NCBI GenBank assembly: GCA_002780715.1
Contig: PEUO01000148.1
Location: 1-50,863, forward strand
DNA length: 50,863 bases
Direction: 5' to 3'
Source: Deltaproteobacteria bacterium CG03_land_8_20_14_0_80_45_14
GTDB taxonomy: Bacteria > Desulfobacterota > BSN033 > UBA1163
A program made the position numbers and the translations under genes. The notes under the pieces are model-generated. The model did not search any database, was not told the origin of the DNA, and saw nothing but the letters and a program-made list of their open reading frames with translations. Every line of letters starts with the position of its first letter. The stretch's first letter is position 1. Below, in pieces: positions 1 through 50,863 of this stretch.

Positions 1-71
1 TCTACATCTTCCATGGGTTCACTCCTTTCTCCCTCTCAGGAGTGTCACCCATTTTACCCTTCTTCTTTATC

Positions 72-227
72 TCATGATCTGGTAGTTAGCGCACACAGAT
101 TTGAAAAAATATCATAAAATGCTTTAGAACCTACGGTTCCCTGCGATATGCCACAGCCAACATCGATAATCCTGGCAATCTGGTTTCGGGCATAATGATG
201 GGTGGTCTCATGAGAAATATCCGACAT
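72..227 (-). pseudogene. Possible N-terminal fragment of a class I SAM-dependent methyltransferase (51-aa ORF)
   Basis: Minus-strand ATG(227)..TGA(72): MSDISHETTHHYARNQIARIIDVGCGISQGTV... IIDVGCG resembles SAM-MTase motif I, but the ORF stops ~25 aa later. No clear SD. Confidence 0.25.
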
Positions 228-308
228 GAACTTGCACTCAAAGCATACTACTGGTTTCGGTTTAGATGCCCCAGAATCGTTACACCGGAAAGTTAATGTG
301 CGCTTTGC

Positions 309-743
309 TCAGTCAACTAAAGGATTTCGGACAGTTAACCCTGGAAAACGGTTGAAGTCTCTGTCAATTGTCCACAATTCACTCACTCCATGTTGTTGGC
401 ACAAAGCGGCTACTCGCGCATCATGCACCTGTGGACCCGATACACGTCCAGTCTGAAGGATGGAGCGAAGTTGAGGCCAATAGTCCTCTGATTCCGAAAG
501 CAGGACAAGATTCGGAGATTCAAGCCAGGCCTCGACCTGGTCGATAGCCTTTTCCAGAGGTGTGGGAGGAGTATATATTCGAGGATGCGTCACAATGGAT
601 AGAAATTCGTGAATGCATGGCCATGGGATCGCCCAAGCTGCAGGACCCTCGGCCAGCTCGACAATACGAGCATAGGCGGCATTATGCCAGGGAGAATCTT
701 CCCGGTGGGCATAAACCAGGAGGTTGCTGTCGACAGCAATCAT
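309..743 (-). CDS. vapC: PIN-domain ribonuclease toxin, VapC family
   Basis: 144 aa. The N-terminus MIAVDSNLLVY carries the conserved acidic Asp, and the PIN-like C-terminal part reads ..TIDRDF. The ATG overlaps the upstream antitoxin stop by 4 nt (ATGA). Confidence 0.85.
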   Translation of the reverse strand: MIAVDSNLLVYAHREDSPWHNAAYARIVELAEGPAAWAIPWPCIHEFLSIVTHPRIYTPPTPLEKAIDQVEAWLESPNLVLLSESEDYWPQLRSILQTGRVSGPQVHDARVAALCQQHGVSELWTIDRDFNRFPGLTVRNPLVD

Positions 744-985
744 CCACCTCGCCCTTCATAACTGAGTTCACGAATTTGGTCCCAGGAAGCTCCTGCGAGA
801 GGAGACTGAAGGCCGTTTCCCTTGAAAGTAACCTTTCGAAGCCGGAAACCCTTTCGGCGTTTGCGGTCGGTGATAATTTTTCGAAGTCCTTCTTCGACAA
901 GGACCTTTAGGGTCGTTCGATCACGGTGGGCCACCTTTCTCGCTTCTTCAAAGAGACTATTAGGTATCTCTACGGTTGTTTTCAT
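740..985 (-). CDS. vapB: VapB-type antitoxin
   Basis: 81 aa directly upstream of the PIN gene and translationally coupled to it. The N-terminus MKTTVEIPNSLFEEARKVA is typical of VapB-family antitoxins. Confidence 0.75.
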   Translation of the reverse strand: MKTTVEIPNSLFEEARKVAHRDRTTLKVLVEEGLRKIITDRKRRKGFRLRKVTFKGNGLQSPLAGASWDQIRELSYEGRGG

Positions 986-991
986 ATATCT

Positions 992-1006
992 CTATATATC
1001 ATATAG
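992..1006 (-). promoter_or_regulatory. Candidate vapBC operator palindrome
   Basis: CTATAT-ATC-ATATAG is a perfect 6-bp inverted repeat beginning 7 nt upstream of the vapB start codon. The function is inferred only. Confidence 0.3.
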
Positions 1007-1119
1007 TATGGGAATATGTCAAATAAAAGATATTCTACGCTTGCAGGGCTCTTGAGGCATGGAGGCGGCTCCTGGGGGTAAAGAAACATTCTGTATTTCT
1101 TTTAAAACGACTCTCGGGT

Positions 1120-1425
1120 TTATCCTATCGCCGACATGGGAGTGACTTCTTTTTCGAGCCTGCCTTCAAGCATGTCCTCTGCCACATCCAATTCGTAGTC
1201 CATCTGTAAACCAAGCCAGAATTGCGGGGACATTTTGAAATACCGGGCAAGTCTCAAGGCAGTATCGGCGGTAATACCTCGCTTCCCCAGGACAATCTCA
1301 TTGATTCGCCTTGCAGGGACTCCTAATGCCAGGGCAAGCCTGTTCTGGCTGAGTCCCATCGGCTCCAAAAACTCTTTTTGCAGGATTTCCCCGGGATGAA
1401 TCGGATCAAGTTTCTTTGTTGCCAT
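1120..1425 (-). CDS. higA: HigA-family antitoxin (XRE-type HTH)
   Basis: 101 aa. QNRLALALGVPARRINEIVLGKRGITADTALRLARYF is the HigA/VapI-type HTH. AGGAG lies 7 nt before the ATG. The gene sits 13 nt downstream of higB. Confidence 0.85.
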   Translation of the reverse strand: MATKKLDPIHPGEILQKEFLEPMGLSQNRLALALGVPARRINEIVLGKRGITADTALRLARYFKMSPQFWLGLQMDYELDVAEDMLEGRLEKEVTPMSAIG

Positions 1426-1438
1426 TTTCTTCTCCTAT

Positions 1439-1720
1439 TCAGTGATAATCAACAATTTCCACTTGAAAAGCATCACTGTCGTGCCATTTGAAGCAAATTC
1501 TCCATTGGTCGTTGATTCTTATACTATGCTGCCCAAGCCTGTCTCCCTTGAGCTTATCCAGTCTGTTAGCTGGCGGAACCCTCAGATCATTCAAGTTTTC
1601 AGCACGATTTAACATTCTCAACTTTCTCAAAGCCGCTCGCTGCATCGTTTCGGGAAACCTTGAGGACCTCTGCCTTTTAAATATCTTTTCGGCCTCTTTA
1701 TCCTTAAAGGACCGTATCAT
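1439..1720 (-). CDS. higB: HigB-like toxin (RelE/ParE superfamily)
   Basis: 93 aa. Contains ..HSIRINDQWRICFKW..VEIVDYH, typical of plasmid-maintenance killer/HigB proteins. Toxin-first gene order as in higBA. Confidence 0.85.
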   Translation of the reverse strand: MIRSFKDKEAEKIFKRQRSSRFPETMQRAALRKLRMLNRAENLNDLRVPPANRLDKLKGDRLGQHSIRINDQWRICFKWHDSDAFQVEIVDYH

Positions 1721-1738
1721 ATTATTAAGTTACCACAA

Positions 1739-1762
1739 TTAACGTTTAACGTCAACCGTTAA
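1739..1762 (-). promoter_or_regulatory. Candidate higBA operator (near-palindrome)
   Basis: TTAACGTTTAACGTCAACCGTTAA is nearly identical to its own reverse complement. It lies 19 nt upstream of the higB ATG. Confidence 0.35.
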
Positions 1763-2022
1763 ATTTCTTGCAGGGTCGGACAAAGTTAAGCCACTAAAAT
1801 AACAGCAGAAATTTGAGAATAGGGGCCTGATTTTTGGCTTGGAGCGGCATTTGGGGGGGGAAAATGACGTTGTTAAGCTCCTGATTCATGGAAAATGATT
1901 CTATTTATTCGGTCATACGCGCCATGGACTTAGCGCCTCGCGGGTCACTTTGAAGACGTATCCTTCTGCCTGATCTTTCTAGATCCGTCCGAGGCAAACC
2001 CATCGATACGCTCAGGGCAAGC

Positions 2023-2247
2023 TCACTTCCGTTGTGAGGAGGCTTTGGCGATTAGCTCCAGTTTTTTCTTTCTTGCCCACCCTTTGAGCGCTCTCTCCCT
2101 TTTGAGGGCGTCAGCTTTTGAAATGGGGCCTTCATAGTACAATGGGGCTGGCTGCCCGTGTTGTCTCATTCTGTTTTCCAAATCGGTGGTGATCCCGACA
2201 TAAAGTCCCGTCTTCTTCTCAACGATGTAGACCCACCAGTTGTCCAT
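2023..2247 (-). CDS. Small GIY-YIG nuclease-superfamily protein
   Basis: WVYIVEKKTGLYVGITTDLENRMRQH matches the GIY-YIG core. The ATG at 2247 is preceded by GGAGG (4-nt spacer). The longer GTG start at 2292 is less likely. Confidence 0.8.
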   Translation of the reverse strand: MDNWWVYIVEKKTGLYVGITTDLENRMRQHGQPAPLYYEGPISKADALKRERALKGWARKKKLELIAKASSQRK

Positions 2248-2297
2248 GAGGCCTCCACACAACAAACTCATAACGGGCAGGACTTCCCTCACGAAGG

Positions 2298-2333
2298 GAG
2301 CTTGTCCTGAGAAAATTGGAGGAGGACAAGCTC
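2298..2333. repeat. Perfect 11-bp stem hairpin upstream of the GIY-YIG gene
   Basis: GAGCTTGTCCT (2298-2308) pairs with AGGACAAGCTC (2323-2333) across a 14-nt loop. Confidence 0.6.
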
Positions 2334-2360
2334 ACAAAGGTTCTCGTCTGCGCAAGAGAT

Positions 2361-2396
2361 CAAAAATTTCAAAGGGGACCATTGAGGTCCCCTTTG
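2361..2396 (-). terminator. Intrinsic terminator after tRNA-Asn
   Basis: AAAGGGGACC / GGTCCCCTTT is a 10-bp stem (2371-2395). On the minus strand it is followed by GAAATTTTT. Confidence 0.7.
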
Positions 2397-2402
2397 AAAT
2401 TT

Positions 2403-2479
2403 TGGCTCCCCGGGCAGGACTCGAACCTGCAACCTAGTGGTTAACAGCCACCCGCTACTACCGGTTGAGCTACCGGGGA
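2403..2479 (-). tRNA. tRNA-Asn (anticodon GTT)
   Basis: 77-nt cloverleaf. Acceptor TCCCCGG/CCGGGGA, anticodon arm GGTGG-CTGTTAA-CCACT, T arm GCAGG-TTCGAGT-CCTGC, discriminator G, encoded CCA. Confidence 0.9.
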
Positions 2480-2604
2480 ACCGAGGAATTGTTCTATTTT
2501 TAATTTCCTGCTCCTACCGGTTGCTTGTCTATCACCAAGCAGAAGCTATCAAGAATTCAATCTATTCTAATTAAAAATATTAAAAATAACAAATAAAAAT
2601 GATG

Positions 2605-3387
2605 TCATTCATGAATCTCCACCTTCTCCTCAGCAGGGACAGGCTCAATTCTCTTCAAAGCTCTCTTTTTTTGCCATGCCATCAACATACCCACCGGACC
2701 TGAGAAGACGTAGGCGAGGACGAATCCAAAGAGCACAATCCTTGGTTCCATCACGATGACGATCATCGAGAGCACGACGAACATAAAGGTACTAAAAGGT
2801 TTTCGCTTAGCCAGGCCGAGTTCTTTAAAACTGAAATACCGGATGTTCGATACCATCAAAAAGGCCAGGACATAAATCATCACCAGAATGACAATATCCT
2901 TGACCCAATCCGTCTCGATCAATCGGAGATAAAGAAGGATGGTCAATGCAATCATTGAAGCCGCAGCCGGGATGGGAAGGCCCTTGAAATATTTTACTTC
3001 TCCAGAGGAAGACTGGACATTAAATCGGGCCAACCTCAAAGCCCCGCAGACGACGAAAAGGAAGGCTGCCAGCCAGCCGAATTTTCCATATTCCCTCAAG
3101 GCCCAACTAAAGGCGAGCAGGGCCGGCGCAATCCCGAAGGAAACCAGGTCTGCCAAGGAATCATACTGGACTCCGAATTTGGAGGTGGCCCCCGAAAGGC
3201 GGGCCACTTTACCATCCAAAATATCAAAGACACATGCCAAGAGAATGGCGACGGCAGCATAGAAAAATTTCTCTTGAAATACGGAGATAATAGCCCAAAA
3301 TCCACAAAAGAGGTTTCCTGTAGTGAAGAGATTGGGAAGGATGTAAATTCCTCTTCTTATTTTAATGGGTGTTCTTCTCTTTTTCAT
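2605..3387 (-). CDS. pssA: CDP-diacylglycerol--serine O-phosphatidyltransferase
   Basis: 260 aa, multi-TM. DILDGKVARLSGATSKFGVQYDSLAD fits the CDP-alcohol phosphatidyltransferase motif D-x2-DG-x2-AR-x8-G-x3-D-x3-D. Confidence 0.85.
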   Translation of the reverse strand: MKKRRTPIKIRRGIYILPNLFTTGNLFCGFWAIISVFQEKFFYAAVAILLACVFDILDGKVARLSGATSKFGVQYDSLADLVSFGIAPALLAFSWALREYGKFGWLAAFLFVVCGALRLARFNVQSSSGEVKYFKGLPIPAAASMIALTILLYLRLIETDWVKDIVILVMIYVLAFLMVSNIRYFSFKELGLAKRKPFSTFMFVVLSMIVIVMEPRIVLFGFVLAYVFSGPVGMLMAWQKKRALKRIEPVPAEEKVEIHE

Positions 3388-4031
3388 GCTCGATACCCGA
3401 TGATCGACTCCCCTCCCTTGACATGTTGTCCGACCCTGACAATGGGTTTGACTGCAGGGGGAAGGTAGAGGTCGACCCTCGATCCAAAGCGGATCAAGCC
3501 AAAGATTTCTCCCTTCCTCAAGGTATCGCCTGCCTTGGCATAGCAGACGATCCTTCTTGCCACGAAACCTGCAATCTGGATGAGGAGGATTTTCAACCGA
3601 TCCTCGGTTTCCAGGATCACAGCATTTTGCTCATTGAGGAGGGATGACTTCTCCACACTGGCCACCAGAAATCGGCCGGGGAGATAACTCCTTTCGAGAA
3701 CCTTTCCAGAGACAGGCGCCCGATTGAGGTGGACATCAAACAAAGACATAAAGATGCTTACCTTTAAAGTTTTCTCTTTTAAAAAACGGTCTTCCTCACA
3801 TTCCGCGACATGGATGACCCTGCCATCGGCCGGGGAAAGGATGATGTTCTGAAGGTTCGGAATTTCTCTCCTCGGATTCCTGAAAAAATAAGCGATGAAT
3901 AGAGACAGAAGTATTCCAAAAAACATCCAGACCTTCCCTCCCATGATTCCAACAATAAGAGTTAAAAGAACCATTGGAATTAAGAAAGGAAGCCCTTCTT
4001 TGGCAATGGGCCATTTATTATGTTCCATCAT
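3384..4031 (-). CDS. psd: Phosphatidylserine decarboxylase (short form)
   Basis: [10 protein letters not shown] and the FGSRVD self-cleavage region are present. There is a 4-nt overlap with pssA. The first ATG (4031) forms an ATGA overlap with the ilvC stop. A TTG at 4052 is an alternative start. Confidence 0.8.
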
Positions 4032-5026
4032 TTTTTCTTCTCTTGAAGCCAACCCATCATGGACCGCAATTTTTTACCGACTTCTTCAATCGGATGCTCA
4101 GCCTCTTTCTTCCTCAAGGCGCTGAACATGGGTCGCCCCACCTGATTTTCCAAAATCCATTCCTTTGCAAAACTCCCCGTCTGTACTTCGTCGAGGATCT
4201 TCTTCATCTCTTTTCGTGTCTCTGAGGTGATGATTCGCTTGCCCCGTGTCAGGTCGCCGTATTCAGCCGTATCGCTAACGGAATAACGCATGAAAGACAT
4301 TCCTCCCTCATACATCAAATCCACGATAAGTTTCAATTCGTGAAGGCATTCGAAATAGGCGATCTCCGGCTGATAACCAGCTTCCACCAAGGTATCGAAG
4401 CCTGACTTGATCAGTTCGGATACCCCTCCACAGAGGACGGTTTGCTCTCCAAAGAGGTCCGTTTCCGTCTCCTCTTTGAAAGTGGTTTCAATCACACCGG
4501 CTCGAGTCGCACCGATCCCTTTAGCATAGGCCAGCGCTGTTTGCTTAGCCTTTTTCGAAAAATCTTGATGGATGGCGAGAAGGGATGGAACGCCGGCTCC
4601 CTTGACAAATTCTCTTCGGACTAAATGACCAGGACCTTTCGGGGCGATCATCACCACATCGATTTCTCTGGGAGGGACAATCTGGCCAAAATGGATATTG
4701 AATCCATGAGAGAACAAGAGGGTTTTTCCTTTTTTAAGATAAGGTTTCACATCCTGTTCATAGAGCTTCGCCTGGACATGATCCTGGGTAAGGATTTGAA
4801 TGACATCGGATTGTTTTGCTGCCTCTTCGGCAGTGACCGGTTTGAATCCGTCTCGAAGAGCGAACTGATAGTTTTCACTCCCCTCCCTTTGGGAGACAAT
4901 GACGTTAAGGCCGCTATCTCGAAGGTTTTGAGCCTGGGCATGGCCCTGGCTTCCGTAGCCGATAATAGCAATCTTTTTTCCTTTCAGATGGTTGAAATTC
5001 GCATCCTTGTCATAATAAATTTTCAT
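4028..5026 (-). CDS. ilvC: Ketol-acid reductoisomerase (class I)
   Basis: 332 aa. Contains [22 protein letters not shown] (Rossmann motif) and the KARI core. Confidence 0.95.
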
Positions 5027-5071
5027 CCTTTGCTCCTTTTCCTTAGTTAGAAAAACTTCGTATCGGCCATA

Positions 5072-5572
5072 TTAACTTCCAGGTTCTGTTGTAATTTTGC
5101 TCCCCCTGATCATGGCCACACGGCCTGTCCTGACCAATTCCTTAATGCCGAGAGGCTTGAGGAGGGCGAGGAGGGCATTGATCTTTTTTTCGTCCCCCGT
5201 TACCTCAATTGTGTAGGTTTTAGCTCCCACATCGATCACCTTCCCCCTGAAGATATCGACCACCCTCAGGATTTCCTCCCGCGTCTCAGGAGTGGCTGAG
5301 ACTTTTACCAAAACCATCTCCCGTTCGACGAAGTCCTTTTCAATGAGATCCACGACCTTGATCACCGGGATCAATTTATTCAGTTGTTTAAGGACTTGTT
5401 CGAGGATCTGATCATCCCCGCGGGTGACGATGGTCATGGTCGAGACAGTGGGATCAAGGGTTTCAGCCACACACAGACTCTCGATGTTAAAACCCCTGCC
5501 GCTGAAGAGTCCTGCAATTCGGGTCAGGACGCCAAATTCATTTTCAACCAATAGAGTAATAACGTGACGCAT
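5072..5572 (-). CDS. ilvH: Acetolactate synthase small (regulatory) subunit
   Basis: ACT domain [33 protein letters not shown]. The start at 5572 fits the family N-terminus. The upstream ATG at 5608 lies inside a repeat element. Confidence 0.9.
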
Positions 5573-5599
5573 AATCCCAAAGCTCCATGTTAGAGGATG

Positions 5600-5689
5600 G
5601 AGGAGCATTTCATTTGAGGAGCACTTTGTTTAAGGCAAAGTTCTTGCCTCAAGTGCAGCGGTCCTCTTACCTCAAGCGAAGCGATCCTC
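5600..5689. repeat. 16-nt periodic palindromic element (ilvB-ilvH spacer)
   Basis: Layout: GAGGAGCATTTCATTT GAGGAGCACTTTGTTT, then the AAGGCAA..TTGCCT hairpin, then CCTCAAGTGCAGCGGTCCTC..CCTCAAGCGAAGCGATCCTC. Same family and orientation as 7401-7492. Confidence 0.75.
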
Positions 5690-5699
5690 TAACGTTATT

Positions 5700-7388
5700 T
5701 CACACCAGCCTCATCTGGTTAAGCGGCTCTCCTGCCGGGACCATGGGATAGACATTCTCCTCTGGATCGACCACAAAATCGATAATCACAGGCTCGGGAA
5801 TTGAAAAAGCCTTCTTAAGTATGGGGATGACCTCTTCCGGTTTATTTGCCCTGAAGCCAACGGCTCCATATGCTTCCGCCAATTTGACAAAATCAGGAGA
5901 GGTTCCTTCCAGGCAAGATGATGCATACCTCTTCCCGTAGAAGAATTCCTGCCACTGTCTCACCATTCCGAGGTACCCATTGTTTAGGATGACCACCTTG
6001 ACCGGCATTTGATACTGAACGACAGTGGCCAGTTCCTGAGAGTTCATCTGGAAACTCCCATCGCCTGAAATATCAATGACCAGCTTGCTTGGATAGGCCG
6101 CCTGTGCACCCATGGCTGCAGGCAATCCATAACCCATCGTACCCAGTCCTCCCGAGGTGAGCAGGGTCCTCGGTTTGAGGAATGGGAAATACTGAGCCGT
6201 CCACATCTGGTTTTGTCCCACCTCGGTGGAGATGATGGCATCGCCCTTGGTCAGTTCATAAATCTTTTCGATGACGTATTGGGGTTTGATGATCTCTTTC
6301 TGGTCATAATCCATATTGTGGATTGCCTTGAATTTTTCGATTTGGCGATGCCATTTATCCAGCCCTGCTTTGAAGGAGGAAATATCCTCCTCATCAAAGA
6401 GGGGAAGAATCTTTGAGAGGATTCGTTTACAGTCCCCCACAATGGGAAGATCCACTCGCACATTTTTACTGATGGAAGTAGGATCAATATCAATATGAAT
6501 GATTTTTGCCTGGGGAGCAAAGGCCTCGATCTTCCCGGTCACCCGATCATCAAAACGAGATCCGATGGCGATGAGGAGATCAGACTCCATGACCGTCATA
6601 TTGGCCCAATAGGTTCCATGCATCCCCAACATGCCAAGAGAGAGAGGATGATTGCCTGGGAAGCTGCCCAATCCCATCAGGGTCATGGTAACAGGGATGC
6701 CCAACTTCTCGGAAAAAAGAGTGAGTTCCTTTGAAGCATTTGAAGAAATGATCCCGCCACCGACATAGAGAACGGGCTTTTTAGACTTCAATATGAGCTT
6801 TACAGCCCTCTGAATCTGGCCAAGATGTCCTTCATAAGTGGGCTGGTAACCACGGATAAAAACTTTTTCAGGATATTTGAATTCAGTGGAATTGACCAAG
6901 GTGTCTTTGGGAAGATCAATCAAAACCGGTCCAGGTCTTCCGCTTCGAGCCACGTAAAAGGCTTCCTTTAAGATTCGGGCTAAATCTTTGATATCCTTAA
7001 CAAGGTAGTTATGTTTGGTGCATGGCCTGGTGATGCCGATAATATCGGCTTCCTGAAAGGCATCGTTTCCGATCAGAAGAGTAGGGACCTGGCCGGTCAT
7101 GACAACGATTGGGATAGAGTCCATAAAGGCTGTGGCAATCCCTGTGACCGTATTGGTTGCCCCCGGCCCGGAGGTGACTATGACCACTCCCACCTTTCCT
7201 GTCGCCCGGGCATATCCATCTGCCGCATGGACCGCAGCTTGCTCATGTCGGACTAAGACCTGCCGGAATGGAGCGCCTTGAAGTTCATCGAAGAGAGGAA
7301 GGACGGCTCCGCCCGGGTAATTGAAAATGAGATCCACCCCTTCTTTCTTTAAACTTTCAATGATGATCTGAGAACCGGTCTTTTTCAT
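5700..7388 (-). CDS. ilvB: Acetolactate synthase large subunit (ThDP-dependent)
   Basis: The [28 protein letters not shown]-terminus and the GDGSFQMN ThDP motif are present. The 42-aa extension in the ORF track (to 7514) is a translation of the repeat element. Confidence 0.92.
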
Positions 7389-7400
7389 AAAAAATTGAAG

Positions 7401-7492
7401 GAGGAGCGTTTCACTTGAGGATCGCTTCACTTGAGGATCGCTTCGCTTGAGGCTCAAGGCAAAAAATATGTTGCCTCCAACCTCAAGTCCCC
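7401..7492. repeat. 16-nt tandem repeat plus hairpin element upstream of ilvB
   Basis: GAGGAGCGTTTCACTT / GAGGATCGCTTCACTT / GAGGATCGCTTCGCTT / GAGGCTC, then AAGGCAA-AAAATATG-TTGCCT, then CCAACCTCAAG. Confidence 0.8.
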
Positions 7493-7545
7493 TATGGAGT
7501 AGGCTTGCCGCCACTCCACAGGGGACGCTCCTCTATCCTCCATCT

Positions 7546-7764
7546 CTAACGGTATTGCGCCAAAATTTTTTCCATCTGGTCTTTAAGCGCCAGCTTTTTC
7601 TTCTTAATGATTTTTACCTCCATCTCATCCTGAGGAGTGAGAAAAGGCTTTTTTTCCAATTCTTCCAATTGTCTTGCGAGTTGACTGTGTGTTTGTTTGA
7701 CTTTTAAAAATTCTTCATTTTCTCTCATCAGTCTTTCAATCAACTCCTCTTCTTTGGTCGCCAT
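7546..7764 (-). CDS. DUF465/YdcH-like small coiled-coil protein
   Basis: 72 aa, charged coiled-coil (..LKVKQTHSQLARQLEELEKKPFLTPQDEMEVKIIKKKKLALKDQM). GGGGGA lies 5 nt before the ATG at 7764. Confidence 0.6.
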   Translation of the reverse strand: MATKEEELIERLMRENEEFLKVKQTHSQLARQLEELEKKPFLTPQDEMEVKIIKKKKLALKDQMEKILAQYR

Positions 7765-7907
7765 TTTATCCCCCATTCAGAAAATCGCAAAGCGCATAGA
7801 GCATAGCGTAACTTTCAAAAACTTAAAGATATTTTTGTGAGTAGTGGGTAACACCCCATCATAATGCATTAGTTTAACAAAAAAACCTAATATAATCAAG
7901 TTTGTTT

Positions 7908-7999
7908 GTCAACCCTTTCGACTGGCTCAGGGTTGACCCTGAGCGGCGCTTCTTTACCCCGTCTTCAAATGCGGGATTTGGCGCCGCCGAACGGGTCAA
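7908..7999. mobile_element. MITE-like element, copy 1
   Basis: The ends GTCAACCCTTTCGAC and CGAACGGGTCAA are inverted relative to each other. The core perfect palindrome is GCTCAGGGT-TG-ACCCTGAGC (7925-7944). The right end overlaps the tsaB stop codon. Confidence 0.5.
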
Positions 8000-8694
8000 T
8001 TGGAATGTGTCTCCTGCCATTTCATTTCAGCTTCTGAAGACCGAACGTAAAGAGGGGTGAAAGTTGACGGGTTTAAACTTTCTCCTTTTTGAAGAAGTTC
8101 AGACCCCAATTTTGCCACCATTGATCCATGTGAGACATGGAGAGGAGCAGGCGGGAGGATAGCCAAGGAGGGTAGGAAATTTAGGAGCAAGTCTCCATAA
8201 GTTTTTACTCCATCACCGAGGAAGATCGTTTGCTCTTTTATCTTTTCGACAAGGTCTTCTGGCCGAATGGCCTGATAATCAGATAGTCGCTTGAGGAACC
8301 TCCCTTCCTCATAACGATAAAAAGCAGTATAGACTTCCTTTTTCCTGGCATCGAGGATCGGACAGATGAGGTACGAGGTGGGTGCGATCTGAGAAGCCAA
8401 TACATCAAGGGTGGAGACTCCAGCCACAGGTTTTCCAGTGGCAAAGGTCAACCCTTTCACAGCGCTCACTCCGATTCTCAATCCTGTGAAAGAGCCTGGA
8501 CCGAGGGAGATCGCCCACCCGTCTATATCTTCAATGTTGCAGCGAGCTTCTTTGAGAACAAATTCGATTGCACCAAGGAGTCTTTCAGAATGGGTCACCG
8601 GGATCTTGAGGAGGTAATCAGAGATGACTTCTCCGTCATCAATCAATCCTACGCTTCCACACGATGTGGAGGTATCAATTCCCAGAACCTTCAT
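7996..8694 (-). CDS. tsaB: tRNA t6A biosynthesis protein TsaB (YeaZ)
   Basis: 232 aa. MKVLGIDTSTSCGSVGL.. N-terminus and GPGSFTGLRIG motif. Confidence 0.88.
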   Translation of the reverse strand: MKVLGIDTSTSCGSVGLIDDGEVISDYLLKIPVTHSERLLGAIEFVLKEARCNIEDIDGWAISLGPGSFTGLRIGVSAVKGLTFATGKPVAGVSTLDVLASQIAPTSYLICPILDARKKEVYTAFYRYEEGRFLKRLSDYQAIRPEDLVEKIKEQTIFLGDGVKTYGDLLLNFLPSLAILPPAPLHVSHGSMVAKLGSELLQKGESLNPSTFTPLYVRSSEAEMKWQETHSN

Positions 8695-8695
8695 C

Positions 8696-9775
8696 TCAGA
8701 ATTTAAATCCTCCCGGGGAAAATATTCGGATCAGGTCGTTGTAGAAGGCGAAGAGCATTAAGAGGATGATGAAGATCAGACCAATCTGTTGGGCTATTTC
8801 CATTTTCTTGATACTGAGAGGTTTTCGCAGGATAGCCTCCAATCCTAAGAAGAGAAAGTGACCCCCATCCAGGATAGGGATGGGAAAGAGGTTGATTACT
8901 CCGAGGTTGATACTGAGGATCGCCATGAAGAGGGCTAAACTTAATAACCCCCTTTTAGCTTGCTCCCCAGCCATTTGGGCAATCAGAATAGGGCCGCCAA
9001 TCGTCTTTGCCGGAATTACCCTTTCGATCAATTTGATAATGCTCACCACCGTTAATTTGATCCCAAACCAGGTTTGTGAAAGTCCTTTCCCTATTGCCCT
9101 AAAAGGTCCGACCTTCTGAACGACAATTTCATCAAAAGGAGTGATTCCTACGATAAAAACAGGAACCTCTTCTCCAAAGAGATTTTTTTGTGTGGAAGGT
9201 TTTGGAGTCACTTTGATGTCAAGGGTCTCACCATCTCGTTTCACCTTAAGGAGGAGGTCCTTCCCTTTGCTGTTTCGGATGACCTGAGAGAGATCGTCCC
9301 ATTTTGTTATCTCTTCTCCATCAATGGAGAAGACGACATCTCCCTTTTTTAAACCCGCCTGCTCTGCTGGAAGGCCAGGGCTCACCTCTCCTATCTTAGA
9401 AGGATAATAAGGAATACCAAAAAGGTTGATGCTGGAGAAGAGCGCTGCAGCGAGAAAAAAATTGAAGAAAGGACCAGCCCCTATGATCAGGGCACGCTTC
9501 CAAATCGGCTGCGCCCAAAAAGAGCGATGACGTTCTTCTTCCTTTACTTCCTCATTGGGATCCTCTCCCAATGGTTTGACAAATCCACCTAATGGGAAGA
9601 CTGCAATTTGATATTCTGTTTCTCCAATCTTTTTTCCAATCAGTTTGGGTCCAAACCCTAATGAAAATTTTAAAACCTTTACTCCCATTTTTTTTGATAT
9701 AATGAAATGTCCTAATTCGTGAACAAAAATGAGAATACCTAATACAATAGCCGTTGAAACGATGGTTAGTAACAC
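8696..9775 (-). CDS. rseP: RIP zinc metalloprotease RseP (site-2 protease)
   Basis: 359 aa. HELGHF zinc motif in TM1, a central PDZ-like segment and the C-terminal NLFPIPILDGG motif. GTG start. Confidence 0.9.
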   Translation of the reverse strand: MLLTIVSTAIVLGILIFVHELGHFIISKKMGVKVLKFSLGFGPKLIGKKIGETEYQIAVFPLGGFVKPLGEDPNEEVKEEERHRSFWAQPIWKRALIIGAGPFFNFFLAAALFSSINLFGIPYYPSKIGEVSPGLPAEQAGLKKGDVVFSIDGEEITKWDDLSQVIRNSKGKDLLLKVKRDGETLDIKVTPKPSTQKNLFGEEVPVFIVGITPFDEIVVQKVGPFRAIGKGLSQTWFGIKLTVVSIIKLIERVIPAKTIGGPILIAQMAGEQAKRGLLSLALFMAILSINLGVINLFPIPILDGGHFLFLGLEAILRKPLSIKKMEIAQQIGLIFIILLMLFAFYNDLIRIFSPGGFKF

Positions 9776-10932
9776 GCTTTACCCCTTTCTATCATCACCT
9801 TCAACCTTTCCCTGGCCCAGTGATCGGCCCTCAGGATATCTTCAATGGTATGAACGGACTTTACCTCATGTTCTTCCATCACCCTCTGGAGGAGGATAGG
9901 GATTTCTGTAAATTTGAGAGATCCTTCCAGGAATGCACTCACTGCCACTTCATTGGCCGCATTGAGGATGGCGGGCATGGTCTCCCCGGTCTCGATGGAT
10001 TGATAGGCCAATTTGAGGCAAGGGAATTTTTGTGGATCAGGAGGAGAAAAAGTGAGGGCTTCACTTTTTGAAAGGTCCAGAGGAGGCAACTTTAGATTGA
10101 GTCGTTCAGGGAAGGAAAGAGCATAGGAGATTGGGATCTTCATATCCGTAATCCCCATCTGGGCGACAATGGAGCCATCGATAAATTCAACCATCGAATG
10201 AACGACGCTCTGAGGATGGATGAGGACAATAATCTTTTCAATTGGAATATTGAAAAGCCAGTGGGCCTCGATGACCTCTAAACCTTTGTTCATCAGTGAG
10301 GCAGAATCGACGGTGATCTTCTTCCCCATCTCCCAGTGAGGGTGGTTGAGGGCTTCTTTTGCCGTAACATCATGAAGTCTGGAAAAGGGAAGGTTGAGGA
10401 AAGGTCCTCCCGATGCAGTGAGAATGAGGCGATGGACATCTTCCTTCCGGTGGCCGAGCAATGCCTGGAAGATGGCGCTGTGTTCACTGTCCACCGGTAG
10501 AATTTGAACATGATTCCGTTTTGCCTCTTCCATCACAATCTTTCCTGCCATGACCAAAGGTTCTTTATTGGCCAGGGCAATGGTTTTTCCGGTCTTGATG
10601 GCGGAGAGGGTAGGGATGAGACCGACTGCGCCCACGATGGCAGAAACGACCTGATCGACCTCCGGATGGGTGGCTACCCGAATGAGTCCCTCCACCCCAT
10701 GGACGATTTCAACGGGTACGTTAGGAAGTTCTCTTTGAAGGGCCTCTGATAATTCTTTATTGAGAACTGAGACGATCTTCGGCCGAAACTGAAGGATTTG
10801 TTGTTTGAGAAGCTGTGTATTGAGGCCGGCAGAAAGGCTGATCACCTCAAATCGTTCTGGAAATTGATTGACGATATGAAGGGTATTGACGCCAATCGAA
10901 CCTGTTGAACCCAGGATAGACAAACGCTTCAT
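9766..10932 (-). CDS. dxr: 1-deoxy-D-xylulose 5-phosphate reductoisomerase
   Basis: 388 aa. LGSTGSIG NADPH motif and conserved ..PVDSEHSAIFQ... Confidence 0.95.
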   Translation of the reverse strand: MKRLSILGSTGSIGVNTLHIVNQFPERFEVISLSAGLNTQLLKQQILQFRPKIVSVLNKELSEALQRELPNVPVEIVHGVEGLIRVATHPEVDQVVSAIVGAVGLIPTLSAIKTGKTIALANKEPLVMAGKIVMEEAKRNHVQILPVDSEHSAIFQALLGHRKEDVHRLILTASGGPFLNLPFSRLHDVTAKEALNHPHWEMGKKITVDSASLMNKGLEVIEAHWLFNIPIEKIIVLIHPQSVVHSMVEFIDGSIVAQMGITDMKIPISYALSFPERLNLKLPPLDLSKSEALTFSPPDPQKFPCLKLAYQSIETGETMPAILNAANEVAVSAFLEGSLKFTEIPILLQRVMEEHEVKSVHTIEDILRADHWARERLKVMIERGKACY

Positions 10933-11747
10933 GGAGTCTCCTTCAAGAGATAGAGGAGGGAGTAATGAAGGAAAGGGGCGGAGAAGAGGAAACTATCTAT
11001 TCGATCCAGCATGCCTCCATGACCCGGGATGAGAGTTCCCGAATCCTTTACCTGAGCGCTTCGCTTCAGCAACGACTCCGTAAAATCTCCCAATTGGCCA
11101 AAAATCCCTAAGCCGATGGCCAAGAGGATACAATGTCCCTTTTCTAAATGGGGGATGAACAACAGGGAGAAGGCAAGGGCCACGATGATGGAGCCGACAA
11201 TCGCCCCCCCCAATCCCTCAAAGGTTTTATTCGGACTAATCTTGGGGTAGAGTTTGTGCCTTCCCAAGAAGGAGCCACTCAGCAAGGCAGAGATATCCCC
11301 AGCCCAGATTGTTGCGATGAGAAAGAGCACCCATATCCTTCCATTCGTCATGTTCCGAATGACTGAGACATAAGCGAGAAGAAATCCGATAAAGAGAATT
11401 CCAAAGAGGATGATCCCCATCTTTGAGATGGTAGACGAGAGATCCTTTGAAGTGGCCATAAAGAGGATGGAAAGAATGAGGAGTGCCAGGACAAAGAACG
11501 GAGAAATTTCTTTCAAATCTCCAAAGGAAATGATAATCGAAAGGATCAGCCCCAGTCCTATTCCCACCGCGCGTTCAATCCATTTGGAGTGAGGAAGGGC
11601 AAGGTTGTAATACTCTCGGAGTCCGAAAAAACTGGCCAGGAGCACCATGAGGTGGAGAACAGCAGGACGTCCCAGGGCGATCAAAAGGACAACCGGAGGG
11701 ACCATGAAAAATGCCATCCATACCTTTCTCTTTTCTATTTTCCCCAT
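10929..11747 (-). CDS. cdsA: Phosphatidate cytidylyltransferase
   Basis: 272 aa, multi-TM. C-terminal KRSAQVKDSGTLIPGHGGMLDRIDS signature. ATGA overlap with dxr. Confidence 0.9.
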   Translation of the reverse strand: MGKIEKRKVWMAFFMVPPVVLLIALGRPAVLHLMVLLASFFGLREYYNLALPHSKWIERAVGIGLGLILSIIISFGDLKEISPFFVLALLILSILFMATSKDLSSTISKMGIILFGILFIGFLLAYVSVIRNMTNGRIWVLFLIATIWAGDISALLSGSFLGRHKLYPKISPNKTFEGLGGAIVGSIIVALAFSLLFIPHLEKGHCILLAIGLGIFGQLGDFTESLLKRSAQVKDSGTLIPGHGGMLDRIDSFLFSAPFLHYSLLYLLKETP

Positions 11748-11792
11748 ACAAGCCCTTTTGAATCGTGGATTTCAGATTGCATAGTGTAGATT

Positions 11793-11933
11793 AAATCCGA
11801 AATCCGAATATCGAAATCCGAAACAAATCCAAAATTCGAATTTCAAAATCCAAAACGGCTTTTACTTGTTTGGGTCATTTGAATTTTGATAATTCGTGCT
11901 TGTTTCGAATTTCGTGCTTTGAATTTAGAATTT
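11793..11933. repeat. AATCCGA heptamer array plus hairpin element
   Basis: AATCCGA AATCCGA ATATCGA AATCCGA (11793-11820). Then TTCGAATTTCAAAATCCAAAAC pairs with GTCATTTGAATTTTGATAATTCG (11835-11896). Confidence 0.7.
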
Positions 11934-11939
11934 CTTATA

Positions 11940-12683
11940 TTATTCTTCTCTCCCATTCAATTGTTCGCTGGTCAGACCGAACCTTCTCTCTCTGGACTGA
12001 AAATCAGCGATGGCTTTCAGAAGTTCTTTACGATCGAAATCCGGCCATAGGGTGTCGGTGACGTATAACTCAGTGTAAGCGATCTGCCAAAGAAGGAAGT
12101 TGGAAATGCGAAATTCACCGCTTGTCCGAATGAGAAGGTCTGGGTCGGGTATCCCATGAGTCCAGAGATATTCCGGGAAATGTTGTACCGTGATCTCCTC
12201 TGGTTTGATTTTGCCCTTTTGGAGATCAGAGGTTATTCCTTGAACAGCGTGGAGGATTTCTGAACGGCCGCCATAACTCAATGCTAAATTGAGAATCATT
12301 CCGTCACAGCGTTCAGTTTTTTTCATCGTCTCTCGCAGGGTCGTTTGGACATCAAGAGGAAGATCTTCGATGCGACCGATGACATTGAGTCGAATATTAT
12401 TCTGAACCATCTCCTCATACTCTTTCAGAAGGTATTCCTTCAGTAGATCCATCAAGGCATTCACCTCCTCCGCTGGCCTCTTCCAATTCTCGATGGAAAA
12501 GGCGTAGAGGGTTAATACCTTGATTCCCAATTCCCGGCAAGCCGTGACGACCTCCCTGACGGCATGAACTCCTTTGATATGACCGCTGATTCGGTTGAGG
12601 AACTTTTTTTTGGCCCAGCGACCATTTCCATCCATGATGATCGCGATATGATGTGGAAGTTTTTCCTTATCGATTTCTTCCAT
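11940..12683 (-). CDS. uppS: Isoprenyl transferase (undecaprenyl-diphosphate synthase)
   Basis: 247 aa. HIAIIMDGNGRWA and the ..IRTSGEFRISNFLLWQ.. motifs are present. Confidence 0.93.
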   Translation of the reverse strand: MEEIDKEKLPHHIAIIMDGNGRWAKKKFLNRISGHIKGVHAVREVVTACRELGIKVLTLYAFSIENWKRPAEEVNALMDLLKEYLLKEYEEMVQNNIRLNVIGRIEDLPLDVQTTLRETMKKTERCDGMILNLALSYGGRSEILHAVQGITSDLQKGKIKPEEITVQHFPEYLWTHGIPDPDLLIRTSGEFRISNFLLWQIAYTELYVTDTLWPDFDRKELLKAIADFQSRERRFGLTSEQLNGREE

Positions 12684-12821
12684 GATTTAAGAACCTTTTG
12701 AGGCCGGCGCAAAAAGCCTTTTTGAGTTAATAGTTTTATCTATTAAAGTTAGCATATTGAATACTGATTTTCAATCAGTGATTGATGAAGTGATTGATGA
12801 AGAATGGATGGAGGATTTGGA

Positions 12822-12874
12822 AGATTTAAAAGATAAAGGGGGGAAGGAGATAAATCAGAGTGTCATCCCCCCTT
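12822..12874 (-). terminator. Possible terminator after the ferredoxin gene
   Basis: On the minus strand an AAGGGGGG/CCCCCCTT 8-bp stem is followed by TATCTTTTAAAT. The loop is long (23 nt), so this call is weak. Confidence 0.35.
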
Positions 12875-12879
12875 GGGTC

Positions 12880-13053
12880 TTATTTTTCTACAATCGCTTC
12901 GACAGGACATACCTCAAAGCAGCTTCCGCATTCGGTACATTTCTCTTCGTTGATCACATAGGGCTCCCCTTCTTCAATGGCTTCAGCAGGGCATTCTTCC
13001 GCACAGGTCCCACAAGCCACGCATTCTTCTGTAATCACGTAAGCCACTGGCAT
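12880..13053 (-). CDS. 2x[4Fe-4S] clostridial-type ferredoxin (57 aa; below the ORF-track cutoff)
   Basis: Own translation: MPVAYVITEECVACGTCAEECPAEAIEEGEPYVINEEKCTECGSCFEVCPVEAIVEK. It has two CxxCxxCxxxCP motifs. A GGGGGTG SD lies just upstream of the ATG. Confidence 0.85.
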   Translation of the reverse strand: MPVAYVITEECVACGTCAEECPAEAIEEGEPYVINEEKCTECGSCFEVCPVEAIVEK

Positions 13054-13060
13054 CACCCCC

Positions 13061-13166
13061 TTTACCCCGTTAGAAAGCCCCGCTGCTTGCCCCGTGTGAA
13101 GCTTCGCTTCTATCGGGGCTTGCAGCGGGGATGAACCCCGTCAAAGATTTTCTAACGGGGTTTACC
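13061..13166. repeat. ~105-bp nested palindromic element (frr-ferredoxin spacer)
   Basis: Outer arms TTTACCCCGTTAGAAA / TTTCTAACGGGGTTTACC. Inner arms CCCCGCTGCTTGCCCCG / CGGGGCTTGCAGCGGGG. Confidence 0.75.
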
Positions 13167-13167
13167 A

Positions 13168-13728
13168 TTAAGAGATTTCTAAAATTTCTTTTTCCTTGGC
13201 CGTGAGAACGCCATCCACTTTCTCTATAAATTGGTCTGTGGATTTTTGTACCTTTTCCATCCATTGGTGAAGCTGGTCCTGAGAAATTTTTTTATTTTTC
13301 TCCAATCCCTTCAACTGCTCGTTAGCCTCCCGTCGAATATTTCGAATCGCCACTTTTGCCCCTTCGGCCATCTTCCTGACCACCTTGACCAGTTCCTTCC
13401 GACGTTCCTCTGTCAGTCGTGGGATGTTGATGCGGATGATCTTCCCATCACTCGCGGGGGTTACCCCGAGTTCTGATTTAAGGATGGCCTTTTCAATTTC
13501 ACCGATGACGGAGGTATCCCAGGATTGAATGGTGATGAGCCTGGGTTCAGGGACGGACAAGGTGGCCATCTGGTTAAGTGGGGTTGGCGTCCCATAGTAA
13601 TCCACTCGGATATCATCGAAGAGGGCGAGGGAAGCTCTGCCCGTCCTGATTTTATTCAAATCCGTCTTGAGGGAGGAGAGGGTTTTTTCCATCTTGGCAA
13701 CGGTTTCTGTATAAGTCTTCTCATCCAT
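13168..13728 (-). CDS. frr: Ribosome recycling factor
   Basis: 186 aa. Contains ..[23 protein letters not shown].. and ..[14 protein letters not shown]... Confidence 0.95.
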
Positions 13729-13731
13729 TGT

Positions 13732-15160
<1,429 letters not shown>

Positions 15161-15166
15161 TCGATT

Positions 15167-15964
15167 CTATTCCTCCTCGACTACCTCAGCCACTTCTTCA
15201 CCATGTATCTCTTCTGAGGGCTCAACTTTTTCCGCCCTCTCTTTTTCTTCTTTGGCTCCCTCCATCTGGAGTTGTTTTTCATAAATCTGTTTTCCCTCAA
15301 CGACCGCATCCGCCATTTTAGATGTAAAAAGGTTAACCGCGCGGATCGCATCATCATTTCCCGGGATAATGTAATCCAATTCTTCGGGATTACAATTGGT
15401 ATCGACAATGCCGATGGAGGGGATGCCAATTTTTCGAGCTTCCCTCACGGCAATCCTTTCCTTTTTAGGATCCACGACAAAGATGGCCCCAGGAAGTCGA
15501 TCCATATTTTTGATGCCCCCCAGGGATTTCTCCAACCGAGTCCTCTCTTTCTCTAGTTCCAAGACCTCTTTTTTCGGAAGGAGATTGTAAATCTCTTCAT
15601 TCTTCATCGCCTCAAGTTTATTCAATCGGTCAATGGATCGCTTAATCGTCTGGAAATTGGTCATCATTCCTCCCAACCAGCGATGATTCACATAGAACAT
15701 TCCACAGCGGGTGGCCTGCTCACTAATCGTTTCCTGTGCCTGCTTCTTTGTCCCGATGAAGAGGATATATTCCCCCTTGGCAACGATATCCCGAACGAAT
15801 TGATAGGCTTCCTTGAAGAGCTGGACAGTCTTCTGGAGATCAATGATATAAATTCCATTTCTTGCCCCAAAGATATATGGTTTCATTTTGGGGTCCCAGC
15901 GTTTTGTCTCATGGCCGAAATGAACCCCAGCCTCCAGAAGTTCCTTCATCGTTACCGCGGCCAT
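15167..15964 (-). CDS. rpsB: 30S ribosomal protein S2
   Basis: [23 protein letters not shown].. The start at 15964 has GGAGGG upstream. The 48-aa N-terminal extension in the ORF track is unlikely. Acidic C-terminal tail. Confidence 0.93.
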
Positions 15965-16320
15965 CGAGCCCTCCATTTCTTTTCCATTTCTCCTCCTTTG
16001 GATGAAAATATGCGAATTAAAATCAGTTAACATATGATTCGGTATTTTGCAAGAGAAAAAACTCACGAAATCCCGATCGATGTTCGATGAGGCCTTTGAT
16101 TGCCACAAAACAAACTACAATTTTTTAATTTGGTTTGTCAAATCAACAAGTTGAAACATTAACACCTCATTTCGGAATGATTTTTATCATCTGATATGAT
16201 CCTCGAATCTTTTATTGTAAATCTTAGAATTCCAAATAGAGGAAAATCATATCCCTTTTGACATAAGTCAATGAAATTTGTCTCGTAGAGTGGAATAATA
16301 GGTTTTAGGAGGGGAAAAAT

Positions 16321-16587
16321 ATGAAGTGTCCGGGGCAGGATATGAGATTTTGGAAACCGGGAGATATTTTTGACACACAATGTACAAAATGTGGGCGAAG
16401 GGTGGAGTTCTTCAAAGATGAGGTGAGGCGTAAGTGCCGTTGCGGGCATGAAATCGTCAATCCCAAATTGGATTTTGGTTGTGCCCAGTGGTGTCCCTAT
16501 GCCGAACAGTGTGTCGGCCCATTGCCCGAAGAGGTAAAAGAAAGGCAAAAAGCAGGGCAGAAGGATTTATTTGCAAAGAAAATTTAA
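16321..16587 (+). CDS. Cys-rich small protein (zinc-ribbon-like), function unknown
   Basis: 88 aa with 8 Cys including CxxC (C21/C24) and CxC (C39/C41). GGAGGGG lies 6 nt before the ATG. Confidence 0.7.
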   Translation: MKCPGQDMRFWKPGDIFDTQCTKCGRRVEFFKDEVRRKCRCGHEIVNPKLDFGCAQWCPYAEQCVGPLPEEVKERQKAGQKDLFAKKI

Positions 16588-17336
16588 GGGGTGGTTCGAT
16601 TTTGGGATACCAATTTTTTCAAGGTCAGGGCGTTTTGGATAGCGAAGCCATAAATATCGTTGTTGAAATAGACGAATACGATCTTGTCTTTTTTTCTCCA
16701 ATCTAAGATTTTTTCTCCCCATTGTTTTAATTCTTTATCCGAATAATTAGAGCCATAGAGCACTTCACCACCGTGAAGGCGAAGATAGATAAAGTTGGAG
16801 GTTGTTTTCTCTATAAAAGGAAGGCCTGAACCGTGGGCGATGCAAAAGGCAAAATGAAATTCTTCCAATATCCGAAAAGCCTCGTTGCAGAACCAGGATT
16901 CATCTCTGAACTCAAAGGCATGACGATGAAGTTTAGAATGAGGGAGGGTTGAGAGAAGGACACAGAATTCCTCCAGTCTCTCTTTCTGGAATTTGAATCG
17001 TGGGGGGAGTTGCCAGAGCACCACTCCCAATTTCTCTTTCAATGGTGACGCATGGTCAAAAAGAAGAGAAAGGGGTTCTCTGCAATCCTTTAATCGTTTG
17101 ATGTGGGTGATGAACCGGCTCCCTTTGACAGCAAAGAGAAAGCGCTTCGGTGTCCGTTTATACCAGCCTTCAAAGACCTCTTTTTTAGGGAGGCGATAAA
17201 AGGAGACATTCAACTCTACTGTATTAAAACATTCGGCGTAGAATTCAAGCCACTTTTTCTGGGGAAGGTCAGAAGGATAGAAGACCCCATTCCACCAATG
17301 GGGATAGTTATAACCGCTGGTTCCGATGTAAATCAT
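16584..17336 (-). CDS. DUF72 (YecE-like) family protein
   Basis: 250 aa. MIYIGTSGYNYPHWWNGVFYP...FNTVELNVSFYRLP is the DUF72 signature. Convergent 4-nt overlap with the Cys-rich ORF. Confidence 0.85.
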   Translation of the reverse strand: MIYIGTSGYNYPHWWNGVFYPSDLPQKKWLEFYAECFNTVELNVSFYRLPKKEVFEGWYKRTPKRFLFAVKGSRFITHIKRLKDCREPLSLLFDHASPLKEKLGVVLWQLPPRFKFQKERLEEFCVLLSTLPHSKLHRHAFEFRDESWFCNEAFRILEEFHFAFCIAHGSGLPFIEKTTSNFIYLRLHGGEVLYGSNYSDKELKQWGEKILDWRKKDKIVFVYFNNDIYGFAIQNALTLKKLVSQNRTTP

Positions 17337-17344
17337 AATTTAAA

Positions 17345-17452
17345 AGGGTTCGAGGATTCGAGGGTCCGTGGGTTCAAGTATTTTCCTCCCGGGATTTTCA
17401 CTCGACCCCTTGAATCCTTGACTCCTATCCGCATGGACCTTTGATCCTTTGA
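17345..17452. repeat. 8-nt periodic inverted-repeat element (TTCGAGGA type)
   Basis: Left: TTCGAGGA TTCGAGGG TCCGTGGG TTCAAG. Right: CCTTGAAT CCTTGACT ..GGACC TTTGATCC TTTGAT. Confidence 0.65.
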
Positions 17453-18124
17453 TTAATGATAGTATTTTTTGTCTCCCGGCCTTTTTTGGGACCACTTCCG
17501 TTTGTAATATTCACGACGAATTTTTTGCCGGATTGTTGGATAGGCCATATAGAAGATGCCGAAGATAAGGCCACCCAAATGGGTCAAGTGAGCGACGCCC
17601 CCTCCAGTTCCTCCCATCGAAGAAAAAAATTCAATCAGACCAAAGATGATGACAAAGTATTTGGCAGGGATAGGAAAGAGAAAATAGATTAAGATGGGAC
17701 GATTAGGGAAAAGCCACCCGAAGGCGAGAAGTATTCCATAGATGGCTCCCGAGGCTCCGATCACAGGGATGAATTGAAATGGGTTAAAAACAACAGTACA
17801 AATTCCTGCACCGATTCCGCAGAAGAAGAAATAAAAAAGGAATTTTTTTGATCCCCAGTAATTTTCTAATTCTCCGCCAAACATCCAAAGGGCCAAGAGG
17901 TTGAAAAGGATATGAGAGAATCCTCCGTGGAGAAAAATGTAAGTAAAGAGTTGCCATAGAAAATATTTCTTCCAAACCAGAATGGGAACCAAACCGAAGT
18001 ATAACTCGATCCTACCGCTAACCAACATTTGAAGAAGAAAGACAGCTCCCATGATGATCATCAAATTCTTGATGACGGGTGTCAAACCATATCCGAATGA
18101 AAAACGGTAGCGATAATAGGTCAT
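17453..18124 (-). CDS. Rhomboid-family intramembrane serine protease
   Basis: 223 aa, multi-TM. Contains GASGAIYG (GxSG catalytic Ser) and HLTHLGG (catalytic His). Confidence 0.88.
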   Translation of the reverse strand: MTYYRYRFSFGYGLTPVIKNLMIIMGAVFLLQMLVSGRIELYFGLVPILVWKKYFLWQLFTYIFLHGGFSHILFNLLALWMFGGELENYWGSKKFLFYFFFCGIGAGICTVVFNPFQFIPVIGASGAIYGILLAFGWLFPNRPILIYFLFPIPAKYFVIIFGLIEFFSSMGGTGGGVAHLTHLGGLIFGIFYMAYPTIRQKIRREYYKRKWSQKRPGDKKYYH

Positions 18125-18226
18125 TTTTGTTCCTCGTCACTCCGTTTGAAAAGTCTGAACTTCTAATAAAGTCATTGCGTCATAGGGGCATTGAGTCTTA
18201 GGGTATTAGCTCCTTACTCTAAACTT

Positions 18227-18254
18227 ATAACTCATAACTTTCAACTCTCAACTC
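18227..18254. repeat. Heptamer tandem array
   Basis: ATAACTC ATAACTT TCAACTC TCAACTC, 26 nt downstream (minus strand) of the sigma54-regulator stop. Confidence 0.6.
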
Positions 18255-18279
18255 TTCTTGAACCATTCCCCCTGGCATC

Positions 18280-19698
18280 CTATTCCTCAATCCCACCATC
18301 CCCCCCTTTAGTAAAGGGGGGAGAGGGGGGATTAAAACGGATTCGATACTTCTTCATTTTATATCGGAGAACCCTCTCACTGATGCCAAGGCTCTCAGCG
18401 GCCTTTGTCTGAACCCCCTGATGCTGATGGAGGGCCTTGAGGATGGAGCCTCTTTCAATCTCCTCCAAAGATTCGGGGAGGCTCTTTTCTTTTTTGGGAG
18501 ATCCCCATAGCTTCTCAGATTTTTCCTCTTTGAGGTGGAAAGGAAGGTCTTGGGTCGTGATGATCTCTGCGCGGCAAAGGACTACTGCCCGTTCAATGAG
18601 GTTCTCCAGTTCTCTGACATTTCCAGGATAAGGGTAACGGAGGAGAAGAACTCTTGCCTCTTTAGAAATATCAGAGATTGATTTCTGATTCTCTTTTGAA
18701 TATTTTTTTAAAAAATAGTCGATCAGAAGAGGAATATCGTCTCTCCTTTCTATCAGGGGGGGGAGGGTGATCGAAATCACATTAAGTCGATAGTATAGAT
18801 CCTCTCTAAAGAGTCCTTTCTTAATCGCCTCCTCAAGATTTCGATGGGTAGCAGTGATCACCCTCACATCGGTCTTGAGGCTGAGATTTGATCCCAGCCG
18901 TTGGAATTCTTTCTCCTGTAAGATTCTCAGAAGTTTCACTTGGGTGCTCGGTGAGAGGTCTCCAATCTCATCGAGAAAGATGGAACCGCCGTCTGCCTCT
19001 TCGAATCGGCCGATCCTTCTCTGGATAGCCCCCGTGAAAGCTCCTTTCTCATGACCGAAGAGTTCACTTTCAAGGAGGGTTTCGGGGATCGCAGCACAAC
19101 TCACCTTCACCCAGGGCTTTTCAGAGCGAGGACTTGCATAATGAATGGCATTGGCAATCAGCTCTTTTCCTGTTCCGCTCTCCCCCCGGATGAGGATAGT
19201 GGCTTGACTGGGCGCTACCCGAGCCACCAGCCCCATGACCTCCTCCATCTTTGGGCTTCCGTAGACAATATGGGTAAACGCATAGCGCTCCTGAAGTTGG
19301 GCTTTCAGCTCCTTATTCTCTTTTATGAGGGTGGATCTCTCGATCACTTTTTGGAGCATGAGGAGGAGTTCATCCAAATCGATGGGTTTGGTGAGATAGT
19401 CCAGAGCCCCTTCTTTCATCGAGGCCACGGCTGTCTCCACTGTTCCATAGGCCGTCATCATGACCACAGGAAGGTCTGGATAGAACATTCGAATCTCTTG
19501 GAGCGTTTGGAGACCATCGAGTTCGGGCATTTTATAGTCGACCAAGGCAATATCGAAAAAATCCCCTTCAAGTTTCTGAAGAGCTTCCCTGCCATTGGCT
19601 ACGGCTTCGACAGAGAAACCTTCCTTTTTTAAAAACCCTTCTAAAAGGTCCCTTTGGTTTTTTTCGTCCTCAGCAATGAGTATTCTGGATTTCTCCAT
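18280..19698 (-). CDS. Sigma54-dependent response regulator (NtrC/ZraR-like)
   Basis: 472 aa with a REC domain, an AAA+ domain carrying GAFTGA (ELFGHEKGAFTGA) and a Fis-type HTH. The last ~20 aa (..PPSPPFTKGGDGGIEE) are read from a G/C hairpin repeat. Confidence 0.92.
   Translation of the reverse strand: MEKSRILIAEDEKNQRDLLEGFLKKEGFSVEAVANGREALQKLEGDFFDIALVDYKMPELDGLQTLQEIRMFYPDLPVVMMTAYGTVETAVASMKEGALDYLTKPIDLDELLLMLQKVIERSTLIKENKELKAQLQERYAFTHIVYGSPKMEEVMGLVARVAPSQATILIRGESGTGKELIANAIHYASPRSEKPWVKVSCAAIPETLLESELFGHEKGAFTGAIQRRIGRFEEADGGSIFLDEIGDLSPSTQVKLLRILQEKEFQRLGSNLSLKTDVRVITATHRNLEEAIKKGLFREDLYYRLNVISITLPPLIERRDDIPLLIDYFLKKYSKENQKSISDISKEARVLLLRYPYPGNVRELENLIERAVVLCRAEIITTQDLPFHLKEEKSEKLWGSPKKEKSLPESLEEIERGSILKALHQHQGVQTKAAESLGISERVLRYKMKKYRIRFNPPSPPFTKGGDGGIEE
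18290..18332. repeat. G/C-tract hairpin repeat
   Basis: ATCCCACCATCCCCCCTTT-AGT-AAAGGGGGGAGAGGGGGGAT. Related hairpins occur at 29171-29201 and 31904-31950. Confidence 0.7.
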
Positions 19699-19727
19699 TT
19701 TGTTTTATAGATTAACTCGGGACTCCT

Positions 19728-19756
19728 GTACGGAACGGTTTCAAACCGTTCCCTAC
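19728..19756. repeat. Palindrome in the kinase-regulator spacer
   Basis: GGAACGGTTT-C-AAACCGTTCC with perfect 10-nt arms. Confidence 0.7.
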
Positions 19757-19761
19757 TGAAA

Positions 19762-21498
19762 TTAAATCGGCAGTGTGACCATTACCCTGGTTCCAGACCC
19801 CACTTGACTTTCTATTTTCAATTGGCCACCATGGGCTTCAATAATTCGATGGGCAATCGGAAGCCCCAACCCTACTCCTTTCTCTTTTGTCGTATAGTAA
19901 TAATTGAAGATTTTCTCCATCTGTTCCGGTGGAATTCCGGGACCTGAATCTGAAATGATTACCTCCACGCTTTCCTTTAAGGATTTGGTTTCAATCCGAA
20001 GGGTCCCTCCTTGTCCCATGGCCTGCATTCCATTCTTCATAATATTGATAAAGGCTTGTGTCAACCTCTCAGGATCAATTTTGAGGAGAGGCAGGTCTAA
20101 AGGAATTTCTGTCTGAAGGGTGATCCCCAGAGAAGAAGCCTCTTCCTGAAAAAAGGTAACTAAATTTTTCAGAAGATCTTGGAGGGGAGATTTTCTTAGA
20201 TTGAGTTGAAAAGGCCTGGAGAGGGTCAGAAACTGTTCGATGATTTCATTGACCCTTCTGATCTCTTTAAGGATCAACTCCATGAAAGAAATATACTCTT
20301 CTTTTTTGGATTCATCTGTAGGAAGAAATTCTCTCTTGAGCCTCTGGAGCCCCATGCCCATGGCATTGAGAGGGTTTCGAATCTCATGGGCGACGCCAGC
20401 GGCTAAATGGCCAAGGGACGAAAGTCTCTCTGCCAATTGAATGCGATCCTCCAATTCTTTCATTTTTCTAAGATGCCGGTTCTGGTTGACCCATATCAGA
20501 GTGATCGCAGAAATCCCCAAGATGAGGAAAATGAAGACCGATAGGGCAACGTACTTCTTGATCTGGCTGAGAACAGGTTGGATTTCCTTTGGGGAGTATC
20601 CAATTCGGATCAGACCCAAGGTTTTGTCCTTCAGGGAGAAAGATTTTACCACCTCAAAGATTTCCTCTCCTTTGATAGACTGATAGCGCCGGTAAAGAAC
20701 CCGGTTGCTTAGGAGGGAATTTCTTAAGAAGGAGTCCTCCTCCTTTCTTCCAATGAAGGTTGGATCCGTATGAGCGAGGGTGTTGAGAGAAGTATCTTGA
20801 ACAGAGATATAGAGGATGCCCTCTCTGAGACCGATATCAGAAATCGCCCTTTGAATGGCGAATTTTCGGAAGAGTCTTTTCATCTGTTCTCCATTGAGGT
20901 AGAGAGCGATGATTCCTGGATTCACCCTCCTCCAGATGGCAATCGAGAACAAGTGGTCTTCCGACAGGGATTTGCCAAAAAGGTCAATGGCGACTGGATG
21001 TTTCTTCTCGATCAATTCCCGAAGAAGAAGTTTTTTTTCGGTAGAAGAAAATGGAGAGGGCCATCCCCTGAGCGGGTTCCCCTTGGAATCATAGATTTCG
21101 ATCGAAGTGATTTGGTATTGGCCAGCGAGGGATTGGAGGTCAGAAAAATTCAGAGGTTTTTCTCTGTCGGTTTGATCCGCCCTGTGGATAGCCTCCAGAA
21201 GGTATTCGGCAATGGAATCCTCCAGGCCGAAAAAGAGTCCTGAAACAGGAGGGCTGAAAGAATGTTTCCCGGGTCCACTTTCCATCCATTGGAGGGAGGT
21301 GAGGGTTTCTTGGATATTCTTCTCGAAGTGTTGAATGAGAACGATCGCCTCTCTTTCCAATAAAAGATAGAATCCATTTTTGGTTCGATTGATTTCCAAA
21401 AGTCCATTGATGATGAGAATGATGAGAATAATTCCAGAAAGGATCCCCAGGTAGATGGGGGAAAAGCTTCTCCTTATCTTCATCTCATGCTTGAACAA
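19762..21498 (-). CDS. Sensor histidine kinase (ZraS/NtrB-like: periplasmic sensor, HisKA, HATPase_c)
   Basis: 578 aa with two TM segments flanking a ~280-aa periplasmic region, H-box AHEIRNPLNAM and G-boxes. TTG start at 21498; the first ATG is at 21483. Confidence 0.9.
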   Translation of the reverse strand: MFKHEMKIRRSFSPIYLGILSGIILIILIINGLLEINRTKNGFYLLLEREAIVLIQHFEKNIQETLTSLQWMESGPGKHSFSPPVSGLFFGLEDSIAEYLLEAIHRADQTDREKPLNFSDLQSLAGQYQITSIEIYDSKGNPLRGWPSPFSSTEKKLLLRELIEKKHPVAIDLFGKSLSEDHLFSIAIWRRVNPGIIALYLNGEQMKRLFRKFAIQRAISDIGLREGILYISVQDTSLNTLAHTDPTFIGRKEEDSFLRNSLLSNRVLYRRYQSIKGEEIFEVVKSFSLKDKTLGLIRIGYSPKEIQPVLSQIKKYVALSVFIFLILGISAITLIWVNQNRHLRKMKELEDRIQLAERLSSLGHLAAGVAHEIRNPLNAMGMGLQRLKREFLPTDESKKEEYISFMELILKEIRRVNEIIEQFLTLSRPFQLNLRKSPLQDLLKNLVTFFQEEASSLGITLQTEIPLDLPLLKIDPERLTQAFINIMKNGMQAMGQGGTLRIETKSLKESVEVIISDSGPGIPPEQMEKIFNYYYTTKEKGVGLGLPIAHRIIEAHGGQLKIESQVGSGTRVMVTLPI

Positions 21499-21548
21499 AA
21501 TACACCCTGTCCTTTTTTCTCCCCGGATCAGCCCGTTGAAAGAAAAAC

Positions 21549-22019
21549 CTATTTAGGAGACATAGGTCCCATTGGGCCCATTCCAGGCATCATTTGTCGG
21601 AAACGAGGAAACTCTTGCTCCGGACACCAGGCTTTTAGTTGTTCAGGGTTTAAAAGGTTTCTGACCTTGATCAGATATTCGATGGCCTTCTCCTCCTGTT
21701 TGGACTGGATTTCAATAATCTCTAAAGTTTTTCCACGAATGGTTTCAGCCCTCACGGTCGGATTGATGAGTAATTCACGGAGTTCGAGGTTCTTTGTAAA
21801 GAGCTCAAGTCGAAGAAGTTGAGCTTCCCGGAAGTAGGACTGCTGTAAAAGATCAAGGTTTTTCATCTGTTCCTGGGAGAGATTGAATTCTGATACTCTC
21901 CTACATGGACCTTCTCCTCTCCACTTTCTCATTCCCTTCCCTGAAGGTTGTGAAAAGGAGAAAGATGCGGTAAGGATAAAAAGAAAACAGAAAATGAGTG
22001 TTTTTATTTTAATCTTCAT
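21549..22019 (-). CDS. CpxP/Spy/ZraP-family periplasmic protein (paralog 2)
   Basis: Signal peptide MKIKIKTLIFCFLFILTASFS, LSQEQ and LNPEQ (LTxxQ-type) motifs and a Met/Gly/Pro-rich C-terminus. The ATG at 22019 has GGGGA upstream. Confidence 0.75.
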   Translation of the reverse strand: MKIKIKTLIFCFLFILTASFSFSQPSGKGMRKWRGEGPCRRVSEFNLSQEQMKNLDLLQQSYFREAQLLRLELFTKNLELRELLINPTVRAETIRGKTLEIIEIQSKQEEKAIEYLIKVRNLLNPEQLKAWCPEQEFPRFRQMMPGMGPMGPMSPK

Positions 22020-22107
22020 GGTTCCCCACCAGTGATCCAATCCCAAAACATCGGGATTCCATATCCTAATCTATTCATTTTAAAACATATCGAAATGGTT
22101 TTAAAAA

Positions 22108-22228
22108 GTCAAACCTTCGACTCCTCAGCATAAATGCTGGGCCTTGCCTTGGGCCGGAGCTCCGGCTGAGGGCTCAGGTTTGACCCTGAGCTTGGGCTTT
22201 AGGAGAGATGCTCCGTCGAATGGGTCAA
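22108..22228. mobile_element. MITE-like element, copy 2
   Basis: Ends GTCAAACCTTCGAC and GTCGAATGGGTCAA. Core palindrome GCTCAGGTTTGACCCTGAGC (22172-22191), plus GCCGGAGCTCCGGC. Confidence 0.5.
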
Positions 22229-22264
22229 AAATAAAAGGGGAAGGCTAATACCTTCCCCTTTTAT
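22222..22264 (-). terminator. Intrinsic terminator after ZraP-like gene 1
   Basis: AAAAGGGGAAGG-CTAATA-CCTTCCCCTTTT is a 12-bp stem, followed on the minus strand by ATTTTTGA. Confidence 0.7.
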
Positions 22265-22285
22265 TGGGGTAGAGGAGGGTTGGGA

Positions 22286-22771
22286 TTACTCCATCATTCC
22301 ATAACCGCGACCCGCTCCAGGGCCATAGCCCATCTTGTGGCCGCGATCAAAACCAGGACCCATTCCACAACCTGGCCCAAAATTAGTAATCTGTTCAGGC
22401 GTGAGGAATTTTCGAGCTTCCAACCTCATTTGGACAGCTTTATCCCTCATCTGATTTTGAAGGTCTCTCAATTCTTTCTCCTTATCGAGAATCGCTTTGG
22501 ATTCAGCCTTTGGATCAGTCCATAAAGACTGAAGCTCCAGCTTCTTGGTCACCATTGCACCGATCAGTTTTGCATTTTCCTCTCTGAACTTTCGGCGCAA
22601 TTCCTGGAATTTGGTCTTCTGCTCGGGAGTCAAGGGATAGTCTTTTACAGGCCCCCAAGATTCGTGCATCCCTCTATGTCCAGGACCAAAACCCGGTCCT
22701 TGAGCATAAGCATAGGTCATACCTAAAACCACGACTGCCACCAATCCTAATACGACGATCGTTTTTCTCAT
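22286..22771 (-). CDS. CpxP/ZraP-family periplasmic chaperone/metal-stress protein (paralog 1)
   Basis: Signal peptide MRKTIVVLGLVAVVVLGMTYAYA, two LTPEQ motifs and Gly/Met/His-rich termini. AAGGAGG lies 8 nt before the ATG at 22771. The GTG at 22780 is too close to the SD. Confidence 0.8.
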   Translation of the reverse strand: MRKTIVVLGLVAVVVLGMTYAYAQGPGFGPGHRGMHESWGPVKDYPLTPEQKTKFQELRRKFREENAKLIGAMVTKKLELQSLWTDPKAESKAILDKEKELRDLQNQMRDKAVQMRLEARKFLTPEQITNFGPGCGMGPGFDRGHKMGYGPGAGRGYGMME

Positions 22772-22811
22772 CTTTTTCACCTCCTTTCATCTGCCAATGT
22801 TTTAATTTAGG

Positions 22812-22828
22812 AGCAAGACCTATGCCAA
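22812..22828 (-). promoter_or_regulatory. Sigma54 (-24/-12) promoter
   Basis: The minus strand reads TTGGCAT-AGGTC-TTGCT. This matches TGGCAC-N5-TTGCW with correct GG/GC spacing. It ends ~40 nt upstream of the ZraP-like ATG. Confidence 0.75.
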
Positions 22829-23324
22829 TTCGTTTTTTTCGATGTCATTCATTTCCTCGACATGATGATTTATTCAAAATTTTCAAAGGGTTCAATTAGT
22901 TTTAGAAATTGGATAAATTTAGCTTTCATAGAAATTGATTTCTGAAGATTCAACTTCAAACAGGAAAGACTTGTCGATAGTTATTAAGACGAATAATGTT
23001 TCTTATCGGTTTTAATAAATAACGTGCAGAAAACCCTTACCAGGGAGCAATGGGAATTCAATAGGTTAAGAACGCTCACCATGCCTGCCTGCGATAGACA
23101 GGAACAAAAAACCTTATATTTTAGGATTCGACAATTTTGGCGATCTTTTCGACAAGAATTTCCTATGAAAAAGACGCTACCTATTAAAATTGAAGGAATG
23201 TTGTTCATCGATTGGATGAGAGGTCATAAAATTTCCCTTGAAAAAGAGAAGGAGAAAAGGTAGAAAAAATAATAGAAACAGTTTGTAGGGTTTCTAAAAT
23301 TTGGAATAAAAGGGGGTCACGATA

Positions 23325-24584
23325 ATGGCTCAGAATGAGAAGATTAATCCTTTTGAGATGGCGAAGAAACAAGTTGATATTGTGGCCAAATATTTAAATC
23401 TGGATTCCGGATCAATAGAGAAATTAAAAAATACGAAGAGGGAGTTGATCGTCCATTTTCCTGTTCAGATGGATGATGGGAAGCTCAAGATCTTCACAGG
23501 GTATCGGGTCCAGCATAATGTGGCGAGGGGCCCTGCCAAAGGCGGAATAAGGTACCACCCCGATGTCGATCTCGATGAAGTAAGGGCTTTAGCCATGTGG
23601 ATGACCTGGAAGTCTGCTGTGGTCAAAATTCCTTTTGGAGGGGCGAAGGGTGGGGTTCAATGTAATCCCAAGGAGATGTCACTTCACGAAATAGAGCATT
23701 TGACAAGGAGATTTACCTGGGAAATCTCCATGATGTTGGGCCCTGAACAGGATATTCCTGCTCCAGATGTCAATACTAACCCCCAGGTGATGGCCTGGAT
23801 CATGGATACGTTCAGTATTTTAAAAGGCTACTCAGTCCCGGGTGTGGTGACAGGCAAGCCCATTGAGTTAGGAGGATCTCTGGGAAGATTTGAAGCCACG
23901 GGCAGGGGAGTGGTGATTACTTCTCTTGAGGCATTGAAATATTTAAAAATACCGATTGAAGGAGCCAAGGTGGCGATCCAGGGATGTGGCAATGTCGGAG
24001 GCATTGCTGCGATGCACTTTGATCGCCTGGGGGCAAAGGTCATTGCCATCAGCGATTCACAAAAAGGGCTCTATAATGAGAATGGACTGGATGTGAAGAG
24101 AGCCTTGGAATACAAAGCAAAATATAAATGTTTTGTTTGCGAGACAAAAAATGAAACCGAGATCACCAATCAAGAATTATTAGAGTTGAAATGCGATGTC
24201 CTGGTGCCCGCTGCGATAGAAAGTCAGATCATAGAGAAGAATGCTCCTCGAATCAAAGCGAAAATTATCGCCGAAGGAGCGAATGGACCGACCACCCCGG
24301 AGGCGGATGAGATTTTGAATGACAAGGGAGTTTTCATTGTTCCTGACATCTTAGCCAATGGAGGAGGAGTGACGGTCTCCTATTTTGAATGGGTTCAAAA
24401 CCTTCAGGAGCTCATCTGGAGTGAAGAGGAGGTGTTGGACCGATTGACCCGGATCATGCAGCGAGGTTTCAAAGAAGTTCTGGATATCTCGCTTTCTAAA
24501 AAAATCCCCATGAGAGCAGCAGCCCTTGTACTGGGGATTGGAAGGGTGGCTGAAGCCTCGAGACTCAGAGGACTCTATCCATAA
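23325..24584 (+). CDS. gdhA: Glutamate dehydrogenase (Glu/Leu/Phe/Val dehydrogenase family)
   Basis: 419 aa. Contains KGGIRYHP, PFGGAKGG and an NAD(P) Rossmann motif GCGNVG. Confidence 0.92.
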   Translation: MAQNEKINPFEMAKKQVDIVAKYLNLDSGSIEKLKNTKRELIVHFPVQMDDGKLKIFTGYRVQHNVARGPAKGGIRYHPDVDLDEVRALAMWMTWKSAVVKIPFGGAKGGVQCNPKEMSLHEIEHLTRRFTWEISMMLGPEQDIPAPDVNTNPQVMAWIMDTFSILKGYSVPGVVTGKPIELGGSLGRFEATGRGVVITSLEALKYLKIPIEGAKVAIQGCGNVGGIAAMHFDRLGAKVIAISDSQKGLYNENGLDVKRALEYKAKYKCFVCETKNETEITNQELLELKCDVLVPAAIESQIIEKNAPRIKAKIIAEGANGPTTPEADEILNDKGVFIVPDILANGGGVTVSYFEWVQNLQELIWSEEEVLDRLTRIMQRGFKEVLDISLSKKIPMRAAALVLGIGRVAEASRLRGLYP

Positions 24585-24589
24585 CAAAA

Positions 24590-24635
24590 GATCAATGGAC
24601 ATTGATCATTGATCATTGCAAATTGATCATTGAAG
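24590..24635. repeat. TTGATCA-type heptamer array
   Basis: GATCAATGGACATTGATCATTGATCATTGCAAATTGATCATTGAAG, beginning 6 nt after the gdh stop. Confidence 0.65.
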
Positions 24636-24651
24636 TTAGAAGGATAAAAAG

Positions 24652-25983
24652 ATGGAATATGGATATCCAAAAGGACATATCTTTTATCGAAAGTTAGGGC
24701 GGATCTATCCTTTAATCACTCACGGAGAAGGAATCTATCTTTATGATGAGAAGGGGAAACGTTATATTGATGGGTCTGGTGGTGCGTTGGTCGTAAACAT
24801 TGGCCACGGGCAGAAAGAGATTCTCCAAAGCATGGCAGACCAGATGGGCAAGGTGGGATATGTCCATGGAACCCAATTCACCACCCAGTCCATTGAGGAA
24901 TATGCAGAAGCTTTAGGAAAGATTCTGCCAGAGGGATTGGAGAAGATCTATTTCCTCTCAGGAGGCTCAGAAGCGGTTGAGGCAGCCATCAAATTGGCCA
25001 GGCAATACTGTTTGGAATCCGGCCAATCGCAGCGATGGCGAGTGGTTGCCCGATGGCACAGTTACCATGGAAACACCCTTGGAGCGCTTTCTCTGACAGG
25101 ACGGGTGGGGGCGAGAAGGCCTTACCTTCCTCTATTGATGGATTTCCCCCATTTTCCACCCCCCTATTGTTATCGGTGTCCTTTCGGTCTCACCTATCCT
25201 GAGTGTGAGTTGGAATGTGGGAGGGCCTTGGAAAATGTGATCCAACTGGAGGGGCCAGAAACGATTTCCGCTGTGATCTTAGAACCTATTATCGGAGCAA
25301 CCATTGGAGCGGTTGTTCCACCTGATGGATATCTTTCATTGATCAAAAAGACCTGTGAGCGATACGGAATCCTTTTGATCGATGATGAGGTGATGGCGGG
25401 AATGGGAAGGTCCGGGAAATGGTTTGCAGTGGAACATTGGGAAGTTCAGCCAGACATCATGGTCTTGGGGAAAGGGATGAGCGGAGGTTATTTTCCACTT
25501 TCGGCTATGATCACCAAGGCGGACATAGTCGATCTTCTGAAAGAACGAACTGGCGGTTTTGTCCATGGCCATACCTTTTCGCATCATCCCGTGGCCTGCG
25601 CTGTCGGCCTGGCTGTACTCCAGCTCATCCATGAGAAAAAGCTTGTCGAGCAGTGTGTCAGACGAGGAGAATATCTGCTCAAGAGATTAAAGGAATTGAA
25701 GGCCTTTCCCTTTGTAGGGGATGTGCGGGGAAAAGGATTGATGACCGCAATCGAATTTGTTAAAGATCAAAAGACCAAAGAGCCTTTCCCGAGAACAGGC
25801 AGATTTACAGAGAAGGTGGTCGACCTGGCTTTTGAGAATGGCCTCGTCCTCTATCCTGGTACCGGTTTTGTCGATGGGGTGAATGGCGATATGGTGATGG
25901 TGGGTCCTCCTCTGATCATTGAAGAGGGTCAGATTGATGAGATCATGGAGATTCTAAAAAAGACTTTTTCTCAAATGAGTTAA
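24652..25983 (+). CDS. Class III (omega-type) PLP-dependent aminotransferase
   Basis: 443 aa. Contains ..LSGGSEAVEAAIKLAR.., ..LIDDEVMAGMGRSGKWFA.. and the ..VLGKGMSGGY.. PLP-Lys region. Confidence 0.88.
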   Translation: MEYGYPKGHIFYRKLGRIYPLITHGEGIYLYDEKGKRYIDGSGGALVVNIGHGQKEILQSMADQMGKVGYVHGTQFTTQSIEEYAEALGKILPEGLEKIYFLSGGSEAVEAAIKLARQYCLESGQSQRWRVVARWHSYHGNTLGALSLTGRVGARRPYLPLLMDFPHFPPPYCYRCPFGLTYPECELECGRALENVIQLEGPETISAVILEPIIGATIGAVVPPDGYLSLIKKTCERYGILLIDDEVMAGMGRSGKWFAVEHWEVQPDIMVLGKGMSGGYFPLSAMITKADIVDLLKERTGGFVHGHTFSHHPVACAVGLAVLQLIHEKKLVEQCVRRGEYLLKRLKELKAFPFVGDVRGKGLMTAIEFVKDQKTKEPFPRTGRFTEKVVDLAFENGLVLYPGTGFVDGVNGDMVMVGPPLIIEEGQIDEIMEILKKTFSQMS

Positions 25984-26014
25984 TGATACGAAACATTGAA
26001 ACAGGAGGTTCGTG

Positions 26015-27880
26015 ATGTATGGATGGAGAGGGAAAGTTCTTCGGGTTGATCTAAGCCGAAAGGAGATACGCGAAGAGAAATTAGATCCCCAGGTGCTCAA
26101 AGATTTTGTCGGTGGAAGAGGCGTTGGGATATATTACTTGATTCGTGAGATGGACCCACTTTCCGATCCATTGGGAGATGAAAACCTCTTGATCATGGCC
26201 GCAGGGCCTTTGACCGGGACACGTGCACCCACAGGGGCACGATATATGGTCATGACTAAATCCCCCTTGACGGGTGCAGTCACGTGTTCCAATTCGAGTG
26301 GGTTTTTCCCTGCCGAGTTGAAGAAAACCGGTTTGGACATGATCATCTTCCACGGCAAAGCTCAGGAACCCGTATACCTTTGGATCTATGGAGACCATGC
26401 CGAGCTTCGTCCAGCATCCCATCTCTGGGGGAAAAGCACCCATGAGACTCATGATGCCCTGTTGTCTGAGGCCGATTTAAAAGCTCGAGTGGCATGTATT
26501 GGGCCAGCTGGGGAGCGGATGGTGCGTTTCGCATCCATCATGAATGATCGAGATCGGGCAGCTGGCCGATCCGGTGTGGGAGCGGTTATGGGCTCCAAAA
26601 GACTAAAGGCCGTGGTGGTGCGTGGAAAAGGGGAAGTGCCAATCTGGGATGAAGCCGGATTCAAGGAAATCTGTCGCGGGTACTATGAAAAGTTTCAGGA
26701 AGGGCAGAAGGGACAACCGTCAGCCCTTCGGCTCCACGGGACAGCGGTCACAGTCATGGCGACTCAGAATCATGGGGTTTTTCCCACGCGTAACTTTCAA
26801 CAGGGGACCTTTGAGGGATGGGAGGCGATCCACGGTGAGACTCTCACTCGGAAGTATCTCGTAAGTTCCAAGGCCTGTTTCAATTGCCCGATTGCCTGCG
26901 GTCGGGTGACCCGTGTGACCGAACCTCCCTTTGAAGGGGAAGGAGAAGGGCCCGAATACGAAACGATTTATGCGTTTGGAAGCAACTGTGGGGTAGATAG
27001 CCTATCGGCGGTAACAAAAGCCAACTACATCTGCAATGAGATGGGCATGGATACCATCTCCATGGGGACTACGATGGCGTGTGCCATGGAGTTGAGCGAA
27101 CGGGGCTATCTACCGGATGCGGATATAGGAAGACCGCTTCGGTTTGGAGATAAAGAGGCCATTGTGGAGCTCACTAAGCTGACAGCACTCCGAAAAGGAT
27201 TTGGAGACATTCTGGCCGAGGGGAGTCTTCGAATGGCACAGAAATATGGACATCCAGAGTTGGCCATGGTTTCTAAAGGGCAGGAATTTGCAGGTTATGA
27301 CCCCAGGGGAGAACAGGGGATGGGACTTGCCTATGCCACCTCCAACATCGGAGCCTCCCATATGAGAGGGGACCTTGCCTATATTGAACTATTAGGCGTC
27401 CCCATCCTCATCGATCCTCTCACCTGGAAAGATAAGCCCGCTATTGTAAAGGATTTCCAGGATGTTTTTGCAATTATCGATTCTGCAGGACTGTGCGTTT
27501 TCTTTACCATTAGAAATCTGGTCTCGCCCACTCGAGACATTCGCCCCATTGGAATATTAGAACTTGTAAATTCAGCCACGGGCGCCGGATACGATATGGC
27601 GACATTGACCCGTGCGGGCGAGCGTATCATCAATCTCGAACGGTTATTTCTGGTAAGAGCTGGTTTTTCTCGAAAGGATGACCAATTGCCTCCTCGTATT
27701 CTTCAGGAACCCTTACCGGATGGACCTGCAAAGGGAATGGTCTGTCATTTAGATGAGATGCTCATCCGATACTATCAACTCCGGGGATGGAATCAAAATG
27801 GCATTCCCACAGAGGCGAAACTAAGGGAATTGGGTTTGGAGAAGGTGGCAGAGGATTTGGAAAAGTTGGGTAAAATTTAA
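26015..27880 (+). CDS. Aldehyde:ferredoxin oxidoreductase family (tungsto/molybdopterin)
   Basis: MYGWRGKVLRVDLS N-terminus, CFNCPIACGR [4Fe-4S] motif and EYETIYAFGSNCG. AGGAGG lies 6 nt before the ATG at 26015. Confidence 0.92.
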   Translation: MYGWRGKVLRVDLSRKEIREEKLDPQVLKDFVGGRGVGIYYLIREMDPLSDPLGDENLLIMAAGPLTGTRAPTGARYMVMTKSPLTGAVTCSNSSGFFPAELKKTGLDMIIFHGKAQEPVYLWIYGDHAELRPASHLWGKSTHETHDALLSEADLKARVACIGPAGERMVRFASIMNDRDRAAGRSGVGAVMGSKRLKAVVVRGKGEVPIWDEAGFKEICRGYYEKFQEGQKGQPSALRLHGTAVTVMATQNHGVFPTRNFQQGTFEGWEAIHGETLTRKYLVSSKACFNCPIACGRVTRVTEPPFEGEGEGPEYETIYAFGSNCGVDSLSAVTKANYICNEMGMDTISMGTTMACAMELSERGYLPDADIGRPLRFGDKEAIVELTKLTALRKGFGDILAEGSLRMAQKYGHPELAMVSKGQEFAGYDPRGEQGMGLAYATSNIGASHMRGDLAYIELLGVPILIDPLTWKDKPAIVKDFQDVFAIIDSAGLCVFFTIRNLVSPTRDIRPIGILELVNSATGAGYDMATLTRAGERIINLERLFLVRAGFSRKDDQLPPRILQEPLPDGPAKGMVCHLDEMLIRYYQLRGWNQNGIPTEAKLRELGLEKVAEDLEKLGKI

Positions 27881-27970
27881 TCCCAAGCGAAAAAGGAGGT
27901 GATGGGGAAATCGAAATTTGTAAATTTAAAATTCAAGGTTCAAAGTAAAATTTTTCAAGGAGGTATGGAG

Positions 27971-29152
27971 ATGAAACGTTTAATGGTATTGGTGACAGTG
28001 ATGACCGTGTTGGCGATGGGATCGTGGGCTTGGGCTGCGGATACAATCAAGATCGGCGTTGTTGGACCCAGAACAGGGCCTGCGGCAGCAACCGGTAAGG
28101 CCTTTGAAGAGGGCATTGCTATTGCTTTGGACCACCTCAATGCAAAGGGCGGCGTCTTGGGCAAGCAAGTCGAGGTCGTCTTTGAGGATACAGGCGGTGT
28201 TCCGGAGAAGGCTGCATCGGCATTAGAAAAACTGGCAACCCGCGATAAGGTGCCGATTGTTGTTGGGGAAAGCCATTCCTCATCAGCCTTGGCGGAGATT
28301 GAGGTGGCGAATCGTTACAAAATCCCCCTCATCATCTGTGAGGCCTGGCATGATGACATTACCAAGAAAAACTACAAATGGGTCTTTCGAGCAGGCCCTG
28401 TGAATAGCGGTGTGGTCGATTTTTATATTGCTCCATTTGTAAAGGATAATAGGTTCAAAAAGGTGGCTATTGTCAGAGAAAATTCTGACTGGGGAGTTGG
28501 AATTGCTGAAAAGACAGAAACAGATCTTAAAAATTTCGGAATCCCCTTCATCACCCTGAAGGTGGAACGAGAGAGTAAAGATTTTTATACCGAATTGACC
28601 AAGATTAAAGGGGAAAACCCCGACATCATCCTTGCCTACATCTATGGAACAGGGCTCCACTTCTTTGTTGCCCAGGCTCATGAAGTTGGCCTCAGTCCAA
28701 AATGCCTGATTCTCGATGGGGCAGGTCCGCCGAGCCTCTGGGATACCTTCTGGAAGAATGTCGGGAAGGCAGGTGAGTTGGAGCTCTTCATGTCGAGCAT
28801 GCACGAGAAGGTTCATCTGACGCCCACCAGTCGAAAATTCTGGGATGATTACAAAAAGAAATACGGGAAGGATCCTACTGATTATAAAACCCGTTCGATC
28901 TACAATGTGGTTTTGATTGCGGCCGATGCCATCAATCGAGCAAAATCGACTGACAATGAACCCATTGTGGCGGCCCTTGAAAAAACCAACCTTGAAGTAA
29001 CTACTGGAATAGTCAAATTTGGATTGAAACAGGGGACCTATGAATATCATCAGTGGATGCCTCCCATGCTGGTGGTCCAATGGCAGGGTCAGAAGCAGGT
29101 CGTGGTCTATCCAAAAGAGGCAGCGACCGGAGCATTAAAGAAAGTAAAATAA
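27971..29152 (+). CDS. ABC transporter substrate-binding protein, LivK/LivJ (branched-chain amino acid) family
   Basis: Signal peptide MKRLMVLVTVMTVLAMGSWAWA followed by ADTIKIGVVGPRTGPAAATGK. AAGGAGG lies 7 nt before the ATG at 27971. Confidence 0.88.
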   Translation: MKRLMVLVTVMTVLAMGSWAWAADTIKIGVVGPRTGPAAATGKAFEEGIAIALDHLNAKGGVLGKQVEVVFEDTGGVPEKAASALEKLATRDKVPIVVGESHSSSALAEIEVANRYKIPLIICEAWHDDITKKNYKWVFRAGPVNSGVVDFYIAPFVKDNRFKKVAIVRENSDWGVGIAEKTETDLKNFGIPFITLKVERESKDFYTELTKIKGENPDIILAYIYGTGLHFFVAQAHEVGLSPKCLILDGAGPPSLWDTFWKNVGKAGELELFMSSMHEKVHLTPTSRKFWDDYKKKYGKDPTDYKTRSIYNVVLIAADAINRAKSTDNEPIVAALEKTNLEVTTGIVKFGLKQGTYEYHQWMPPMLVVQWQGQKQVVVYPKEAATGALKKVK

Positions 29153-29170
29153 ATGAAGGGATAGGGTTCA

Positions 29171-29201
29171 GGGGGTGGGGTTTAGTCTAAATCCCACCCC
29201 C
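29171..29201 (+). repeat. G/C hairpin between the binding-protein and permease genes
   Basis: GGGGGTGGGGTTT-AGTCT-AAATCCCACCCCC. A T-run lies only 15 nt further on, so this is more likely an intra-operon attenuating or stabilising hairpin than a full terminator. Confidence 0.6.
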
Positions 29202-29235
29202 TTGTCCCCCCCGCAATTTTTTTGATGAAGGATAG

Positions 29236-30102
29236 ATGATGAACGAATTCCTGATGTATCTCACCAATGGAATCGTCATCGGGGTGATCAATGCCATCTC
29301 TGCGATTGGCGTCTCTCTGATCGTGGGCATCATGCGAGTCGTGAACTTTGCCCATGGAGAGCTCTATATTTTTGCGGGGTACTTTAGCTACCATTTAAGC
29401 GCCAGTCTCGGAGTGCCCCCGCTTCTCGCTATGCCCCTATCCATCTTCTTCATTTTCCTGATCGGGATCGGTATGGAGCGGACCCTGATTCGACCCACCT
29501 ATGGGGATGAAATGTATTCTCTGATCATCACCTTTGTGCTTTCAATTGTTCTACAAAATGCAGCGCTCTTGATCTTTGGGCCCTATCCCAACAAACCCCC
29601 CAACCTGGTCAGCGGGGCCACAAACATTTTCGGCCTCTATCATTATGGAAATCAAAGACTCCTCTCTTTCTTTATCTCTATTGGAATTCTTCTCTTCATT
29701 TTTTATTTGATCAAGAGGACTTGGTTTGGAAAGAGCATTCGGGCCGTCTCACAAGATAGAGAAATGTCCTCCCTGGTGGGAGTGGATCACTTAAGGGTCA
29801 ACATGCTCTCATTCGGGTTGGGAGCGGCTCTTGCCGGCGCAGCGGGGGTGATCGTTGCCCCTATCTTTCCGGTGACACCGACAGGGAGTTCAGCCATCAG
29901 CCTTAATGCCTTTGTCGTGGTTGTACTGGGCGGAATGGGGTCGCTTAAAGGGTGCGTCATCGGAGGTCTGGCCTTAGGGATCATTGAGAACCTGGGGGCG
30001 GCTTATCTCTCAACGATGTACCGTAATATTTTTGGGTTCGTCATTCTGATTCTGGTTCTTGTCTTCAGACCCTGGGGACTTTTTGGACAGAAGGCACAGT
30101 AA
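29236..30102 (+). CDS. livH: Branched-chain amino acid ABC permease (LivH type)
   Basis: 288 aa, multi-TM. Has the AHGELYIFAGY-type N-terminal region. Confidence 0.88.
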   Translation: MMNEFLMYLTNGIVIGVINAISAIGVSLIVGIMRVVNFAHGELYIFAGYFSYHLSASLGVPPLLAMPLSIFFIFLIGIGMERTLIRPTYGDEMYSLIITFVLSIVLQNAALLIFGPYPNKPPNLVSGATNIFGLYHYGNQRLLSFFISIGILLFIFYLIKRTWFGKSIRAVSQDREMSSLVGVDHLRVNMLSFGLGAALAGAAGVIVAPIFPVTPTGSSAISLNAFVVVVLGGMGSLKGCVIGGLALGIIENLGAAYLSTMYRNIFGFVILILVLVFRPWGLFGQKAQ

Positions 30103-30103
30103 A

Positions 30104-30202
30104 CAGTGATCAGTGATCAGTGAGTAGAAACAAGAATGCAGATGGCAAAAGGCAGAAGGCAGAAGATAAAATTAGAGAACACAATGATCAGTAATCAGTA
30201 AG
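30104..30202. repeat. Composite heptamer arrays (CAGTGAT and GCAGAAG types)
   Basis: CAGTGAT CAGTGAT CAGTGAG, then GCAGATG GCAAAAG GCAGAAG GCAGAAG, then ATGATCA GTAATCA GTAAGG. Starts 2 nt after the livH stop. Confidence 0.7.
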
Positions 30203-30233
30203 GTGAAAGCAGGAACCGGAAGGTAGGAGGGCA

Positions 30234-31178
30234 ATGGGCAATAAACAACAGGCAGGAACCGCCAAGAAAGTCGGGATACCAGCCCTGTTTATCATCCTGG
30301 CCATCTTGCCTCCTTTTTTTCTATCGCAGTATTGGCTTCATGTGATGATCATCAGCCTTTTTTACGTGATGATGGCTTCCTCTTGGAACCTCATCGCTGG
30401 GTTCACAGGCCAGGTGTCCTTTGCCCATGCTGCTTTTTCGGGGATAGGAGCCTATGCATCAGGGATGGTAGCCGTCAATCTTGGCGTTCCTCCCTGGTTG
30501 GGTATCCTGATTGGGACTGGGGTAGCCGCCCTACTGGGACTGGGACTGGGATATCTCTGCATTCGGATGGGAGGCATCTACCTTTCATTGACCACCCTTG
30601 GTTTTTCCGAGATTTTGAGAATCATTATTACCAATGAAGATAAATGGACACGTGGGACCATGGGTCTCCAGGTTCCAGGTTTTTTCAGCGAATATTCGAA
30701 GGCAAATTATTATTATCTTTTTTTAGTTGTTACCATTTTTCTTCTCATCGTTATTTATTGGATTGTCCATTCAGAGATGGGGCTGACCTTCAGGGCGGTA
30801 TTAAATGACGAATTGGCTGCTTCCTCTTCTGGAATCAATACAATCCGTGTCCGAATTCTTGCCTTTACCATTTCGAGTGCCATGGCCGGCTTGGCAGGAG
30901 GACTCTATGGCCATTACCTCATGCTTATTACGCCAGACATCCCTTCTTTGGGACAGATGTTTCTTGTTCTGGCCATGGCGGTGATCGGAGGGATGGGCAG
31001 CTTTATCGGCCCTATCGTTGGGTCCTTTGTTTTGGAGACCCTCTCCGAATACATCCGAATTTATGGAGAGTACCATGTCCTCCTCTTCGGGTTGGTAGCT
31101 TTAGCTATGGCTCGGTTTGCTCCTGAAGGATTGATGGGCATCGTGGGTAAAAAGTGGAGGAAAGAGTGGGTGCATTAA
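30234..31178 (+). CDS. livM: Branched-chain amino acid ABC permease (LivM type)
   Basis: 314 aa, multi-TM. AGGAGG lies 4 nt before the ATG. Confidence 0.88.
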   Translation: MGNKQQAGTAKKVGIPALFIILAILPPFFLSQYWLHVMIISLFYVMMASSWNLIAGFTGQVSFAHAAFSGIGAYASGMVAVNLGVPPWLGILIGTGVAALLGLGLGYLCIRMGGIYLSLTTLGFSEILRIIITNEDKWTRGTMGLQVPGFFSEYSKANYYYLFLVVTIFLLIVIYWIVHSEMGLTFRAVLNDELAASSSGINTIRVRILAFTISSAMAGLAGGLYGHYLMLITPDIPSLGQMFLVLAMAVIGGMGSFIGPIVGSFVLETLSEYIRIYGEYHVLLFGLVALAMARFAPEGLMGIVGKKWRKEWVH

Positions 31179-31900
31179 TCGAAGGAAAGGGACTCACTAA
31201 GTCTTTTGGAGGTCTGACGGCGCTTAAGGGAGTCGATTTTCATCTCGATGAAGGTGAAATCATCGGCCTCATCGGTCCAAACGGAGCAGGCAAAACAACC
31301 CTCTTCAATCTTGTCAGTGGGGTTTTTCATCCGGATTCAGGAAAACTTTATTTCAACAGCAAGAATATCACAATTCTTAAACCTTTTGAAATCTGTCGGT
31401 TAGGTATTGCGAGAACTTTTCAGATTGTCCGGCCATTTTTAAAGATGAGTTGTTTTGAAAATACCCTGGTAGGAATTATCGGACGAAATGATAAAAATGG
31501 GGGGAAGGAAGAAAGGAAGGATGAGGTCAGGACCTTGTTAAAATTTGTTGGGCTTGGAAACCGCGAGCAGACTTTAGCCAAGGACCTGACCCTCATTGAA
31601 AAGAAACGGCTGGAAATGGCGAGAGCCCTGGCCACCAAGCCCAAAGTTCTCCTTTTAGATGAAGTATTAGCTGGCCTCAACCCCTCAGAGATCCTTCAAG
31701 CTCTGGAATTGATCGAGGTCATCCGAACTCAATTGAAGATGACGGTCTTCTGGATAGAGCATGTGATGGGTGCGATTATGAAGGCCTCGGATCGGATCAT
31801 CGTCTTGGATCAAGGAGAGAAAATCAAAGAAGGGAAGGCAGAGGAAATCGTTTCCGATCTTAAGGTGATTGAGGCTTACTTAGGTGAATCTGATGCTTAA
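31154..31900 (+). CDS. livG: ABC transporter ATP-binding protein (LivG type)
   Basis: Walker A GPNGAGKTT, LSGGEQ-like signature region and Walker B LLLDE. GTG start overlaps livM, so the exact start is uncertain. Confidence 0.88.
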   Translation: MEERVGALIEGKGLTKSFGGLTALKGVDFHLDEGEIIGLIGPNGAGKTTLFNLVSGVFHPDSGKLYFNSKNITILKPFEICRLGIARTFQIVRPFLKMSCFENTLVGIIGRNDKNGGKEERKDEVRTLLKFVGLGNREQTLAKDLTLIEKKRLEMARALATKPKVLLLDEVLAGLNPSEILQALELIEVIRTQLKMTVFWIEHVMGAIMKASDRIIVLDQGEKIKEGKAEEIVSDLKVIEAYLGESDA

Positions 31901-31903
31901 AGT

Positions 31904-31950
31904 CCTCCCAAAATTTCCCCTCCCTTGATGGGAGGGGATAAAGGGGAGGG
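31904..31950. repeat. G/C-tract hairpin repeat
   Basis: CCTCCCAAAATTTCCCCTCCC-TTGAT-GGGAGGGGATAAAGGGGAGG. Confidence 0.65.
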
Positions 31951-31968
31951 TGTTAGATAGGGAGTCTG

Positions 31969-32673
31969 ATGCTTGAGGTAAAAGAAATCAATGTCTTTCG
32001 TGGGGATGCCCAGATCCTTTGGGGCCTCACTATGAAGGTTGAAAGGGGAGAGATCGTTACCGTCCTGGGAGCAAATGGTTCTGGGAAAACAACCCTGGTT
32101 GAATCCATTCTCGGGGTTCACCATCCTAAAAAGGGGAGAATCACCTTTTTAGACACCGAGATTACATTTAAACCTTCTTTTCATATCACAAGAATAGGGA
32201 TCTCCTGCGTACCGGAGGGAAGAAGAATCTTTAAAGACATGGAGGTTTATGAAAATTTAGAAATGGGGGCTTATCCGGAGAAAGCCCGTATTTCTCTCAA
32301 AGAGACCGTTGAAAGGGTCTATTCTCTTTTTCCCATATTGAGAGAAAGAAAAAAACAGATCGCAGGAACACTCAGCGGTGGGGAGCAACAGATGCTTGCT
32401 ATTGGGAGAGCGTTGATGTCAAAGCCAACTTTGCTTCTCATCGATGAACTCTCTTTGGGACTTTCGCCAAAAATTACTAAAGAGATTTACGGAGCTATCA
32501 AAAAACTTCATCAAGAAGGAATGACTCTCCTTCTCATTGAGCAGAATGCAATGCTCGCGCTACGCCATAGTGATCGTGGCTATGTGCTGGAGACCGGGAG
32601 AATTACGCTTCAAGGAACTTCGCAAGAGCTTTTAGGAAATGAGCATATACGAAAAGCCTATCTAGGGATGTAG
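31969..32673 (+). CDS. livF: ABC transporter ATP-binding protein (LivF type)
   Basis: Walker A GANGSGKTT, signature LSGGEQQ and Walker B LLLIDE. Confidence 0.9.
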   Translation: MLEVKEINVFRGDAQILWGLTMKVERGEIVTVLGANGSGKTTLVESILGVHHPKKGRITFLDTEITFKPSFHITRIGISCVPEGRRIFKDMEVYENLEMGAYPEKARISLKETVERVYSLFPILRERKKQIAGTLSGGEQQMLAIGRALMSKPTLLLIDELSLGLSPKITKEIYGAIKKLHQEGMTLLLIEQNAMLALRHSDRGYVLETGRITLQGTSQELLGNEHIRKAYLGM

Positions 32674-32683
32674 GCTCTCCATT

Positions 32684-32805
32684 TGGAATAATGGAATGTT
32701 GGAATATTGAATAATGCGAAAGACTAACTTAGGATTGTACCCCTTCTTACCGGATTAAGAATTTGAAAAAAGTTTTGCCCATTATTCCACTATTCCAATA
32801 TTCCC
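32684..32805. repeat. GGAAT 8-mer periodic inverted-repeat element, copy 1
   Basis: GGAATAAT GGAATGTT GGAATATT, a ~60-nt spacer, then ATTATTCC ACTATTCC AATATTCC. Confidence 0.8.
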
Positions 32806-32817
32806 AAGGGTGATTAA

Positions 32818-33639
32818 ATGAACAAGTTGATTATCACCGTTGGGATTACAGGTTCTCGAATTACACGACAACAAACGCCTTATATCCCAATTACTCCACA
32901 AGAGATTGCGCAGTCTGGGATTGAGGCGTGGAGGGGAGGGGCTTCCGTCCTTCATATCCATGTGAGAGATCCCAAGACAGGCCTGGGGACTCAAGAACTT
33001 TCTCTCTTCAAAGAAGTGGTGGACCGTATTCGGAGTGAAACCGATGCTATCCTCTGCCTGACAACGAGCGGCATTCCGGGTAGGAATCTCGAGTTTCAAG
33101 AAAGGCTTGTCCCTTTATGCCTAAATCCAGAATTGGTCTCCTTTGATGCAGGGACGATTAATATGAGGGAGAATGTTTTTCTCAATCCCCCTGAGTTTTT
33201 GGAGCTATTGGCCAAAGAGACACTGGCAAAGGGAATCAAGCCTGAGCTCGAGGTCTTTGAGGTCGGAATGGCTCAAACCTGTATCCGGTATTTGGAGAAG
33301 GGCCTCCTTAAACCTCCGCTTCACTTCCAATTCGTTTTGGGCATCGTCGGCGGCATGCCTGCCACGGCAAAGTCACTGCTTTATCTTTCGGAAATTATCC
33401 CCGAAGGCTCTACTTGGTCTGTGATTGGGATTGGTCCGGGACAGCTCTCCATGACCGTGATGGGAATGGTAATGGGTGGGCATGTACGAGTAGGGCTGGA
33501 AGACAATATCTACTACTCGAAGGGTGTCCTGGCTAAGACCAATGCCCAGTTGGTCGAAAGAGTAGTCAGGATTGTAAAAGAGTTCGGAAGAGATATCGCC
33601 ACCCCGCAGGAATCCAGAAAAATCCTAAATTTGAAATAA
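32818..33639 (+). CDS. kce: Beta-keto acid cleavage enzyme (BKACE/DUF849; 3-keto-5-aminohexanoate cleavage enzyme-like)
   Basis: 273 aa. MNKLIITVGITGS...TPQEIAQSGIEAWRGGASVLHIHVRDPKTG is the BKACE N-terminal signature. Confidence 0.85.
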   Translation: MNKLIITVGITGSRITRQQTPYIPITPQEIAQSGIEAWRGGASVLHIHVRDPKTGLGTQELSLFKEVVDRIRSETDAILCLTTSGIPGRNLEFQERLVPLCLNPELVSFDAGTINMRENVFLNPPEFLELLAKETLAKGIKPELEVFEVGMAQTCIRYLEKGLLKPPLHFQFVLGIVGGMPATAKSLLYLSEIIPEGSTWSVIGIGPGQLSMTVMGMVMGGHVRVGLEDNIYYSKGVLAKTNAQLVERVVRIVKEFGRDIATPQESRKILNLK

Positions 33640-33692
33640 CTCTGGGAACCTATCAAAACCTTTCTTCCCGCCACTTTTGTTTCGAAATCAGT

Positions 33693-33720
33693 TTGACACT
33701 TATCCAAATTTGTATATAAT
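33693..33720 (+). promoter_or_regulatory. Near-consensus sigma70 promoter
   Basis: TTGACA (33693-33698), a 16-nt spacer, then TATAAT (33715-33720). Confidence 0.65.
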
Positions 33721-33805
33721 GTTCTACAAGAGTTGGTAATTGGACTCATAATCCTTTAATGGTGAGGAAAGGAAATGACAAGCCCTGATCATCCAACAAA
33801 GTCGG

Positions 33806-33867
33806 GCCCTTATAGGTCCAACGTACCTGCGGTAGGCAGGGAAGTATTGGACTATGAGGGCTTTTTT
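33806..33867 (+). terminator. Intrinsic terminator / structured RNA 3' end (copy A)
   Basis: GCCCTTATAG[G]TCC pairs with GGACTATGAGGGC (13 bp, one bulge). An inner CCTGC-GGTAG-GCAGG hairpin follows, then T6. Confidence 0.65.
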
Positions 33868-33967
33868 ATTGCCTGGCCTAAACCCGAACCCAGTGGAAAT
33901 AGGAAATGTCCCTATATTTACTCAAACATTTATTGTTGCTTTAAGGTTTGTGTGATATATTGAAAGT

Positions 33968-34399
33968 ATGAAAGTAGATAGGGAGAGAATCGGGAAATAC
34001 GCTTTTGAAAAAGGGATAAAGTTTATTATTCTTTTCGGATCTCAAGCTGTGGGGGATAGACATGAAAATAGCGATTTCGATGTGGCAGTTTTGACCACAA
34101 GAGAAAAAAATCTCTCCGTCCTTAAAAATTATAGCGAAATATTAGATTTTCTTTCGAATATACTGGGTATCCCTGATTACAGAATAGACCTTACCAATCT
34201 TAATAAGGCTAATCCTTTTTTAAAATACGAAGTCGTTTCTTCGGGGAAATTGCTTTACGGGGATGAGGATGAATATGCCGATTACAGGGCGGGTGCATTT
34301 AAAGACTACATCGATTCGCAGCCTCTCTTCCATCTTGAAAAATATCTGATTAAGAAGCGTCAGAATCTATTAGGAGAACTTTTAGCCCACCAGAAATGA
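33968..34399 (+). CDS. mntA: Minimal nucleotidyltransferase antitoxin (MNT/MntA-like)
   Basis: 143 aa. GSQAVGDRHENSDFDVAV fits the GS-x10-DxD NTase motif. ATGA overlap with the downstream HEPN gene. Confidence 0.85.
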   Translation: MKVDRERIGKYAFEKGIKFIILFGSQAVGDRHENSDFDVAVLTTREKNLSVLKNYSEILDFLSNILGIPDYRIDLTNLNKANPFLKYEVVSSGKLLYGDEDEYADYRAGAFKDYIDSQPLFHLEKYLIKKRQNLLGELLAHQK

Positions 34400-34842
34400 T
34401 CAGGGAAATTTTTGTATTAAGAAAAATAACCCTTATTCAGGATGAGCTGACTAAACTGGCAGATCTGGCAAAGTATTCCCTTAAAGAGGTTACCAGCGAC
34501 TTTGTAAAGCAGGCAGCCTTGGAGCGATATCTGGAGAGAATCATCAACCGCGCTATTGATATTAATCAGCATTTGATTGCAGAACTGGCGACAAAAGACA
34601 CAAGCCCACCGCTTGATTATACGGAAACATTCTTAAGGCTTGCTGACCTTGGCATCTATCCGTCAGATTTCTCAAAACGCATAGCTAAGAGTGTGAGAAC
34701 GAGAAATATTCTTATTCATGAATATAATACTGTAGATTATAGCAGCGTTTATTCTTCGATCTCTGATTGCCTGAGAGATTATCACGAGTACTGTAGTTAT
34801 ATTCTAACATTCCTGGAGCAATACAAAAGCAGGGTGGCATAA
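34396..34842 (+). CDS. hepT: HepT-like HEPN (DUF86) RNase toxin
   Basis: 148 aa. RTRNILIHEY fits the R-x4-6-H HEPN motif. Confidence 0.85.
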   Translation: MIREIFVLRKITLIQDELTKLADLAKYSLKEVTSDFVKQAALERYLERIINRAIDINQHLIAELATKDTSPPLDYTETFLRLADLGIYPSDFSKRIAKSVRTRNILIHEYNTVDYSSVYSSISDCLRDYHEYCSYILTFLEQYKSRVA

Positions 34843-34928
34843 AAGAGATCGTGTTGGAGGAGGGAGCCATATAACCTTTTAACCTTAGGGAGAAACAATG
34901 GTCATCCTTGGCCATTACATCAAAACAA

Positions 34929-34989
34929 GCCCTCATGGATCTAAGCTGCCTGGAGTAGGCAGGGGAATTTTAGACTGTGAGGGTTTTTT
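34929..34989 (+). terminator. Intrinsic terminator / structured RNA 3' end (copy B)
   Basis: GCCCTCATGG[A]TCT pairs with AGACTGTGAGGGT (13 bp, bulge at the same position). An inner CCTGG-AGTAG-GCAGG hairpin follows, then T5. Confidence 0.65.
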
Positions 34990-35046
34990 ATTATTCGGCT
35001 TGACCCTGAATCCTAAGAGAAAATAGGGAGGTGTCCTTAAAATTTA

Positions 35047-36582
35047 TTGGGGGATAAATCTATAAAACGATTTTACTTTTCAAGCCTTCGCAGCCGGTTA
35101 ATCCTCATCATTCTTTTAACCCTCTTTCCAATATTCTTATTGATTCTTTACAATTTTTACGAACAGCGACGATTAGCGTTCAGGGAAATTCAGACTAATA
35201 CTCTCCATCTCACCCAGTTTGCTGTCAAACATCAGGGGCAACTGATCGAAGGAACGCGCCATCTACTCATCGCCCTTTTGAAGCTATCTCAGATACGTCA
35301 AACCGATTCCATTGGCTGTTCTTCTCTCTTCGCTGAAATACGGAAGGAATATCCCCACTACGGTAGTATCGGAGCCTCTAAACCGAATGGTGATATGTTC
35401 TGCAGTGGTTACCCCATGATAAGGCCCGTTAACTCCTCTGAACAGGTGTGGTTTCAAGATACGATTCGAACACAAAATTTTTCAGTGGGAGTCTATCAGA
35501 TCAGCCGCATCAGAGACAAACCTGTTATTGTTTTTGGTTATCCTGTCATTGATGAAACTGGAAAAATCAAGGCTTTGGTCTGGGCGGGGATGGATTTAGC
35601 CTGGTTGAACCAAAGCATTGCAAAAATAGATTTGCCAGAAGGAGCAACGCTTGTTGTTTTTGATCGAGACGGCACAATCCTTGCTCGTAGACCTGATCCG
35701 GAGAAATGGGTCGGGCAATCCATACAAAAAGTGTCCTACTTTAAGACCATATTGGATAAAGGAAGAGGGACGGTGGAAGCGCCGGGTGTGGACGGCATCA
35801 AACGTCTCTACGCATTCACTACATTAGAGGGTTTGCCTGAGGGCAGCCTTTACGTGAAAGTGGGTATCCCCACCCAGAGGGCCTATGCTTATATAGGAAA
35901 AGCTCTGATGAGAAATTTGACTCTGTTGGGTTTAATAGGCGTTCTTTCACTGGCGGTTTCCTGGTTTATAAGTACTTTTACTATTTTAAAACCCGTAAGC
36001 GCATTGATTGAAGCATCAAGAAGAATGGCAGCGGGTGATCTGGGTAGCCGGGCAGGATTATCTCATCATAAAGGTGAAATTGGTCAATTGGCACAAGTTT
36101 TTAACGAGATGGGCGAATCCCTCCAGAAGCAGGAGAATAACCGCAAGCGGGCAGAGGAGGCGCTGCGGGAGAGCGGGCGGCAATGGAGCAGGACCTTTGA
36201 CGCAATCAATGATTCCGTCTGACTGATCGATCCGGACGGGCGGCTTCTCAAACACAATCAAGCTACTCAGCGCCTGTTGGGCAAAGCTGCCAGCGAGTTG
36301 AACGGCCATTTCTGCTTCGAGGTAGTGCATGGTTCCTCGCAACCCATTGCGGGTTGCCCGATCGTACGAATGAAAGAAACAAACCGCAGGGAAAGCACCA
36401 TCATCCAATTGGGCGACCAGTGGCTACAGGTCACAGTGGACCCTATCCTGAACGATGACCAGCAATTGGAGGGCGCTGTCCACATTATCGCGGACATCAC
36501 CGAGCGCAAGCGGGCAGAGGAGAGGATTTTTAGACTCAATCGGCTCTATACTTCTTCTTTGAAAAGGAGGGAAGTATTATGA
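35047..36582 (+). pseudogene. Membrane sensor (periplasmic Cache-like domain, HAMP, PAS) with an in-frame TGA and no kinase core
   Basis: ORFs 35047-36222 and 36277-36582 are in the same frame. The TGA at 36220-36222 sits inside the PAS N-cap (FDAINDSV*LIDPDGRLL). The protein ends ..RLNRLY+10 aa without HisKA/HATPase. Confidence 0.7.
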
Positions 36583-37211
36583 TCAAGATCCTGATAGCGG
36601 ATGATCATCCGATTGTGAGGCAGGGGTTGAAACAGATCCTGTCAGAGGAGTTTGAAATAGAAGCCTTAGGCGAGGCTCAAAATTCCTAGGAAGTCCTTGA
36701 TCTTGTCCGGAAGAAGGATTGGGACATTCTTGTGCTGGACATCACCATGCCCGGGAGAAATGGACTGGATGTGTTAAAAGAATTAAAACAACAACGCCCA
36801 AAACTTCCCGTCCTGATTTTAAGCATGCATCCTGAAGACCAGTATGCTGTTCGAGCTTTAAAAGCAGGGGCATCTGGTTATCTGACCAAAGGGAGTGTGG
36901 AGGAAAAATTGGTCAAGGCGATCAAAAAGATCCTCGCCGGGGGGAAATATGTGAGTTCCTTGTTAGCCGAAAAAATGGCATTCGATTTGGAGCAGAAAAC
37001 AGAAAAGCCCTTGCATGAGACCCTCTCTGATCGTGAATACCAGGTGATGCTCCTGATTGGATCAGGGAAGACAGTGAGCCAGATCGCTGAAGAATTGTCC
37101 TTGAGCGTCAAGACGATCGACACCTACCGAACCCGCATTCTCGAAAAAATGAAGATGAAGACGAACGCCGAACTGATGAAGTACGCGATAAGGAATAAAT
37201 TGATTGATTAA
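36579..37211 (+). pseudogene. NarL/FixJ-type response regulator (REC plus LuxR HTH) with an in-frame TAG
   Basis: MIKILIADDHPIVRQGLKQILSEEFEIEALGEAQNS*EVLDLV.. The TAG is at 36687-36689, in the same frame as ORF 36732-37211. The ATG overlaps the sensor stop (ATGA). Confidence 0.7.
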
Positions 37212-37213
37212 AA

Positions 37214-37234
37214 GTGATCAGTGATCAGTGACCA
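37214..37234. repeat. GTGATCA heptamer array
   Basis: GTGATCA GTGATCA GTGACCA, starting 3 nt after the regulator stop. An inverted fragment GGTAACTGATTACTTG lies at 37273-37288. Confidence 0.65.
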
Positions 37235-37327
37235 GTTGCTGCTAATCAATAAGCAATTCATAACTTATCATTGGTAACTGATTACTTGAAACGAAAGAGG
37301 GTTAGTGCTAAAAATTAAAGGAAGAGT

Positions 37328-37624
37328 ATGCCGATGAAAAGAGTTCCTTCAAGATTCCAACCCTTTTTGTGGTCAAAGAGTATCGAGAAAATAGAAAGGG
37401 ATAAGGATAAGATCTATATTATCCACCAGATTTTAAGTTATGGGGATTTAAAGGAATTAAGACTTTTATTCCAAATCTATGATAGAAAAGAGATAAGAAA
37501 TGTGTTTTTAAGATTTCCCAAAAAAATTTATCAGCCATCGGTTTTCTTTTTTGTAAAGAATCATATCCTTGGCCTAAAAAACAAAAGATTGAGAGAAAGA
37601 AACTATGTCAAAACTCTTTTTTAA
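37328..37624 (+). CDS. Small protein upstream of the AbiEii-like gene (putative cognate antitoxin)
   Basis: 98 aa. AAGGAAGAG SD. Overlaps the downstream NTase gene by 20 nt. No recognisable AbiEi-type winged HTH. Confidence 0.6.
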   Translation: MPMKRVPSRFQPFLWSKSIEKIERDKDKIYIIHQILSYGDLKELRLLFQIYDRKEIRNVFLRFPKKIYQPSVFFFVKNHILGLKNKRLRERNYVKTLF

Positions 37625-38246
37625 TATTTTAACGGAAGAGCAGAAAAGGACATTTGAATCTTTAAGGGTCTTTTCAAGATATGGATGCTTGGGGGGTGGG
37701 ACTGCATTAGCTCTTCAGTTCACCCATCGAAAATCTTATGATTTTGATATTCTTTGCCCTACGGCTATTTCCAGAGGATTGCTCCTTACCGCTAAAAACC
37801 ATTTTAAAAAAATCCAGATTTTGGTTGATACGTCAGATGAGTTAACTCTTGTCACTCCAATTGGGGTAAAGGTGAGTTTTGTCTTTTATCCCTTTAAACC
37901 TCTTTATAAAACGATTGAAACTGCACCATTAGATGTTCTTAATTGGAAAGATATCGCCTTGGATAAGGCCTATACCATTGGTCGAAGGGGTGAATGGCGT
38001 GACTATGTAGATCTTTATTTCTCTTTAAAGAAAGGGTTTTCTTTGAAAGGGATAATTAAAGGAGGAATGAAGAAGTTTGGAAATCTTTTTTCTGAGAAAC
38101 TTTTTCTGAGTCAACTTTGTTATCTTGGAGATATTAAAGATTATTCCATCGACATCGTAAAAGAAAACGTAACCCCTCAACAACTCAAAGGTTTTTTTGA
38201 AAGAGAGATAAAAATTCAAATCGCAAATCACAAATTGCAAATTTAA
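37605..38246 (+). CDS. Nucleotidyltransferase AbiEii/AbiGii-family toxin-like protein (DUF1814), short form
   Basis: 213 aa. LGGGTALALQFTHRKSYDFDI matches the GGTAL..HR.S.D.D NTase signature of AbiEii. Confidence 0.75.
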   Translation: MSKLFFNILTEEQKRTFESLRVFSRYGCLGGGTALALQFTHRKSYDFDILCPTAISRGLLLTAKNHFKKIQILVDTSDELTLVTPIGVKVSFVFYPFKPLYKTIETAPLDVLNWKDIALDKAYTIGRRGEWRDYVDLYFSLKKGFSLKGIIKGGMKKFGNLFSEKLFLSQLCYLGDIKDYSIDIVKENVTPQQLKGFFEREIKIQIANHKLQI

Positions 38247-38253
38247 AACCCCG

Positions 38254-38305
38254 CCTTCTACCTTCTATCTTTAACTGATCACTGATTACTGTTTACCGAT
38301 CACTT
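38254..38305. repeat. Composite heptamer arrays in inverted orientation
   Basis: CTTCTAC CTTCTAT .. AACTGATCACTGATTACTG.. This is the reverse-complement arrangement of 30104-30165. Confidence 0.65.
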
Positions 38306-38454
38306 TCTTTTTTGTAAGAAAAACCCTGACAGAATAACCCGCCAAAATCCTACATCAATTTCAGAAATTCCCCGATTTTATTGAGAGGCTTAAAGTCTTA
38401 TCTTGAAAGCAAATGATCCACTGGCAAAAATTAAATGAACCGAAGGGAGAAGAA

Positions 38455-38820
38455 ATGAGAGTGTTCATCGTTGAAGATTCGGAAGTAGTTCGAGAACGGC
38501 TGATCACCATGCTTTCTGAAATAAAAGGCGTTGAGATCGTCGGTGAAGCGGAAAACACGGTTGAAGCCATAAAAGCAATCAGAGAACAAAGGCCTATCGT
38601 TGTTATTTTGGATCTTCGTTTGACAGCGGGAAATGGGATCGAAGTATTGAAGGGTCTAAGGCAGGAACAAATTCCTGCTATGGTCATTGTTTTAACCAAT
38701 TATCCTTATCCCCAATATCGAAAGAGATGCATGGACCTTGGAGCGGATTATTTTTTTGATAAGTCAACTGGGTTTGAGAAGGTCTCTCAAGTATTGAAGC
38801 AATTGATTAGGAATTCTTAA
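38455..38820 (+). CDS. Single-domain CheY-like response regulator receiver
   Basis: MRVFIVEDSEVVRERL...VVILDLRLTAGNGIEVLK. AAGGGAG SD before the ATG at 38455. Confidence 0.8.
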   Translation: MRVFIVEDSEVVRERLITMLSEIKGVEIVGEAENTVEAIKAIREQRPIVVILDLRLTAGNGIEVLKGLRQEQIPAMVIVLTNYPYPQYRKRCMDLGADYFFDKSTGFEKVSQVLKQLIRNS

Positions 38821-38859
38821 GAGGTAGTTAAAATAAAGAAAAAGGTTAAAAAGACGGCA

Positions 38860-40042
38860 GTGGGTGAAGAGATCCTAAAAAAAGATAAACCGGAAGAGAC
38901 ATTTCAGGAGGGCAAAAGGCACTTGGAAACCATATTGGATTCCATCCATGCTGGCATCTTGGTGGTTTAATAACCTCCTGACCATCATTAAAGGTTACAA
39001 TCAACTCTCTCTCCTTGAGCTTAAAGAAGGAAGTGACTTGAGGGGGAACATTGAGGAAGCCCTCAAGGCTGCTGATCGAGCCGCAGACCTCACTCGTCAG
39101 CTTCTGGCTTTCGGCCGGCGTCAAGTCATGGAGATGAAGATCTTTGATTTGAATGAGATCTTGCAGAATATGAATAAGATGTTAACTCGTATTCTCGGTG
39201 AGGATATCGAAGTAAAAAACATTTTCGCCGAAAATCTGGGGAGAGTTAAAGTAGATCAGGGACAGATGGAGCAGGTGGTTCTGAATCTGGTTGTCAATGC
39301 GAGGGATGCGATGCCGAACGGAGGAAAGCTCATTATCGAAACGGCCAATGTGGAATTGGACGAGGTTTACGCTCGTAACCATATCGCTGTGAAACCGGGT
39401 CGTTATGTAATGCTTTCTGTAACAGATACGGGGAGGGGGATGACTCCGGAGATCAGGGATCGGGTCTTTGAGCCTTTTTTTACCACTAAGGAAAAGGGTA
39501 AAGGGACGGGGTTGGGTTTATCCACAGTCTATGGAATTGTGAAACAAAGTGGTGGGAATATCTGGGTTTATAGTGAGCCAGGCCATGGAACCACGTTCAA
39601 GATTTATCTACCCAGGGTGGATCAACCTCTGGAGATTTTGCAAGAAAACGGAGTGAATGGTGAGGTCCCCAGAGGCAATGAAACCGTTCTTGTGGTTGAA
39701 GATGAAGAGTCAGTCCTGAAAATCACTGTTCGGATCCTAGAGAAGCAAGGGTATACTGCTTTTGGGGTGTCCCGCTGGGATGAAGCCCTTAAATTATTTA
39801 AGCAGAAAAAAGAGAAAATCCATTTGGTCCTGGTGGATGTGGTATTACCTGAGATGAACGGACCAAAATTGGTCGAAAAGCTCAGAGAGATTCGACAAGG
39901 TTTTAAGGTGATTTATATGTCAGGTTATACAGAGGATACGGTTGTTCTCAATGGTGCATTAGAAAAAGGAGCAACCTTCCTCCAGAAGCCATTCACGTTT
40001 GGTGGACTGGCTAAGAAAGTAAGGAAGGTGCTGGACAGTTGA
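38860..40042 (+). pseudogene. Hybrid histidine kinase remnant (PAS start, frameshifted junction, partial DHp, HATPase_c, REC)
   Basis: Frame A (38860-38970) encodes ..KRHLETILDSIHAGILVV**, the start of a PAS domain. Frame B (ATG 38948) begins ..SWWFNNLLTIIKGY, where kinases normally have ..AHDFNNLLT.., so the phospho-acceptor His is missing. HATPase_c (DTGRGM, GTGLGLS) and REC are intact. Confidence 0.6.
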
Positions 40043-40051
40043 AATACGGAA

Positions 40052-40072
40052 ATCAGTGATCAGTAATCAGTA
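40052..40072. repeat. ATCAGTG heptamer array
   Basis: ATCAGTG ATCAGTA ATCAGTA, 10 nt after the kinase stop. Confidence 0.65.
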
Positions 40073-40343
40073 GAAGAGATGGTTTTCAATTTAGATTTTT
40101 TTTGAATCAAAAACCCCAAATCTAAAATAGGCAATTTTAATCGAAACTATTAATTTTGAATTCCAAAATTGAGATCATGTTTCTAAGTAACTTTTTGTCT
40201 TGGAAATTTTTTTCTCGGATTACAACCCCTTATTTAAATTTTTACAAAAATATGACATTTTGTGCCTTCCTGGAAGTTTGATTTTGGTCACTTAAATCTT
40301 AAAATCCCATTTAATTTCAATAAATTTCTTCCGTTTTATTCTG

Positions 40344-40360
40344 TTGGCATAAGACTTGCT
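40344..40360 (+). promoter_or_regulatory. Sigma54 (-24/-12) promoter
   Basis: TTGGCAT-AAGAC-TTGCT. It is identical at 15 of 17 positions to the minus-strand promoter at 22812-22828. Confidence 0.7.
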
Positions 40361-40392
40361 TAATATAATTATAAACATTAAAAGGAGTAGGG

Positions 40393-40557
40393 TATGAGTC
40401 AGATGATAAAAGAATTTGCTTTCTCCAATTTATTGATAATTTGGGTAATGATTTTCGTTGGTTTCGCATTTTTAAAAGTTGTGAAAAAGCGGTTGGAAGA
40501 CTGGTAAAACATTGTAAATATCAAGAACAAATCCGGTCTTTTCTTACAAAAATGTAG
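40393..40557 (+). CDS. Small ORF (54 aa) downstream of the sigma54 promoter
   Basis: AAGGAG (40381-40386) lies 6 nt before the ATG. Sequence: MSQMIKEFAFSNLLIILGNDFRWFRIFKSCEKAVGRLVKHCKYQEQIRSFLTKM. The frame is uncertain because of a T4 run at 40439-40442. Confidence 0.4.
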   Translation, partial: YESDDKRICFLQFIDNLGNDFRWFRIFKSCEKAVGRLVKHCKYQEQIRSFLTKM

Positions 40558-40570
40558 GTAGAAGAAAAAA

Positions 40571-40720
40571 ATGAGCGGTAAGGAAATCTTAGGTATCCGA
40601 GAAACAGAAGAGGGGAGAAAGATAGAGATTAGTTTCCAGAGAGTAGCCAGTTGGGCGTTGGTTTTTACCAATGCCTTCTTCGTCTCCTATTTCTTCGCCA
40701 AGCTGTTTCAATGGGTTTAA
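40571..40720 (+). CDS. Small ORF (49 aa) with a hydrophobic C-terminal segment
   Basis: MSGKEILGIRETEEGRKIEISFQRVASWALVFTNAFFVSYFFAKLFQWV. Weak SD. Same transcription unit as the previous ORF, by position. Confidence 0.25.
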   Translation: MSGKEILGIRETEEGRKIEISFQRVASWALVFTNAFFVSYFFAKLFQWV

Positions 40721-40731
40721 AAAATTTGATA

Positions 40732-40787
40732 CTTCGACGGCGCCAAGGGTGCCACTCAATATAAACCCTGAGCCTGTCGAAGGGTTG
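40732..40787. mobile_element. MITE-like element, truncated copy 3
   Basis: CTTCGAC..GGCGCC..ACCCTGAGC..GTCGAAGGGTTG shares its ends and half-core with copies 1 and 2. Confidence 0.4.
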
Positions 40788-40788
40788 C

Positions 40789-41349
40789 TTATTTCAATAA
40801 TTTTGACAACCCCCTAAACTCTTCAGTCCCAGCCTCCTTCAACAGTTGAAAGGCGATGATCTCGGTGGTCGAGATCATCGCCCCCCCTTTTTCCATCCAC
40901 CTCAGACCGATCTCCCAATCCAATTTTCTCCTTGAACAGATTGCATCGGCCACCACCTGGACCCCATAGCCTTTCTGTATCAGGTCATCGGCTGTTTGCA
41001 GAACACACACATGGGTTTCGATTCCGGTAAGAATGACCTGTTTCCTTCCCGATTGATTTAATTGACCGTTAAACGTTTCCGTCCCACAGCAACTAAAGGA
41101 GACCTTTTCAATAGGAAGGATGGATCCCATCTCCATTTTGATTTCAGGAACTGTCTTTCCCAACCCTTTGGGATATTGTTCGGTAATAAGAATAGGGATG
41201 GCCATTTCTTTTGCGAAGGTGAGGAGGGTCTGAATATTTCGTATCACATTTTCCCCTATTTCTTGATCCATCTTTTTCATCAAAACGTCCTGAACATCGA
41301 TCACAATAAGAACGGCTTGTTCCCTTTTCATTTTCGTAAATCTGTCCAT
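40789..41349 (-). CDS. Isochorismatase-family cysteine hydrolase
   Basis: ..AVLIVIDVQDV.., ..ILTGIETHVCVLQTA.. (catalytic Cys). The ATG at 41349 has GGAG upstream. The TTG at 41382 is less likely. Confidence 0.85.
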   Translation of the reverse strand: MDRFTKMKREQAVLIVIDVQDVLMKKMDQEIGENVIRNIQTLLTFAKEMAIPILITEQYPKGLGKTVPEIKMEMGSILPIEKVSFSCCGTETFNGQLNQSGRKQVILTGIETHVCVLQTADDLIQKGYGVQVVADAICSRRKLDWEIGLRWMEKGGAMISTTEIIAFQLLKEAGTEEFRGLSKLLK

Positions 41350-41513
41350 TTTTCTTTCTCCTTTCCAGTTATTATCATACAAACTTTAAGGTTGAATTTT
41401 CAAACGATTTGTTCTATTTGTAAAGCGATGTGGGAACCCGTCTTTTATTTTTTGAGGATGGGGTCTTCAGGTGTGATGGTAATAAACCCACATTCTCAAA
41501 TGAGGAGATAGAG

Positions 41514-42179
41514 ATGGAGTCAAATGGCGAAAGGACCAGGGTTTTAGTTTTTGCGAGTGGTGACGAGAAGGGGGGAGGCTCTGGTTTTCAAGAATTGGTC
41601 GAATTTTCCAGGACGAATCCGCCGGTCCTTGACGCAAAAATCATCGGGGTCATTTCTAACCATCAAAATGGAGGGGTTTGTAGAAGAGCGGACGCACTTC
41701 ATATTCCTTTTGACTATTGGTCCGGACCATTTGATGCCAAAGCTTACCGAACATTCGTTGAAAAATATCAGGCTGACTTTGTCATGTGCTCCGGATGGTT
41801 AAAGTTTGTGAGAGGACTCGATCCTGCAAAAACGGTCAATATACACCCGGGACCACTCCCGCGCTTTGGCGGACCCAAAATGTACGGGCATTATGTACAC
41901 GAAGCAGTCATGGCAGCTTATCATCGAGGTGAAATAACCCAGAGCGCAGTGACGATGCATTTTGTTGACGGCATCGCCTATGATAACGGTCCTATTATCT
42001 TCCAAATGCCAGTACTGATTAGACCTGACGATGATGCCGAGACACTGGCTAAAAGAGTAAATGAAAAAGAACGCGCCTGGCAAAGTTATATTTTAAACTT
42101 GGTCGTCCATCAACATATTTACCTTCGTAATGGGCAGGTCTTTTATAAAGGCGATGCGCCTAAAAGGCTTTTTTACTAA
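41514..42179 (+). CDS. purN: Formyltransferase, PurN-like (phosphoribosylglycinamide formyltransferase), divergent
   Basis: RVLVFASG.., ..NIHPGPLPRFGG.., ..VTMHFVDGIAYDNGPII... GAGGAG lies 6 nt before the ATG at 41514. Located upstream of purL. Confidence 0.7.
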   Translation: MESNGERTRVLVFASGDEKGGGSGFQELVEFSRTNPPVLDAKIIGVISNHQNGGVCRRADALHIPFDYWSGPFDAKAYRTFVEKYQADFVMCSGWLKFVRGLDPAKTVNIHPGPLPRFGGPKMYGHYVHEAVMAAYHRGEITQSAVTMHFVDGIAYDNGPIIFQMPVLIRPDDDAETLAKRVNEKERAWQSYILNLVVHQHIYLRNGQVFYKGDAPKRLFY

Positions 42180-42180
42180 G

Positions 42181-42305
42181 CAGGCTGCTGAAAAACGCCC
42201 ATCTGCGGCGTTCCCCTCATCCTTCGTCGTTGCGGCGTACGTCCAAGTACGCCTCACTCCTCAGGATTTCGGGCGCCTTGCATCTGGGCATTTTTGACCA
42301 GCCTG
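42181..42305. repeat. ~125-bp palindromic element (purN-purL spacer)
   Basis: Arms CAGGCTGCTGAAAAACGCCCATCTGC and GCATCTGGGCATTTTTGACCAGCCTG. Inner hairpin GGCGTAC-GTCCAA-GTACGCC. Confidence 0.75.
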
Positions 42306-42350
42306 TAAAAGAATGATTTTTCGGAAAACTACTAAGAAAGGATAAGAGGG

Positions 42351-45300
42351 ATGTACCACCTTTTCTTGCGCAAAAGTGAGAAACTGCAATACTGCTTCAA
42401 TGTAGAAACTTCCGCCCCCTTGGATTCGAATGAGCTTTCGATTTTAAGGCAGCTCTTAGCCGATGGTTTTGTATCGGAAAGTATATCTACGAAACCGATC
42501 CACGCTGACGGACGCGATGTGGTGGAACTTGGGCCGCGTATGAATTTTGCGACAGCCTATTCAACGAATATCGTCGCCATTTGCCAAACCTGCGGGCTCG
42601 AGAAGGTGACTCGCATAGAACGTTCCAGGCGATATCTACTCTCTGCAGAGGATGCCAAGGAGAGCTTTATTCGGGAACATCACGATCGAATGACAGAATG
42701 CTTGTATGATCAACCCTTGCAGACTTTTGAAACCGGAATTCTACCGGAACCTGTTTCTGAGATCCCTATGTTGGAAAAGGGTCCGAACGCTCTTTTGGAA
42801 ATACTGGGCCTTGCGATGGATGAGTGGGACAGAAATCTCTACTATGATTACTTTGTCAAGGAAGAGGGAAGAAACCCTACGATCGTTGAAATAAGGGATC
42901 TGGATAACGCCAACAGCGAGCACTCGCGGCACGGCTATTTCAAAGGGAAACAGGTGATCAACGGGGTGGCGATGCCGGAAACGTTGATGGATATCGTAAA
43001 ATCGACTTTAAAAGCGAATCCATCAAACAGCATCATCGCTTTCAAGGACAATTCGAGTGGGATGAAGGGATATGACTGCTGGACGATTGTCCCCGGACAA
43101 CCCGGAAAACCAGCGCCTTTCGAGAAGCAGAAGGTGCAGTACCATATCATTTTTACTGCGGAGACGCACAATTTTCCGACCGGGGTCGCTCCTTTCCCTG
43201 GGGCTGAAACAGGCACGGGCGGACGGATCCGTGATATCCAGGCGACGGGAAAAGGCGGTCTGGTGGTTGCCGGAACCGCAGGATACTGCGTTGCCAATCT
43301 GCTTATCCCTGGATATGACTTGCCATGGGAAACCAAATCTTTTCCCTATCCATCGAACCTGGCCTCTTCATTAGCGGTTGAGATAAGAGCAAGCGATGGC
43401 GCCAGCGATTACGGAAATAAGTTTGGGGAGCCGGTGGCGCTTGGTTTTACACGGTCTTTCGACCAAAAGCTTCCCAGCGGTGAACGTTGGGGATGGATTA
43501 AAAAAATAATGTTCACGGGCGGCATCGGACAAATCGATGCCAGGCATATTGAAAAGGATGAAGCTCAAAGAGGAATGCTGATTGTTCAAGTCGGTGGCCC
43601 CGCCTATGGGATTGGTGTAAGTGGAGGTTCGGCCTCCAGCAAGCTGCAGGGCGAGAATGAAGAAGAGCTTGATTTTAACGCTGTCCAGCGTGGCGATGCA
43701 GAGATGGAACAAAAGATGAACCGCGTGATCAGGACCTGCATTGAAATGGGAGAAAACAATCCTCTTGTCAGTATCCATGACCAAGGAGCCGGCGGACCTG
43801 CCAATGTTCTTAAAGAGCTTGTCGAAAAAGCCGGAGGCAAAATCGAACTAAGACATATAAAACTTGGCGATCCGACATTATCCGTACTCAAAATCTGGAT
43901 TGCCGAATACCAAGAACGATGCGGGTTCTTGATTAAACCTGAAAGAATTGGAGAATTCAAATCCATCTGTGAAAGGGAAAAAGTAAATTGCGAAATTCTC
44001 GGAAAAGTGACTGGGGATGGGCGCTTCGTTGTGCATGATGAAAAAGATGATTCAACGCCTGTCAATCTTAATCTCGCAAAGGTTCTGGGCAATATGCCAC
44101 AGAAAACGTTCAAGGATGAAAGGATTGACCATTCACTAAAATCTCTTGAATGGCCAGGTGATTTGTCGGTGGAAAAAGCATTGTCTCGCGTGCTTCGCAA
44201 TCTGGCCGTGGGTTCAAAAAGATTTCTTACCAATAAGGTGGATCGAAGTGTTACCGGATTGATTGCCCAACAACAGTGTTGTGGTCCGCTTCAATTAACG
44301 GTTAGCGATGTGGCGGTGATCGCCCAAAGCCATTGCGGATTAACGGGAGCAGCCACCTCGATTGGCGAGCAACCGATTAAAATGCTGGTTAACCCAAAGG
44401 CGGGAGCTCGGATGGCCGTTGGAGAAGCGCTGACCAATATCGTATGGGCCCAAATCAGTCGCTTACAAGATATCAAGTGTTCGGCCAATTGGATGTGGGC
44501 GCCAAAGCTGCCCGGAGAGGGTGCGGCCCTTTACGAGGCAGTGTGCGCCATGCGAGATCTTATGATCCAGTTGGGGATTGCGGTGGATGGCGGAAAAGAT
44601 AGCCTTTCCATGGCGACTCGGGTTGGAGATGAAATTGTCAAATCTCCCCGTGAGCTTGTGATTTCTGCTTACGCAACGATGCCCGATATCACGAAGGTGG
44701 TGACTCCTGATATAAAAAACCCAGGGCATAGCCAGCTCATCTTTATTGAAATCGCTCAGCATCAGGCTCGGCTTGGAGGTTCGGCTTTAGCCCAGGTTTA
44801 CGGACAAGTCGGAAACGAATCTCCTGACGTAGATGATCCCGAAATGCTTCAACGTGCCTTCCATGCAATCCAAAAGTTAATGTCAGAAAATTTAATTCTT
44901 GCAGGACACGACATCAGCGATGGGGGCATCATCACGACGTTTCTCGAAATGGCCTTCGCAGGAAACTGCGGTTTGAGAATTCGAATGGACGGTCCATGGA
45001 ACCCTCTGGAAAGACTCTTTGCTGAAGAGTTAGGAGCGGTCATTGAGTGTCATGTGAGCGACGTTCGGAATGTCCTCCAGATTCTTGATTCTTTTCATCT
45101 ACCCTCGACCGTCATCGGAGAGACGACTGAGGAAAAGAAAATTCTTGTGACCTATCATTCCCAGAAGGTTCTTGAATCGAGCATGTGTGTTCTTCGCGAA
45201 TGGTGGGAAGAAACGTCCTATCACATCGAGCGTCTTCAGATGAATTCCCAATGCGCCGATGAGGAGAGAAAGAATATCTTCGATCGCAAAGGTCCAAGCT

Positions 45301-46175
45301 ATACCATTCCTTTTAAACCCAAACCTACACCGGCATATATTCTCGAAGCGAAAGACAAACCGGAGGTGGCCATTCTCCGGGAAGAAGGAAGTAATGGGGA
45401 TCGGGAAATGACCTCTGCTTTCTATCAGGCGGGCTTCAGCCCATGGGACATCACCATGACCGATCTGATCCGTGGACGAATCACGTTGGAGCGTTTCAGA
45501 GGACTCATTACGGTCGGAGGATTTTCTTACGCCGATGTCCCAGAAAGCGCCAAAGGGTGGGCTGCAGCGATCCGATTTAATGAAAGGCTGAGGAAAATGT
45601 TTGACGATTTTTATCATCGTTCCGACACATTTTCCTTAGGGGTGTGCAACGGCTGCCAACTCTTCGCCCTTCTCGGATGGGTACCCTGGTTGGGGATCCC
45701 TGACCATCAACAACCCAGGTTCGTTCAAAATTTGTCCGGACGTTTCGAATCCCGCTGGGTGACCGTTAAGATTTTAGAAAGTCCGGCGATCATGTTCAAA
45801 AGCATGACCGATTCAACGCTCGGAGTTTGGGTGGCTCATGGCGAAGGTAGACTTCACTTTCCCGACCCAACACTGATGGACGAGGTCATCATCAAAAAAC
45901 TTGTTCCGGTAGCCTTCGTGGATGATGAGGGCCGGGTGGATGGGAAGATTTCGCAAAGCTATCCTTTTAATCCGAACGGGTCACCCTTCGGGATGACGGG
46001 ACTCTGTACGCCTGATGGACGACATCTGGCTATGATGCCTCATCCGGAGCGAGCGTTTCTGAAATGGCAATGGGCATGGATGCCTGGTTATCTGAACGAT
46101 GGGCTCAAGGCATCCCCGTGGATTCAAATGTTTCAAAATGCAAGAGAGTGGTGCGATCGGGTGAAAGCATCTTGA
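42351..46175 (+). CDS. purL: Phosphoribosylformylglycinamidine synthase, single-chain (large PurL)
   Basis: 1274 aa with an N-terminal PurS-like region, AIR-synthase-like repeats and a C-terminal glutaminase (GVCNGCQ, ..HPER..). Confidence 0.95.
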   Translation: MYHLFLRKSEKLQYCFNVETSAPLDSNELSILRQLLADGFVSESISTKPIHADGRDVVELGPRMNFATAYSTNIVAICQTCGLEKVTRIERSRRYLLSAEDAKESFIREHHDRMTECLYDQPLQTFETGILPEPVSEIPMLEKGPNALLEILGLAMDEWDRNLYYDYFVKEEGRNPTIVEIRDLDNANSEHSRHGYFKGKQVINGVAMPETLMDIVKSTLKANPSNSIIAFKDNSSGMKGYDCWTIVPGQPGKPAPFEKQKVQYHIIFTAETHNFPTGVAPFPGAETGTGGRIRDIQATGKGGLVVAGTAGYCVANLLIPGYDLPWETKSFPYPSNLASSLAVEIRASDGASDYGNKFGEPVALGFTRSFDQKLPSGERWGWIKKIMFTGGIGQIDARHIEKDEAQRGMLIVQVGGPAYGIGVSGGSASSKLQGENEEELDFNAVQRGDAEMEQKMNRVIRTCIEMGENNPLVSIHDQGAGGPANVLKELVEKAGGKIELRHIKLGDPTLSVLKIWIAEYQERCGFLIKPERIGEFKSICEREKVNCEILGKVTGDGRFVVHDEKDDSTPVNLNLAKVLGNMPQKTFKDERIDHSLKSLEWPGDLSVEKALSRVLRNLAVGSKRFLTNKVDRSVTGLIAQQQCCGPLQLTVSDVAVIAQSHCGLTGAATSIGEQPIKMLVNPKAGARMAVGEALTNIVWAQISRLQDIKCSANWMWAPKLPGEGAALYEAVCAMRDLMIQLGIAVDGGKDSLSMATRVGDEIVKSPRELVISAYATMPDITKVVTPDIKNPGHSQLIFIEIAQHQARLGGSALAQVYGQVGNESPDVDDPEMLQRAFHAIQKLMSENLILAGHDISDGGIITTFLEMAFAGNCGLRIRMDGPWNPLERLFAEELGAVIECHVSDVRNVLQILDSFHLPSTVIGETTEEKKILVTYHSQKVLESSMCVLREWWEETSYHIERLQMNSQCADEERKNIFDRKGPSYTIPFKPKPTPAYILEAKDKPEVAILREEGSNGDREMTSAFYQAGFSPWDITMTDLIRGRITLERFRGLITVGGFSYADVPESAKGWAAAIRFNERLRKMFDDFYHRSDTFSLGVCNGCQLFALLGWVPWLGIPDHQQPRFVQNLSGRFESRWVTVKILESPAIMFKSMTDSTLGVWVAHGEGRLHFPDPTLMDEVIIKKLVPVAFVDDEGRVDGKISQSYPFNPNGSPFGMTGLCTPDGRHLAMMPHPERAFLKWQWAWMPGYLNDGLKASPWIQMFQNAREWCDRVKAS

Positions 46176-47119
46176 AGAGGTGGGGTTATTATTTGACAGC
46201 CTGGTGGAAACTTTCACGGGTTCCTTTTCTTTCCGTGGGGATTCTCCCGTTAATCTTAGGATTTATTTTGGCGTGGCGATTTGGTTACAAAGGGCCATTA
46301 GGACTCTATGTGCTTTCTACGATGGCGGTTATTCTCATCATGTGGATGACTTACTATATGGGGGAGTGGAACGATCTGGAAGGGGATCGTATCAATCAAA
46401 ATTTTAACCGGTTTTCAGGGGGGTCAAGGATTTTAGTAAAAGAGGTCCTCCCTGCCTGGTCTTCACTTCTTTTGGGATATGGATGTTTGACAGGAGCGAT
46501 TCTCATCGGTTTTTATATCTATCTCCAATACCAGACCGATTTTCGGGCCCTTTTATTAGGAGGAATGGGCATCTTTTTTGGATTTTTTTATTCAGGCAAA
46601 CCTTTTCGATGGTCATACCATGGATTGGGAGAAATCCTCATCGGGTTCTGTTATGGATGGTTGCCGATTGCCACCGGATTTTTCCTCTTCACGGGGTTCT
46701 TCAGCCCACAGATCTTACTGCTCTCCATCCCCGTTGGCCTTTCCATCTTCAATGTGATCCTGATCAATGAGTTTCCCGATGAAGAAGCAGATCGGGCCAT
46801 CGGAAAAAAGAACTTGGTGGTCCGGTTCGGGAAAGAGAGGATGGGAGATCTCTACATCGGACTCTCCATATTGACTGGATTTTCCTTTATTAAAATGATG
46901 TGGCGTTCAGGTCAGGTTTCCCTCTGGCTCCTTTTTCTTTCGGCAGTTCCAACACTTCTTATTTTATGGAATCTTATCCAGGTCTGGCGGGGGAATTATC
47001 ACGATCACAAGAAACTCGAGCTTCTCTGTCGAAATACCCTTTTCGTGAATCTTTCCATGACCATACTCTTGACTATTCAACAGACTCTTCTCCTATCCTT
47101 TGGCGGAAGATCAGGATGA
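46172..47119 (+). CDS. UbiA-family aromatic prenyltransferase (MenA-like)
   Basis: Multi-TM. NDLEGDRIN (NDxxxD) and NEFPDEEADRAIGKKNLVVRFG (DxxxD..GK.TL) motifs. No in-frame ATG near the N-terminus. Candidate starts are the TTG at 46172 (overlapping the purL stop) or the TTG at 46193. The 46064 start in the ORF track is unlikely. Confidence 0.75.
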   Translation: MKRWGYYLTAWWKLSRVPFLSVGILPLILGFILAWRFGYKGPLGLYVLSTMAVILIMWMTYYMGEWNDLEGDRINQNFNRFSGGSRILVKEVLPAWSSLLLGYGCLTGAILIGFYIYLQYQTDFRALLLGGMGIFFGFFYSGKPFRWSYHGLGEILIGFCYGWLPIATGFFLFTGFFSPQILLLSIPVGLSIFNVILINEFPDEEADRAIGKKNLVVRFGKERMGDLYIGLSILTGFSFIKMMWRSGQVSLWLLFLSAVPTLLILWNLIQVWRGNYHDHKKLELLCRNTLFVNLSMTILLTIQQTLLLSFGGRSG

Positions 47120-48264
47120 AAATGGAAGATATTCAAACCCTCGTTGAGCAGATAAAGACTGATATTGCGAGTGGGAAATCAAATGGGGAAATCTTTCAGT
47201 CTCTCCTTCCTCTGTTAGAAAAGGACCCACAAACCGGTGGAAGGTTGGCTGAGTTAATGGTGACCATTCCTGATAGAATGATCGGCAGACTTCTCCATCG
47301 AATATTTGAAGTGACCCGAGAGAAGAAGGTTCGAAAAATCATCAAACGCTCCATTTACCGGCTGAAGAGTAAGGGAGTTGATGTTGAGGAGATTATATCC
47401 GACAAAGAACGTTCTATTCTCCGTCCTTTACAGGCAGATCCCAAAGAAGGTTTTGCGAGTGGGATTGATTTTCTTGGGCACCGATTTCTGTGGTTAGTCA
47501 TTCCTCATCCGGGCCGGGGTTTAACGGTCATGTATGGAATAATCAGTGATAGGGATGGAATCGTTGATTTTTCCCAAGAGGAGATGACACGGAAGGGATT
47601 TAGGAGTTTCTTTGAAGAAGTTCAAGAAAAAAATCCATTTCCGTTTGTTGAAATGGAGCCTTCTTATGTTGCCTTTCTTTTCACACAGGCTTATCCATTA
47701 AACCTTAAAAAGAAAGGGACTTCTCTCCAGGACTATCTCCGTGCGAAAAGTGAGATAGAGAGCGTTAAAAAAGATTATGCGAAACCATTAATCTATTCCA
47801 CTCTTCAAACCGATGAGATTGCAGGAGACGACTGGATGTCGAGGAAGGGAGAAGACCTTCTTAAAGCAGATATCTTTTACAGTTGGAGGATTGAGGAGGA
47901 ACATATCCGACCTTATGCGGATGAAGTTTGGGAGGCAGAGGAGTCCAAGATCGTTCTCAACCAGGCTCAAAAGGAAGTGCGATTTCAGGGGATCTATCAA
48001 AGGGCATTGGCCGGACTCTTTTCAGGAGAGAGAAAATCTATCTATCAGCGAAGATTAGAGGAGATGGCTTATGTTCTTCTTAAATTGGGAAGAGAAGAGG
48101 AGGCAAAGATTTCTCTGTCTGTAGCGATGGATCTCGAAAAACCTCTTAATCCGATTCAACCCAATCCTTTCCTCTTTCAATTGGTGACCAAGTCAATCTT
48201 TGGCCTTTTGGCAGAGGCCTATGAGAAGAAGTCGAAGGAAGTCTCTCTGATTGTAAAACCGTAA
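47116..48264 (+). CDS. Hypothetical protein (382 aa), translationally coupled to the prenyltransferase
   Basis: The ATG at 47116 forms an ATGA overlap with the UbiA-family stop. Soluble, with no motif I can recognise. Possible TPR-like helices near the C-terminus. Confidence 0.6.
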   Translation: MKMEDIQTLVEQIKTDIASGKSNGEIFQSLLPLLEKDPQTGGRLAELMVTIPDRMIGRLLHRIFEVTREKKVRKIIKRSIYRLKSKGVDVEEIISDKERSILRPLQADPKEGFASGIDFLGHRFLWLVIPHPGRGLTVMYGIISDRDGIVDFSQEEMTRKGFRSFFEEVQEKNPFPFVEMEPSYVAFLFTQAYPLNLKKKGTSLQDYLRAKSEIESVKKDYAKPLIYSTLQTDEIAGDDWMSRKGEDLLKADIFYSWRIEEEHIRPYADEVWEAEESKIVLNQAQKEVRFQGIYQRALAGLFSGERKSIYQRRLEEMAYVLLKLGREEEAKISLSVAMDLEKPLNPIQPNPFLFQLVTKSIFGLLAEAYEKKSKEVSLIVKP

Positions 48265-48267
48265 TTC

Positions 48268-48324
48268 AAATGCGGATTTCGGAATAAAATCAGAAAAATG
48301 AATTTGGATTCGATAATCCGCATT
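48268..48324. repeat. Hairpin of the AATCCGA family
   Basis: AAATGCGGATTTCGGAAT .. ATTCGATAATCCGCATT, 4 nt after the stop at 48264. Confidence 0.7.
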
Positions 48325-48356
48325 CCGCAATACACATTGGAAGAGGAGGTCAGAGG

Positions 48357-49493
48357 ATGAAGAAATGGTTCATCCTGATTGGAATTCTTGTGGTCCTATT
48401 CATCGGAGGGTATTTTGTCCTTTCTTTTTACGCTGTGAAATTCATTCAACCGCACCTTCAAAAGGTGATGGGGCCTGGATTAACCTTGGAGGAGATGAAG
48501 CTCAAGACCACCCACCTCTCCGCCAGGGGAATTCAGTATGAGGACCCTCAATCAAAAAAAAGATTCCTTCAGATCGAGGAGGTGAGGATTTATCCCTCTC
48601 TTCTCTCTCTTTTAAAAAAATCTTTACACATAAAAGAATTTACCATCCTCCAGCCATCCTTTTTCTTCTATCGATCTCGAGAGGGAGTTTTCACCGGTCC
48701 CTGGGTGACGATGAAAAAGGAAAGGGAAGGGGAAGAGGTTTCCGAAGAGAAAGAGAAAAAGCAAAAGAAGGGAGAATCCATTCCTATTCAGATCGATCGG
48801 ATTCGAATCCAGAAAGGTTCCGTCGATTTTGAAGATAGAAAAGTGGGAGAACCCCCAGCCCAAATTAAATTGAGAGAGTTAGATTTTGAAATAAGAGATA
48901 TCCGATATCCTCTCGCCTCTTTGCATTCTCCCATTGAATTGAAGGGAAAAATGAAGGGGAGAACACAGGAAGGAAGCATCACCTTAAAGGGATGGATAGA
49001 TGCGAAAACCATGGATATGGAAACTTCTTTGAAGGTTCGAGAAATAGAGGTAAAGACCTTTGAGCCATATTATCAGAAAAGGGTTACCGCAGAGATTGAG
49101 TCCGGTTATATGGATATGGGTTCCAAAATTGCTGTGAAGGAGAAGAGGATTGATGCACCCGGGGAGGTGGATCTGATCAATCTCCACGTCAAAGAGGGAG
49201 GAGGAATGGTCCTTTGGATTCCAGCGGAGACCTTAGTCTCTTTATTGGAGAAGAAAGGGCATCAGATTAAAGTTAAATTCCATGTGAAGGGGAATATGGA
49301 GAATCCTCAGTTCAACCTTCAGGAGACCTTCTTGACTCAAGTGGCCATCTCTCTCGCACAGGCTCTTGGAATTCCGATTAAGGTGGTGGGTGAGGAGGTC
49401 CTTCAAGGCATGTTAAAAGGAGAAAAGGGACTTGTCGAGGAGCTGCAATCGATTGAGGAACTATTCAAGAAGAAGAAGGAGAAAAAGAGATGA
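48357..49493 (+). CDS. Membrane-anchored DUF748/AsmA-like protein
   Basis: 378 aa. N-terminal TM MKKWFILIGILVVLFIGGYFVL. Repeated ..I.I..G.V.F.D.. beta-rich segments reminiscent of DUF748. Assignment made from memory of the family. Confidence 0.55.
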   Translation: MKKWFILIGILVVLFIGGYFVLSFYAVKFIQPHLQKVMGPGLTLEEMKLKTTHLSARGIQYEDPQSKKRFLQIEEVRIYPSLLSLLKKSLHIKEFTILQPSFFFYRSREGVFTGPWVTMKKEREGEEVSEEKEKKQKKGESIPIQIDRIRIQKGSVDFEDRKVGEPPAQIKLRELDFEIRDIRYPLASLHSPIELKGKMKGRTQEGSITLKGWIDAKTMDMETSLKVREIEVKTFEPYYQKRVTAEIESGYMDMGSKIAVKEKRIDAPGEVDLINLHVKEGGGMVLWIPAETLVSLLEKKGHQIKVKFHVKGNMENPQFNLQETFLTQVAISLAQALGIPIKVVGEEVLQGMLKGEKGLVEELQSIEELFKKKKEKKR

Positions 49494-50080
49494 GCATCCT
49501 CAAGGACCTCGGCGTCCCCGCTTTTAAAGCCGGCGGGATGCCTGTGATTGATCTTCAAAATTATTTTCTTTCTATAGGAGGTTTGGCCAAAGAAGAAAGG
49601 CTTTTTTCATGGCAGGAGATATTAGCGATTCCGAAGAGCCGGGTGAACTGTCGCCTGACTTCTGTATCGGGCTGGTCGGTCCGAGCTGATTGGGAAGGTA
49701 TTCGATGGATTGACTTTCTTAAGCAAATTTTGGTTGATTCCATGGCCAATCATGTCCGATTCACTTCTGTGGGAGGAGGATACAGCACAGCCGTCTCGTT
49801 AAAAGATTTAGATAATCCAAGAGTTCTTTTAGCTTATGGCGTGAATGGTAATCCAATCGAAGCCGAGTATGGAGGGCCTTTGAGAATGGTCATCCCGAAC
49901 TTATGGGGATATAAAAGTTGCAAATGGCTGGGCAAGATTGAATTCATCAATCAAGAAGAAGGAGGATACTGGGAGGATAGAGGTTATACCCGGTCCGGGA
50001 TGATCGAACCCGGTTTTACGTTGGACATCAATACCCACACTCGCCGACCTATCCAGGGAGGAGAAGTCACGGAATTCTAA
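49490..50080 (+). CDS. Small molybdopterin-binding oxidoreductase domain protein (sulfite-oxidase/YedY-like fold)
   Basis: 196 aa. Contains ..SGWSVRADWEGIRW.. and ..GGPLRMVIPNLWGYKSCKWLGKIEF..GYWEDRGY... ATGA overlap with the upstream gene. Confidence 0.75.
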   Translation: MSILKDLGVPAFKAGGMPVIDLQNYFLSIGGLAKEERLFSWQEILAIPKSRVNCRLTSVSGWSVRADWEGIRWIDFLKQILVDSMANHVRFTSVGGGYSTAVSLKDLDNPRVLLAYGVNGNPIEAEYGGPLRMVIPNLWGYKSCKWLGKIEFINQEEGGYWEDRGYTRSGMIEPGFTLDINTHTRRPIQGGEVTEF

Positions 50081-50087
50081 AAAAACA

Positions 50088-50236
50088 GGAATAATGGAAT
50101 ACTGGAAGACTGGGATATTGGAAAAGTGGAATATTGAGGTTTGAAAGGATTGAAGAGTAATTGGTTTTCCCATTATTCCATCATTCCAACATTCCATCAT
50201 TCCAAAGGACGTCGATCCAACATTCCAATATTCCAT
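50088..50236. repeat. GGAAT 8-mer periodic inverted-repeat element, copy 2
   Basis: GGAATAAT GGAATACT GGAAGACT GGGATATT GGAAAAGT GGAATATT, a spacer, then ATTATTCC ATCATTCC AACATTCC ATCATTCC .. AACATTCC AATATTCC. Confidence 0.8.
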
Positions 50237-50255
50237 TTAAACATTGGGGCGTCTG

Positions 50256-50863
50256 ATGCTGATGGTTCGTCTCCGATGGATTATTTCTATTTTGTTGATG
50301 CCGTTTTTATGGGGATGTAGCATTCCACTGGTCCGGCCGAGTCGGATCGACTGGAACCCTTCTCTCTCTCCACAGACTATTCAGATTAATGGCCATACGG
50401 TTTTTTATACGGTGAAAGGGGAGGGAAAACCTCTCCTATTGATCCATGGCTATGGGGCCGGGATGTGGGTATGGGAGAAGCAGATCGAAGTCCTCTCTCA
50501 ATCCTATCGGGTCTATGCTTTAGATGTGATCGGTCATGGCTTCTCAGACCGGCCAAAGATTCCTTACACCCCAGAGACCTACATTTATTTTTTAAGAGAC
50601 TTCATGGATGGGGTAGGAATTGAGAAGGCCACCTTGATTGGAAATTCGATGGGAGGTGGAATCGCTTGGGCCATGGCGATCCTCTTTCCTGAACGAGTGG
50701 ATCGACTCATATTGATCAATTGTGTCCCTCCCGATGTCCTCAACCAGGTCAAAAATGAATCCTTCCGAACCCTGGTGGCCATCAAAGATATTCCAATCCT
50801 CCCTTATCTGATCATTGCAGGTCGAAGCAAAAATTCAATCAGGTGGATCCTCCTGGAGTGTGT
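50256..50863 (+). CDS. Alpha/beta hydrolase, likely lipoprotein (3' end outside the window)
   Basis: Own translation: MLMVRLRWIISILLMPFLWGCS (lipobox LWGC) ..LLLIHGYGAG.. GNSMGG nucleophile elbow. The frame stays open to the window end. Confidence 0.8.
   Translation, partial: MLMVRLRWIISILLMPFLWGCSIPLVRPSRIDWNPSLSPQTIQINGHTVFYTVKGEGKPLLLIHGYGAGMWVWEKQIEVLSQSYRVYALDVIGHGFSDRPKIPYTPETYIYFLRDFMDGVGIEKATLIGNSMGGGIAWAMAILFPERVDRLILINCVPPDVLNQVKNESFRTLVAIKDIPILPYLIIAGRSKNSIRWILLEC

Follow-up and report, generated by a model that had tools for sequence, protein, structure and literature searches.

The two direct repeats that bracket a MntA-HepT toxin–antitoxin (TA) cassette in the window (the whole 50,863-nucleotide stretch of DNA that was analysed) are, judged by comparison of their sequences, diverged copies of a multi-copy module that immediately precedes signal-transduction genes, in the same orientation as these; most of the genes are PAS/Cache sensors. 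This module probably acts in cis as a promoter–leader–attenuator for the sensor genes, with TA cassettes lodged between its copies. The two copies are referred to here as unit A and unit B, and the features of the locus are as follows.

33693–33720, + strand: consensus sigma-70-type promoter of unit A (TTGACA at 33693–33698, 16-nt spacer, TATAAT at 33715–33720)
33727–33867, + strand: predicted ~140-nt leader RNA of unit A, extending from the putative transcription start through the T-run
33761–33777, + strand: SD-like GGTGAGGAAAGG and ATG (33775–33777) of the small leader ORF
33775–33963, + strand: small ORF of unit A, 62 codons, spanning the terminator
33804–33867, + strand: intrinsic-terminator hairpin of unit A (12-bp stem, bulged G33816, 5-bp stem, apical hairpin, T6)
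33868–33913, + strand: conserved 3' extension of unit A past the terminator (ATTGCC..GGAAATGTCCCT)
33933–33967, + strand: the TA cassette's own promoter region, TTGTTG-17-TGaTATATT, outside the repeat unit
33968–34842, + strand: type VII TA cassette between the units, MntA (33968–34399) and HepT (34396–34842)
34843–35038, + strand: unit B, a promoterless copy of a different subfamily (leader, hairpin, T6, and 3' extension to 35038)
34898–35026, + strand: small ORF of unit B, 42 aa
35047–36582, + strand: Cache-HAMP-PAS sensor gene behind unit B, with a nonsense codon at 36220–36222 in the window

The promoter of unit A, first picked out in a sequence-only reading of this DNA, scores 12 of 12 against the consensus and begins 53 nt beyond the kce stop at 33639 (a distance previously put at 54 nt), with transcription predicted to start near 33726–33728. 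That reading had also placed the promoter in one copy only, and the sequence 5' of unit B is indeed the coding end of hepT. Among 70 non-redundant family copies, 40 carry the promoter and 30 are without it yet keep the leader and terminator. Both hexamers are near-invariant, with a diversity of 0.008 for the -35 and 0.10 for the -10 element vs 0.45 for the variable spacer, and the flanks are variable as well. Neither hexamer was included in the search pattern, and we conclude from the alignment that the promoter hexamers are under purifying selection.

The hairpin of unit A consists of a lower stem of 12 bp (33804–33815 / 33852–33863), an upper 5-bp stem TCCAA/TTGGA beyond the bulge (33817–33821 / 33847–33851) and an apex formed by CCTGC/GCAGG (33826–33830 / 33836–33840), and the T6 occupies 33862–33867. 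The bulge, inner hairpin and T6 described earlier are all present, with small refinements of their coordinates. Folded alone, the hairpin has an energy of -33.4 kcal/mol (family mean, -27 kcal/mol), and it has two features of an attenuator, a G+C-rich hairpin with a U-tract directly behind it and a place between a promoter and a co-oriented gene. Across the family, 92% of cells are paired, vs 30–53% when the partners are slid; as the search pattern prescribed both the lower stem and the T-run, ascertainment accounts for part of their invariance. For the hairpin core pattern, 0 chance matches are expected. Alignment pairs 153/183 and 160/174 covary, and the fully compensatory change previously noticed between the two copies, from C33819–G33849 in unit A to T34942–A34972 in unit B, holds; this pair is CG in 25, UA in 21 and UG in 5 sequences of the family. 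Taken from these alignments, the hairpin is conserved across the family, with some covariation, and is selectively maintained.

Searches for further structure returned little beyond this hairpin. RNAalifold on the family recovered the lower stem alone, with no conserved antiterminator or other 5' structure; the 5' arm pairs with upstream sequence over 9.26 nt vs 9.19 nt in shuffles, which is no excess, and the candidate 5' helices GGGGCU/AGCCCU and CCUUU/AAAGG are weak. The sequence directly ahead of the hairpin, CCAACAAAATTGGGC, is without a U-tract. Rfam searches of the whole window at gathering thresholds gave tRNA only, and those of positions 33600–35100 at E up to 10 gave two chance miRNA matches and nothing else. 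At the sequence level, the least variable leader positions include AATCCTTT and GCCCT, and a nearly invariant AAUCCUUU stretch is complementary to SD-like sequences. The 3' extension, ~52 nt long, is common to many copies that precede unrelated genes.

Unit B has an SD-like sequence at 34887–34892, an ATG at 34898, a hairpin at 34927–34985 with a bulged A34939 at the same position as the bulge in hairpin A, and T6 at 34984–34989. With the family HMM, nhmmer matched unit A at 33729–33871 (E 4e-40) and unit B at 34841–34992 (E 2e-33), and no third copy was found across the 50.9-kb window. Similarity between the two had been described as extending past the hairpin on both sides over some 190 bp; this stands in the MAFFT alignment, at 69% identity over ~190 nt, and the blastn-significant part is confined to 100 nt (33806–33903 / 34929–35027, 72%, E 3e-8). 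The homology stops at ~35038, 9 nt short of the TTG at 35047, so that unit B does not end exactly at the start codon of the sensor gene as had been thought. Unit A is 89% identical to units at two other loci, L177 and L089, which lie before PAS genes, and just 62% identical to unit B; unit B is 84–85% identical to L151, L112_2834 and L156, the first of which is a promoter-bearing copy ahead of a PAS gene. As each has closer relatives at other loci, units A and B are best regarded as members of two subfamilies and not as a local duplication, and the proposed duplication at insertion of the TA cassette does not fit these identities.

Pattern scans and nhmmer in MAGs and metagenomes yielded at least 70 distinct copies of the module, which is ~220 bp long (9 MAG loci and more than 80 metagenome matches, giving 70 copies below 97% identity). 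The whole unit recurs at dozens of other loci within a clade of Thermodesulfobacteriota, in MAGs that go under the names Syntrophaceae, Thermodesulfobacteriota or delta proteobacterium. In 53 of 54 scorable copies, the unit and the first ORF of 100 aa or more behind it are co-oriented, and the units lie 20–300 nt from the next start codon. PAS domains were found in 24 of the 43 distinct downstream proteins, and other downstream domains include Cache, Tll0287, MASE3, MEDS and GAF. An earlier suggestion that a promoter-driven leader with an intrinsic terminator precedes the sensor gene is thereby borne out more widely, the same module, with its promoter, preceding PAS/Cache genes in many other loci and genomes. 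Promoterless copies follow co-oriented genes (unit B in the window; units 2 and 3 of L144). Units that are 80–89% identical are also followed by non-homologous genes, including MntA, MazE, RHH, Phd, an AAA ATPase and various sensors. Because many of the downstream PAS genes have a common N-terminus (MKDQYKTKKQL...), the association with sensors is partly a matter of co-duplication, and much of the sequence conservation among copies may reflect recent common ancestry. The copies are recombination mosaics. The 18 contigs of the same population match the window locus with an identity of 99.7% or more, and so provide no comparative signal. REP-associated tyrosine transposase genes and REP-like repeats adjoin several copies, and the transposase gene at L020 is flanked by an 18-bp inverted repeat, AATTGGGGACGGGTTCAC, that is unrelated to the unit.

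The cassette between the two units matches NF047752 (E 1e-23) and NF047751 (E 1e-27) of NCBIfam, and Pfam assignments were also obtained. The stretch of about 40 nt 5' of the mntA start codon is also conserved where the genomic surroundings are unrelated (L020, L024 and L027). In a TA-less relative beside kce, the order is kce – GIY-YIG – promoter-bearing unit – PAS gene. The sensor gene behind unit B is intact in L030, where it encodes 511 aa and has TGC in place of the TGA in the window; the next best match in a search for orthologues of the sensor is 46% identical.

Drawn together, these parts suggest how the module would work. It comprises a sigma-70 promoter (in 40/70 copies), a 5' leader of ~75 nt with an SD-like sequence and ATG, a terminator and a 3' extension of ~50 nt. 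From this anatomy, the promoter would fire and most transcripts would stop at the terminator, giving an RNA of ~140 nt, so that the downstream sensor gene would be expressed by terminator read-through only, which is attenuation. Promoterless copies such as unit B would do the same job on transcripts arriving from the gene upstream, here hepT; unit B would end transcription of the TA genes and set how much read-through reaches the sensor gene. The likeliest control of read-through would be translation of the leader ORF, with a ribosome close behind RNA polymerase blocking formation of the hairpin and the peptide itself being irrelevant. Translation is favoured as the control because the SD-like sequence and ATG are conserved and the ORF enters or crosses the hairpin in 55 of 58 copies: of 58 aligned copies, 49 have the ATG, which shows a column diversity of 0.0–0.1 in promoter-bearing copies, the SD-like stretch is conserved as well, and 46 ORFs extend past the T-run and 9 more end within the hairpin. 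Against this control stand the 11 of 58 copies with an interrupted leader frame, among them the unit A orthologue in L127_6369, and against the attenuator as a whole the failure of the structure searches to find a conserved antiterminator. The MntA-HepT cassette would be a passenger with its own promoter, lodged between two copies of the module, and the spacer between kce and the sensor gene would be an insertion hot spot. A broader and rather doubtful version is that a translation-coupled attenuator is common to a set of sensors and gates both these and the lodged TA cassettes by translational status, in which case the terminated RNAs could also act in trans, for example via AAUCCUUU.

Several other explanations of the same features have to be weighed. 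It is extremely improbable that a conserved small protein, or a peptide of the type I toxin kind, is made from the two small ORFs, which exist as reported (33775–33963, 62 aa; 34898–35026, 42 aa). An SD-like sequence and an ATG are present, the ORF is open in most copies and gene callers annotate it on many contigs, but the calls form only 55 clusters, all of them hypothetical and without a Pfam domain. ORF length varies between 5 and 67 codons and the C-termini differ, in 11 of 58 copies the frame is shifted or closes early (at codon 6 in L127_6369, the orthologue of unit A), and an intrinsic terminator lies inside the frame. The ORF offers only about 7 one-step-to-stop mutations, too few to show any avoidance of stop codons. 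Diversity is flat over the three codon positions (0.344/0.339/0.344) with a pN/pS of 0.92, and on these measures there is no selection on the leader peptide sequence; the peptide motif common to both ORFs, once taken to hint at a small protein, reflects nucleotide conservation. Very improbable, too, is the proposal that the ~190-bp repeats are a duplication made at TA insertion or a dedicated, attC-like boundary site that mobilises TA cassettes. Direct repeats do bracket the TA cassette here and in L029, L030, L112, L127 and L128, a different TA pair, MazE-PIN, is likewise bracketed in L144, and the bulged base and variable apex are superficially attC-like. Against this, units A and B belong to different subfamilies with nearer relatives elsewhere, homologous MntA-HepT cassettes in L024 and L027 are without any unit, most units are without a TA cassette, and the relative in L020 has the cassette and unit B without unit A. 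The junctions between cassette and unit fall at variable unit positions from one cassette to another, no integrase domain was found among the called genes within ±10 kb, the base of the hairpin is GGGCYCTYAT/ATGAGGGC and not RYYYAAC/GTTRRRY, and the conserved T-run after the hairpin is typical of a terminator. The dedicated boundary element of the sequence-only reading fails on the unit-free cassettes, TA-free units and variable junctions, and these comparisons indicate that the repeats are neither a by-product of TA insertion nor a site-specific cassette boundary. The bracketing is better explained by recombination among module copies than by duplication at insertion, and the units may serve as portable homology for TA cassettes, which recur between mosaic copies.

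Two further readings are unlikely, though less remote. The units could be stand-alone genes for trans-acting sRNAs of ~120–140 nt, working for example through AAUCCUUU, with their proximity to sensors incidental or co-duplicated. Such genes would account for the self-contained architecture, with its selected consensus promoter and strong terminator, and for the presence of AATCCTTT and GCCCT among the least variable leader positions, and the Listeria SreA/SreB RNAs are a precedent for terminated riboswitch leaders that act in trans. They would not account for the shared orientation of unit and next gene in 53 of 54 copies, the distance of only 20–300 nt to the next start codon, the 30 of 70 copies that lack the promoter and retain leader and terminator, or a terminator that is the sole conserved structure. 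A role in trans would be compatible with the cis model. We likewise consider it unlikely that the module is a repeat that is selfish or carried along passively, a "putative mobile promoter" or a MITE-like element, spreading by recombination or some other, transposition-like route and with no dedicated regulatory role beyond its promoter and terminator cargo. The concept is documented (PMC3575422), 80–89% identical units stand upstream of unrelated genes, the copies are mosaic, substitution looks near-neutral over most of the unit, and several copies have the REP-associated tyrosine transposase genes and REP-like repeats beside them. However, inverted repeats at the unit ends amount to merely 5 bp (GACAC/GTGTC) with differing flanks and no target-site duplications, the repeats on either side of the transposase gene (AATTGGGGACGGGTTCAC) bear no relation to the unit, and no true copies were found in the plasmids and viral contigs searched. 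The strong enrichment for sensor genes, the strict co-orientation and the selective maintenance of hexamers, ATG and hairpin also argue against it.

The module is a candidate new cis-regulatory family with at least 70 distinct members, as it has no Rfam match and a literature search for described Syntrophales repeats or leaders, or repeat-flanked TA cassettes, returned nothing pertinent. Its hosts are uncultivated Syntrophales-like bacteria that have been little studied. If read-through is regulated, a single post-initiation control point would serve many sensor genes of a genome. The family also offers a natural case of promoter–leader reuse before unrelated genes, and recombination mosaics among its copies are seen directly. 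For annotation, the 40–60-aa "genes" called on the units are almost certainly not protein genes, and direct repeats around a TA cassette need not mark cassette mobilisation.

Among known systems, integron attC arrays resemble the locus in their direct repeats, imperfect bulged hairpins with a variable apex, and small cassettes that include TA pairs. An attC assignment was rejected: the hairpin base is GGGCYCTYAT/ATGAGGGC, the R'' (RYYYAAC) and R' (GTTRRRY) boxes are missing, and there is no integrase within ±10 kb. The module also differs in its variable junctions, in carrying a promoter and a T-run terminator, and in the ordinary sensor genes that neighbour most of its copies. Riboswitch-type leaders that occur in many copies ahead of signalling genes are known from the c-di-GMP riboswitches of Geobacter, and the module is like these in placing many terminator-bearing 5' leaders per genome before functionally related genes in deltaproteobacteria-like organisms; it differs in having no detected aptamer-like structure or antiterminator, no Rfam match, and conservation at the level of sequence. 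Correia elements, ERIC and REP/BIME/REPIN are likewise scattered over intergenic regions, form long hairpins and can act as sources of promoters or terminators, and some relatives have REP-associated tyrosine transposase genes close to the module. The module is ~220 bp, compared with the 20–40 nt of REP palindromes, and is directional and strictly co-oriented. A REP/REPIN reading was set aside, the 18-bp AATTGGGGACGGGTTCAC that flanks the transposase being a different sequence from the unit, and so was a MITE reading, the terminal inverted repeats not exceeding 5 bp and target-site duplications being absent.

Putative mobile promoters are highly similar sequences, with an identity of 80% or more over 50 nt or more, that lie 5' of non-homologous genes (Matus-Garcia, Nijveen, van Passel 2012; PMC3575422); they are common to several genomes, mostly not in Rfam, and their route of spread is unknown (PMC3575422). 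The identities of unit A to L177/L089 (89%) and of unit B to L151/L112_2834 (84–85%) place the module within this definition. It differs in comprising a full promoter, leader, terminator and 3' extension, in its bias to sensors and in its selected hexamers and hairpin. Finally, intrinsic terminators are suppressed by ribosomes that keep close behind RNA polymerase, and in pyrBI the terminator is located within the gene for the leader peptide (PMC4824070). Compared with the E. coli pyrBI attenuator, the module is multi-copy, at dozens of loci per clade, has no U-rich pause tract before the hairpin and precedes sensor and TA genes instead of pyrimidine genes; roughly one copy in five has an interrupted frame, and its coupling to translation is inferred. 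The two are alike in their order of parts: behind the promoter comes a short leader ORF that has its own SD sequence and ATG, and inside this ORF, just ahead of the regulated gene, lies the terminator.

Units A and B, the promoter-bearing copy on the kce side of the MntA-HepT cassette and the promoterless copy between hepT and the Cache-HAMP-PAS sensor gene, contain all of the elements that a sequence-only reading had described: a promoter, a hairpin followed by a T6 run in both copies with the bulge at a shared position, and a second copy directly behind the hepT stop codon. The features of these units and of the cassette promoter are as follows.

33693-33720, + strand: promoter of unit A, TTGACA-16-TATAAT, 12/12 match to the consensus hexamers
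33804-33815 / 33852-33863, + strand: lower stem of hairpin A, 12 bp
G33816, + strand: bulge of hairpin A
33817-33821 / 33847-33851, + strand: upper 5-bp stem of hairpin A
within hairpin A, + strand: apical CCTGC/GCAGG hairpin
33862-33867, + strand: T6 run of unit A
33933-33970: the cassette's own promoter, TTGTTG-17-TGaTATATT
34927-34985, + strand: hairpin B, bulge position as in hairpin A
34984-34989, + strand: T6 run of unit B

The unit A promoter begins 53 nt past the kce stop, and the hairpin about 85 nt 3' of it has a folding energy of -33.4 kcal/mol by itself. The compensatory C-G to T-A change between the two hairpins (33819/33849 vs 34942/34972) is genuine, and formal alignment of the two copies with MAFFT gave 69% identity across ~190 nt (blastn local match, 72% across 100 nt, E 3e-8). 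No third copy was found within the 50.9-kb window. The locus recurs at ≥99.7% identity on 18 groundwater-metagenome contigs and one NCBI MAG contig (GCA_002783725.1), which, being near-identical, carry no comparative information.

Homologues were sought with a hairpin-core pattern, AAAAAAGCCCTCAYN{12,42}GANCNATRAR, the matches to which were confirmed with nhmmer, and recur in both MAGs and metagenomes. Species-representative genomes yielded 9 true homologues, all in MAGs that bear the label Syntrophaceae, Thermodesulfobacteriota or delta proteobacterium, and metagenomes yielded at least 118 pattern loci, with more than 80 true copies among the matches listed. Once redundancy was removed, the family comprised at least 70 copies below 97% identity. 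Several contigs carry 2-3 copies each, including three within 3 kb on contig L144, and no copy was found in plasmids or viral contigs. In promoter-bearing copies homology begins ~10 nt 5' of the -35 and spans the leader and terminator, continuing ~52 nt past the T-run in many copies; in ~20 copies the apical hairpin is swapped for a short loop, 18 nt shorter. One copy (L159, ~1300-1435) has a ~45-nt insertion in the region of the leader ORF, 3' of its ATG-proximal part and ahead of the terminator. The family is undescribed in the literature searched and has no match in Rfam; in the window, the sole Rfam match above the gathering threshold is a tRNA gene (2406-2479, minus strand).

The family shows a consensus promoter under selection, in those copies that carry one, and a strong, conserved terminator hairpin that leads into a U-tract. 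The promoter is present in 40 of the 70 non-redundant copies listed, with a 16-nt spacer in 33. Diversity is 0.45 for the spacer and 0.32-0.38 for the flanks but only 0.008 at the -35 and 0.10 at the -10. As the hexamers lie outside the search pattern, this low diversity is unbiased evidence for a functional promoter. Invariance of the lower stem and T-run, both fixed by the pattern, says little. In addition, 92% of hairpin cells are paired, vs 30-53% with the partners slid, and pairs are exchanged at 153/183 (CG in 25 sequences, UA in 21) and 160/174 (CG in 28, UA in 7). RNAalifold predicted only the lower stem and no other structure in the family, and pairing of the terminator 5' arm with upstream sequence showed no excess over shuffles (9.26 nt vs 9.19 nt). 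Two 5' helices picked by hand (GGGGCU/AGCCCU and CCUUU/AAAGG) proved weak candidates. Nothing therefore points to a riboswitch-like aptamer or to an antiterminator of the classical type.

The leader also contains a small ORF with a conserved SD-like stretch and an ATG that is present in 49/58 copies, with column diversity near 0. It ends past the T-run in 46 of the 58 copies, inside the hairpin in 9 and before it in 3. The peptide motif noted earlier in the two window copies reflects nucleotide conservation: diversity is flat across codon positions (0.344/0.339/0.344), pN/pS is 0.92, lengths range from 5 to 67 codons, and in 11 copies, including the unit A orthologue L127_6369, the frame is broken by frameshifts or early stops. 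Among 5.8 billion proteins, a profile search returned only 55 called clusters, every one annotated hypothetical. On these patterns the leader peptide is not under selection and, if the ORF matters, the act of translation rather than the peptide would matter.

Units are strictly co-oriented with sensor genes, and promoterless copies keep the leader and terminator. Among the listed copies, 53/54 are co-oriented with the downstream ORF (≥100 aa, within 1 kb), and 24 of 43 distinct downstream proteins have PAS domains; other domains include Cache, Tll0287-like, MASE3, MEDS or GAF, and the remaining proteins are antitoxins (MntA, MazE, RHH, Phd) or AAA ATPases. A common N-terminus (MKDQYKTKKQL...) is found in many of the PAS genes, so part of the sensor association is co-duplication. 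Many PAS proteins encoded downstream of units (L110, L117, L142, L144 2919-4301, L177, L202 9862-10203) end, with no kinase domain there, in a conserved Cys/His motif (LPICxSCKKIRDDKGYW...HGICPxCxxKLYP) that looks like a recurring, uncharacterised output module. In the window, the Cache-HAMP-PAS gene has a nonsense codon (36220-36222, TGA vs TGC in the near-identical contig L030) that breaks a 511-aa protein into pieces of 391 and 101 aa. Same-population contigs have other truncations (283 aa), which suggests a decaying or polymorphic gene. The LuxR/GerE-type response regulator gene downstream, intact in L020 (194 aa), has an in-frame TAG in the window and L030 (36687-36689, ..GEAQNS*EVLDLVRKKDWDILVLD..) and is either a pseudogene or read through. 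Just 3' of it lies a second TA-like pair, DUF6922 + AbiEii-like (37328-38246), with no unit adjoining.

The bracketed cassette, a type VII system of MntA antitoxin and HepT toxin, has MntA homologues from 99% down to 35% identity. In two homologous cassettes in unrelated contexts (L024, 83%; L027, 70%), units are absent on both sides and conservation upstream of the mntA ATG covers only ~40 nt, which contain the cassette's own promoter. With the ATG just 6 nt past the -10, the mRNA is probably leaderless. In a syntenic relative (L020-L023, 82%; MAG labelled Syntrophaceae), unit B and what is left of the sensor N-terminus come after hepT, with a REP-associated tyrosine transposase gene in unit A's place; in L029 and L112 the promoter of unit A has given way to another transposase gene from this class. 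The cassette thus moves independently of the units, and the spacer from kce to the sensor gene is a hot spot for insertions. The two transposases in the kce-side spacers of relatives (L020 3190-3960; L029 1812-2753; L202 7750-8040) are one of 229 aa, flanked by an 18-bp inverted repeat (AATTGGGGACGGGTTCAC), and one of 313 aa, the latter replacing the unit A promoter; a GIY-YIG nuclease gene is found in this spacer too. Many units (L116, L128, L182, others) are followed, ~100-250 nt past the T-run, by REP-like sequences (GTAATGAACGTCCCGTTAT, CAACCCCGTCCCCAGG) that resemble the repeats around the L020 transposase gene.

The layout of the window is repeated on L144 with a different TA family, in the order promoter-bearing unit, MazE/PIN, promoterless unit, MASE3-PAS sensor, unit, PAS histidine kinase, LuxR-type regulator, and the TA-less L202 reads kce, GIY-YIG gene, promoter-bearing unit, PAS gene. 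At L144 1679-2025, unit 1 is followed by 20 codons left over from an MKDQ-type PAS gene (MKDQNKTKQKLIEELEGLRK*) and then by the MazE-PIN cassette, which has a promoter of its own; at this locus TA cassettes have displaced sensor genes.

How a cassette came to stand between two units had been attributed to duplication upon TA insertion or to a cassette-boundary element for TA mobilisation, and both proposals are now largely refuted. Local duplication was rejected, as A and B are only 62% identical in an alignment in which unit A reaches 89% with two copies that precede PAS genes at other loci (L177 and L089). For unit B the figure is 84-85% with L112_2834, L156 and the promoter-bearing L151, which likewise stands ahead of a PAS gene. 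Junctions vary, with hepT adjoining unit B at about +1, PIN meeting unit 2 of L144 at about +25 and MazE-PIN standing behind the PAS remnant, which rules out a site-specific boundary and leaves homologous recombination between copies as the likely route. The copies are recombination mosaics. In L127_7493 (L127 7341-7545) the breakpoint lies near the leader ATG: the 5' part matches L029_4025 and L128_1206 at 99% identity, and the hairpin and 3' part match L217_1073 and L215_233 at 96-100%.

The other option raised from the sequence, an attenuator-leader of the sensor gene, fits the anatomy of co-oriented promoter-terminator units before PAS/Cache genes, and we consider a cis-acting leader/attenuator the somewhat favoured reading as a whole. 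Most transcripts would halt at the terminator as a ~140-nt RNA, and sensor gene expression would depend on read-through. The predicted start is at ~33726-33728 and the predicted main 3' end at 33862-33868, with a small fraction reading through; at unit B, hepT transcripts would end at 34984-34990. A trans-acting sRNA, for which the nearly invariant leader stretch AAUCCUUU may be invoked, remains a candidate and is compatible with the cis model; a passively propagated "mobile promoter", a documented concept (PMC3575422), also remains.

The family resembles known 5' leaders that contain a terminator, or promoter modules put to repeated use, and provides no evidence yet for a new mechanism. Under the cis-acting leader reading, translation of the leader ORF behind RNA polymerase would be the most plausible step controlling read-through, a suggestion that we hold only tentatively. 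In pyrBI, the leader-peptide gene spans the terminator, which is suppressed when a ribosome follows closely (PMC4824070); in most copies of the unit the terminator likewise lies inside the short leader ORF, where a similar coupling may operate.
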